From positions 1 to 11,980 of IMG/VR virus record IMGVR_UViG_2537562191_000041: a stretch of DNA of 11,980 nucleotides. The stretch is one strand, 5' to 3'. The DNA comes from a virus. Lineage: Duplodnaviria; Heunggongvirae; Uroviricota; Caudoviricetes. The position numbers and the translations under genes were made by a program. The notes under the pieces were generated by a model. That model did no database searches and was not told the DNA's origin. It saw nothing but the letters and a program-made list of their open reading frames with translations. Positions within the stretch are counted from its first letter, which is position 1; every line of letters begins with the position of its first letter. Positions 1-11,980 of this stretch are shown here, in pieces.

Positions 1-2
1 AA

Positions 3-194
3 GCAATGACTGAATTGCTTGACCGTTACGTTGCAGCCGGTGCGCTGGTTACTCCACGTGACAAATCCCAGGGCGAAGATCCATATGTTGTTCAGGTTGT
101 CCAAAAGGACATCGATCTGTGGGAAGTGTCCTGGTCTGTTTGTCCGACCGGTACAGCTCGCCGAATCGTCGGTAAGCCAATTCTGATGCGCTGA
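3..194 (+). CDS. 3' end of a CDS that probably begins upstream of the window (alternatively a 62-aa ORF from ATG at 6); product unknown
   Basis: Frame is open from the window edge to TGA at 192-194; a GC stem-loop follows 8 bp later; no recognisable motif in the translation. Confidence 0.4.
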   Translation, partial: AMTELLDRYVAAGALVTPRDKSQGEDPYVVQVVQKDIDLWEVSWSVCPTGTARRIVGKPILMR

Positions 195-202
195 TTTATA
201 AC

Positions 203-224
203 CCCCCGCTAAATGATGCGGGGG
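203..224 (+). terminator. GC-rich stem-loop (CCCCCGC / 8-nt loop / GCGGGGG); possible terminator or 5'-leader structure
   Basis: Perfect 7-bp inverted repeat read directly; no U-tract follows, so intrinsic-terminator function is uncertain. Confidence 0.35.
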
Positions 225-238
225 AAAGAGGTTTGAAT

Positions 239-973
239 ATGAAAAATTATACTGCTGATCCTTTTATGCGTGCGATTTTCGGTTCTGGCTGCTTTGAAAG
301 CGGTGATAAATCCACGCAGGACAATAATGATAACGCCATGCTGGAAAGCGCAGGACAGAAAGGAAAGGACACTCAACCAAAGCCCAAAGACGACATTGAA
401 ACCGCGATGATGGAAGCGGTTGAATCCCGTGCACAAGGTGATATGCGCAGCCTGGCAGCGTCCATGCTTGCTGGTTGGGTTGAAGATGGTGATCCGGAGG
501 CTGACTCATTTGATGCATTAGCAATCACTATGGCTGGCCTGGCTGATATCGATGAAGACACCGATTTCACCGATGAGCAAATCGATGCTTATAACGATGC
601 TCTCGCAGCTCTTGCTGATGCAGCTGTTGCGCTTGGCGCTGATCAGGACGATGTAACCGAAATGATCGACGATGAAGATGACTCAGCTGCCGAACGTGTT
701 TATGACGCTCTTTCCGAAAGCGACACCGACATGATGGAAACAGCTATTGCCATTTACACCGTTGCTGGTGGTGATAGCGCAATGCTGGAAGCGGTACGTA
801 AAAAAGTGGTTCGTGATGGCAAGGTTACCATCATCCGTAAACGCCCGCGTCCTCGCCGCATGACGTCATTGCAAAAACAGGCGCTGAAAAAAGCACGCCG
901 CAAAGCACATACATCCGTAGCGAATATCAACCGCAAAAAATCAATGCGCATTCGCAAAAAACGCGGTTTGTAA
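239..973 (+). CDS. hypothetical protein: D/E-rich body with a strongly basic (K/R-rich) C-terminal tail of about 50 residues
   Basis: ATG at 239 preceded by AAAGAGG (225-231) at 7-nt spacing; the ORF-track start at 233 is TTG two codons upstream. Composition read from translation (e.g. IDEDTDFTDEQIDAYNDALAALADAA then RKRPRPRR...KKARRKA...RIRKKRGL). Confidence 0.7.
   Translation: MKNYTADPFMRAIFGSGCFESGDKSTQDNNDNAMLESAGQKGKDTQPKPKDDIETAMMEAVESRAQGDMRSLAASMLAGWVEDGDPEADSFDALAITMAGLADIDEDTDFTDEQIDAYNDALAALADAAVALGADQDDVTEMIDDEDDSAAERVYDALSESDTDMMETAIAIYTVAGGDSAMLEAVRKKVVRDGKVTIIRKRPRPRRMTSLQKQALKKARRKAHTSVANINRKKSMRIRKKRGL
764..771 (+). other. Chi site (5'-GCTGGTGG-3')
   Basis: Exact octamer read on the + strand. 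Confidence 0.6.
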
Positions 974-980
974 GTGACAC

Positions 981-1002
981 AGGCCACCTGCAAAGGTGGC
1001 CT
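981..1002 (+). terminator. hairpin (AGGCCACC / 6-nt loop / GGTGGCCT) just downstream of the 239-973 stop; possible terminator or RNA-stability element
   Basis: Perfect 8-bp inverted repeat read directly; no U-tract. Confidence 0.35.
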
Positions 1003-1022
1003 CTACCTGGGAGAAATAGCGT

Positions 1023-1613
1023 TTGATTTGCGGCGCGATAATGCCTGACGGAATAAGTCCGTTAATGAAGGTTTATATCCTCTCTTCAGAGGATATGGTC
1101 GTCGGTTATATCGGTGAAGGATCTACCGCAGAACTGTCATCAATGTGGCAATCACCATTTGAAAACCAGTCAGTAGGAGGTTTGCTTGGCGGTATTAGCG
1201 CTGCGGCTGGCTCTCTTGCAGATACGCTTCAGACCGCAACCGGCGTAACAACAAAAACCCTCTTCAACTCAATGCTTGTTTGGGAAGGTCAGCAACCGCC
1301 TGAATTTAATCTGGTAATTGATTTCATGGCGACAACGAACGCGCAACTTGAAGTGAACGCAGCCATTACAGCATTGCTGAAGATGGAATCGCCGGAACTG
1401 AACAATGTAGCGCCATTCGGTCGTCGCCCGGAGACAGTAACGTTAAACATAGGTAGGAACATAGCCCTTACCGACGTTGTTATCAAAAGCGTGAGTTACC
1501 AACTGGACGCCCCGCGCACACCGGAAGGCTATTTCACTCATAACACGGTAACCCTGCAATGCAGCGGTAACACATCGATCAACCGTAGCAATATCTCATC
1601 TGTTTTTGTGTAG
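1023..1613 (+). CDS. hypothetical protein, possibly virion-structural (beta-rich, Gly/Ala-rich segment); start codon uncertain (TTG 1023, ATG 1041 or ATG 1065)
   Basis: Long ORF; its stop TAG 1611-1613 overlaps the AGGAG Shine-Dalgarno of the next gene, an operon-like arrangement; GGGAG at 1009-1013 would serve the TTG at 1023. Confidence 0.55.
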   Translation: MICGAIMPDGISPLMKVYILSSEDMVVGYIGEGSTAELSSMWQSPFENQSVGGLLGGISAAAGSLADTLQTATGVTTKTLFNSMLVWEGQQPPEFNLVIDFMATTNAQLEVNAAITALLKMESPELNNVAPFGRRPETVTLNIGRNIALTDVVIKSVSYQLDAPRTPEGYFTHNTVTLQCSGNTSINRSNISSVFV

Positions 1614-1621
1614 GAGTATTT

Positions 1622-2107
1622 ATGTCCGGTTTTGCAAATACAAAAGCCGATATGGCCTTTCTAAAATCCCGGTTTAATAAAAACCTGGCTGCAGGCGAAA
1701 AACTTATTGGTTCTGAATATTGGATGACCATTAAGGGTTACGAACATCTGTCTGTACTAGTTCGTACAGCTCAGTTACCAGAAATGACACGTGAAGATGT
1801 GGAGGATTACGCCCCTGGTGGCATGAAATTCAACCAGCACGGACCATTACGCAACTCTGGTGAATTTCAGGTCACATGCGCGGAAACTATCGAAGGCGCA
1901 GTTCTCGCCGCTGTAAAACAGATGGTATACGGAAAAGAATATCTGGAAATTACCTTACAGGCGGCGGCTGAATCGAATAGCGGTAACCATAAAGGTCTGA
2001 TCCGCACATATTCTCATTGCAAAGTGTATTCCGACGCCGTGGATTTCTCATCCGAAGACGTAACGGCGGTCGTTAAACTGAACCGCCCCGGAAATCCTGG
2101 AGACTAA
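1622..2107 (+). CDS. hypothetical protein whose native C-terminus has been replaced by an IS insertion; current reading frame runs about 10 codons into the IS left end
   Basis: ATG 1622 with AGGAG (1612-1616) at 5-nt spacing; the IS left inverted repeat begins at 2079 inside the ORF, so the final residues (LNRPGNPGD) are IS-encoded. Weak pattern resemblance to tail-tube-type proteins, not verified. Confidence 0.6.
2076..2078 (+). repeat. left copy of 3-bp target-site duplication (AAC) of the IS
   Basis: AAC immediately abuts the IS left end and is repeated at 3389-3391. Confidence 0.6.
2079..2105 (+). repeat. IS left terminal inverted repeat (IRL)
   Basis: TGAACCGCCCCGGAAATCCTGGAGACT matches the reverse complement of 3362-3388 with about 4 mismatches. 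Confidence 0.7.
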
Positions 2108-2132
2108 ACTCCCTGAGAAAGAGGTAAACAGG

Positions 2133-2459
2133 ATGACTAAAAATACTCGTTTTTCCCCCGAAGTCCGTCAGCGGGCGATTCGTATGGTTCTGGAAAGTCA
2201 GGATGAATATGACTCACAGTGGGCGGCAATTTGTTCCATTGCCCCAAAGATTGGCTGTACGCCGGAGACTCTGCGTGTCTGGGTTCGCCAGCATGAGCGG
2301 GATACCGGGGGCGGTGATGGTGGGCTCACCAGCGCTGAACGTCAGCGTCTGAAAGAGCTGGAACGTGAAAATCGTGAACTGCGCCGCAGTAACGATATCC
2401 TTCGCCAGGCTTCCGCTTATTTTGCGAAGGCGGAGTTCGACCGCCTCTGGAAAAAATGA
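2133..2459 (+). CDS. IS3-family transposase OrfA (helix-turn-helix / leucine-zipper part)
   Basis: 108-aa ORF starting [19 protein letters not shown], recognised from memory as the IS629-group orfA; GAGG Shine-Dalgarno upstream; ends within the A6 slippery run. Confidence 0.85.
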
Positions 2460-3346
2460 TGCCACTGCTGGATAAGCTGCGTGAGCAGTACGGGGTCGGA
2501 CCGGTATGCAGCGAACTGCATATTGCCCCGTCAACGTATTACCATTGTCAGCAACAGCGACATCATCCGGATAAACGCAGTGCCCGTGCGCAGCACGACG
2601 ACTGGCTGAAGAGAGAGATACAGCGCGTATACGATGAAAATCATCAGGTGTACGGTGTGCGTAAAGTCTGGCGTCAGTTGTTACGGGAAGGAATCAGGGT
2701 GGCCAGATGTACAGTGGCACGTCTCATGGCGGTTATGGGACTTGCCGGTGTTCTCCGGGGTAAAAAGGTCCGTACGACCATCAGCCGGAAAGCCGTTGCC
2801 GCAGGCGACCGCGTAAACCGTCAGTTCGTGGCAGAACGACCTGACCAGCTGTGGGTGGCTGATTTTACTTACGTCAGCACATGGCAGGGCTTCGTCTATG
2901 TGGCGTTTATCATTGATGTGTTTGCCGGATACATCGTGGGGTGGCGGGTCTCATCGTCTATGGAAACGACATTCGTGCTGGATGCGCTGGAGCAGGCGTT
3001 GTGGGCCCGTCGTCCGTCTGGCACCATCCATCACAGCGATAAAGGCTCTCAGTATGTGTCACTGGCCTATACGGAGCGACTAAAAGAAGCCGGATTACTG
3101 GCATCAACAGGGAGTACAGGCGACTCGTATGACAACGCGATGGCTGAGAGCATCAATGGTCTTTACAAAGCGGAGGTAATACACCGTAAGAGCTGGAAAA
3201 ACCGTGCAGAAGTGGAACTGGCCACACTAACGTGGGTGGACTGGTATAACAATCGACGATTGCTGGGAAGGCTGGGCCATACTCCTCCGGCAGAAGCAGA
3301 AAAAGCTTATTATGCTTCCATCGGAAACGATGATCTGGCAGCCTGA
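2456..3346 (+). CDS. IS3-family transposase OrfB (DDE catalytic domain); probably expressed as an OrfAB fusion by -1 frameshift
   Basis: 296-aa ORF in the -1 frame relative to orfA, overlapping at AAAAAATGA; contains the HSDKGSQY and [15 protein letters not shown] motifs typical of the IS3 DDE transposase. Confidence 0.85.
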
Positions 3347-3361
3347 GTTCACAGATAAAAC

Positions 3362-3388
3362 ACTCTCCAGGAAACCCGGGGCGGTTCA
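3362..3388 (+). repeat. IS right terminal inverted repeat (IRR)
   Basis: Reverse complement TGAACCGCCCCGGGTTTCCTGGAGAGT pairs with IRL. Confidence 0.7.
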
Positions 3389-3391
3389 AAC
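3389..3391 (+). repeat. right copy of 3-bp target-site duplication (AAC)
   Basis: Identical to 2076-2078, immediately after the terminal CA of the IS. Confidence 0.6.
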
Positions 3392-3433
3392 CTTCTCTGC
3401 GCATTGTTTACAACTGGGCGGAATAATCCCTAT
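3392..3433 (+). other. displaced original 3' end of the IS-interrupted gene 1622-2107 (would encode ...VK-PSLRIVYNWAE-stop)
   Basis: Deleting the IS plus one AAC copy restores the same frame, which continues to TAA at about 3431-3433; a CCCGCC/GGCGGG stem-loop follows at about 3436-3452. Confidence 0.5.
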
Positions 3434-3480
3434 CCCGCCCTTGTGGCGGGAACATCCTTGTTATTGAGTTGTAGGCAACA

Positions 3481-4032
3481 ATGACACCAATTGAATTATT
3501 AGAAAGCGTTAAAGAGCGATTTAATCCGCTGCTTGTGCGTGAAGAAGAAACGTTGAAAGCATTCCTGATCAAAGCTCTGACCACGTATCAGGACAGGGCA
3601 GGGGTAGTGAAAACGTTAAAACTTGAAAAAGCTGGTGGTACTGCAATCCCGTTGCCAGAAGATTATCTCTCTCTGGTTCAGGTTACCGACAACAACGGCT
3701 TGTTGGTCTATTCGGATGAATTATCCGGATTTATTGAATTAGAACTAACAGGTTCAGAACGCTGGCCTTTTCGAATGCTGTATCTGGTTAATCTACGCGA
3801 CAGAAAGCTGGATGAATGGCAAGTGCCTCCTGCAATCATTGGAATGCTGGAGGAATATCTGGAGGCGCTTATCAATGTAAGAAATGTCGCCCGGCAGCGT
3901 AGAGCGTCCATCGACGGGAAATTTGACTACTCCGATCTGCCCGATGAAGCCACGCTATATGCCCGCGTGCAGGAGATTGAGGAAAAAATGTCCTCAAACC
4001 GGGCCATTATTCCGGGGGCTACCATTTTTTAA
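3481..4032 (+). CDS. hypothetical protein (183 aa)
   Basis: ATG ORF with a weak AGG Shine-Dalgarno; no recognisable motif; transcribed in the same direction as neighbouring structural-type genes. Confidence 0.55.
   Translation: MTPIELLESVKERFNPLLVREEETLKAFLIKALTTYQDRAGVVKTLKLEKAGGTAIPLPEDYLSLVQVTDNNGLLVYSDELSGFIELELTGSERWPFRMLYLVNLRDRKLDEWQVPPAIIGMLEEYLEALINVRNVARQRRASIDGKFDYSDLPDEATLYARVQEIEEKMSSNRAIIPGATIF
3630..3637 (+). other. Chi site (5'-GCTGGTGG-3')
   Basis: Exact octamer read on the + strand. Confidence 0.6.
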
Positions 4033-4047
4033 CGCTGGAGGCGCAGA

Positions 4048-4755
4048 GTGAGTATTTTCAGCAGCGTTGGTAGAACGTTGACCACCGCATTGTCATTTAA
4101 CACGAAATCATTCACCAGCAACCTCATTAGCGACATTCTTGATAAAGCCATATCAGGCGGCGGGGTAAGCGGGAATTACAGTAGCGATATTGCCTACGGG
4201 AAAAATATTGTTGCTGCCGCTATGCGTATCCGTTACGCCCAGGGGTGGCAGTGGACCGTTGAAGTGGATGGCCTGAACGGCTTCGATATGTTCGTGAAGG
4301 ATATCACCTACAGCAGTGGAAACATTGAGACAGAAAGCAAGGTGATCGGCAGCGTAGAATTCAGCAAGCCAACCTATGTTAGCGCCGGACCGGTCACTAT
4401 GACCGTGAGGGATACCGAAGATGGCAAGATCATGGACTGGTTCAAAGAGCGTCGTTCTCGTGTAACAAATCCTGATGGAACAATAAACCTTCCTCCTGAA
4501 TATCTGATGAAAATCCGTGTCTACCGGGTAACTCAGGACGGCGGAAAAGAACTGGAAGAAGAAATGCGCGTATTTCCTACGCAACTTGGGGAAATCACAC
4601 GCTCACGTGATCAGGTGTCAGAGTTCTTGTCATACCCAATCACTTTCCAGAAATACACATCCGCAGGCTCAGGTGTTTCTGCTTTGGTCAACGGTGCCGC
4701 GGGCATGGCTACAAGTGCGTTAAAGGGGGCTATCAGTGGAGTGATCAAATTCTGA
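4048..4755 (+). CDS. hypothetical protein (235 aa), beta-rich with Gly/Ala-rich C-terminus; GTG start
   Basis: GTG at 4048 preceded by GGAGG (4037-4041) at 6-nt spacing; ORF ends 12 bp before the first incA-like iteron. Confidence 0.6.
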   Translation: MSIFSSVGRTLTTALSFNTKSFTSNLISDILDKAISGGGVSGNYSSDIAYGKNIVAAAMRIRYAQGWQWTVEVDGLNGFDMFVKDITYSSGNIETESKVIGSVEFSKPTYVSAGPVTMTVRDTEDGKIMDWFKERRSRVTNPDGTINLPPEYLMKIRVYRVTQDGGKELEEEMRVFPTQLGEITRSRDQVSEFLSYPITFQKYTSAGSGVSALVNGAAGMATSALKGAISGVIKF

Positions 4756-4767
4756 AATGCTTTAATT

Positions 4768-4989
4768 ATGTGTGCTGTAGGGAAAGGTTTACGTTAAATG
4801 TGTGCTGCCGGGAAACCCCATTGCTCAAGATGTGTTGTAGAGGGAATGGTAATGGCAACATGTGTGCTGGAGGGGAATTTCGCATGTAAAGAGCGTCATT
4901 TATCCCGCCAGCACACATCTGAACTAAGCAATCCTCTGAAATTCCCTCCACCACACATCCAGACATGAAACTATCCCTTCAGCACACAT
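4768..4989. repeat. incA-like iteron array downstream of repA: seven copies of the ATGTGTGCTGnnGGGAA-type repeat, four in one orientation and three inverted
   Basis: Iteron cores read at 4768, 4798, 4830, 4860 (ATGTGTGCTG orientation, ~30-bp phasing; the third is degenerate) and at 4909, 4949, 4980 (CAGCACACAT orientation); the last abuts the repA stop. Confidence 0.8.
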
Positions 4990-5850
4990 TTAATCTGTTG
5001 GTTTAAGTTTCGGATTCCGAGAGTGAACGATAATGAAGTTTTCACGACCTTGCTTTTCAATGGTGCAATCGAGATAACCTATTGTTTTTAACTGTTCTAT
5101 AGCTTTTTTTATCGTTCTGTTTTGCTCACTTACCGATGACATCAAGGCTAATCTTTCACGTATTCTGGCAAATGAAATAGGTATTGGACGTGCCGGGAGG
5201 CTTTCTATAAAGGTATATATGGCCTGGGCTGCTTCTTTTTTAGGTAAAGCGCGAAGTGCGTGTTGCTGTAGAAGCACCCGATAGTCTAGCTGGAAGATTT
5301 CCCATAACTTGGAATCAGCCTCCAGTTCAACGACATCTGTTTCAAAGCCAAAATATCCCGTTTTAAGCAGGCCAGTATTGTAGCTTCCACGAGCACTTTT
5401 CCCTCTTTTGAATGAGATGCCTTTGTTGCGTAACCGACCTAAAGAATCGTGGATCGTGTTTCTTAATTTCCCATCAAGTCGCTTAGATGGAAATCCGCAC
5501 GCCTTTGCAAATTCTTGAAAAGAAAGGCGAATTGTATTCGATGATAAGCCATACTTGCTAAATGAGTAGATTACCCCAATCCAGACTTTGAAATCAGTAT
5601 CCATGTCCAAGCGAGGGCCAGTGATCTTGATGTTGTCGTAGCCTTCTGCTTGAGCTATTTCCAGTTTGGAAAAAACAGATGATGCATCTATCTCGTTGTT
5701 TTCACCCTGTTTTTTAGTTGGTTTAGGGACGAAAACACCAAGCCGCATAAGTGCGACAGGTTGAACAGTATTGTTCGAATTAACTGTTAATTCTTTAGCC
5801 TTGCTTTCAATGTCAGCATAAAGAATATCAGAGATAAATGACTTATCCAT
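4990..5850 (-). CDS. repA: iteron-binding replication initiator RepA, P1 / RepFIB family
   Basis: 286-aa ORF (from ATG at 5850; the ORF track starts one codon earlier at TTG 5853) flanked on both sides by repeats matching the P1-type 19-bp iteron; the N-terminus MDKSFISDILYADIESKAKE resembles my memory of P1 RepA. Confidence 0.9.
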   Translation of the reverse strand: MDKSFISDILYADIESKAKELTVNSNNTVQPVALMRLGVFVPKPTKKQGENNEIDASSVFSKLEIAQAEGYDNIKITGPRLDMDTDFKVWIGVIYSFSKYGLSSNTIRLSFQEFAKACGFPSKRLDGKLRNTIHDSLGRLRNKGISFKRGKSARGSYNTGLLKTGYFGFETDVVELEADSKLWEIFQLDYRVLLQQHALRALPKKEAAQAIYTFIESLPARPIPISFARIRERLALMSSVSEQNRTIKKAIEQLKTIGYLDCTIEKQGRENFIIVHSRNPKLKPTD

Positions 5851-5908
5851 CAATAAGTTACCGTCATGTTGTGAATAAAGTTTACGACAGTGGATATCCG
5901 GCTTTTTT

Positions 5909-6011
5909 TCCCGTCAGCACACATCCTACATCCCGTCAGCACACATGTAAAACCCTCCAGCACACATATTTTTCCCGTCAGCACACATCATTTTCCCTCC
6001 AGCACACATCT
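5909..6011. repeat. incC-like iteron array upstream of repA: five direct iterons at 21-22-bp phasing, probably containing the autoregulated repA promoter
   Basis: CAGCACACAT cores start at 5915, 5937, 5958, 5979 and 6000, all in the same orientation as repA transcription. Confidence 0.85.
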
Positions 6012-6055
6012 GAATAGTGGTTAAAGCCTTATGTGGCGCGGCCTGAAGAGCTACG

Positions 6056-6118
6056 GGATCTATTTGGTACTATATGGATCTAATCAGGATCTATATATTG
6101 GATCTATCCTGTGGATAA
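6056..6118. promoter_or_regulatory. oriR-like replication origin core: four GGATCTA heptamers (each with a Dam GATC site) and a consensus DnaA box
   Basis: GATC at 6057, 6077, 6088 and 6101 inside the repeated heptamer GGATCTA; TGTGGATAA at 6110-6118 is the reverse complement of TTATCCACA; an A-rich tract follows. Confidence 0.75.
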
Positions 6119-6204
6119 AAAAGAAGAATTACAAAGCTCCACCCAATTTCACACACTACCTATCCTCCAACGAATAAACAGACATCTGCTTATCGGAGGA
6201 ATAC

Positions 6205-7026
6205 TTGAACATTCCAAAATTCCCATTGCCTTCCCGTCCTGAGACAGAAATTCAGTTCCACGCCCCTACCGTGAAGGATGCGCTGAAATATTCTGACCTG
6301 AACCCGGCAGAAGATGAGGCAACTACTACAGAGTACCTTAACTCTATGCAGGATGGTGAAATTAACGACAGTGCTTACTGGACAGTCCAGGATCGCAGAA
6401 CTGCCCTTTGGTGGATATTTGTTAATTCGCGCCCCGATGCAGTAATGACTTACTCCTATGAGTGCAGTCACTGCGGTAATACGCATCACGCCGATATAAA
6501 CCTGAGCGATCTGGCTCAAACAGTAGAGATACTCACTGTACCGCCTTACGTAAAAACCAACGTACCGGTAAACGGTGTACCAACTGACTGGATACTTAAA
6601 CCATTAACCGGGAAAGGCGCGGAACTCCTTGAACGTATGCGTGCGTCACTTCCTGATATGAAAAGCCCTGAATACAGTGCAGGCGTGGCCCGTATGCGCA
6701 TTGCAGAACTCGCTTTATGCACGGCACTGGACGACGATCCGGAAGACTTCACTCAAGCAGCTAACCGACGCTTCGACATCATTGAAAGCATGGCGCTTGA
6801 AACCGAGTTTACACCGCTTGTGGCTCGCATACAGCTTATGCAAAAAGACCTACGCCACGGCCTGAAAATGTCTATTGAGAGAGGCACAAGCCGACTGATC
6901 CTGCCTCCGCAACATTGCAAAAACGCTAAGGAGGGTGCAGATGTGACAACCACACTGTACGTCCCCTTTCTCAATAGAGAGTTTATCCCATCAATTAGAT
7001 CTGAATGGATGGCTAACCATTATTAA
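6205..7026 (+). CDS. hypothetical protein (273 aa) immediately upstream of the tape-measure-like gene; possibly a tail assembly or accessory protein; TTG start
   Basis: TTG at 6205 preceded by GGAGG (6194-6198) at 6-nt spacing; the first in-frame ATG is about 47 codons downstream; contains a CSHC pair. Confidence 0.55.
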   Translation: MNIPKFPLPSRPETEIQFHAPTVKDALKYSDLNPAEDEATTTEYLNSMQDGEINDSAYWTVQDRRTALWWIFVNSRPDAVMTYSYECSHCGNTHHADINLSDLAQTVEILTVPPYVKTNVPVNGVPTDWILKPLTGKGAELLERMRASLPDMKSPEYSAGVARMRIAELALCTALDDDPEDFTQAANRRFDIIESMALETEFTPLVARIQLMQKDLRHGLKMSIERGTSRLILPPQHCKNAKEGADVTTTLYVPFLNREFIPSIRSEWMANHY

Positions 7027-7172
7027 CAACCTGACTCTATATGGATATCAGCCCGTTAGCGACGTTGAACAATTACCGCAATGGCGAGCACTCCATATGT
7101 CAAAAGCCCTAGAAGAAAAATACAAAGCTCAAGCCGGGAAACGTTGATCGCGCTGGTAAAAGAGAGGTTATT

Positions 7173-10100
7173 TTGAAAGAGAATAAAGACCGTATCGCAA
7201 TAATTGACGCTATTCAGGAAGCGAGCACAAACGAACTTAAAGCTCTTGCTGAGGTAAAAGACGCCATTCTTTCTGGGGCAAGCACCATAACTCAACAGGA
7301 CGAAAGGCAAGGCAGAGTTAGCAACAGACTATCACGCAGGCGTAAAGAGTACGAGCAAAGTACATCTGATAGCGTTAGAGATGTCCAAACTAACCCATAT
7401 AAAAAACGTCTCACTGCTAAAAAGGAAAGGGCACCGATAAACCAAACCGTGGACCGCGCTATCGTTGCAACGAACACACCAGAAAGTGTTCGCTCCGTGC
7501 AATCACGTCAGACCATCCGAAAATCGGACGGTTTTATACCGGTAGCTGCTAATTCAGCCCCTCTTGAACCACAATCCCCCCAAAGTCTAAAAGGCCCGCT
7601 GCGGGATAGTAATGGACGTTTTGTATCCCAGAAAAGCAATGAGGATGTAGCCAGAAAAAAAGAAATGCAGAACGCACGTAAAGCCGACGCAAAATTACAA
7701 GCTGGCTTTCTCAGAAAGCTAGGTTCCATTATGGGGGTAGATGGCAATCAGTCTTCCAGTGAAGAGTCTTTAACAAATGCAGCTGGTGTCGGTGCTGGTG
7801 GGCCGTTATGGATGGCGGCTCGTGGCATGTACGACATAACTAAAGAGATCACAGGTAAAGCAGAATCTCTTAAAGAATGGGTAGAAAAGGGGAAAAAAGA
7901 AACATCAACCTCGAAAGCGATATCACCAGTAATTACTTATCCGGCGGCGGTGAATTCTCAAAAAGCAACATCTGCAAAAGCGTTCAATAACGCTGTTGAG
8001 ACAAAATCCGCACAAGCAGTAGAAGAGCAAACCAAAATCCTTCAGACCAATGACAACAAAATAATTGATGGTCTGGAAAATGTTTCTGACGAGATAGTTA
8101 AGCTTCGGAAATCAGTGTCTTCTGGAAATAAGTTCGGCTTAAGTGATCTCTGGAAAAATCGAGCAAGCAGAAGAAATAAAATCAATATTGGTGATCGGGC
8201 GGGAAAAAATAAACGGAACACATCGAAAAGGAAAGGCCACAATCTTGGGAAAAAAGCACTCTCCGTTGGCGAAAAAGTTGCTGCCGGTAGCGCTGCAGCT
8301 GGCACTGGTGTCGGAACAGCCAAAGCAGTTAAAAATAAGATCAGCAAACCCAAAGATGTAAGCACTATCAGCGATACATCAAAGGGGATTGCAAAGGAAA
8401 CAAAAAATACTGCTAAGGCCGTGAAGTCAGCTGGTGTTGTGGCTGAAGATACTACCATTAAAACCGGCGAAGCCATTGCAAAGAAAAAAACTGAATCTGT
8501 AGCCCTCAAAAGTGCTGCAAAAATAGGTGTTAAATCAGCAGCATCCACAGCGGCAAGAGCGGTCCCTATCATCGGTTCGCTGGCAATGGCTGGATATGAC
8601 GCCATAGATGGTTACACAGATATAGAGGCGCAAAAGGCAGCCTTTGGTTTAAGTGACGATGATGCTGTATCCGAACAGCAAAAAACGGCTTACGCAACAG
8701 CTAATGTGCTCGATATGGGGGGCTTGGTGTCGGGCGCAACAAACTTGATAGGGAAAGGAATTTCTGCGCTAGGATTTGAAAGAGCTGGTGAAAAACTTCA
8801 GAATTTTGATACCGGAGATATTGCTCGTGGTGTTAACGGTGCAGTAGATATCACCAAATCTGTTTTTGGTAGCCTTAAGGATACATTTTTATCCACTGAC
8901 GAAAACACGAAACAAGTAAAAAAAGCGGTTGAGGATGGCACCAAGAAGACCGTCGATGCGATTCATTCTTTAGGTGAGCAGCTACAAGGCGGGCGTGATG
9001 GTGAAGATGGTGTTGGTGAGCACGGGTATACTTCCCCGGCTGAATTTAATGCCCCTGCCAGCAACACCATTGCAGCGGATCTGAATATTGGTGGCAGCAA
9101 CGCTAAAAACCGCAATTACCGGAATAATAACCTCGGCAACCTTGTTTTCGCTAATCAGGAAGGGGCTGCGCTGGAAGCACCAAATGCAAAAGGTGAACAA
9201 CGTTTTGCGCGATTTAACACGCCTGAAGAAGGGATCAGGGCGCTGGCAAACCAGGTGTCAAGCTATTACAACGGCACCAGCGCCGCTGCTGGGTATCAGA
9301 AGCTACAGACGGTATCCAGTATTATTTCCAAATGGGCACCCCCAAAGGAGAACAATACTAATCAATATATTGATAACGTCAGCAAATATCTTGGCGTCTC
9401 GCCTAATGAAAAAATAGACGTCAGCAACCCAGAAGTTATGACGCAATTAGTTCGTGCAATAGCGACGAAAGAAGGTGGAAACCCGGCGGTTAACAATGAG
9501 TTCATAAAGAATGCTCTTGGGGCATTTAACACAAACACTGGTCGATGGGAGGGACAATTCTCTGACGAAACATTGGCGCGGATTAATAAAATTCAGAAAG
9601 AAAATGGTGGTCAGCTAATTGCCCGCGATTCGCAATATAGTGTTGGTCGCAAGGTAAAATATGCTAATGGAAAATCTCCAGCTCAACCAGTTTTGAATGC
9701 CGTTCCGACAGCAACACAACAGCCAATTGAGGTTGCACAACATGCCCAGGCAGTCAAAAAGCCACAAAAAACAGGCAATCAATCGCAACCGATTAATCCA
9801 GAGAATGTTGATGTTAATACTGGCTCGCCATCAAGTCTGCTTGAGAGATTAATCGCTATAAATGACAGCGGGGTAGGTAATTTATTTGGAGGTGCGGCTA
9901 CCAGCATTGCTGGTACAAGCCTTGGCCTGATTAAGGATTTTGCGTCGGCGACTTCGTTTGGTTCTATATCTTCGCTTTCCGAAAAAGCGAAAGGAATGGA
10001 TCAGGCTCTTACTGAAAAGATATCCAGCTTAACCGGTAAATCTTTTGGATTTCAAAAAGCAAGCCAGGTAACTGATATAAGAGACGCTTTACAAAAAAGA

Positions 10101-10823
10101 CCAAAAGCTGAACGCGATATGCCTTCAGTGGATCTTCTTTCCGGTGTTTCTTCGGCAAGTGAGAGTGAAAAAATCTCTGTAAACTCAAGGGGGATTCCAG
10201 TTTATGACAATGGATACAAGGTAATTGATGGTGAAGATAAGGGGGTGCTTGGCTCTTTGTTTGACTCGTCATTAACAGGTCTGAAACGTATTAGCTCTGC
10301 TGTGTTACCTGCAATTGGCGATAACGTTTCACGACTTATTGGTGGGGTAGATGGCACTGGCATTGTTAATGATTTGGTTTATCAGGCTACTGGGCAGAAC
10401 TCAACAATTGCGAGGGCTATTAGCCCGCTTACCAGGAGCGCCGGTAGTTGGCTGAATAATGGTATTCAACAAACCGCAGATAGCATTAGAGGTATATCAA
10501 ACGAAGCCAATAATGCCATATTTGGCTCTGCGTCAGCCGTGCAAGAACCTTTTCTTGCTATGCCACCACAGCTTCCTACTGTAACAGATCTCGCACGAAG
10601 CGGAATAAGACAACCATTAACTACTGACACTATAAATAACGATCCTGCTATGTTGAAGGCGCTGGATAACATCTGCTCTATCCTGAACGACCTTCTGAAT
10701 GTGAACAAGAACAATACAAAAGGCGATCCGGATAAGGTTGTCAAAACATCGCAGCCGCAACCGCGACCACGTGCTAGCACAACTATTAATGACCCGTCGC
10801 TGGATGCTCTGCTTGAGGATTAA
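7173..10823 (+). CDS. large virion protein (1216 aa), tape-measure / Sit-like injection protein with a globular domain embedded in its C-terminal half
   Basis: TTG at 7173 is the only start codon after the in-frame TAG at 7110-7112 and has AAGAGAGG at 6-nt spacing; long A/G/K/S-rich helical-type sequence with hydrophobic Gly-rich stretches; followed directly by baseplate-type genes. Confidence 0.75.
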   Translation: MKENKDRIAIIDAIQEASTNELKALAEVKDAILSGASTITQQDERQGRVSNRLSRRRKEYEQSTSDSVRDVQTNPYKKRLTAKKERAPINQTVDRAIVATNTPESVRSVQSRQTIRKSDGFIPVAANSAPLEPQSPQSLKGPLRDSNGRFVSQKSNEDVARKKEMQNARKADAKLQAGFLRKLGSIMGVDGNQSSSEESLTNAAGVGAGGPLWMAARGMYDITKEITGKAESLKEWVEKGKKETSTSKAISPVITYPAAVNSQKATSAKAFNNAVETKSAQAVEEQTKILQTNDNKIIDGLENVSDEIVKLRKSVSSGNKFGLSDLWKNRASRRNKINIGDRAGKNKRNTSKRKGHNLGKKALSVGEKVAAGSAAAGTGVGTAKAVKNKISKPKDVSTISDTSKGIAKETKNTAKAVKSAGVVAEDTTIKTGEAIAKKKTESVALKSAAKIGVKSAASTAARAVPIIGSLAMAGYDAIDGYTDIEAQKAAFGLSDDDAVSEQQKTAYATANVLDMGGLVSGATNLIGKGISALGFERAGEKLQNFDTGDIARGVNGAVDITKSVFGSLKDTFLSTDENTKQVKKAVEDGTKKTVDAIHSLGEQLQGGRDGEDGVGEHGYTSPAEFNAPASNTIAADLNIGGSNAKNRNYRNNNLGNLVFANQEGAALEAPNAKGEQRFARFNTPEEGIRALANQVSSYYNGTSAAAGYQKLQTVSSIISKWAPPKENNTNQYIDNVSKYLGVSPNEKIDVSNPEVMTQLVRAIATKEGGNPAVNNEFIKNALGAFNTNTGRWEGQFSDETLARINKIQKENGGQLIARDSQYSVGRKVKYANGKSPAQPVLNAVPTATQQPIEVAQHAQAVKKPQKTGNQSQPINPENVDVNTGSPSSLLERLIAINDSGVGNLFGGAATSIAGTSLGLIKDFASATSFGSISSLSEKAKGMDQALTEKISSLTGKSFGFQKASQVTDIRDALQKRPKAERDMPSVDLLSGVSSASESEKISVNSRGIPVYDNGYKVIDGEDKGVLGSLFDSSLTGLKRISSAVLPAIGDNVSRLIGGVDGTGIVNDLVYQATGQNSTIARAISPLTRSAGSWLNNGIQQTADSIRGISNEANNAIFGSASAVQEPFLAMPPQLPTVTDLARSGIRQPLTTDTINNDPAMLKALDNICSILNDLLNVNKNNTKGDPDKVVKTSQPQPRPRASTTINDPSLDALLED
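7794..7801 (+). other. Chi site (5'-GCTGGTGG-3')
   Basis: Exact octamer read on the + strand. Confidence 0.6.
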
Positions 10824-10828
10824 TACAG

Positions 10829-11203
10829 ATGCTTTATGAAATAGACGCAAGACTTCAAACGAATGAGAGCGGTGTCATTATTGCAGAAGGAAGTACCGCA
10901 GCATGGATGGCCCGACTTGACGAGTGGCTACGAACCCCTGAAGGGAGTGTTTATGGTTTACCCTCTTGGGGGAATCCAATGGAAGAATTTAAGCATGAAC
11001 CATTCGGCTCTGAAACTTCGCACATAGTTGAAGTGGCTATTGAAGGGAGAATGATGAAAAAACTACGACAAGACTTGCCAGGTTTGGATGTGGAGGGGAT
11101 TCGTTGCACATCAATTTCTGAAGATTCTTTATTAATTAGTTTTTATGCGAAAGGTGGGAGCATGGATATTGTTATGCAGAAATCAAGTGGGGTGGGCGCG
11201 TGA
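10829..11203 (+). CDS. baseplate wedge protein, gp25 / GPW-like (124 aa)
   Basis: Size and motif pattern (TPEGSVYGLPSWGNPMEEF...IVEVAIEG...DLPGLDVEGI) fit the gp25/GPW family as I remember it; position directly after the tape-measure-like gene. Confidence 0.55.
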   Translation: MLYEIDARLQTNESGVIIAEGSTAAWMARLDEWLRTPEGSVYGLPSWGNPMEEFKHEPFGSETSHIVEVAIEGRMMKKLRQDLPGLDVEGIRCTSISEDSLLISFYAKGGSMDIVMQKSSGVGA

Positions 11204-11980
11204 CGATTACAGAATTACTGGACAAATTTAACGCTAAGTTAAATGAAAACACATGGTGGTCACGATTTGTAAATAGTCAGTTTGTGCAGATGCACGCTAT
11301 ATTCGGATCACAGCTTATTTATATTGCCCGTACATTTGCAAGCCGCGGCCTCACTGAGGGACTTATTTCAACGGCTACGCGCCGCTCAAGTATTTTAGCG
11401 GTTGCTGAAGACCGTAGTTACGTAGGGCGATTTGTTAGTGCTTCATACGGAACAACGTCTATAACTAATAAAACTGATCGGGATATTACGTTACCAGCCG
11501 GGGCTGAATTGCTTGCCAATGACCAAACACCTTTGGCAATTATTAATAGTGTTGTAATTCCTGCTGGAGGAACTGTTTCTGGCGTAGAAACTAAACAGCA
11601 TGAAGCTGTTAGCGTTACATTTGATATTGAGAAGGAAACTTTATTTCTGACATTGTTGCTTTCCAGAGAGTTAACAAAAGAAGTCTCCAGCCTGGATGTT
11701 TATGTTATTACAGATGGCGTAGAAGAAAAATGGACATATAACCCATTATTTAGAATGTCCAGAGACAAGAGTAAGCACTATTCATTGGCATATAAACCTA
11801 CAGAACAACTTGGAGTCAAGTTTGGTGATGGTTCTATGGGTATGATGCCTCCAGCAGGCTGTCAGGTTCGAATCGATGTTATGGCTAGCCTTGGCGACTA
11901 TACTTTGGCTGAAGGACAAAAGTTAGAACCGGCTGGAAATATCGCTCAATATGTGGAGTCACTAGAGTTTAAAACTGATT
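11200..11980 (+). CDS. baseplate J-like protein, N-terminal part (continues beyond the window)
   Basis: GTG at 11200 overlaps the upstream TGA as GTGA, suggesting translational coupling; frame is open to the window end (about 260 codons); assignment is by position after the gp25-like gene and general composition only. Confidence 0.5.
   Translation, partial: MTITELLDKFNAKLNENTWWSRFVNSQFVQMHAIFGSQLIYIARTFASRGLTEGLISTATRRSSILAVAEDRSYVGRFVSASYGTTSITNKTDRDITLPAGAELLANDQTPLAIINSVVIPAGGTVSGVETKQHEAVSVTFDIEKETLFLTLLLSRELTKEVSSLDVYVITDGVEEKWTYNPLFRMSRDKSKHYSLAYKPTEQLGVKFGDGSMGMMPPAGCQVRIDVMASLGDYTLAEGQKLEPAGNIAQYVESLEFKTD

Follow-up and report, generated by a model that had tools for sequence, protein, structure and literature searches.

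Predicted capsid-protease sites in the gene 21 product of a D6-like P1-family phage-plasmid suggest a precursor of the prohead interior

The gene 21 locus

The window, the whole stretch of 11,980 nt analysed here, belongs to a D6-like P1-family phage-plasmid. It opens with the end of a tail sheath gene, followed by a gene 21 homologue, pmgG and a tail tube gene interrupted by an insertion sequence (Table 1). The affiliation to the P1 family already suggested in a preliminary description of this DNA was borne out, as the protein encoded by gene 21 shows 100% amino acid identity to D6 orf47. This open reading frame is a homologue of P1 gene 21, and the window protein shares 41-44% of its amino acids with P1 gp21. 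The gene itself is real, whereas the length of 245 aa first attributed to its product has to be corrected to 244 aa, since the former value includes the stop codon. The product of the next gene, PmgG, is a baseplate tube-linking protein in P1, according to cryo-EM (PMC12810830).

Table 1. Features of the gene 21 region in the window (↓, cut position)
Feature	Position	Strand	Remarks
Gene 22 (tail sheath), 3' end	1..194	+	D6 orf48 ('similar to P1 gene 22'), 99% identical
Intercistronic GC hairpin 1, genes 22/21	203..224	+	7 bp stem, 8-nt loop
Shine-Dalgarno AGAGG	227..231	+	ATG 7 nt later; direct reading of the sequence
Gene 21 homologue (D6 orf47), 244 aa	239..973	+	Start ATG at 239, stop 971-973; proposed prohead-core/internal-protein precursor
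Extra candidate cut site C-F-E20↓S	290..301	+	D6-clade-only insertion
Predicted protease site 1, A33-M-L-E36↓S37	335..349	+	Matches P1 capsid site KAMLE↓S
Predicted protease site 1b, A56-M-M-E59↓A60	404..418	+	Conserved in homologues
Acidic helical domain, residues 60-184	416..790	+	Net charge -32
Predicted protease site 2, A181-M-L-E184↓A185	779..793	+	At the acidic/basic junction
Conserved basic C-terminal domain, residues 185-244	791..970	+	Net charge +24, 7.1 kDa
Intercistronic GC hairpin 2, genes 21/pmgG	981..1002	+	9 bp stem, GCAA tetraloop
pmgG	1041..1613	+	D6 orf46
bplB (tail tube)	1622..2079	+	Interrupted by IS629 ~11 codons short of stop
Third intercistronic GC hairpin, 3' of bplB	3433..3451	+	Also D6 48282-48300

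Intercistronic hairpins around gene 21

Both perfect GC hairpins flanking gene 21 were confirmed. Hairpin 1 pairs CCCCCGC (203-209) with GCGGGGG (218-224) and has a folding energy of -17.1 kcal/mol (z = -3.2 relative to shuffles). In hairpin 2, AGGCCACC(T) is paired with (A)GGTGGCCT; the centroid structure of the hairpin alone has an energy of -17.8 kcal/mol, the minimum-free-energy fold of the surrounding 61-nt stretch, which includes flanking pairs, reaches -18.5, and the local z is merely -1.0. When a perfect GC hairpin is defined by a stem of at least 7 bp with at least 5 GC, the entire window contains three of them, located after genes 22, 21 and bplB and all falling within its 962 intergenic nt, as compared with 0.87 +/- 1.0 per window in mononucleotide shuffles.

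The distribution of these structures differs from one to the other. Hairpin 1 is limited to the D6 clade, genes 22 and 21 almost abutting in P1 and JK004, and an 82%-identical E. fergusonii plasmid retains its stem with a different loop. Hairpin 2 is maintained in relatives via G-U wobbles, and P1 and JK004 carry a GC hairpin of another sequence at the same position after gene 21. In the late gene string of D6, perfect GC hairpins follow MCP/orf50 and the sheath and tube genes, each of which encodes a major-copy part (sheath and tube copy numbers from the P1 cryo-EM study PMC12810830), and the window has another after gene 21.

We considered whether hairpins 1 and 2 are intrinsic (rho-independent) terminators. 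The GC-rich stems are present, but neither is followed by a T-run and a terminator scan calls neither, and this reading was rejected because the U-tract is absent. A search of Rfam gave no family for the hairpins, the sole match being the IS629 frameshift pseudoknot. The cassette-like appearance that the preliminary description saw in a hairpin-bracketed gene did not hold, as hairpin 1 is confined to the D6 clade and the gene order is group-wide; synteny and hairpin distribution rule out a cassette or mobile unit. The two structures beside gene 21 are ordinary mRNA stem-loops between the cistrons of this operon and not cassette borders.

A widespread family with a conserved gene order

The full-length protein (residues 1-244) matches PHROG 1053, a family of unknown function, with E = 3.4e-85, and the family profile retrieves 490 protein clusters. 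Searches of Pfam, NCBIfam and PDB sequences with either the full protein or a profile of its basic domain returned only noise, no known scaffold was found to be related in sequence or fold, and our literature search for P1 gp21 yielded no paper discussing it. The basic C-terminal domain is the best-conserved region in the family. It is also present in SP15-like phages of Gram-positive hosts, and it is duplicated in tandem, with acidic spacers between the copies, in P0199 and P0247.

The order MCP-sheath-21-PmgG-(tube) was found in all 80 IMG/VR loci of relatives long enough to show gene order, and D6 and P1 likewise have sheath-21-pmgG. Counted from the MCP gene, gene 21 is two to four genes downstream; the sheath gene lies between them, and pro is far away. 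In SP15-like phages, the homologue is found three to four genes after protease-MCP. The constant location between sheath and tube-related genes is a counterpoint to placing the product in the head core, as discussed later in the text.

An acidic helical body and a basic C-terminal domain

The architecture initially described, an acidic body followed by a basic tail, is real. Residues 1-184 contain 46 D+E and 10 K+R (net -36) and residues 185-244 contain 25 K+R and 1 D+E (pI 12), the pI of residues 60-184 being 4.05. The AF2 model has two parts of high confidence, a helical domain and the basic domain, with low-confidence linkers between them. The basic domain is modelled as a beta-hairpin and two helices (pLDDT 82-92), and the acidic domain as a compact bundle, unlike the elongated coiled coil typical of scaffolds. 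By composition and AF2 model, the body is acidic and alpha-helical, as in the T4 gp22/IP-type core proteins.

The predicted fold bears on the annotation of the family. The P1 and D6 records and the gene table of PMC10695390 label the product 'baseplate or tail tube'. Other database product names are 'tail tube protein Gp21' and 'putative baseplate protein'. The tail label reportedly goes back to Walker & Walker (1983), whose amber mutants of group '21' are said to have made heads and no tails, which would point to a role in the tail unless these mutations were polar on, or located in, pmgG or bplB. We regard it as extremely improbable that gp21 is a structural baseplate or tail-tube subunit as these names imply, the only point in favour being inherited annotation. 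The AF2 model, all-helical with a basic hairpin-helix-helix, has no tube-type beta fold. Moreover, the cryo-EM papers on the P1 tail, baseplate, connector and head nowhere use the term 'gp21'. They give names to the proteins of the tail, baseplate and connector, and other proteins fill the named tail positions. Gp21 is also absent from the P1 virion LC-MS/MS table, a result that is not decisive because both halves of the protein yield almost no usable tryptic peptides.

The gp21 homologue carries the cut motif of the capsid protein

In silico, the gp21 homologue has the cut motif of the phage's own capsid protein. The mature N-terminus of P1 gp23 is SVAAEM, as determined by Edman degradation (PMC9024508), and the gp23 precursor reads KAMLE↓SVAAEM at this position, with the cut after E120; the D6 counterpart is KAMFE↓SVAQSM. 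Three candidate sites of the type A-M-(L/F/M)-E↓(S/A) are found in the gp21 homologue at E36 (NAMLE↓SA), E59 (TAMME↓AV) and E184 (SAMLE↓AV), whereas 0.004 are expected within this protein. When the 91-kb D6 genome was screened in all six frames for the strict motif AM[LF]E[SA], the six occurrences were limited to gp23, DarA, Pro (twice) and the gp21 homologue (twice), compared with 0.10 on average and a maximum of 2 in 500 shuffles. In D6 DarA, the site is E65↓S66 (AMFE65↓S); P1 DarA has LLE68↓A, and the cryo-EM map of the mature head lacks its residues 1-69. Sequence searches of Pfam and PDB gave no match for Pro, the protease role of which is taken from the literature.

Site 1 is located in predicted disorder (residues 14-47) and site 2 in a low-confidence linker (residues 180-186), both with pLDDT <50. 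Site 1b stands at the beginning of the predicted helix 51-83, which makes it uncertain whether it is accessible. P1 gp21 itself has looser sites (LME↓S, ILE↓A and MLTE↓A), and this, like the position of site 1b within a predicted helix, is a counterpoint to the placement of gp21 in a head core.

The candidate sites are conserved and co-vary with the capsid site

Among 117 homologues, E36 is kept in 114, E59 in all (with A60 in 115) and E184 in 116; these Glu residues are kept although the N-terminal part of the protein varies in other respects. The extra site at E20 occurs in ~17 of the 117, the remainder being gapped there. In distant family members, a hydrophobic-x-E/D-small motif persists at the junction with the basic domain.

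We then compared the sites of gp21 with that of the capsid protein in 50 non-redundant diverged IMG/VR loci, using the capsid residue aligned to P1 E120. The combination of capsid site, gp21 site 1 and gp21 site 2 is D/D/D in 27 loci, E/E/E in 22 and E/-/E in one, none of the 50 being discordant for Glu or Asp, and ~3 Glu/Asp switches are required on a rough MCP tree. The Pro homologue of an Asp-type genome contains LLLD↓SA vs LMLE↓SA in D6 Pro, a pair matched by position (187 vs 169) and unaligned.

Gp21 as a probable substrate of Pro inside the prohead

The presence of three conserved capsid-protease cut sites indicates that gp21 is most likely a head-internal scaffold or core precursor. We consider it reasonably probable that it is a precursor of the prohead interior (core, scaffold-type or internal protein), cut there by Pro, and not a part of the tail or baseplate. 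The possibility of a scaffolding or internal virion protein, one of those initially raised, is favoured by sites that match the capsid site and co-vary with it. P1 gp23 itself has a 120-aa N-terminal scaffolding-like domain, so a separate P1 scaffold is not strictly needed.

The following sequence of events may be proposed. A 26.7-kDa precursor, in which the charge of the acidic helical domain would nearly cancel that of the very basic C-terminal domain, would be abundantly synthesized from the late 23-22-21 mRNA, the segments of which would end in protective stem-loops. It would co-assemble into the prohead with the capsid protein, the portal, Pro and DarA/Hdf. Pro is then predicted to cleave after Glu in M/L-x-E↓(S/A) at E36, E59 and E184, apparently the same site type that it uses on gp23 and DarA, E36 and E184 lying in linkers predicted to be disordered. 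The products might be an N-terminal piece, a 125-aa acidic domain exiting during DNA entry, and a basic domain of 60 aa (+24), which could remain on the DNA or on the inner capsid surface. A precedent exists in T4, where the gp21 protease cuts L/I-x-E↓ in gp22, gp67, gp68 and internal proteins (PMC9026906).

Comparison with the T4 core proteins (gp22, gp67, gp68 and IPI-III) reveals several likenesses: P1-type gp21 is acidic and helical like T4 gp22, has several short hydrophobic-x-Glu↓ sites in common with the capsid protein, would give a basic product as the internal proteins do and is encoded among head and tail late genes. However, no sequence or fold relationship is detectable, gp21 joins an acidic globular domain and a conserved basic domain in one polypeptide, gene 21 follows the sheath gene instead of adjoining the protease gene, and cleavage is here a prediction. 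The known Pro substrates of P1, DarA and the gp23 propeptide, have the same type of site near a domain boundary. Unlike gp21, DarA has a large mature body that stays on the capsid and is dispensable, whereas gp21 has three sites, no fragment of it is seen in any map and its gene scored as essential in a CRISPRi knock-down that was probably polar.

Scaffolds of the P22 gp8 type consist of a helical body and a basic C-terminal helix-turn-helix that binds the coat protein, and they are recycled uncut. Gp21 resembles them in having a helical body and, after it, a small C-terminal domain of two helices that is basic and its best-conserved part, but it has a candidate protease site between the two, a far more charged basic domain (+24 in 60 aa) and no homology to gp8.

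The fate of the basic domain can be taken one step further, more tentatively. This domain may possibly be a protease-released, protamine-like payload that stays with the packaged DNA, the acidic domain serving as a charge-neutralizing pro-piece, and this would cover both P1-like phage-plasmids and SP15-like jumbo phages, with a peptide that perhaps enters the cell with the DNA. The acidic pro-piece would prevent contact of the peptide with nucleic acids before it is enclosed in the prohead. The tandem basic domains and acidic spacers of P0199 and P0247 fit such a design, a 'polyprotein of basic peptides', and both products would escape trypsin-based virion proteomics and icosahedral cryo-EM. 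In adenovirus pVII and pre-Mu, as in the defensins with their anionic pro-pieces, a protease frees a very basic peptide from a precursor, the charge of which is roughly balanced by an acidic part. By analogy, gp21 would share their charge balance (-36 vs +24), although the lineages are unrelated and DNA binding by the phage peptide is only hypothetical.

Alternative roles for gp21

An injected DNA mimic was the hypothesis preferred in the preliminary description: the acidic domain would be packaged and ejected, and would block restriction enzymes or target the nucleoid. Such a role could draw on a net charge of -32 over 125 aa, on the packaging of anti-restriction proteins (DarA, DarB and others) in P1-family heads and on the protease sites themselves, which imply entry into the head and make a retained acidic fragment possible, one that trypsin LC-MS/MS would miss. 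However, the gene is universal and always occupies the same place among the late structural genes, unlike patchy accessory anti-defence genes, and no sequence or fold match to any known DNA mimic was found. In addition, the CRISPRi screen in which P1 gene 21 scored as essential used a host where restriction was not at issue (the knock-down probably being polar on pmgG and bplB), and in the T4 precedent, acidic core fragments exit the head (PMC9026906). We find the hypothesis unsupported and its anti-restriction or nucleoid-targeting function very unlikely.

A non-structural chaperone of tail or baseplate assembly, with protease-like motifs that are coincidental or serve another shared partner, is also unlikely, if less so. 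Its acidic body would serve to hold the protein of the tube, the sheath or the tape measure, and its basic tail would attach to the acidic lumen of the tube. The P1 tube lumen is electronegative, the protein is absent from the virion as a chaperone would be, the P1/D6 records and the PMC10695390 table point to the tail, and the order sheath-21-PmgG-tube-PmgC-Tub-PmgB-Sit is present in every locus long enough. However, a role in the tail does not follow from position alone, because PmgC, a head-side adaptor, sits in the same gene string. It is PmgB, and not gene 21, that directly precedes the tape-measure gene (sit), gene 21 being located between sheath and pmgG and not between tube and tape-measure genes.

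This position also distinguishes gene 21 from lambda gpG/gpGT, which are likewise acidic, non-virion and encoded among tail genes but are chaperones without a reason to bear capsid-protease sites. No G/GT-type frameshift was found in gene 21, i.e. no in-frame slippery heptamer with an extended product. The AAAAAA run at 956-961 was rejected as a candidate, as its register does not give an in-frame X_XXY_YYZ heptamer, and a -1 shift there would add only ~21 codons without fusion to pmgG. What a chaperone leaves unexplained is the identity of the motif with the mapped capsid maturation site, its restriction in D6 to gp23, DarA, Pro and gp21, and the joint Glu/Asp switching with the capsid site in 50/50 loci.

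Significance

Among phages, P1 is a classic model, and phage-plasmids related to it are widespread in Enterobacterales. Two studies published recently, based on structure and proteomics, state that P1 lacks a separate scaffolding protein (PMC9024508, PMC12810830). If Pro does cut gp21 in the prohead, a P1 gene scored as essential would receive a new role, and a missing player would be added to the assembly of the P1 head and the control of its size (DarA/Hdf, small heads). PHROG 1053, with its ~490 clusters reaching phages of Gram-positive hosts, could then be annotated. The M/L-x-E/D↓ site of the capsid protein also provides a simple and testable rule for finding head-internal proteins in this phage group. 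Should the basic domain also prove to be a protamine-like payload, it would represent an unrecognized class of phage DNA-associated head peptide in P1, which is among the best-studied phages.

Gene order and integrity of the late region

Across bases 1-2079 and 3389-11980 the window shares 98-99% identity with Escherichia phage D6, which is a plasmid prophage of the P1 family; a 92.9-kb E. coli plasmid (NZ_AP018804.1) matches bases 1-2074 at 100% identity. The genes follow in the order 22 (sheath, 3' end), 21, pmgG, bplB, IS629, pmgC, tub, repA-like, pmgB, sit and pmgA. The gene under study is annotated in D6 as 'similar to P1 gene 21', and its product is named either 'putative baseplate protein' or 'baseplate or tail tube'. 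In 80/80 sufficiently long loci, very distant ones included, the order was MCP, sheath, 21, PmgG, tube, PmgC, Tub, PmgB, Sit. Such constancy excludes both a mobile cassette and an accessory anti-defence gene. A head role and a tail role cannot be told apart by gene order, since the string also includes PmgC, an adaptor on the head side.

Two tail genes of this element are damaged. IS629, whose ends are TGAACCGCCCCGG and CCGGGGCGGTTCA, interrupts bplB (tail-tube) about 11 codons ahead of its stop, so that the BplB C-terminus ...PSLRIVYNWAE is replaced by LNRPGNPGD; with this insertion the phage-plasmid may be unable to build tails. The second lesion is a premature stop in sit (tape-measure/transglycosylase). 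Gene 21 is still 100% identical to that of D6. The repA-like plasmid replication-initiator gene interrupts the late tail-gene string here and likewise in D6.

Features of the window, of related sequences and of gp21 (arrow, predicted cut)
Feature	Sequence	Position	Details
Gene 21 ORF	window	239-973 (+)	D6 orf47; 244 aa
Hairpin 1	window	203-209 with 218-224	7 bp; -17.1 kcal/mol; z = -3.2
Hairpin 2	window	981-989 with 994-1002	9 bp; GCAA loop; z = -1.0
Third perfect GC hairpin	window	3433-3451	after bplB; TCCCGCC CTTGT GGCGGGA
IS629	window	2080-3388
Target-site duplication	window	2077-2079 and 3389-3391	aac
ALIL pseudoknot	window	2414-2530	Rfam RF01497, 121 bits; IS3-family frameshift signal inside IS629
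repA-like gene	window	4990-5853 (-)	between tub and pmgB; Pfam 01051 per D6 annotation
sit	window	7041-7172	start 7041 as in D6; stop at codon 24, Trp in D6
gp23 N-terminal 120 residues	D6 (L001)	5345-5710	candidate sites VMME↓N, PMFE↓G, upstream of main AMFE↓S
Pro homologue	D6, NC_050154.1 (L005)	22494-23492	PHROG 1801
Split MCP gene	L082	5485-8002	HNH-type endonuclease ORF at 6542-7348
Site 1	gp21	E36	NAMLE↓SA
Site 1b	gp21	E59	TAMME↓AV
Site 2	gp21	E184	SAMLE↓AV
N-terminal region	gp21	1-47	disordered; holds site 1 (AlphaFold2)
Helical domain	gp21	51-176	pLDDT about 90 (AlphaFold2)
Linker	gp21	180-186	low confidence; holds site 2 (AlphaFold2)
Beta-hairpin	gp21	189-198	AlphaFold2
Two helices	gp21	210-242	pLDDT 82-92 (AlphaFold2)

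Hairpins flanking gene 21

In the preliminary description, the two hairpins around gene 21 gave it a cassette-like appearance. Both lie exactly where it placed them, yet they are intercistronic stem-loops of the late operon, not cassette borders, as concluded from their intergenic placement, a scan of D6 and comparison with P1 and JK004. Only three perfect GC hairpins occur in the window (0.87 expected from shuffles), all of them intergenic (after genes 22, 21 and bplB), and intergenic sequence makes up 8% of the window. Neither hairpin 1 nor hairpin 2 has a U-tract, and the terminator scan called neither. In D6, the perfect-stem scan recovered the hairpins that follow 22 and bplB, plus one behind the MCP/orf50 gene. 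Hairpin 1 is not present in P1 or JK004; both have a hairpin of different sequence at the same place after gene 21. Such hairpins come after genes whose products are major-copy components (53 sheath rings and 52 tube rings per P1 tail in a cryo-EM study), a weak hint that the gene 21 product might also be needed in quantity.

Charge, family and detection of gp21

The acidic body and basic tail noted earlier were borne out: residues 1-184 carry a net charge of -36 and residues 185-244 one of +24 (pI 12). Composition is the one feature that speaks for a DNA-mimic anti-restriction protein, which we consider very improbable. Searches of Pfam, NCBIfam and PDB with the protein gave no match; it falls in PHROG 1053, labelled 'unknown function', a profile search for the family returned 490 clusters, and our literature search found no paper that treats P1 gp21. 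CRISPRi scored gene 21 as essential; pmgG and bplB would probably be silenced along with it.

P1 gp21 is absent from the P1 virion LC-MS/MS table, in which its neighbours BplB, PmgG, gp22 and gp23 are present. This carries little weight for or against its presence in the virion, because trypsin gives unsuitable peptides from both domains: very short ones (longest 10 aa) from the basic domain, and ones of 31 aa (semi-tryptic) and 83 aa from the acidic domain. The term 'gp21' was not found in either of two P1 cryo-EM papers, which give names for the proteins identified in the head, connector, tail and baseplate. These structures and the predicted fold contradict a structural tail part, the least probable of the readings considered.

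Candidate capsid-maturation sites in gp21

Our key result is that gp21 appears to carry capsid-maturation sites, and four tests indicate that they are not there by chance. The mature P1 gp23 N-terminus is SVAAEM by Edman sequencing (PMC9024508); the precursor reads KAMLE↓SVAAEM, and that of D6 KAMFE↓SVAQSM. A six-frame scan of the whole D6 genome for the strict motif AM[LF]E[SA] gave six hits, one each in gp23 and DarA and two each in Pro and gp21, against 0.10 expected by shuffling; within gp21, three sites were found versus 0.004 expected. In D6 DarA the site is E65↓S66; its P1 counterpart is known to lose a ~9-kDa piece, and residues 1-69 of P1 DarA cannot be seen in the mature head. Placement is the same in P1, where the sites are looser: AMLE↓S in gp23, LLE68↓A in DarA, several in Pro, and in gp21 LME↓S, ILE↓A and MLTE↓A.

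The three Glu of gp21 (E36, E59 and E184) are kept in 114/117, 117/117 and 116/117 homologues within an otherwise variable region, and distant members have a hydrophobic-x-E/D-small motif exactly at the basic-domain junction. Moreover, the capsid-cut residue (aligned to P1) matches that of gp21 sites 1 and 2, either Glu or Asp, in 50/50 non-redundant IMG/VR loci (capsid/site 1/site 2: 27 D/D/D, 22 E/E/E and 1 E/-/E), and about three Glu/Asp switches are needed on a rough MCP tree. A Pro homologue from an Asp-type genome carries LLLD↓SA at residue 187, and D6 Pro carries LMLE↓SA at 169; the two were matched by position alone, unaligned. The simplest reading of these sequence patterns is that one protease recognises the capsid, DarA, Pro and gp21 sites. 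That protease acts within the prohead. A tail-assembly chaperone would fit the position of gene 21 but not this protease-site evidence, and we regard it as unlikely.

Additional candidate sites in the D6 gp23 propeptide suggest that it is broken down stepwise, as happens in T4 and phiKZ, and four or five M-x-E↓S sites in the C-terminal half of D6 Pro suggest self-processing. RefSeq and PHROG 1801 label this Pro homologue 'tail fiber protein', which looks like a propagated misannotation.

Predicted structure and the basic domain

The AlphaFold2 model of gp21 (mean pLDDT 73) is summarized in the table. Judging by its conservation, the basic domain is a true module, more than biased composition, with the consensus KVVRxGK...AQKAALKKARRKAHT...RxKSMxxRK. 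It also occurs in SP15-like phages that infect Listeria and Bacillus; there, the protein with the domain is encoded a few genes downstream of those for a T4-type protease and the MCP, and an L-x-E motif lies immediately N-terminal of the domain. Some family proteins, including P0199 and P0247, have two tandem copies with acidic stretches between, an architecture resembling a polyprotein of basic peptides. In L082, a 222-kb SP15-like IMG/VR contig, the MCP gene is apparently split by an insertion that is probably intron or intein-like, and a PHROG 1053 homologue is encoded downstream, a few genes away.

A proposed role for gp21 in the prohead

In our view gp21 is probably a precursor that sits inside the prohead and is processed by Pro, which would cut it into small N-terminal pieces, an acidic domain of 13 kDa and a basic domain of 7 kDa; speculatively, the acidic domain would leave as DNA enters and the basic domain would remain on DNA or shell. 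Its main job may be scaffolding or basic-peptide delivery. Comparable proteins are the T4 core and internal proteins, which the T4 prohead protease, T4 gp21, cuts at L/I-x-E (PMC9026906). The gp21 family is unrelated to known scaffolds, and in it an acidic domain is joined to a conserved basic domain across a predicted cut site. Two points count against a processed precursor: P1 gp23 has its own scaffolding-like N-terminal domain, and the acidic domain of gp21 is compact in the AlphaFold2 model, the elongated shape not being seen.

The main counter-evidence is the label 'baseplate or tail tube', which points to a tail role. It reportedly comes from classical amber mutants with heads and without tails; these mutations may have polar effects on pmgG (tube-linking protein) and bplB (tube protein) or may themselves lie in those genes.

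The gene was already known and its function was not, and protease-processed head-core proteins are an established class. According to two recent papers, P1 has no separate scaffolding protein. If our reading is true, an essential-scored gene of a model phage would be reassigned, and gp21 may be the 'missing' scaffold or core protein of P1.

Follow-up and report, generated by a model that had tools for sequence, protein, structure and literature searches.

A recent IS629 insertion in the tail-tube gene of a D6-like phage-plasmid of Escherichia coli

The tail of phage P1 is among the closest described systems for the locus considered here. Two independent cryo-EM studies have shown that the P1 tail tube, 53 rings in length, is built from BplB, that Tub forms a single hexameric ring beneath it, between tube and baseplate, and that PmgG forms a gp48-like ring below the Tub ring (PMC10304247; bioRxiv 10.1101/2025.07.21.665459). 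Earlier proteomics had left the tube role undecided between Tub and BplB (PMC9024508). The P1 genes bplB, pmgG, pmgC and tub all scored as essential in a genome-wide CRISPRi screen (PMC10695390), a kind of result that may be inflated by polarity within operons. Among the relatives of P1, Escherichia phage D6 was assigned to the P1g2 group by Pfeifer and Rocha 2024 (PMC10879196), who also discuss how transposase insertion or gene loss turns P1-like phage-plasmids into plasmids.

The mobile element involved is equally familiar. Insertions of IS629 into prophage genes are well known from Shiga-toxigenic E. coli. This IS, whose isoforms are IS1203 and IS3411, outnumbers every other IS in Shiga-toxigenic E. 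coli, O157:H7 included. Prophages or prophage-like elements house 62% of its copies in O157 genomes, and it has been reported to make target duplications of 3-4 bp (PMC3271280).

The stretch of DNA analysed here (the window, 11,980 nucleotides) represents 12 kb of an element of ~93 kb. Its flanks around the insertion match plasmids of 87-97 kb from E. coli and Salmonella, and among the 84 E. coli records with such matches none is a chromosome. Against D6 the window is 98.5% identical (98.1-99.5% over 78% of the window). The order of its genes is that of the D6 annotation, namely the sheath gene (P1 gene 22), 21, pmgG, bplB, pmgC and tub, then repA on the opposite strand, and onward pmgB, sit, pmgA and bplA. 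The tail genes of both D6 and the D6-like plasmid pE2863-2 (NZ_AP018804.1) are 98-100% identical to those of the window in nucleotides and lie in the same order. The matches to plasmids only, the similarity to D6 and the gene order together identify the host element as a D6-like (P1-related) myovirus phage-plasmid of E. coli.

As expected of such an element, a plasmid replicon sits beside the virion genes, whose tail module resembles that of D6 in both sequence and order. A RepB/Rep3-type repA (4990-5853, - strand) is flanked by iterons; 12 P1-like iterons span 4768-6014 and a cluster of GATC sites follows at 6060-6110; the P1-type replicon at 4768-6110 is intact. The repA/iteron module (4783-6148 of the window) matches that of pE2863-2 and is not alignable to D6. 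The bplB gene itself (orf45 in D6) is free of any IS in D6 and pE2863-2 but carries one in the window, and the other ORFs of the window have lengths equal to those in D6 or pE2863-2. Pfam gave no matches for the phage proteins of the window, save a sub-threshold T4_baseplate hit for the pmgB homologue. In another D6-like plasmid, from an ETEC strain, an IS66 lies between pmgB and sit.

The IS629 copy and its insertion site

The insertion is a complete IS629 (isoform IS1203) of 1310 bp, belonging to the IS3 family, at 2079-3388 on the + strand. It begins with TGAACC and finishes with GGTTCA, and its terminal inverted repeats of 25 nt each, IRL at 2079-2103 (+), which starts with TG, and IRR at 3364-3388 (+), which ends with CA, have arms that are 88% complementary. 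Two intact ORFs on the + strand lie between them: orfA (2133-2459, 108 aa), with an HTH_Tnp_1 domain, and orfB (2456-3346, 296 aa), with HTH_21 and the DDE integrase core (rve). The two overlap by the ATGA at 2456-2459. Across this junction, at 2414-2530 (+), lies the ALIL pseudoknot (Rfam RF01497; 121.5 bits against a threshold of 50, E 8e-32), which in the IS3 family stimulates the programmed -1 frameshift by which OrfA and OrfB become fused; PGAP labels identical copies 'IS3-like element IS1203 family transposase, programmed frameshift'. With its TG...CA repeats, its two overlapping ORFs with a frameshift signal and the 3-bp duplication described below, the element has the hallmarks of the IS3 family.

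The first-pass annotation, made from the sequence alone, had described an IS629-like element with intact transposase ORFs and matching terminal repeats, and each part of that description stands. Its identity can also be narrowed. The ISfinder convention treats elements as isoforms when they share at least 95% nucleotide identity over the full-length reference IS, and the 1310 bp are 100% identical to copies labelled IS629 by their depositors in phages CP-1639 and VT2phi_272, as they are to chromosomal and plasmid copies. Copies of at least 99% identity occur in 1230 records, and 4253 of 5426 complete E. coli genomes contain a match. Given that IS1203 is an isoform of IS629 (PMC3271280), this identity narrows 'IS629-like' to IS629. 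The copy is probably transposition-competent, to judge from its sequence identity with the numerous copies carried by genomes in which IS629 has proliferated. The element shows no difference of its own, and what is particular to this strain is the insertion site alone.

That site is documented in its empty form. In the window an AAC stands on each side of the element, the left copy at 2076-2078 and the right copy at 3389-3391. In both pE2863-2 and phage D6 the uninterrupted gene runs from GTCGTTAAAC directly into CTTCTCTG, with a single AAC. The lone AAC of these IS-free relatives means that the pair is a true 3-bp transposition duplication, as had been proposed from the window by itself, and not a chance match.

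The sequence around the element is almost undiverged from that of pE2863-2, its closest IS-free relative. Relative to pE2863-2 the left flank has 0 differences in 2078 bp (100%), a further 1642 bp upstream, reached via a Logan contig, are identical as well, and the right flank differs by five substitutions and one homopolymer indel in ~8.6 kb (99.9%). A probe for the left junction found no site covered to 80% or more in 5,426 complete E. coli genomes. Coverage of the window by PLSDB plasmids reaches 89% at most, the share left when the IS is subtracted, and a whole-window search of the phage collection did not return the same insertion. Near-identical flanks, and a junction absent from these genomes and plasmids, indicate that the insertion is recent and strain-specific, in agreement with the earlier impression of a young event.

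We consider it extremely improbable that the position of the IS is an assembly or scaffolding artefact of a draft genome. The concern has a basis, as the window is a whole draft contig (AEZU02000067.1) and draft contigs rarely span a multicopy IS, but the 3-bp target found once in relatives is perfectly duplicated here, the hallmark of a genuine transposition event. Moreover, a separate Logan assembly of short reads from SRR387487 agrees with the left junction across 2104 nt without a single mismatch, which also argues against an artefact; the run may be from the same strain. The Logan contig ends 26 nt into the IS, and short-read contigs typically end at repeats in this way. The exact hybrid protein created by the insertion is on record only in this assembly and in AEZU02000067.1 (GCA_000194335.2), which is the window itself. 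The insertion is real, recent and confined to its strain.

The tail-tube gene and its displaced C-terminus

What had been called a putative structural gene now has a name. It corresponds to D6 orf45, annotated there as 'similar to P1 gene bplB'. Its native protein matches phrog_1120 'tail tube protein' (E 4.7e-72) and, over its full length, the PDB chains named BplB (8jan, 9ay2, 9ay5; phmmer E 1.2e-58). With its AF2 model as query, Foldseek ranks the P1 inner tail tube first (9ay2_A and 8jan_a, E 1e-13), ahead of tube proteins from further contractile injection systems and of Hcp; the model has the Hcp/gp19-like tube fold. P1 BplB has the same fold, is ~58% identical to the native protein over its whole length and shares with it the C-terminal motif RPSLRIVYNWxE; it differs in being 169 aa long, with a loop insertion of 5 residues and 2 extra residues at the C-terminus. 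These comparisons establish orthology between the interrupted gene and P1 bplB, which encodes the major tail-tube protein, a role demonstrated in P1 and predicted, at 58% identity, for D6-like elements. The old 'baseplate' label of bplB is out of date.

Insertion took place 33 nt upstream of the stop codon of this gene. The ORF now present (1622-2107, + strand, 161 aa), recognised from the ORF list and its homology to P1 BplB and phrog_1120, joins codons 1-152 of the bplB-type gene to nine codons of the IS, and its stop codon falls within the left inverted repeat. The last 11 native residues, PSLRIVYNWAE, have thereby been exchanged for LNRPGNPGD, a tail with two prolines and two glycines that, like the native one, ends in an acidic residue. 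Those 11 codons and a TAA, the gene's orphaned 3' end, lie beyond the element at 3391-3426 (+), where they are recognised by the empty-site comparison, by their conservation and by excision in silico. The prediction that removing the IS would restore a continuous ORF was borne out: deletion of the IS and of one AAC yields an ORF of 163 aa ending ...VKPSLRIVYNWAE.

The homologues allow the native end to be told from the acquired one. A protein search of 5.8 billion proteins returned 63 of them, and the full-length ones are all 163-169 aa long and align solely to residues 1-152 of the hybrid (94% coverage). In every full-length homologue the C-terminus is the predicted native one. The LNRPGNPGD tail is absent from 63 of 63, and none ends early or has a different tail; had IS-free homologues ended as the present ORF does, the claim of a swapped C-terminus would have fallen, and there were none. 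P1 keeps the C-terminal motif in its gene, whereas in the window the motif has been severed from it. Lacking the complete segment that all homologues carry, (R/K)PxLR(I/V)VYNWxE, which has been displaced to 3391-3426, the window gene is a disrupted member of the BplB family.

The lost segment is under clear purifying selection. In an alignment of 24 homologues, with identity down to ~51%, from which the motif given above was drawn, R156 is invariant and P153, Y159 and W161 are conserved in 96%, 92% and 88% of sequences. Conservation over the last 11 positions is slightly higher than over the whole protein (0.76 vs 0.71). In the AF2 model of the native protein, which has moderate confidence (mean pLDDT 65), residues 154-159 form a beta-strand, predicted to be the last of the protein. 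For P1, contacts are reported between Glu167, the counterpart in the alignment of the native protein's terminal Glu163, and lysines of the sheath, and between Asp169 and Lys11 of the adjoining subunit (bioRxiv 10.1101/2025.07.21.665459).

These observations bear directly on whether the phage-plasmid could tolerate the exchange, in which case it would still be infectious and the IS would be a neutral passenger, or mildly polar at most. Only 11 of 163 residues are replaced, the hybrid retains all of the other 152, and the acidic character of its final residue is preserved, all of which speaks for tolerance and against a defect. We nevertheless regard tolerance as unlikely. The altered residues are those on which selection has acted, they make up a predicted beta-strand, their replacement introduces prolines and glycines into that place, no homologue of the 63 has dispensed with the native tail, and in P1 C-terminal residues are reported to make contacts. 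The hybrid tube subunit is therefore best regarded as unlikely to fold or polymerise correctly.

Transcription across the insertion

Downstream of the insertion lie a homologue of pmgC, the tail adaptor gene in P1 (3481-4032, + strand), and a homologue of tub (4048-4755, + strand), both identified by homology and the D6 gene order and both possible targets of polarity. IS insertions in operons are classically polar. The transposase genes are co-oriented with the tail operon, and the IS lies 90 nt upstream of the pmgC homologue. In the native arrangement only 54 nt separate bplB from pmgC, which suggests that the pmgC and tub homologues probably depend on transcription from upstream. Any such transcription must now traverse a further 1.3 kb, largely taken up by the poorly translated orfB, and Rho-dependent polarity on the two homologues (3481-4755) is a plausible outcome.

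The first-pass annotation had raised the further possibility that the IS supplies an outward promoter. A consensus scan of positions 1500-5000 found no sigma-70-like promoter on either strand, where 3.9 would be expected in shuffled sequence, and reading the right end of the IS and its flank by eye turned up only poor -35/-10 candidates. The outward-promoter idea is thus without support, and we dropped it for the right end of the IS, together with that of a hybrid promoter there.

Terminators were sought in the same region. Hairpins resembling terminators numbered 4, against 3.2 expected by chance, and there was no convincing + strand terminator within the IS; a strong internal terminator was accordingly rejected, the one + strand hairpin found there (2846-2861) being weak and the counts at chance level. 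Just 3' of the native stop codon, at 3433-3451 (+), is a GC-rich hairpin of 7 bp that is not statistically distinctive and may act as a weak terminator or mRNA stabiliser. We set aside its reading as a terminator or as a late-promoter operator, in view of its fold z-score of -1.3, its want of a U-tract and the absence of a like motif upstream of pmgB.

Could the main effect of the insertion be regulatory, by outward or read-through promotion or by polarity on pmgC and tub, with the change in the tube protein secondary? The proximity and orientation of the element, the short native gap and the general behaviour of IS insertions in operons all lean that way. Yet neither a promoter nor a convincing terminator emerged from the scans, and the coding change is direct, in a conserved segment, whatever transcription does. 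We hold this explanation to be very improbable. That the scan found no strong intrinsic + strand terminator in the IS also speaks for a tolerated insertion.

Consequence for the phage-plasmid

We propose the following sequence of events. Most probably an IS629 copy elsewhere in the host transposed into the tube gene by the route of the IS3 family, with OrfAB made by -1 frameshifting, and in doing so generated the AAC duplication 33 nt before the stop codon of the bplB orthologue. The encoded product consists of tube residues 1-152 and nine residues read from the left inverted repeat, without the conserved C-terminal segment, and such a hybrid subunit would not polymerise into a working tube. 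Lower expression of the pmgC and tub homologues would possibly worsen the defect. Tail assembly, and hence infectivity, would be lost, and the DNA would be inherited as a plasmid by way of the replicon at 4768-6110.

We put the probability at roughly 85% that the recent IS629 insertion in the D6-like bplB has left the element with a defective tube, so that it is kept as a plasmid only. An element defective as a phage and maintained as a plasmid, a state already suggested when the insertion was first noticed, is thus the most likely consequence of the insertion, and it is the intact P1-type replicon within the window that would allow the DNA to persist in this form.

It is tempting to go further and suppose that the insertion was a selected first step from phage-plasmid to plain plasmid, in which lytic spread is abolished while the replicon and cargo are kept, or that the altered subunit acts as a dominant-negative poison that blocks tail assembly by superinfecting phages of the D6/P1 type. 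The data support neither idea; we mention them as speculation and give them little credence.

The broad pattern has been seen before. Prophages and phage-plasmids decay by way of IS elements when a transposase insertion knocks out a gene needed for horizontal transfer, and what is left exists only as a plasmid. Within the visible 12 kb the present element apparently bears a single fresh lesion and no extensive gene loss. An identical IS629 also truncates the tape-measure gene of pE2855-2. We considered whether pE2855-2 might be the same plasmid and rejected this; its tRNA genes and its homologues of dam and rdgC mark it as another phage-plasmid.

All of the components described here are already known: IS629, the D6-like phage-plasmid, the BplB tube and the disruption of Shiga-toxigenic E. 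coli prophages by IS elements. The wider significance is small, and the event is an ordinary one of a familiar kind. Some practical uses follow all the same. The junction could serve as a strain marker, in the way that IS629 sites serve in the typing of O157 (PMC3271280). Annotators should read the 161-aa 'hypothetical protein' as a tail-tube gene that has been truncated, and the genes of these plasmids listed as 'baseplate protein' (bplB) as encoding the major tail tube. For the biology of phage-plasmids, the window is a tidy case, open to dating, in which an IS has probably disabled a virion gene and left the remaining visible sequence intact; such an early snapshot of decay would correspond to the start of the path from phage-plasmid to plasmid that has been proposed (PMC10879196).

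Apparent exchange of the replication module

The replicon module occupies window positions 4783-6148, within the tail-gene cluster, and comprises repA (4990-5853, - strand), a cluster of GATC sites (6060-6110) and 12 P1-like iterons. These iterons fall into three arrays: four at 4768-4877, three in inverted orientation at 4900-4994, and five at 5906-6014 with a spacing of 21-22 bp. No alignment was obtained between 4783-6148 and either phage D6 or the plasmid of ETEC6335, another D6-like element, and the tail genes on either side of the module are 98-99.5% identical to theirs. The replicon types also differ (rep_cluster_2221 versus 1704), as do the lengths of RepA (286 versus 251 aa). This looks like an exchange of the module for replication or incompatibility.

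Annotation of the tail-tube family and of sit

Homologues of the gene at 1622-2107 are labeled "baseplate protein" or "hypothetical protein" at NCBI. Because P1 structures identify the product of this family as the major tail tube, the public annotation is outdated; the product of the gene named tub forms a single ring only. The start of sit (tape measure/transglycosylase; window 7173-10823, D6 8803-12585) also depends on the annotation: in D6 it is 3783 nt long and begins directly after pmgB, and according to PGAP and the ORF list it is 3651 nt long with a TTG start.

Apparently disrupted reading frames in related plasmids

In pE2863-2, the closest IS-free relative of the window, a G5-to-G4 deletion at ~12660 (window ~10972) frameshifts the homologue of pmgA, a gene scored as essential in P1 and unbroken in both the window and D6. 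This could be a real lesion or else a homopolymer sequencing error. In the D6-like FWSEC0003 plasmid (NZ_CP031917.1), almost all tail genes are broken into short "hypothetical" ORFs, which uncorrected long-read indel errors explain more readily than true decay.

Insertion sequences in other phage-plasmids

The ETEC6335 plasmid (NZ_CP122593.1) carries an IS66-family element with tnpA, tnpB and tnpC at 6392-8980, between the pmgB and sit homologues; judged by the D6 annotation of sit, this element may lie inside the longer reading frame. In pE2855-2 (NZ_AP018798.1), a different phage-plasmid that carries homologues of dam and rdgC as well as tRNA genes and shares with pE2863-2 (NZ_AP018804.1) an origin in one Japanese bovine strain collection, the tape-measure gene is truncated at 5870-7310 by an IS629 identical to the window copy. 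The tail genes of phage-plasmids are therefore recurrent targets of IS629.

Follow-up and report, generated by a model that had tools for sequence, protein, structure and literature searches.

Layout of the locus

The window (the whole stretch of DNA analysed, 11,980 nucleotides) belongs to a D6-like (P1g2) phage-plasmid. Its DNA is 98% identical to that of phage D6, which serves as the reference for P1g2, one of the groups of P1-like phage-plasmids (PMC10879196), and over positions 3384–4782 the DNA identity to Escherichia phage D6 is 98.4%. More than 100 plasmids of about 90 kb from E. coli, Shigella and Salmonella also matched, each covering at least 80% of the query. The window opens with the 3′ end of the sheath gene (1–194), followed on the plus strand by a homologue of gene 21 (233–973) and an orthologue of pmgG (1023–1613), which encodes the tube-linking baseplate protein and lies upstream of bplB; the two jointly matched phrog_1053 and phrog_1114 and are annotated accordingly in D6. 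Codons 1–152 of bplB come next (1622–2078, plus strand; E = 3e-51 to 'BplB' of PDB 8jan/9ay2) and end at a junction, mapped against D6, with an IS629/IS1203 element of the IS3 family (2079–3388, plus strand, 1310 bp, with Pfam HTH_Tnp_1 and rve domains). The last 11 codons of bplB (PSLRIVYNWAE) and its stop are displaced to the far side of the element (3392–3426, plus strand).

Beyond this remnant lie the two ORFs that concern us here, both on the plus strand: 3481–4032 (ATG start, 183 aa) and 4048–4755 (GTG start, 235 aa). They are followed by a P1-type (IncY-like) replicon cassette on the minus strand (4783–6148, with borders drawn by blastn against D6). The plus strand then continues with an orthologue of pmgB (6205–7026; phrog_1854, E = 1e-134) and an orthologue of sit, the gene for the tape measure/injection transglycosylase (7173–10823; D6 annotation, 98% DNA identity). 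pmgA (10829–11203) follows sit, and the start of bplA comes next.

A first-pass annotation, made from the letters of the DNA, had described the two ORFs as uncharacterised genes with good coding signals, and its physical description proved accurate. We confirmed both ORFs; the GGAGG reported ahead of the second one lies at 4037–4041, 6 nt before the GTG, and the first has a weak ribosome-binding site, TAGG, at 3472–3475. The distance of 12 bp to incA is also right, as the stop codon of the 235-aa ORF occupies 4753–4755 and the first 19-bp iteron (ATGTGTGCTG..., given as ATGTGTGCTGTAGGGAAAG) begins at 4768. The insertion sequence on the left is real, both genes converge on repA, which lies on the minus strand (4990–5853), and the C-terminus of the 235-aa protein (...TSAGSGVSALVNGAAGMATSALKGAISGVIKF) is rich in Gly, Ala and Ser. 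Compared with relatives at 84–90% amino-acid identity, both ORFs gave pN values of 0.06–0.09 and pS values of 0.74–0.81. With pN far below pS, and with the full-length PHROG matches described below, these are real genes and not chance ORFs; the substitution rates show both to be under strong purifying selection, as would be expected for a core structural gene.

Identity of the 183-aa and 235-aa proteins

Scans with the Pfam and NCBIfam models and with the defence models of PADLOC matched neither protein, and the earlier remark that no motif could be recognised in either was a fair one. Only PHROGs and PDB sequences identified the two products. In a phmmer search the 183-aa protein aligned over residues 1–183 of 183 with PDB chain 9ums_A ('PmgC', E = 9.6e-52), the sequence of which is that of P1 PmgC, and it matched phrog_1851 over its full length (E = 3e-88). 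It is 52.5% identical to P1 PmgC and 98.9% identical to D6 orf44. We built family profiles for PmgC and Tub from 21 diverse family members, and the PmgC profile gave an E-value of 1.2e-89 against the PDB. Across 21 sequences, down to 45% identity, the C-terminal end of PmgC (...MSSNRAIIPG) was conserved, with R174, A175, I176 and I177 invariant or nearly so.

The 235-aa protein matched 'Tub' of PDB 9ay5_A/9vzk (phmmer E = 2e-48, residues 27–214 against 12–194 of 203) and, over its full length, phrog_1842 (E = 1.3e-98). Its identity is 99.1% to D6 orf43 and 51% to P1 Tub over the core (best segment). The Tub family profile reached an E-value of 1.1e-85 against the PDB, covering Tub residues 5–200. 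The D6 records annotate the same two ORFs as pmgC-like and tub-like. Beyond the P1 proteins themselves, neither family profile found anything else credible in the PDB; they revealed no sequence-level relation to the T4 and T7 counterparts, the only marginal match being that of T7 gp11 to the Tub profile (E = 0.6), which is not meaningful. When the Tub family was compared by hhalign with those of BplB and PmgG, the E-values were 0.032 and 0.11, respectively, at probabilities below 2%, neither of which is significant. A single-sequence AlphaFold2 model of the 235-aa protein had a pLDDT of 37.8 and was unusable for fold.

The conserved core of the 235-aa protein (about residues 27–214) is preceded by an N-terminal extension and followed by a C-terminal tail that is rich in Gly, Ala and Ser and finishes with IKF. 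Both termini have counterparts in the non-P1 majority of the Tub family (55 distinct sequences), which carries an N-terminal M-(S/G)-(I/F)-F-x-G motif and a C-tail of some 30 residues that is rich in small residues and has (I/L)-K-F at its end; in P1 and its closest kin both terminal features are shortened. Judged by these family members, the Gly/Ala-rich segment singled out in the first-pass annotation is real and conserved, but it is a trait of the Tub family.

We then placed the two genes in their genomic context. A scan of IMG/VR with a Tub alignment yielded 80 loci, ranging from 100% to 43% identity and lying mostly on contigs of 80–95 kb. We mapped the window proteins on all loci and also followed the synteny in P1, JK004 and D6. 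PmgC was encoded directly upstream of Tub in 84 of the 85 loci with a Tub match, the sole exception being a weak 28% match in a Xanthomonas phage, and PmgB was found downstream of Tub wherever it was detected (83/83 loci). The gap from tub to pmgB measures 12–428 bp in 59 loci, where pmgB is followed by the tape-measure gene; in another 24 loci, which include the window and comprise the D6-like clade and one other, an insertion of 1.45–4 kb separates tub from pmgB. In relatives that lack the replicon cassette, pmgB is the next gene after tub. The gene order in D6 is 23 (capsid)-Ig protein-22 (sheath)-21-pmgG-bplB-pmgC-tub-[rep, opposite strand]-pmgB-sit-pmgA-bplA-16; in Cronobacter phage JK004 it is sheath-21-pmgG-bplB-two small genes-pmgC-tub-pmgB-sit, and in P1 LPsit-pmgC-tub-pmgB-sit-pmgA-bplA-16. 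These comparisons show that pmgC and tub belong to one conserved late operon, 22-21-pmgG-bplB-pmgC-tub-pmgB-sit-pmgA-bplA.

Together these results identify the two ORFs, with high confidence, as pmgC (3481–4032) and tub (4048–4755) of a D6-like (P1g2) phage-plasmid of the P1 family, coding for the head-tail adaptor and the baseplate tail-tube initiator ring, respectively. Both had been described before, and the P1 orthologues have known structures. What the identification removes is a false lead: two 'hypothetical' genes are core virion parts with structure-solved P1 orthologues.

The first-pass annotation had leaned towards accessory cargo, pointing to a location between two mobile or autonomous modules. 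In its strongest form this reading would make pmgC and tub cargo or plasmid-maintenance genes, for example a replacement for the parAB genes that are missing beside incA. It could draw on the position of the genes between the IS and the replicon, ending so close to incA, on the lack of a Pfam or NCBIfam family for either product, and on the absence of par genes after incA within the window. We give it practically no weight: the products are orthologous over their full length to structure-solved virion proteins, each relative that we examined has pmgC and tub, with or without a replicon next to them, the tail operon around them is uninterrupted in the 59 loci with a short tub-pmgB gap, and PADLOC offered no defence function for either. 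The borders of the IS and of the cassette are, moreover, sharp and fall inside the conserved operon, which argues that the mobile modules invaded the tail operon and that pmgC and tub are not their cargo. The genes do lie between an IS and a replicon, as had been described, yet what has been inserted is the IS and the replicon. Homology to connector and tube proteins, in an order conserved across related phages, is what the first-pass annotation had itself named as contrary evidence, and it disposes of the cargo reading. The other option raised at that time, that the genes encode small tail or baseplate components, holds for the 235-aa protein as a baseplate/tube initiator, and comes close for the 183-aa protein, which is part of the head-tail connector and not of the tail.

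We also considered that the 235-aa protein might be the major tail-tube subunit itself and not a single-ring initiator. The family is named 'tail tube protein' in phrog_1842 and in the D6 and P1 records of GenBank and RefSeq, and in the 2022 P1 proteome study the signals of Tub and BplB were alike, with HHpred matching each of them to T4 gp19 (PMC9024508). Two independent cryo-EM studies of P1 nevertheless agree that the tube is made of BplB. In the whole P1 virion, Tub is a hexameric tube initiator located above the PmgG tube-linking ring and below 52 BplB tail-tube rings (PMC12810830), and in the independent baseplate model 9AY5 it forms one ring beneath the tube and misfits the inner-tube map (bioRxiv 10.1101/2025.07.21.665459). 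A separate BplB orthologue, its gene now in two pieces, is encoded in the same operon of the window. We therefore regard a role of the 235-aa protein as the main tube subunit as very unlikely; by its match to the P1 protein, bplB is the gene that we take to be the true major tail-tube gene.

Since public annotation still reads 'tail tube protein' for Tub and 'head morphogenesis' for PmgC, our functional labels draw mainly on two recent structural studies of P1. In many plasmid records the two genes are entered as 'hypothetical', 'tail tube' or 'head morphogenesis'; the right labels are tube initiator for tub and head-to-tail adaptor for pmgC.

The insertions in bplB and between tub and pmgB

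The IS629 copy contains orfA (2133–2459) and orfB (2456–3346), shares 99.5–100% identity with elements of E. coli genomes that are annotated as IS1203, and is flanked by a 3-bp target duplication, AAC, at 2076–2078 and 3389–3391. It lies in the orientation of the operon and interrupts bplB at codon 152 of 163. The interrupted ORF runs into the element up to position 2107, so that the C-terminal PSLRIVYNWAE is replaced by LNRPGNPGD. Removing the element in silico restored the ORF, with a product identical to BplB of D6, a phage in which bplB carries no IS. The lost end, PxLR(I/V)VYNW(A/V)E, was present in every one of the 32 distinct intact C-termini of BplB from relatives, down to P1. We found no other carrier of the junction in PLSDB or among complete E. 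coli genomes; a seemingly shared site in plasmid pUTAK-22-3 was rejected, as the IS copy of that plasmid sits in a different gene. That these records lack the junction points to an insertion that is recent and private.

pmgC and tub themselves are intact in this copy, but the loss of the invariant C-terminal strand of BplB probably leaves the phage with defective tails. Expression of pmgC and tub may in addition suffer from polarity. No sigma-70-like promoter was found on the plus strand between the IS and pmgC, and a P1-type late-promoter pattern, built from two P1 examples only (LPsit and LPs), matched neither the window nor D6. A candidate hairpin after the bplB stop (3412–3480) was discarded, being no better than shuffled sequence (z = −0.97).

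Are pmgC and tub, then, silent relics of an element that persists only as a plasmid, with late transcription blocked by IS629 and the tail-tube gene destroyed? The removal of a BplB motif that no intact relative lacks, the failure to find either type of promoter upstream of pmgC and the fit of the unshared junction to a recent private event all speak for such a state. Against it, pmgC and tub are not only intact but 99% identical to their D6 counterparts, so that any decay must be very recent; the IS is co-oriented with the operon, which makes read-through possible; excision of the IS or recombination could restore bplB; and the late-promoter pattern is no broader than its two P1 examples. We consider the question evenly balanced. 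What the break in bplB does mark is a phage-plasmid that is probably unable to build tails, and this bears on viral spread.

The second insertion is the replicon cassette between tub and pmgB, which measures 1.37 kb and is oriented opposite to the tail operon. Besides repA, it comprises incA iterons (4768–4998), incC iterons (5915–6018) and a GATC-rich oriR with a DnaA box near 6110. The window RepA has a Pfam Rep3_N domain and is 83.7% identical to P1 RepA, whereas for the structural proteins the identity to P1 is only about 50%; some relatives carry a RepA of only 41% identity. D6 and most close relatives, by contrast, have an unrelated Rep cassette of similar size and with the same sharp borders at this site (the Rep_3-type Rep of D6 against the window RepA gave a BLASTP E-value of 0.05). 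D6 has kept a single P1-type iteron directly after the tub stop, which suggests that a P1-type cassette was there first.

These observations raise the idea that the tub-pmgB junction is a dedicated replicon-exchange slot splitting one late tail operon, an idea we hold to be rather unlikely. Neither a terminator after tub nor a recognisable promoter before pmgB was found, so late transcription may have to cross incA, and repA in the antisense direction, before it arrives at pmgB and sit. If true, the expression of virion genes would be coupled to the shut-off of plasmid replication. We regard both the IS629 copy in bplB and the possible exchange slot as side observations of modest interest.

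Predicted roles of PmgC and Tub and comparison with P1, D6, T4 and T7

A three-domain fold (helix bundle, Ig-like domain and C-terminal domain) is a mark of the P1 PmgC family. In the cryo-EM structure of whole P1, twelve copies of PmgC make up the adaptor that sits on the portal. [quoted passage not shown] P1 pmgC is essential, its knockout leaving heads and tails unjoined, and the P1 virion proteome includes both PmgC and Tub (PMC9024508). For Tub, the tube-like fold, which it shares with BplB and PmgG, was shown for the P1 orthologue (PMC12810830; bioRxiv 10.1101/2025.07.21.665459), and the 9AY5 model omits its first 23 residues, for which there was no density (bioRxiv 10.1101/2025.07.21.665459).

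By transfer from the P1 orthologues across about 50% identity, we can predict what the D6-clade proteins would do; the stoichiometry and contacts that follow are those seen in the P1 structures. PmgC would complete the DNA-filled head via the portal clip: twelve subunits would form an adaptor ring, with the C-terminal strand (...RAIIPG...) slotted between the clip domains of adjacent subunits of the portal, and the helix bundle, capped by a gp7 stopper hexamer, would offer the docking surface for the finished tail. Tub would assemble into a ring of six subunits with a tube-like fold. Seated on the ring that PmgG forms in the baseplate hub, it would nucleate or template the BplB tail tube as this polymerises around the tape measure, Sit. 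A smaller possibility, which is our own inference, is that the conserved C-tail of Tub with its IKF end and the N-terminal MSIFS are lumen-facing elements to which the tape measure docks.

The two genes are closest to those of D6, where orf44 (PmgC-like) and orf43 (Tub-like) occur in the same order as in the window (NC_050154/MF356679). Compared with P1, PmgC is homologous over all 183 of its residues and shares the C-terminal RAIIPG, which binds the portal clip in P1, although its C-terminus is 5 residues shorter than that of the P1 protein. Tub shares a homologous core with P1 Tub but is longer, at 235 aa against 203 aa, with an N-terminus extended by about 14 residues, an insertion of 5 residues and a C-terminal tail longer by 11 residues. 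pmgC lies directly upstream of tub in both elements, and in both tub lies between pmgC and pmgB. The upstream context differs: P1 pmgC comes after the immI/sim region and is served by a late promoter of its own, LPsit, whereas pmgC of the window comes directly after bplB, and no such promoter pattern was found there. Among more distant phages, HHpred links reported in the P1 papers connect Tub with T4 gp19 (tail tube), PmgG with T4 gp48, and PmgC with T7 gp11 and T4 gp13 (PMC9024508; bioRxiv 10.1101/2025.07.21.665459). According to these papers the same architectural roles are filled by T4 gp54/gp48 (tube initiator and tube-baseplate junction) and by T7 gp11 and T4 gp13 (adaptor and neck), a likeness that, as taken from the literature, is one of analogy or remote homology.

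An IS629 insertion in the tail-tube gene bplB

We found that bplB, the true tail-tube gene upstream of pmgC and tub, is split in two (1622-2078 plus 3392-3426) by a copy of IS629/IS1203 at 2079-3388, or 2076-3391 when the AAC target duplication is included. The element entered at codon 152 of 163, and the window copy of BplB has thereby lost its C-terminal motif PxLR(I/V)VYNW(A/V)E, which was replaced through the insertion. This motif is present in the relatives at all of the distinct intact BplB C-termini (32/32), and the phage-plasmid copy represented by the window is probably tail-defective. The IS629-bplB junction was absent from every other record in PLSDB and among the complete E. coli genomes.

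A replicon slot within the tail operon

A sharply bordered replicon slot lies between tub and pmgB. It is occupied by a replicon cassette at 4783-6148 in the window and at 9399-10840 in the D6 locus (L001). Because tub and pmgB lie only 12-428 bp apart in 59 more distant relatives, the replicon splits a single tail operon. The slot holds a P1-type repA/iteron cassette in the window and in three related loci (L002, L006, and L018), and an unrelated Rep_3 cassette in D6 and most of its kin; RepA of two further related loci, L023 and L025, is only 41% identical. Directly 3′ of its tub stop (L001 9385-9420), D6 retains one P1-type iteron (ATGTGTGCTGGAGGG), together with a second iteron that is degenerate and inverted. 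Despite this P1-type iteron, D6 encodes a Rep protein unrelated to P1 RepA, and the iterons look like the relic of an earlier IncY-type cassette.

Expression of the genes beyond the replicon

Searching window 4755-6205, we detected on the plus strand neither a terminator-like site 3′ of tub nor a sigma-70-like promoter 5′ of pmgB. The sole promoter-like site in this interval is the minus-strand promoter of repA, which lies within the incC iterons. To reach pmgB-sit, late transcription may need to cross the replicon, antisense to repA.

Further downstream, window 7109-7111 reads TAG where D6 has TGG, a difference that falls in codon 24 of the sit ORF as annotated in D6 (region 7041-7175). The alignment of P1 Sit begins only at D6 codon ~44, which corresponds to a TTG at window 7173 preceded by GAGAGG; the annotated D6 start is therefore probably over-extended, and sit is probably intact in the window.

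Mosaic composition of the window

Taken as a whole (1-11980), the window represents a mosaic element, with virion genes of the D6 type whose proteins are only about 40-55% identical to those of P1. Its RepA, in contrast, shares 83.7% identity with P1 RepA and 92.6% with that of Cronobacter phage JK004.

Follow-up and report, generated by a model that had tools for sequence, protein, structure and literature searches.

A complete set of plasmid replication signals among the tail genes of a phage raises the questions of whether these signals still make up a working replicon, and of how such a replicon came to stand where it does. Both were addressed for an 11,980 bp stretch of phage DNA (the window) by comparison with P1, D6 and the plasmids that carry related elements.

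A P1-type replicon in a D6-like phage-plasmid

By sequence, positions 4768-6125 of the window (minus strand) are confirmed to be a complete P1-type basic replicon, with motif counts far beyond chance and with every part present and collinear with P1, as the initial annotation had proposed. Its view that the replicon is embedded among virion-structural genes also stands, the gene order being pmgC-tub-replicon-pmgB-sit-pmgA (Table 1). The element that hosts it is D6-like, a phage-plasmid of the P1-g2 subgroup: both flanks are 98-99.5% identical to phage D6 at the nucleotide level, nine genes lie in identical order in the window and D6, and in both the replicon occupies the interval between tub and pmgB. 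We consider the best explanation, at a probability of roughly 85%, to be an IncY-like, P1-family iteron-controlled replicon (oriR-repA-incA), seated as a 1.37-kb cassette in the slot that separates tub from pmgB in the late tail operon, with a role in prophage maintenance; the replicon is apparently working and is predicted to keep the D6-like prophage as a plasmid. The finding is real yet largely ordinary, in that the D6 group, as already published, normally has its replicon among the tail genes and at a distance from the genes for partition. An SSU5/pHCM2/pMT1-type element, with which comparison had been suggested, is ruled out by the backbone, which is that of a D6/P1-type myovirus (sheath, baseplate, Sit). 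A phage search with the cassette returned no records named SSU5, pHCM2 or pMT1, and beyond P1-family records it returned only short origin matches of 85-90 bp in a few Klebsiella and Escherichia phage records.

The 235-aa protein originally noted as ending 12 bp from incA is Tub, the tub stop codon lying 12 bp from the first iteron, and the large tape-measure-like gene that was placed ~1 kb from the origin proves to be sit, which encodes an injection transglycosylase and putative tail ruler and is separated from the origin by pmgB. Relative to D6, the sit gene of the window has an amber codon at position 24. An IS629 copy in the window replaces the C-terminus of BplB; among complete RefSeq E. 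coli genomes, none was found with IS629 in this place. A 66-aa open reading frame at 4766-4966 was rejected as a gene because it is contained entirely in the incA iterons.

Table 1. Coordinates of the replicon and its flanking genes in the window
Feature	Position	Strand	Remarks
tub, tail tube protein	4048..4755	plus	left slot flank; phrog_1842, E=1e-98; D6 annotation 'similar to P1 gene tub'
incA-like copy-control locus	4768..4989	minus	seven 19-bp P1-type iterons
repA, iteron-binding replication initiator (by homology)	4990..5850	minus	286 aa, ATG at 5850
DnaA-box-like site TTATTCACA, 8/9	5870..5878	minus	between incC and repA start
incC-like iterons	5907..6009	minus	five copies: 5907/5929/5950/5971/5992; origin-proximal predicted RepA-binding array
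PrepA-like sigma-70 promoter TTTACA-17-TAGGAT	5923..5951	minus	inside incC iterons; position homologous to annotated P1 PrepA
rest of oriR	6010..6125	minus	GC-rich spacer, A+T-rich region, GATC heptamers, terminal DnaA box; P1 oriR alignment
pmgB, morphogenetic protein	6205..7026	plus	right slot flank; phrog_1854, E=1e-134; D6 annotation
exchangeable cassette extent	4783..6148		blastn of window vs D6: only non-aligning part besides IS629

Initiator, iterons and origin

The predicted initiator is a homolog of P1 RepA, as the comparison proposed in the initial annotation bore out. In BLASTP the two proteins, both of 286 aa, share ~84% identity and 93% similarity over 283 aa in a gapless alignment, although the genes are only 70% identical in nucleotide sequence, and codon differences are dominated by synonymous changes (144, vs 49 non-synonymous). 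This length depends on the start codon, for which the TTG at 5853 in the open reading frame list was replaced by the ATG three bases further in. RepA of the window belongs to phrog_775 (E=1e-132) and matches Pfam Rep3_N over its cut-off (27.3 bits) and WH2 (Rep3_C) slightly below it (20.0 vs 21.1 bits); in an NCBIfam search no model matched RepA or Tub.

The likeness to P1/P7 (IncY) extends from the size of RepA to the 19-bp iteron consensus, an incC array of five iterons enclosing the repA promoter, an incA locus that follows repA and combines inverted distal iterons with three direct proximal ones, and an origin with a GC-rich spacer, GATC heptamers and terminal DnaA box. A 15-nt iteron core, ATGTGTGCTGNNGGG, occurs in 11 copies at no more than 1 mismatch (chance expectation 0.02), every one of them between 4768 and 6009; a twelfth copy, at 4830, is degenerate. 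All 12 follow the P1 consensus, (G)ATGTGTGCTGGAGGGAAA, with 0-4 mismatches to its 18-nt core. Within incC the spacing (22, 21, 21 and 21 bp) is the same as that of P1 copies 10-14. The incA iterons form a distal set of four (4768, 4798, the degenerate copy and 4860), inverted relative to incC and spaced by ~31 bp, and a proximal set of three in incC orientation (4901, 4941 and 4972), the last of which adjoins the repA stop codon as in P1. Proximal spacing is 40/31 bp in the window vs 41/31 bp in P1, where the overall pattern is 31/41/31 bp. The iteron locus originally assigned to incA downstream of repA is thus present, but with 4 + 3 = 7 copies instead of the 6 distal + 3 proximal = 9 of P1.

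A similar qualification applies to the origin. The GC-rich spacer, GGCCGCGCCAC, is conserved with respect to P1, and both a DnaA box and a GATC cluster are found, but there are four Dam sites where P1 has five, and one terminal DnaA box where P1 has two. The four GATC heptamers (TAGATCC) lie at 6057, 6077, 6088 and 6101 (span 6057-6104), accompanied by one degenerate copy, and the DnaA box at 6110-6118 is a perfect match to TTATCCACA. At the place equivalent to the DnaA-box-like site upstream of repA, P1 has CTATCCACA. The PrepA-like site is the sole promoter-like match in a scan of 4600-6300, and a scan for intrinsic terminators able to isolate the cassette from the surrounding tail operon found none at its borders, the single match lying inside repA.

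From homology with P1 we infer that the cassette would replicate autonomously, at low copy number, in a manner dependent on RepA, DnaA and Dam. RepA monomers would bind the five incC iterons and, in concert with host DnaA on the terminal DnaA box and with the Dam-methylated GATC heptamers, would open the adjacent A+T-rich region. By occupying incC, RepA would also block its own promoter, an autorepression, and the seven incA iterons would keep copy number low both by titrating RepA and by pairing with the origin iterons ('handcuffing'). Because the control set is slightly reduced relative to P1 (incA 7/9 with one degenerate, GATC 4/5, terminal DnaA box 1/2), regulation may differ quantitatively.

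Beyond P1, from which the cassette differs also in having only ~71% nucleotide identity over its length, the closest replicon found is that of Cronobacter phage JK004, with 73.6% nucleotide identity over repA-ori and 91.6% RepA identity. JK004 differs in having the P1 arrangement, with two upstream ParA- and ParB-sized genes beside repA followed by capsid and sheath genes, and its backbone is of the P1 group whereas that of the window is of the D6 group. Replicons of the RepFIB-family/'p0111' kind share the RepA superfamily, upstream iterons spaced by 21 bp and a downstream control array, but their RepA is only 41-55% identical and their iteron sequence is a different one.

Plasmid carriers and activity of the replicon

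In PLSDB the cassette is conserved at 99.4-99.9% over its full length in five plasmids, and in four further records it is split across the record start. Eight of these 9 carriers are circular plasmids of 93-97 kb, with sources that include cattle and humans. One of them, pE2863-2, is a complete plasmid 99.9% identical to the window, in whose annotation the window-type RepA is the sole plasmid-type initiator, the other replication gene being the lytic RepL; this implies that the cassette must be what replicates those plasmids.

These observations bear on the possibility that the replicon is an inactive remnant, with the element maintained by another replicon or by integration. Such a reading could draw on the IS629 insertion and the sit amber codon as signs of decay, and on the smaller number of incA and origin repeats than in P1. 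Against it, repA is intact and full length and differs from its P1 counterpart mostly by synonymous changes, promoter, iterons, DnaA box and GATC sites all keep the P1 register, the same cassette is nearly invariant in independent circular plasmids, and pE2863-2, the full annotation of which was examined, has no other plasmid initiator. We regard a remnant as very improbable.

Location of partition functions

In P1, as the initial annotation stated, incA is followed by parA-parB-parS, and the P1 annotation agrees. The P1 replicon lies between parA and upfA, whereas that of the window separates tub from pmgB, genes with only 14 bp between them in P1. Directly downstream of incA in the window, parA-parB-parS is absent and tub adjoins instead, in keeping with the earlier remark that no partition genes stand beside the replicon. 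The suggested search of a whole element for parAB or other partition loci was run on pE2863-2, where no P1-type ParA or ParB is annotated anywhere and only two partition candidates were found, 10-13 kb from the replicon. One is a ParM (Pfam StbA_N, 1.7e-69) paired with a Plasmid_stab_B protein, the other a 213-aa ParA/MinD-type ATPase with a 95-aa open reading frame. A ParM/StbA-type locus apart from the replicon is thus present in both D6 and pE2863-2, at a place outside the window. Partition of the window's own element by such loci is assumed from its 99.9%-identical relatives; segregation would then proceed through an actin-type ParM/ParR (type II) system ~10 kb away, possibly along with the small ParA-type ATPase pair, and not through P1 parABS. 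The earlier proposal of a replicon in a context other than that of P1, with partition encoded elsewhere by a different system, is therefore supported, its partition part by way of near-identical relatives.

This arrangement is not peculiar to the element in the window, since the separation of partition from replication is the standard published layout of the D6 subgroup (P1-g2), in which 14 persistent genes lie between the partition and replication genes (PMC7969092, Pfeifer 2021). D6 itself has the order pmgC-tub-replicon-pmgB-sit, with the replicon on the minus strand and apart from its ParM-type partition genes.

Replicon exchange in the tub-pmgB slot

At the same slot, D6 has an unrelated RepE(F)-like iteron replicon of 1.44 kb. 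Its 251-aa initiator is 50% identical to mini-F-type RepE (NCBIfam RepE, 280 bits) and without significant similarity to RepA of the window (E=0.05); its iterons are TTGAGGGCAAATCTTACAC, likewise unrelated, and it is typed as rep_cluster_1704. Of the P1 type, D6 keeps only two relic iterons. Among 117 PLSDB plasmids with this pmgC-tub, 111 match the D6-type cassette (103 of them over at least 80% of its length) and 9 the P1-type. The slot of D6 itself and of about 90% of D6-like plasmids is thus occupied by a RepE(F)-like cassette, a modestly new point, as are the P1-type relics that lie beneath this majority occupant and the p0111-like cassette that overlies both.

A relic inverted pair of P1-type iterons directly follows the tub stop codon in all five D6-type slots examined and in the slot of a third type. 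In the Escherichia fergusonii relic the 29-nt spacer is kept and is homologous to that of the central incA pair of the window. No D6-type iterons or relics, as the reverse replacement might leave, were found in the window. The third type, in CP042620, is a p0111-like cassette lying over relics of both others. Its Rep is 41% identical to RepA of the window and 85% identical to a Rep found beside parAB in about 396 plasmids, mostly of ~95-100 kb, the single one of these inspected having the P1 layout; a cassette that in P1-like plasmids adjoins parAB here occupies the D6 slot. From the P1-type relics in other slots and the third cassette overlying both, the tub-pmgB slot looks like a site of replicon exchange, with the window's type as the older occupant.

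Two other histories were weighed. In the first, vertical inheritance, the replicon would go back to an ancestor shared by P1 and D6, with only its position rearranged, which suits the large block rearrangements between these phages, which share most of their genes (PMC7969092), and the clean oriR-repA-incA form of the cassette. It accords poorly with the divergence from P1, as RepA is ~83-84% and the cassette ~71% (nucleotide) identical while five structural proteins are only 36-51% identical, a gap too wide for divergence over the same time, barring exceptional constraint on RepA. The p0111-like cassette follows the same pattern (85%), pointing to exchange, and we consider vertical inheritance improbable.

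The second alternative is a recent import, in which the P1-type cassette came from a P1-like phage-plasmid through recombination in the tub and pmgB flanks and displaced a RepE-like one, and so would not be the older occupant. The P1 type is indeed a minority (9 of ~117 D6-like plasmids), and the flanks of its carriers match D6 at 98-99.5% identity, while RepE-like cassettes are found also on much more divergent backbones of ~91% identity. RepA is 83-92% identical to P1-group RepA, a much closer match than the 36-51% of the backbone proteins to those of P1, so the replicon crossed between the groups at some time. P1-like elements also switch often between IncY and p0111, with 17 such events inferred (bioRxiv 10.1101/2024.02.02.574330). 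Yet P1-type relics, including the homologous incA spacer, are in every D6- or third-type slot examined and no D6-type relic is in the window. Moreover, the closest P1-group donor reaches only ~74% nucleotide identity, so that any import was not recent, and the two histories do not exclude each other, as a P1-type cassette surviving in one D6-like lineage could have recombined back into a backbone near D6. A recent import is unlikely on this evidence, though less so than vertical inheritance.

If the P1 type is the older occupant, a par-less P1-type basic replicon would have been first in the slot, a RepE(F)-like cassette would then have overwritten it in most D6-like lineages, and a p0111-like cassette would have followed in at least one, the window's lineage having kept or regained the older type. 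The order of these replacements is uncertain. Window flanks are 98-99.5% identical to D6, whereas D6 is ~91% identical to the E. fergusonii and Shigella plasmids of D6 type; because the window is nearer to D6 than D6 is to other RepE-type carriers, a single 'ancestral retention' misfits a simple tree, and at least one transfer of cassettes, through recombination in the conserved flanks, is required.

More tentatively, and at somewhat less than even odds, the slot may be a dedicated one in which serial overwriting, IncY-like to RepE(F)-like to p0111-like, has left relics of which the iteron pair may be functional, the variant in the window combining a D6-type virion with a P1 incompatibility determinant. 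Were this so, the conserved relic pair could act as a RepA sink against incoming IncY phage-plasmids or might instead serve the tail operon as an RNA or structural element, and the combination of virion and determinant would set two phage groups in competition at the level of the replicon. 

The layered iteron relics are a rare physical trace of successive replicon replacements in a single place, in support of the idea that replicon swapping lets phage-plasmids escape incompatibility.

Incompatibility and typing

With the cassette now firmly identified, an IncY-like replicon is seen to be present in ~8% of D6-like phage-plasmids, most of these coming from cattle and Shiga-toxin-producing E. 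coli; understanding of how such replicons work is unchanged. Since the window's replicon has essentially P1 iterons, it should be IncY-incompatible, and we predict it to be replication-incompatible with P1/P7, unlike D6 proper. According to the statement in PMC10999674 that cites Fu et al. 1997, IncY plasmids that have similar iterons and a RepA only 72-73% identical to that of P1 were shown by experiment to be incompatible with P1. The carriers that make up this ~8% are probably incompatible with P1-like phage-plasmids, and the majority D6 type is predicted not to be.

Common plasmid-typing tools are without the replication genes of the D6 group (2025 preprint). MOB-suite, as given by PLSDB, types the carriers of the P1-type cassette as rep_cluster_2221, not IncY. 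A literature search covering works other than the D6 genome paper (Gilcrease & Casjens 2018) returned no description of a P1-type variant in D6-like plasmids. In public records the gene of the cassette is named only as a 'RepB family plasmid replication initiator protein'.

A D6-like phage-plasmid with a P1-type replicon

The window is part of a phage-plasmid of the D6-like type, in the P1-g2 subgroup. Positions 1-2078, 3380-4782 and 6149-11980 align to phage D6 at 98-99.5%, and pE2863-2, a complete E. coli plasmid from cattle in Japan, matches all of the window except IS629 at 99.9-100%. Gene assignments, based on PHROG matches and on the annotation of D6, place the replicon between tub and pmgB, the neighbors that the initial annotation had thought to look virion-structural. 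They also show that the 235-aa protein it had noted beside incA is the tail tube protein Tub, and that its tape-measure-like gene is sit, whose product is annotated in the P1 record as an injection transglycosylase and putative tail ruler. In P1 only 14 bp separate tub from pmgB, and the replicon is located elsewhere, in the order 23-parS-parB-parA-incA-repA-incC-oriR-upfA.

Features of the window, and partition candidates of the near-identical plasmid pE2863-2
Feature	Position	Strand	Description
gp21-like	233-973		
pmgG	1023-1613		
bplB	1622-2107		
IS629	2079-3388		
pmgC	3481-4032		
tub	4048-4755		followed by replicon
incA iterons, inverted	4768, 4798, 4830, 4860		n=4, ~31-bp spacing, downstream of repA
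incA iterons, incC orientation	4901, 4941, 4972		n=3, end of last copy is the repA stop
repA	5850->4990	minus	286 aa counted from ATG
incC iterons	5907, 5929, 5950, 5971, 5992		n=5, spacing 22, 21, 21, 21 bp, upstream of repA
pmgB	6205-7026		after replicon
sit	7173-10823		
pmgA	10829-11203		
ParM candidate (pE2863-2)			318 aa; Pfam StbA_N 1.7e-69, ParM C-terminal domain 2.5e-55
Plasmid_stab_B partner of ParM (pE2863-2)			112 aa
ParA/MinD-type ATPase (pE2863-2)			213 aa, paired with a 95-aa ORF

The replicon itself is P1-type, as initially described, in its iterons, its RepA and an origin collinear with P1 oriR. An ungapped alignment of RepA with its P1 counterpart gives 84% identity and 93% similarity, and RepA is 91.6% identical to that of Cronobacter phage JK004; global alignment with P1 repA gives 70% nucleotide but 83% protein identity, the divergence being mostly synonymous (144 codons differ synonymously and 49 non-synonymously). 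Eleven copies of the 15-nt iteron core ATGTGTGCTGNNGGG occur in the window with at most one mismatch, all within 4768-6009, where shuffled sequences lead one to expect 0.02; position 4830 holds a degenerate twelfth copy. Spacing in incC is exactly that of P1 copies 10-14. The seven incA iterons downstream of repA share the proximal spacing of P1 incA, where six copies are inverted and three direct, so the control locus here is shorter by two distal iterons. In the origin are a GC-rich spacer, TAGATCC heptamers (four, plus a degenerate fifth) and one perfect DnaA box (6110-6118); the P1 origin carries two DnaA boxes in tandem and five Dam sites. As in P1, a further DnaA box, here an 8/9 match, is found between the incC iterons and the start of repA. 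A sigma-70-like promoter (TTTACA-17-TAGGAT, minus strand, 5951->5923), the only such match within 4600-6300, is located inside the incC iterons at a position homologous to the annotated P1 PrepA. A 66-aa ATG ORF (minus strand, 4766-4966) is almost certainly not a gene, being contained entirely in the incA iteron array.

The cassette (4756-6204) is 99.4-99.9% identical over its full length in five PLSDB plasmids and is split across the record start in four more; of these nine records, eight are circular, complete plasmids 93-97 kb in size. Some RefSeq E. coli genomes also carry the cassette, strains of O111:H8, O111:H2 and O22:H8 among them. In the full annotation of pE2863-2 the window-type repA is the sole plasmid-type initiator, alongside the lytic RepL. 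We infer from sequence, with good support, that the replicon is functional. The mechanism we propose is that of P1 (summarized in PMC10999674): RepA would bind the origin iterons, DnaA and Dam-methylated heptamers would help open the origin, RepA would repress its own promoter within incC, and the incA iterons would limit copy number.

Two lesions were observed among the phage genes. IS629 is complete (1310 bp), 100% identical to Stx-phage copies, and sits in the 3' end of bplB, flanked by the target duplication AAC (2076-2078 and 3389-3391); it exchanges the last 11 residues of BplB (PSLRIVYNWAE) for 9 IS-encoded residues. The insertion was not found in D6, pE2863-2 or any complete RefSeq E. 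coli genome, and it may impair virion assembly or exert a polar effect on pmgC-tub. In sit, codon 24 (7110-7112, in region 7041-7172) is TGG in D6 and TAG in the window, so that the long ORF restarts only at TTG 7173; the pE2863-2 annotation likewise starts sit at the equivalent position. Together these lesions suggest that the phage part of the element may be decaying.

Alternative cassettes at one slot

Besides IS629, only 4783-6148, the replicon, lacks alignment to D6. At the same slot and in the same orientation D6 carries a 1.44-kb cassette with its own iterons, TTGAGGGCAAATCTTACAC, and a 251-aa Rep with strong Rep3 domains that scores 280 bits against the NCBIfam RepE model, is 50% identical to the protein annotated as RepE on Klebsiella and F-type plasmids, and shows no significant similarity to window RepA. 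Among 117 PLSDB plasmids with this pmgC-tub, matches to the D6-type cassette occur in 111 (covering at least 80% of it in 103) and the P1-type cassette in 9. A third cassette occupies the slot in one plasmid (CP042620.1, 4776-6600), with a 294-aa Rep 41% identical to window RepA and iterons ATCGCATATAGTCAAC in a P1-like architecture. It shares 77% DNA and 85% protein identity with the replicon of ~396 plasmids, mostly of ~95-100 kb; in the one inspected, pTA13-2, that replicon adjoins parA-parB, as in P1. We presume that this third cassette is probably the 'p0111' type of the literature.

Iteron relics and a proposed order of replacement

In all five D6-type slots examined (D6, Shigella dysenteriae, E. 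fergusonii and two E. coli plasmids; L001 and L008-L011) and in the third-type slot (L007), a P1-type iteron directly follows the tub stop and is itself followed by an inverted one. In each D6-type slot this relic pair (15454-15494 in D6) precedes the element's own RepE-like replicon. In the E. fergusonii plasmid (L009, 4799-4857) it keeps a 29-nt spacer that aligns with the one between incA iterons four and five of the window (4860-4918). The first relic iterons also have the same left flank, TTTAATT, as the window's incA array has at its first iteron, a pattern that would fit loss by deletion between iterons in direct orientation. D6-type iterons are kept as well in the third-type slot, whose cassette lies behind relics of both kinds; a search of the window for D6-type iterons found none. 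The simplest reading of these sequences is serial overwriting, in which a P1-type cassette would have come first, then the RepE-like and then the p0111-like.

A purely vertical version of this history is complicated by two comparisons. Identity of D6 to the Shigella and E. fergusonii plasmids is ~91%, lower than its identity to the window flanks, so cassettes must have moved between backbones by recombination in conserved flanks. Identity between the D6 and P1 groups is only 36-51% for five backbone proteins, as against 83% for RepA with that of P1 and 91.6% with that of JK004, so an exchange of the replicon between the groups took place at some point; this was not recent, since the collections searched hold no donor closer than ~74% nucleotide identity.

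Relation to known replicon switching

The window replicon is a well-conserved member of the P1 RepA family in a context standard for the D6 group. In P1-g2, 14 persistent genes stand between partition and replication, and within the P1 subgroup, replicase families IncY and p0111 alternate at one position (Pfeifer et al. 2021, PMC7969092). Among P1-like elements of Salmonella, 17 IncY/p0111 switches were inferred in a 2024 preprint (10.1101/2024.02.02.574330). NZ_CP066033, which is among the nine carriers, served as a P1g2 exemplar in Pfeifer & Rocha 2024 (PMC10879196), and according to a 2025 preprint plasmid typing tools lack D6-group replication genes (10.1101/2025.09.12.675607). Because plasmids with RepA only 72-73% identical to that of P1, and similar iterons, were experimentally incompatible with P1 (PMC10999674), the window replicon should behave as IncY. 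In the literature searched, with the D6 genome paper outside its scope, neither a P1-type variant of the D6 slot nor iteron relics are described. What appears to be unpublished is the occurrence of alternative cassettes at a single slot, the layering of their relics, and the prediction that a D6-type phage is IncY-incompatible. These points are neat and open to testing, but specialists will not find them surprising, given the replicon switching known from P1-like elements.

Partition

The tub stop lies only 12 bp from the first iteron, so no partition gene adjoins incA. That partition might be encoded elsewhere by a different system, as the initial annotation proposed, is supported by near-identical relatives, on which this reading rests because the window ends before the partition genes: candidates in pE2863-2 lie 10-13 kb from the replicon, D6 has the same genes, and no P1-type ParA or ParB is annotated anywhere in pE2863-2. 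The initial observation is confirmed and its interpretation supported. The two partition-like gene pairs are side by side in pE2863-2 (L004, 42495-43416 and 43704-45012). Upstream of parM, TTTGAGAAT repeats, a part of them spaced at 11 bp (L002, 1297-1464), could, tentatively, be a parC-type centromere.

Follow-up and report, generated by a model that had tools for sequence, protein, structure and literature searches.

Analysis of the window, the whole stretch of 11,980 nucleotides examined here, indicates that positions 4767–4990 form an incA-like control locus, a seven-iteron array which is part of a plasmid replicon of the P1 family. We consider it very probable that this locus is the incA-type negative control element of a complete, IncY-like replicon of that family and that the replicon resides in a D6-like phage-plasmid. 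The array is real but ordinary, and the significance attached to it in a first-pass annotation of the same DNA was overstated. As far as mechanism is concerned, it confirms the P1 paradigm and does not challenge it.

The iteron array and the adjoining replicon

Direct reading of positions 4700–5000, together with a repeat finder, reveals seven 19-bp iterons of the P1 type within 4767–4990, a span of 224 bp (Table 1). Four iterons in the plus orientation are followed by three in the minus orientation, and this 4+3 arrangement of two opposed blocks, which the first-pass annotation had described, is borne out by scores of 17.5 to 28.9 bits for all seven sites. The scores were obtained with a weight matrix built from the 14 annotated iterons of P1 alone. 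Start-to-start spacing is 30, 32, 30, 42, 40 and 31 bp, the 42-bp step being the one across the orientation switch, which corresponds to 2.9, 3.0, 2.9, 4.0, 3.8 and 3.0 helical turns at 10.5 bp per turn. The three-turn phasing claimed earlier for the array holds for the first block and for the last pair, but the two steps of about 40 bp amount to about four turns. The third iteron had been called degenerate, and its core at 4830–4846 indeed reads ATGTGTTGTAGAGGGAA, which departs from the 17-bp core at three positions.

The pattern ATGTGTGCTGNNGGGAA, with up to three mismatches allowed, has 12 matches in the window against 0.40 expected. Seven of these matches are the incA sites and the remaining five are the origin iterons at 5907–6010; with the P1-only matrix, the twelve sites together range from 17.5 to 31.1 bits. 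It is extremely improbable that the repeats reflect chance or low complexity, or that the count of seven is an assembly artefact caused by collapsed units. Chance was rejected by the shuffle control, as none of 200 shuffles reaches 12 matches. Tandem units of about 31 bp can collapse in short-read assemblies, but the spacers between the iterons all differ, so that the units are not collapsible exact repeats, and the seven-copy array is present in several independently sequenced complete plasmids of E. coli and Salmonella as well as in two IMG/VR contigs.

The first-pass annotation had reckoned with cryptic iterons that would restore the P1 arrangement and so undo its reading. When extra iterons were sought with two matrices over the whole window and on both strands, no position other than the 12 sites exceeded 7.8 bits, and the region 4600–4766 reaches at most 6.5 bits (P1-only matrix). 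The array is therefore without cryptic extra iterons, and a count of nine was rejected on the distance between this background and the scores of the seven sites. A gene hidden in the array was likewise considered and rejected: the only candidate, a 66-aa ORF on the minus strand at 4766–4966, has no Pfam or PHROG match and consists of iteron sequence, while conservation among relatives does not extend to the spacers. For structured RNA, an Rfam scan of the window gives only the ALIL frameshift pseudoknot of an IS element at 2414–2530.

Table 1. Iterons, replicon elements and bordering genes in the window
Feature	Position	Strand	Sequence or type	Evidence and remarks
tub homologue	4048–4755	+	tail tube	PHROG 1842, E = 1.3e-98; convergent with repA; left border of the slot
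incA iteron 1	4767–4785	+	TATGTGTGCTGTAGGGAAA	24.8 bits; most distal from repA
incA iteron 2	4797–4815	+	AATGTGTGCTGCCGGGAAA	25.6 bits
incA iteron 3	4829–4847	+	GATGTGTTGTAGAGGGAAT	17.5 bits; degenerate copy
incA iteron 4	4859–4877	+	CATGTGTGCTGGAGGGGAA	25.5 bits; end of distal block
incA iteron 5	4901–4919	-	GATGTGTGCTGGCGGGATA	28.9 bits; opens proximal block, oriented as the incC iterons
incA iteron 6	4941–4959	-	GATGTGTGGTGGAGGGAAT	23.7 bits
incA iteron 7	4972–4990	-	AATGTGTGCTGAAGGGATA	26.7 bits; overlaps the repA stop codon
repA	4990–5850	-	286-aa Rep_3-family initiator	identity to P1 RepA, Pfam, PHROG 775
incC	5907–6010	-	five tandem iterons, origin-side array	iteron matrix and pattern matches
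Predicted repA promoter	5923–5951	-	-35 TTTACA / -10 TAGGAT, sigma-70-like	within the incC iterons
GATC (Dam) sites	6057–6104		four, in GGATCTA-type repeats	stretch of 68% A+T
DnaA box	6110–6118	-	TGTGGATAA	perfect; outer end of the origin
pmgB-like gene	6205–7026	+	PmgB-like	PHROG 1854, E = 1.3e-134; D6 orf41; right border of the slot

The array adjoins a gene whose product is 84% identical to P1 RepA over 283 aa. In Pfam this protein scores 27.3 bits for Rep3_N (cutoff 22.4) and falls just under the cutoff for Rep3_C (20.1 against 21.1 bits), and its counterpart in the E. coli plasmid pE2863-2 is annotated as replication initiator. At the DNA level, identity of repA to P1 is only about 71%. 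The proximity of this gene, together with an orientation, a spacing and an overlap with the repA stop codon that are the same as in P1 and P7, lends good support to the incA-like identity assigned to the array in the first-pass annotation.

On the other side of repA, the five incC iterons start at 5907, 5929, 5950, 5971 and 5992 (spacing 22, 21, 21 and 21 bp), and one of them is identical to the P1 iteron consensus. The predicted promoter is offset from the first incC iteron by the same distance as the annotated -10 and -35 elements in the P1 record K02380. A DnaA-box-like sequence, TGTGAATAA, with one mismatch, is also present at 5870–5878, between the repA start and the first incC iteron. 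The P1 origin has been described with DnaA boxes at both ends. Judged from its sequence, the series oriR/incC, repA and incA is a complete P1-type replicon.

Variation of the incA array among P1-type replicons

The IncY plasmid prophage replicons of P1 and P7 (GenBank K02380, AF234172 and AF503408) served as references. Nine incA iterons are marked in the GenBank feature tables of P1 (K02380) and P7 (AF503408), in agreement with the earlier statement that P1 incA is usually described with nine. Our scan of these two replicons found six distal copies, spaced 31, 30, 31, 31 and 31 bp apart, and then three in the opposite orientation after 40, 41 and 31 bp. The likeness to the window is extensive. 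The 19-bp iteron consensus GATGTGTGCTGGAGGGAAA is identical, the final incA iteron (copy 9 in P1 and P7) overlaps the repA stop codon, and the three proximal copies are oriented as the incC iterons with spacing of about 40/41 and 31 bp, while the distal block is inverted, has a spacing of about 31 bp and contains a degenerate copy or two. The incA and incC arrays lie equally far apart in P1, P7 and the lineage of the window, with 935 bp from the last iteron of the one to the first of the other, and all share five incC copies at 21–22 bp with the repA promoter inside them, followed by GATC repeats and, at the equivalent position, a DnaA site.

However, the distal block consists of six iterons in P1 and P7 and of four in the window, so that the totals are nine and seven. 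The incA locus is accordingly 285 bp long in P1 and P7 and 224 bp long in the window, and the difference, which falls in the distal block, corresponds to about two 31-bp units. The window also has four GATC sites where five are annotated in P7, and the neighbour beyond incA is a tail tube gene, whereas in P1 it is the parA promoter followed by parAB-parS. The spacers between the iterons are unrelated in sequence to those of P1 incA. Alignments of the window to P1 and P7 by blastn start only at about 4974, inside iteron 7, and in a MAFFT alignment of the arrays only the iterons drive the match; a unit-by-unit homology with P1 incA was for this reason not adopted. The difference may reflect a loss of two units in this lineage or a gain in P1. 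Megablast against phages gave no matches, and blastn in a distant mode matched P1, P7 and Cronobacter phage JK004.

The first-pass annotation had treated the array as unusual for its copy number and its degenerate copies. Scored with the P1-only matrix, however, P1 incA copy 2 (GATGTGCGATAGAGGGAAG) reaches 22.1 bits and copy 3 (TATGTGCTGTGGAGGGATC) 18.4 bits, compared with 17.5 bits for iteron 3 of the window. P1 incA itself thus contains comparably degenerate copies, and degeneracy does not set the array of the window apart. The copy number was surveyed in 131 loci with RepA relatives, taken from GTDB genomes and IMG/VR and scanned with the iteron matrix. Among the 57 loci with a P1/P7-type RepA, 54 have three proximal and six distal iterons (3+6), two have 3+5 (L073 and L117) and one has 3+4 (L069). 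The loci of the window's own RepA clade, at 99% identity (L058 and L059), are 3+4 like the window. Two loci with RepA 94–95% identical to that of the window (L060 and L118) have eight iterons in a 3+5 arrangement, one at 93% (L061) has about 11 incA iterons, and JK004 has 5+3. Plasmids of Pantoea, Mixta and Enterobacter with RepA at about 70–75% carry irregular arrays of about 4–10 iterons.

Within the lineage of the window the array is stable. It is unchanged in pE2863-2, the FDAARGOS_1059 plasmid, pB2C_96 and pAR-0407-2 of Salmonella Concord, and a 4+3 array with seven intact cores was found in all lineage members examined (pE2863-2, L137, L138, L139, L058 and L059). Outside this lineage, L069, L073, L117, L060, L118 and JK004 share the architecture of the window and have fewer distal units than P1, but their RepA and spacer sequences are unlike those of the window. 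Three of them (L069, L060 and L118) lie in a P1-like context in which the start of a parA-like ORF can be read from the alignment downstream. Replicons of the P1/P7 type and their close relatives have four to six distal iterons, and the range is wider in plasmids of the Pantoea group. Because the incA count is not constant even among P1/P7-type loci, nine iterons were not taken as defining, and the claim that the array is unusual is not supported. In P1-type replicons the number of distal units can be regarded as a labile character on a conserved scaffold.

The IncY plasmids of Pantoea and Erwinia (for example pPagL15_3; Fu et al. 1997, as cited in PMC10999674), whose RepA is about 72–75% identical to that of P1 and to that of the window, resemble the window in having near-identical iterons in groups on both sides of repA. 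They have been reported as incompatible with P1 (PMC10999674), and the Pantoea/Erwinia loci L006–L016 have five incC iterons and downstream arrays of mixed orientation. Unlike in the window, these downstream arrays are irregular, with 4–10 copies at a spacing of 21–113 bp, and the elements are ordinary plasmids while the window belongs to a phage-plasmid.

Two further arrangements were observed in the survey. In the IMG/VR record IMGVR_UViG_3300036817_000176 (L062), whose RepA is 88% identical to that of the window, the region downstream of the P1-type repA (3861–4345) has no 3+n array; its iterons form three head-to-head pairs 19 bp apart (3861/3880, 4089/4108 and 4308/4327), with iteron sequences of the D6 type interspersed, such as TTGAGGGCAATATTTACATC at about 3900 and GATGTAAAAATTACCCTCGA at about 4204. 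This control region may be a hybrid or an intermediate. In three other IMG/VR loci with RepA about 75% identical (L111, L112 and L113), the usual five incC iterons are present and the array downstream of repA is missing, while six added P1-type iterons (++++--) are located at 2507–2709, about 130 bp past the outer end of the origin. In these loci the control array has apparently moved to the opposite side of the replicon.

Proposed role in copy control and incompatibility

In P1, the array downstream of repA restrains initiation by sequestering RepA and by RepA-bridged pairing with the origin iterons, and it is a determinant of IncY incompatibility. P1 genetics has also revealed graded effects of incA deletions on copy number. 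P1 RepA controls initiation and copy number through two groups of 19-bp iterons, located upstream and downstream of repA, and the iterons determine IncY incompatibility (PMC10999674). Where iterons lie downstream of rep, they work through titration and handcuffing (PMC12361487).

For the array in the window, we infer RepA binding, an effect on copy number and incompatibility by homology. By analogy with P1, RepA monomers would bind the 19-bp iterons, and the five origin iterons would promote initiation and allow repA to be autoregulated. The incA array would lower the frequency of initiation by titrating RepA, but would act mainly by RepA-mediated pairing, or handcuffing, with the five origin iterons, both through looping in cis and between sister plasmids in trans. 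With iterons spaced by whole helical turns, the RepA molecules bound to them would all lie on the same side of the DNA. The presence of seven copies where P1 has nine probably represents natural variation by gain or loss of repeat units of about 31 bp. This difference probably raises the set point of copy number, though only slightly; sites scoring at least 23 bits with the P1-only matrix number six in the window and seven in P1, and the effect is therefore expected to be small. The natural series of seven-, eight- and nine-iteron incA loci on one architecture is a ready set for relating the number of control iterons to copy number.

The array would be expected to exert incompatibility on any replicon with the shared iteron, P1 and P7 among them. 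Since the consensus does not differ from that of P1, incompatibility with P1 should arise irrespective of the number of iterons, and the replicon of the window very likely belongs to the incompatibility group of P1. For plasmids whose RepA is only 72–73% identical to that of P1, experimental incompatibility with P1 is reported (PMC10999674). D6-like phage-plasmids of the window type, which occur in Salmonella and in E. coli (O111 and O22 strains of bovine and human origin among them), carry this IncY-like replicon. Incompatibility is therefore probable towards prophages of the P1/P7 type and also towards PACs and other vectors derived from P1. Typing by nucleotide identity may miss such a replicon, as its repA is distant from that of P1 (about 71%) and MOB-suite gives only rep_cluster_2221.

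The D6-like host element and its tub–pmgB slot

Gene content and order identify the host element as a D6-like (P1-g2) phage-plasmid with the replicon in the slot between tub and pmgB. Positions 4700–6200 are 99.9% identical over 1,501 bp to pE2863-2, a plasmid of 92.9 kb. An 81-bp stretch comprising the 3' end of tub and the flank that follows it is 91% identical to D6, in which the corresponding orf43 is annotated as major tail tube protein, and other flanking genes of the window include by PHROG a PmgC-like gene and a gene for a 1216-aa tail injection transglycosylase. The D6-type synteny was found in the window, with sheath, baseplate and tube genes leading to the replicon and then to pmgB and sit, in the order of D6. 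Next to incA, parAB is absent and the tail tube gene adjoins instead, because in the D6 subgroup (P1-g2) replication and partition genes are reported to be separated (PMC7969092). An adjoining parAB-parS belongs to the genome of P1 and not to the replicon as such, and without an adjacent parAB any coupling of incA to a par promoter region would be absent here.

D6 (MF356679) also has its replicon in this slot and in the same orientation, and there too five tandem iterons form the origin upstream of rep and further iterons, in both orientations, are scattered downstream. However, D6 uses a Rep of its own (orf42, about 251 aa) and an iteron of its own, TGAGGGCAAATCTTACACC; neither an orf42 homologue nor D6-type iterons occur in the slot of the window, which is occupied by the P1-type repA cassette. 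Among 87 plasmids from complete E. coli genomes that match the end of tub, similarity extends across the P1-type replicon in only seven. In the remaining 80 it ends at about 4782, and the one of these that was examined, pKOr024_2, has a D6-type Rep. The left junction of the cassette with the D6-type plasmids therefore falls within incA iteron 1: D6, pKOr024_2 and about 80 other D6-like E. coli plasmids match the window past the tub stop codon (4755 to about 4782), through the iteron 1 core that they have in common with it. The right-hand junction of the D6-type cassette would be at about window position 6140.

The position of this junction bears on how the array came to have seven copies. It is possible, though we regard it as somewhat unlikely, that the array is an incA truncated with no adaptive meaning, two distal units having been lost when the cassette was captured or recombined beside tub, with the distal copies partly dispensable. 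Iteron 1 begins just 12 bp past the tub stop codon and contains the junction, and the nearest RepA relatives in a P1-like context with parA downstream (L060 and L118) have eight iterons, all of which is consistent with such a loss. On the other hand, the 4+3 array with intact cores recurs throughout the lineage, and the P1-proper locus L069 reached 3+4 without a tub junction. Truncation is moreover a matter of history only, and is compatible with the control function that we favour for the array.

Just past tub, D6 (L135, 5066–5107, or about 46,925–46,966 of MF356679) and pKOr024_2 (L136, 2668–2709) carry TATGTGTGCTGGAGGGTTG and, 23 bp later, the inverted copy CGTGGGTGCTGACGGGAAA, which has the GACGGG form that occurs here otherwise only in incC copies. 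These two iterons look like relics of a P1-type replicon that was replaced by the D6-type cassette; alternatively, the head-to-head pair could be a functional site. They are the only P1-type iterons left in D6, at the left edge of the slot, and the pair is apparently also kept in about 80 D6-type plasmids. As relics, they would record a replacement of the replicon within a cluster of phage structural genes, and the evidence for such a replacement in the tub–pmgB slot is the most interesting by-product of our analysis. A more far-reaching proposal, which we consider quite unlikely, is that the slot is a site of replicon exchange whose left junction lies in a P1-type iteron and in which the D6 relics serve in cross-talk or as patches for swapping. 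If the relics bound an IncY RepA, cross-talk with co-resident P1-type prophages might result, either as weak incompatibility or as handcuffing in trans. They could also be patches of homology for swaps of replicon cassettes, and on this view the incA with seven iterons would show, still intact, a locus that D6 has for the most part lost.

The replicon, with flanks at 4755–4990 and 6119–6204, lies inside a run of plus-strand genes (tub, then pmgB and sit), and a crude consensus scan detected nothing resembling a terminator between tub and the convergent repA (4755–4990). Late transcription may therefore read through incA, through repA in the antisense direction and through the origin. In such a setting the RepA-bound array could be imagined as a roadblock or insulator between tub and repA, with copy control being secondary. 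The two genes converge on the array, and the surrounding tail and morphogenesis genes all read in the plus direction. Nevertheless, we think a roadblock very unlikely: P1 and P7 have the same architecture although their incA faces the parA promoter region and not a late gene, so that it is independent of this setting, a consensus search for terminators is crude, and our data hold no sign of roadblock activity. Negative control of replication remains the preferred role.

Elsewhere in the window, an IS3-family element of 1,309 bp is located at 2079–3387 and is absent from pE2863-2. It carries orfA (108 aa, 2133–2459) and orfB (296 aa, 2456–3346), Pfam HTH_Tnp_1 and rve domains and the ALIL pseudoknot mentioned above, and its size and ORF lengths recall IS629. 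The element breaks the last 35 bp or so of a bplB-like baseplate gene (1622–2107), with a 4-bp overlap or duplication at the junction, and the prophage may be defective through this insertion.

Follow-up and report, generated by a model that had tools for sequence, protein, structure and literature searches.

The best described relatives of the replicon analyzed here are those of phages P1 and P7 (IncY), in which a DnaA box is followed by five heptamers, a GC-rich spacer, five iterons containing the repA promoter, repA itself and inverted incA iterons. The mechanism of such origins is already textbook material. An array of DnaA boxes is located at each end of the P1 origin (PMC4980987), DnaA opens this origin with the assistance of RepA (PMC5043065), and origin methylation is essential for the replication of both P1 and the RepFIB-type ColV-K30 (PMC2865523). 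Elements of the D6 group carry their replicon at a different location, between the genes tub and pmgB and on the opposite strand, and recent surveys use D6's own repB to type D6, and IncY or p0111 to type P1. A more remote likeness is to E. coli oriC, where DnaA opens AT-rich repeats (13-mers) that begin with GATC and SeqA binds them in their hemimethylated state; the P1 core is said to have been linked with these 13-mers. The oriC region, in contrast, has no plasmid initiator or iterons, its repeats are 13-mers rather than heptamers, and it contains several DnaA boxes of graded affinity.

The sequence under study is a stretch of 11,980 bp (hereafter the window) from the IMG/VR virus record IMGVR_UViG_2537562191_000041. 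Over the replicon region it shares 99.4-99.9% identity with E. coli plasmids of 93-97 kb in PLSDB, such as pE2863-2, and the flanks of this region match phage D6 in nucleotide comparison. The genes are arranged in the order sheath, pmgC, tub (4048-4755), replicon, pmgB (6205-7026), sit (7173-10823) and pmgA, and the source element is a D6-like (P1-related) phage-plasmid of E. coli. The replicon forms a cassette (4756-6148), including seven incA-like iterons, that lies between the tail genes tub and pmgB. A search of 5,426 complete E. coli genomes identified the cassette at an identity of at least 99.4% in seven of them, always on a 93-97 kb plasmid, and no chromosomal copy was found among these genomes; a copy is also present on a Salmonella plasmid in PLSDB. 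No plasmid replicon other than the cassette is annotated on the seven E. coli plasmids, and the full annotation of pE2863-2, which PLSDB types with a single replicon, names no replication genes beyond the initiator of the cassette and the lytic repL. Typing with MOB-suite assigns the plasmid to rep_cluster_2221 and not to IncY, although its iteron cores are nearly identical to those of P1. The literature searched contained no account of a P1-type replicon in D6-like elements.

The initial annotation, made from the sequence alone, had proposed that positions 6040-6125 form an origin core of the P1 oriR type. Comparison with described replicons upholds this proposal and extends it well beyond the core, since positions 4974-6118 of the window are collinear with the repA-oriR region of P1 and P7 at ~71% nucleotide identity; the same stretch is 73.6% identical to the Cronobacter phage JK004 in a sensitive blastn comparison. 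The GenBank records of P1 and P7 label the aligned stretch with repA, incC iterons 10-14, PrepA, five Dam sites, a DnaA site and oriR. Judged by every structural criterion that can be applied to the sequence, with the exception of the tandem box pair, 6040-6125 belongs to the P1 oriR family, and we regard its identity as an origin as settled by this DNA-level homology to an annotated origin. The features of the replicon and its surroundings are collected in Table 1.

Table 1. Features of the P1-type replicon and the adjoining pmgB region; coordinates refer to the 11,980-bp window.
Feature	Coordinates	Strand	Description
incA-like copy-control array	4767..4990		Seven RepA iterons; starts 11 bp past the tub stop codon
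repA, iteron-binding replication initiator	4990..5850	-	286 aa from the ATG at 5850
repA-proximal DnaA box TTATTCACA	5870..5878	-	Plus strand TGTGAATAA; fits the TTATNCACA consensus
Weaker DnaA-box candidate ATATCCACT	5889-5897		Listed beside the minus-strand box at 5870..5878
incC, five direct 19-bp RepA iterons	5907..6010	+	Iteron starts at 5907, 5929, 5950, 5971 and 5992
GC-rich spacer GTGGCGCGGCCTG	6033..6045		85% GC; identical in P1 and P7
Heptamer array, presumed unwinding element	6056..6106	+	Five 7-bp repeats, four Dam sites, 31% GC
Perfect DnaA box TTATCCACA	6110..6118	-	Reads TGTGGATAA on the plus strand; 3 bp past the last heptamer
A-rich junction filler	6119..6148		Matches neither P1 nor D6; right end of the cassette
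Late-promoter-like motif for pmgB-sit	6149..6166	+	-22-type box TCACACACT, 3 bp (ACC), -10 TATCCT
pmgB homologue	6205..7026	+	Starts with TTG; ribosome-binding site GGAGG; first gene past the origin, followed by sit (7173-10823)

The arrangement departs from that of P1 and P7 in several respects. P1 and P7 have two DnaA boxes at the heptamer end, where the window has one. P1 possesses five GATC sites, the additional one lying outside the heptamers, and the window four, and the nine incA iterons annotated in two orientations in P1 and P7 contrast with seven in the window. The P1-type parAB-parS locus, adjacent to the replicon in P1, has no counterpart next to the window replicon. Given the seven incA iterons and the missing P1-type parAB, copy number and stability may behave differently from those of P1. 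In P1, moreover, parA and upfA flank the replicon, and tub directly adjoins pmgB in an operon driven by LPsit, whereas in the window the replicon separates tub from pmgB. A single consensus-grade box at the unwinding end, a shortened incA, the absence of P1 par and a site in the tail cluster beside a late promoter are the traits particular to the window.

The product of repA is 84% identical to P1 RepA over 283 aa and matches the phrog_775 (E = 1e-132) and Pfam Rep3_N (E = 5e-6) profiles; RefSeq labels it as a RepB family plasmid replication initiator, and none of the NCBIfam models matches either RepA or PmgB. The spacing of the incC iterons (22/21/21/21) is identical to that of P1 iterons 10-14. 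On the minus strand, incC harbors a putative repA promoter, with a -35 element (TTTACA, 5951-5946) and a -10 element (TAGGAT, 5928-5923) separated by 17 bp, which was the only sigma-70-like site detected in a consensus scan of 4700-6300 and which falls where PrepA is annotated in P1. The incA-like array comprises iterons in minus orientation at 4767-4785, 4797-4815, about 4830-4846 (degenerate) and 4859-4877, and iterons in plus orientation at 4901-4919, 4941-4959 and 4972-4990. Allowing up to two mismatches, the iteron core CCAGCACACAT was identified 14 times in the window versus 3.3 expected, and 11 of these 14 instances lie within 4768-4989 and 5914-6009. Two open reading frames (5838-6017 on the plus strand and 4766-4966 on the minus strand) lie wholly over the iteron arrays, yield no Pfam match and were regarded as spurious; PLSDB records show 'hypothetical protein' features beneath the replicon match. 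A scan for terminator-like sites after tub returned none, and late transcripts from tub might for this reason read through the replicon antisense to repA.

The initial annotation had based its proposal on four GGATCTA heptamers and on four GATC sites within about 50 bp, each inside one of these heptamers. Both observations hold, with heptamers at 6056-6062, 6076-6082, 6087-6093 and 6100-6106 and with GATC sites at 6057, 6077, 6088 and 6101 that span 48 bp, to which a fifth, degenerate heptamer lacking GATC (GGTACTA, 6066-6072), overlooked in that first reading, has to be added. Over the whole window, GGATCTA is found five times versus 1.02 expected, the fifth copy being located at 1119. GATC itself shows no window-wide enrichment (41 found, 41.5 expected), and a cluster of four sites this tight arises in ~1.5% of random placements of 41 sites. 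With a chance probability of that size (P ~0.015), the cluster taken alone can be called suggestive and nothing further, and chance was rejected as its cause on the grounds of homology, not of this value. These heptamers line up with the Dam sites marked in the oriR of P1 and P7 in GenBank. Their phasing is 10/10/11/13 in both the window and JK004, as compared with 10/11/10/13 in P1. In order, the heptamers read GGATCTA, GGTACTA, GGATCTA, GGATCTA and GGATCTA in the window and GGATCTA, GGATCTA, GGATCTG, GGACCTG and GGATCTA in P1, the degenerate repeat being the second in the former and the fourth in the latter. JK004 and contigs L035 and L025 share the heptamer pattern of the window (GGATCTR, GGWAMTA, RGATCTA, GGATCTW, GGATCTA) as well as its GATC spacing of 20/11/13 bp, which is close to whole helical turns. 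Such spacing is said to suit cooperative SeqA binding.

Parts of this core are preserved in replicons that otherwise have little in common with the one studied here. The GATC-bearing heptamers are kept in phase in every relative examined, including IncFIB(K), SSU5-like, Pantoea and Leclercia origins, and the GC spacer is conserved in distant IncFIB-type and SSU5-type origins. Replicons of the RepFIB/IncFIB(K) and SSU5 types share with the window the GC spacer, GGATCTN repeats placed 10-14 bp apart (with four to six GATC sites) and, 3 bp past the last repeat, a single DnaA box or a pair, but their iterons and Rep proteins are unrelated to those of the window or very distant from them; one K. 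pneumoniae IncFIB origin likewise has a single box, TGTGGAAAA. The core module, in which the GC spacer is combined with phased GGATCTN repeats and either one or two boxes, was matched by 958 PLSDB plasmids and is common to replicons with unrelated iterons and Rep proteins (IncFIB(K), SSU5-like, Pantoea and Leclercia; L061-L065 and L017).

Taken literally, the assertion that the region contains only one perfect DnaA box is correct, but it misses the box at 5870-5878, which belongs to the consensus class. A search for the TTATNCACA consensus returned two matches in the entire window, 5870-5878 and 6110-6118, both on the minus strand and flanking the iteron and heptamer arrays on either side; because of this second box at the repA-proximal end, the origin as a whole is not a one-box origin. 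The other candidate that had been noted, near 5889, was recovered at 5889-5897 as AGTGGATAT, with two mismatches as originally described. The heptamer end carries one box, versus a tandem in P1, and the repA end carries one consensus-class and one weak box. In the alignment, the 6110-6118 box is homologous to the inner box of the P1 tandem pair, and it coincides with the annotated DnaA site of P1 and P7, while the 5870-5878 box aligns with the P1 TGTGGATAG box located between the start of repA and the iterons. A possible IHF site close to these repA-proximal boxes (CATCAATAAGTTA at 5848-5860, one mismatch to WATCAANNNNTTR) is given no weight, since such sites occur at chance frequency (14 found versus 14.4 expected).

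At the heptamer end, P1, P7 and JK004 present the tandem pair AGTGGATAA followed by TGTGGATAA. The window keeps only the inner position of this pair, where it has the perfect consensus TGTGGATAA and P1 has TTATCCACT; the outer box of P1 is missing from the window, the alignable resemblance to P1 stopping at 6118. P1, JK004 and L025 likewise have a box 3 bp past the last heptamer, as do most of the distant relatives compared, and the Pantoea and Leclercia origins show a degenerate sequence at that position. Unlike the window, JK004 and L035 retain both tandem boxes together with a P1-like upfA side. The single-box arrangement recurs beside pmgB in contig L021, whose cassette is 96% identical to that of the window, and in L025 (~73% identical), where heptamers, spacer and a single box (AGTGGATAA) precede pmgB and where the alignment with the window is unbroken from repA through the origin into pmgB. 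Since it is common to the window and to an element that is only ~73% identical, the single box at the unwinding end is a stable natural state and not recent damage. In P1, a single DnaA box reportedly suffices.

Immediately beyond the cassette lies pmgB, the product of which shares 98.5% amino-acid identity with D6 orf41 and 39.8% with P1 PmgB and matches phrog_1854 (E = 1e-134). A sub-threshold Pfam match of PmgB to T4_baseplate (PF12322; E = 4.6e-5, 23.7 bits versus a cut-off of 24.5) was also observed, which hints that the protein is a baseplate or tail component rather than the head morphogenesis protein of its PHROG label. The initial annotation had suggested that the origin and the tail-operon promoter may share DNA. 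The two are indeed adjacent, with a late-promoter-like motif 30 bp past the box, but the motif overlaps neither the box nor the heptamers. Homology to P1 ends at 6118, and homology to D6 begins at 6149, exactly at the 5' edge of this motif. The sequence TCACANNCTNNNTANNNT has a single match in the window, at this very motif, versus 0.01 expected. The late motif of the D6 group, defined as AAATCACAnnCT, 3 bp and TAnnnT, was derived by inspecting the upstream regions of D6 late genes. In D6 (L066/L067) it is present in 10 copies versus ~0.6 expected, every one of them just upstream of a late gene (darB, the peptidoglycan hydrolase gene, prt, ddrB, lydA, R, pmgB, 23, gene 7 and mat), and a looser version yielded 11 matches in pE2863-2 versus 1.6 expected, nine of which are at corresponding sites. 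The instance upstream of pmgB is conserved in D6, L021 and L025; the motif is unannotated in the D6 record. It differs from the LPsit-type late-promoter motif of P1 (AAATGACTA, 4 bp, TAGAAT), which is absent from both the window and D6, and the consensus scan of 4700-6300 detected no plus-strand sigma-70 promoter before pmgB. It is very probable that pmgB-sit has a late promoter of its own, as predicted from this motif, and that promoter presumably depends on an Lpa homologue. The A-rich stretch at 6117-6136 is located where an UP element would sit; as it is not conserved in D6, little weight is placed on this possibility.

The slot between tub and pmgB was surveyed in IMG/VR contigs carrying the conserved start of pmgB. 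Two cassette types were found within flanks that are 92-100% identical, the D6 Rep_3 replicon in 13 contigs and the P1-type replicon in L021 and L045. The D6 replicon (orf42, Pfam Rep_3) occupies the same slot in the same orientation, in a backbone that is otherwise 95-99% identical, and its general layout of iterons, an AT-rich stretch and a DnaA-like box is similar. Its iterons, however, differ from those of the window, it lacks a GGATCTA array, and its Rep protein shows no significant BLASTP match to the RepA of the window. A D6-type Rep_3 replicon was considered for the window and rejected, there being no orf42 homologue with TTGAGGGCAAATCTTACACC-type iterons here. Apart from the pmgB promoter region and an iteron relic of 25 bp, the D6 and window cassettes have no DNA in common. 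On the left, the cassette boundary falls inside the iteron nearest the tub stop codon, and at this position D6 retains relic fragments of P1-type iterons, ATGTGTGCTGGAGGG and TTTCCCGTCAGCAC (L006 6960-6925, corresponding to D6 46960-46925). The presence of relic iterons at the left edge of an unrelated Rep_3 cassette suggests that the D6 slot once held a P1-type replicon.

A more complete version of the module is found in the more distant D6-like element L025 (IMGVR_UViG_3300009011_000012), where the interval between tub and pmgB (3333-8883) encodes ParB and a ParA with an HTH_54 domain and contains incA, repA and oriR; this incA has at least nine iterons, and the element shows ~70-73% nucleotide identity. 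L025 resembles the window in its single box and in the junction between origin and pmgB, but it keeps P1-type parA and parB between tub and incA. The simplest series suggested by these comparisons leads from the full module (L025), through the loss of par and two iterons (the window), to replacement (D6). A bolder interpretation would make the slot a site of replicon exchange within the late operon at which origin and late transcription can be coupled, with the P1 type as the ancestral occupant and the single consensus-grade box as a long-lived adaptation. We regard this interpretation as speculative and rather unlikely. Were it true, late transcripts entering from tub would run through the origin, antisense to repA, and switch off replication in the plasmid mode during lytic growth; another possibility is that the late promoter of pmgB could be modulated by DnaA or SeqA bound 30-110 bp upstream of it.

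We consider it highly probable that 6040-6125 is the core of a P1-type, RepA/iteron-controlled replicon (4756-6148) by means of which a D6-like phage-plasmid is maintained as a plasmid prophage of low copy number. The exclusively plasmid carriage of the cassette, combined with the fact that its initiator is the only one besides the lytic repL, makes it very likely that the cassette works as the prophage maintenance origin. By analogy with P1 oriR, RepA monomers would bind the five incC iterons and thereby also repress the embedded repA promoter, and host DnaA would bind the 6110-6118 box and probably the 5870-5878 box too. DnaA and RepA would then open the AT-rich five-heptamer array, where DnaB would be loaded. 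Initiation would require full methylation of the four GATC sites, and after passage of the fork SeqA would bind the hemimethylated sites and keep the origin silent for a while. Copy number would be limited by the seven incA-like iterons, through titration of RepA and through pairing with the origin. Each of these biochemical steps is carried over from P1 oriR by homology, the features observed directly being the homology itself, the collinearity, the conservation of the elements and the plasmid carriage. Dam dependence and SeqA sequestration, both put forward in the initial annotation, are thus well-founded inferences for this origin.

The main alternative concerns this last point. The cassette could be a working origin in which the heptamers serve only as unwinding element and single-strand contact for DnaA and in which, unlike in P1, replication depends on neither Dam nor SeqA. 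The window does have one GATC fewer than P1, the heptamer devoid of GATC varies among relatives (the second here, the fourth in P1), and the reason for the methylation requirement of P1 has been described as unclear (PMC2865523). The retention of four phased GATC sites across lineages that are 70-96% identical is difficult to reconcile with such indifference to methylation, as are the persistence of GATC heptamers even beside unrelated iterons and the need for methylation in both P1 and the RepFIB-type ColV-K30 (PMC2865523), and we judge a Dam-independent origin to be improbable. It is less probable still that the GATC cluster and the box are no origin at all and chiefly regulate transcription of pmgB-sit or repA, as a promoter region under Dam and DnaA control. 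The late-promoter-like motif is only 30 bp from the box, and the A-rich stretch 6117-6136 might be placed as an UP element, both of which such a role would accommodate; the heptamer-box module, however, accompanies iterons and rep genes in hundreds of plasmids with no pmgB nearby, the D6 late-promoter motif has no heptamer array upstream, and there is no plus-strand sigma-70-like promoter in 4700-6300.

An inactive relic, carried by a plasmid that replicates from some other origin, is a reading to which we attach next to no credence. D6 demonstrates that relic P1-type iterons can persist in the slot, and relative to L025 the window has lost the par genes and two incA iterons, but its repA is intact and encodes a protein 84% identical to P1 RepA, all origin elements are conserved, and no other plasmid-type initiator is annotated on pE2863-2.

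On the preferred reading, that of an active P1-type replicon, the cassette provides the probable maintenance origin of a subgroup of D6-like phage-plasmids present in STEC, other E. coli and Salmonella, a subgroup that typing by the D6 repB or by the P1 IncY/p0111 rep genes may miss or misassign. It also offers a natural example of an origin of the P1 type, by homology, with one DnaA box beside the unwinding element, an arrangement that fits a mutational result reportedly obtained for P1. The understanding of how such origins work is unchanged by this finding; what emerges is that these phages carry their maintenance module as an exchangeable cassette with sharp ends, one inside an iteron and the other at the edge of a late promoter. 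Outside the window, pE2863-2 (NZ_AP018804.1) encodes its own 762-aa Dam-family adenine methyltransferase (38228-40516), the counterpart of P1 Dmt, as well as ParM-type partition genes (44056-45012), which are relevant to an origin without P1 par genes for which GATC methylation would be required.
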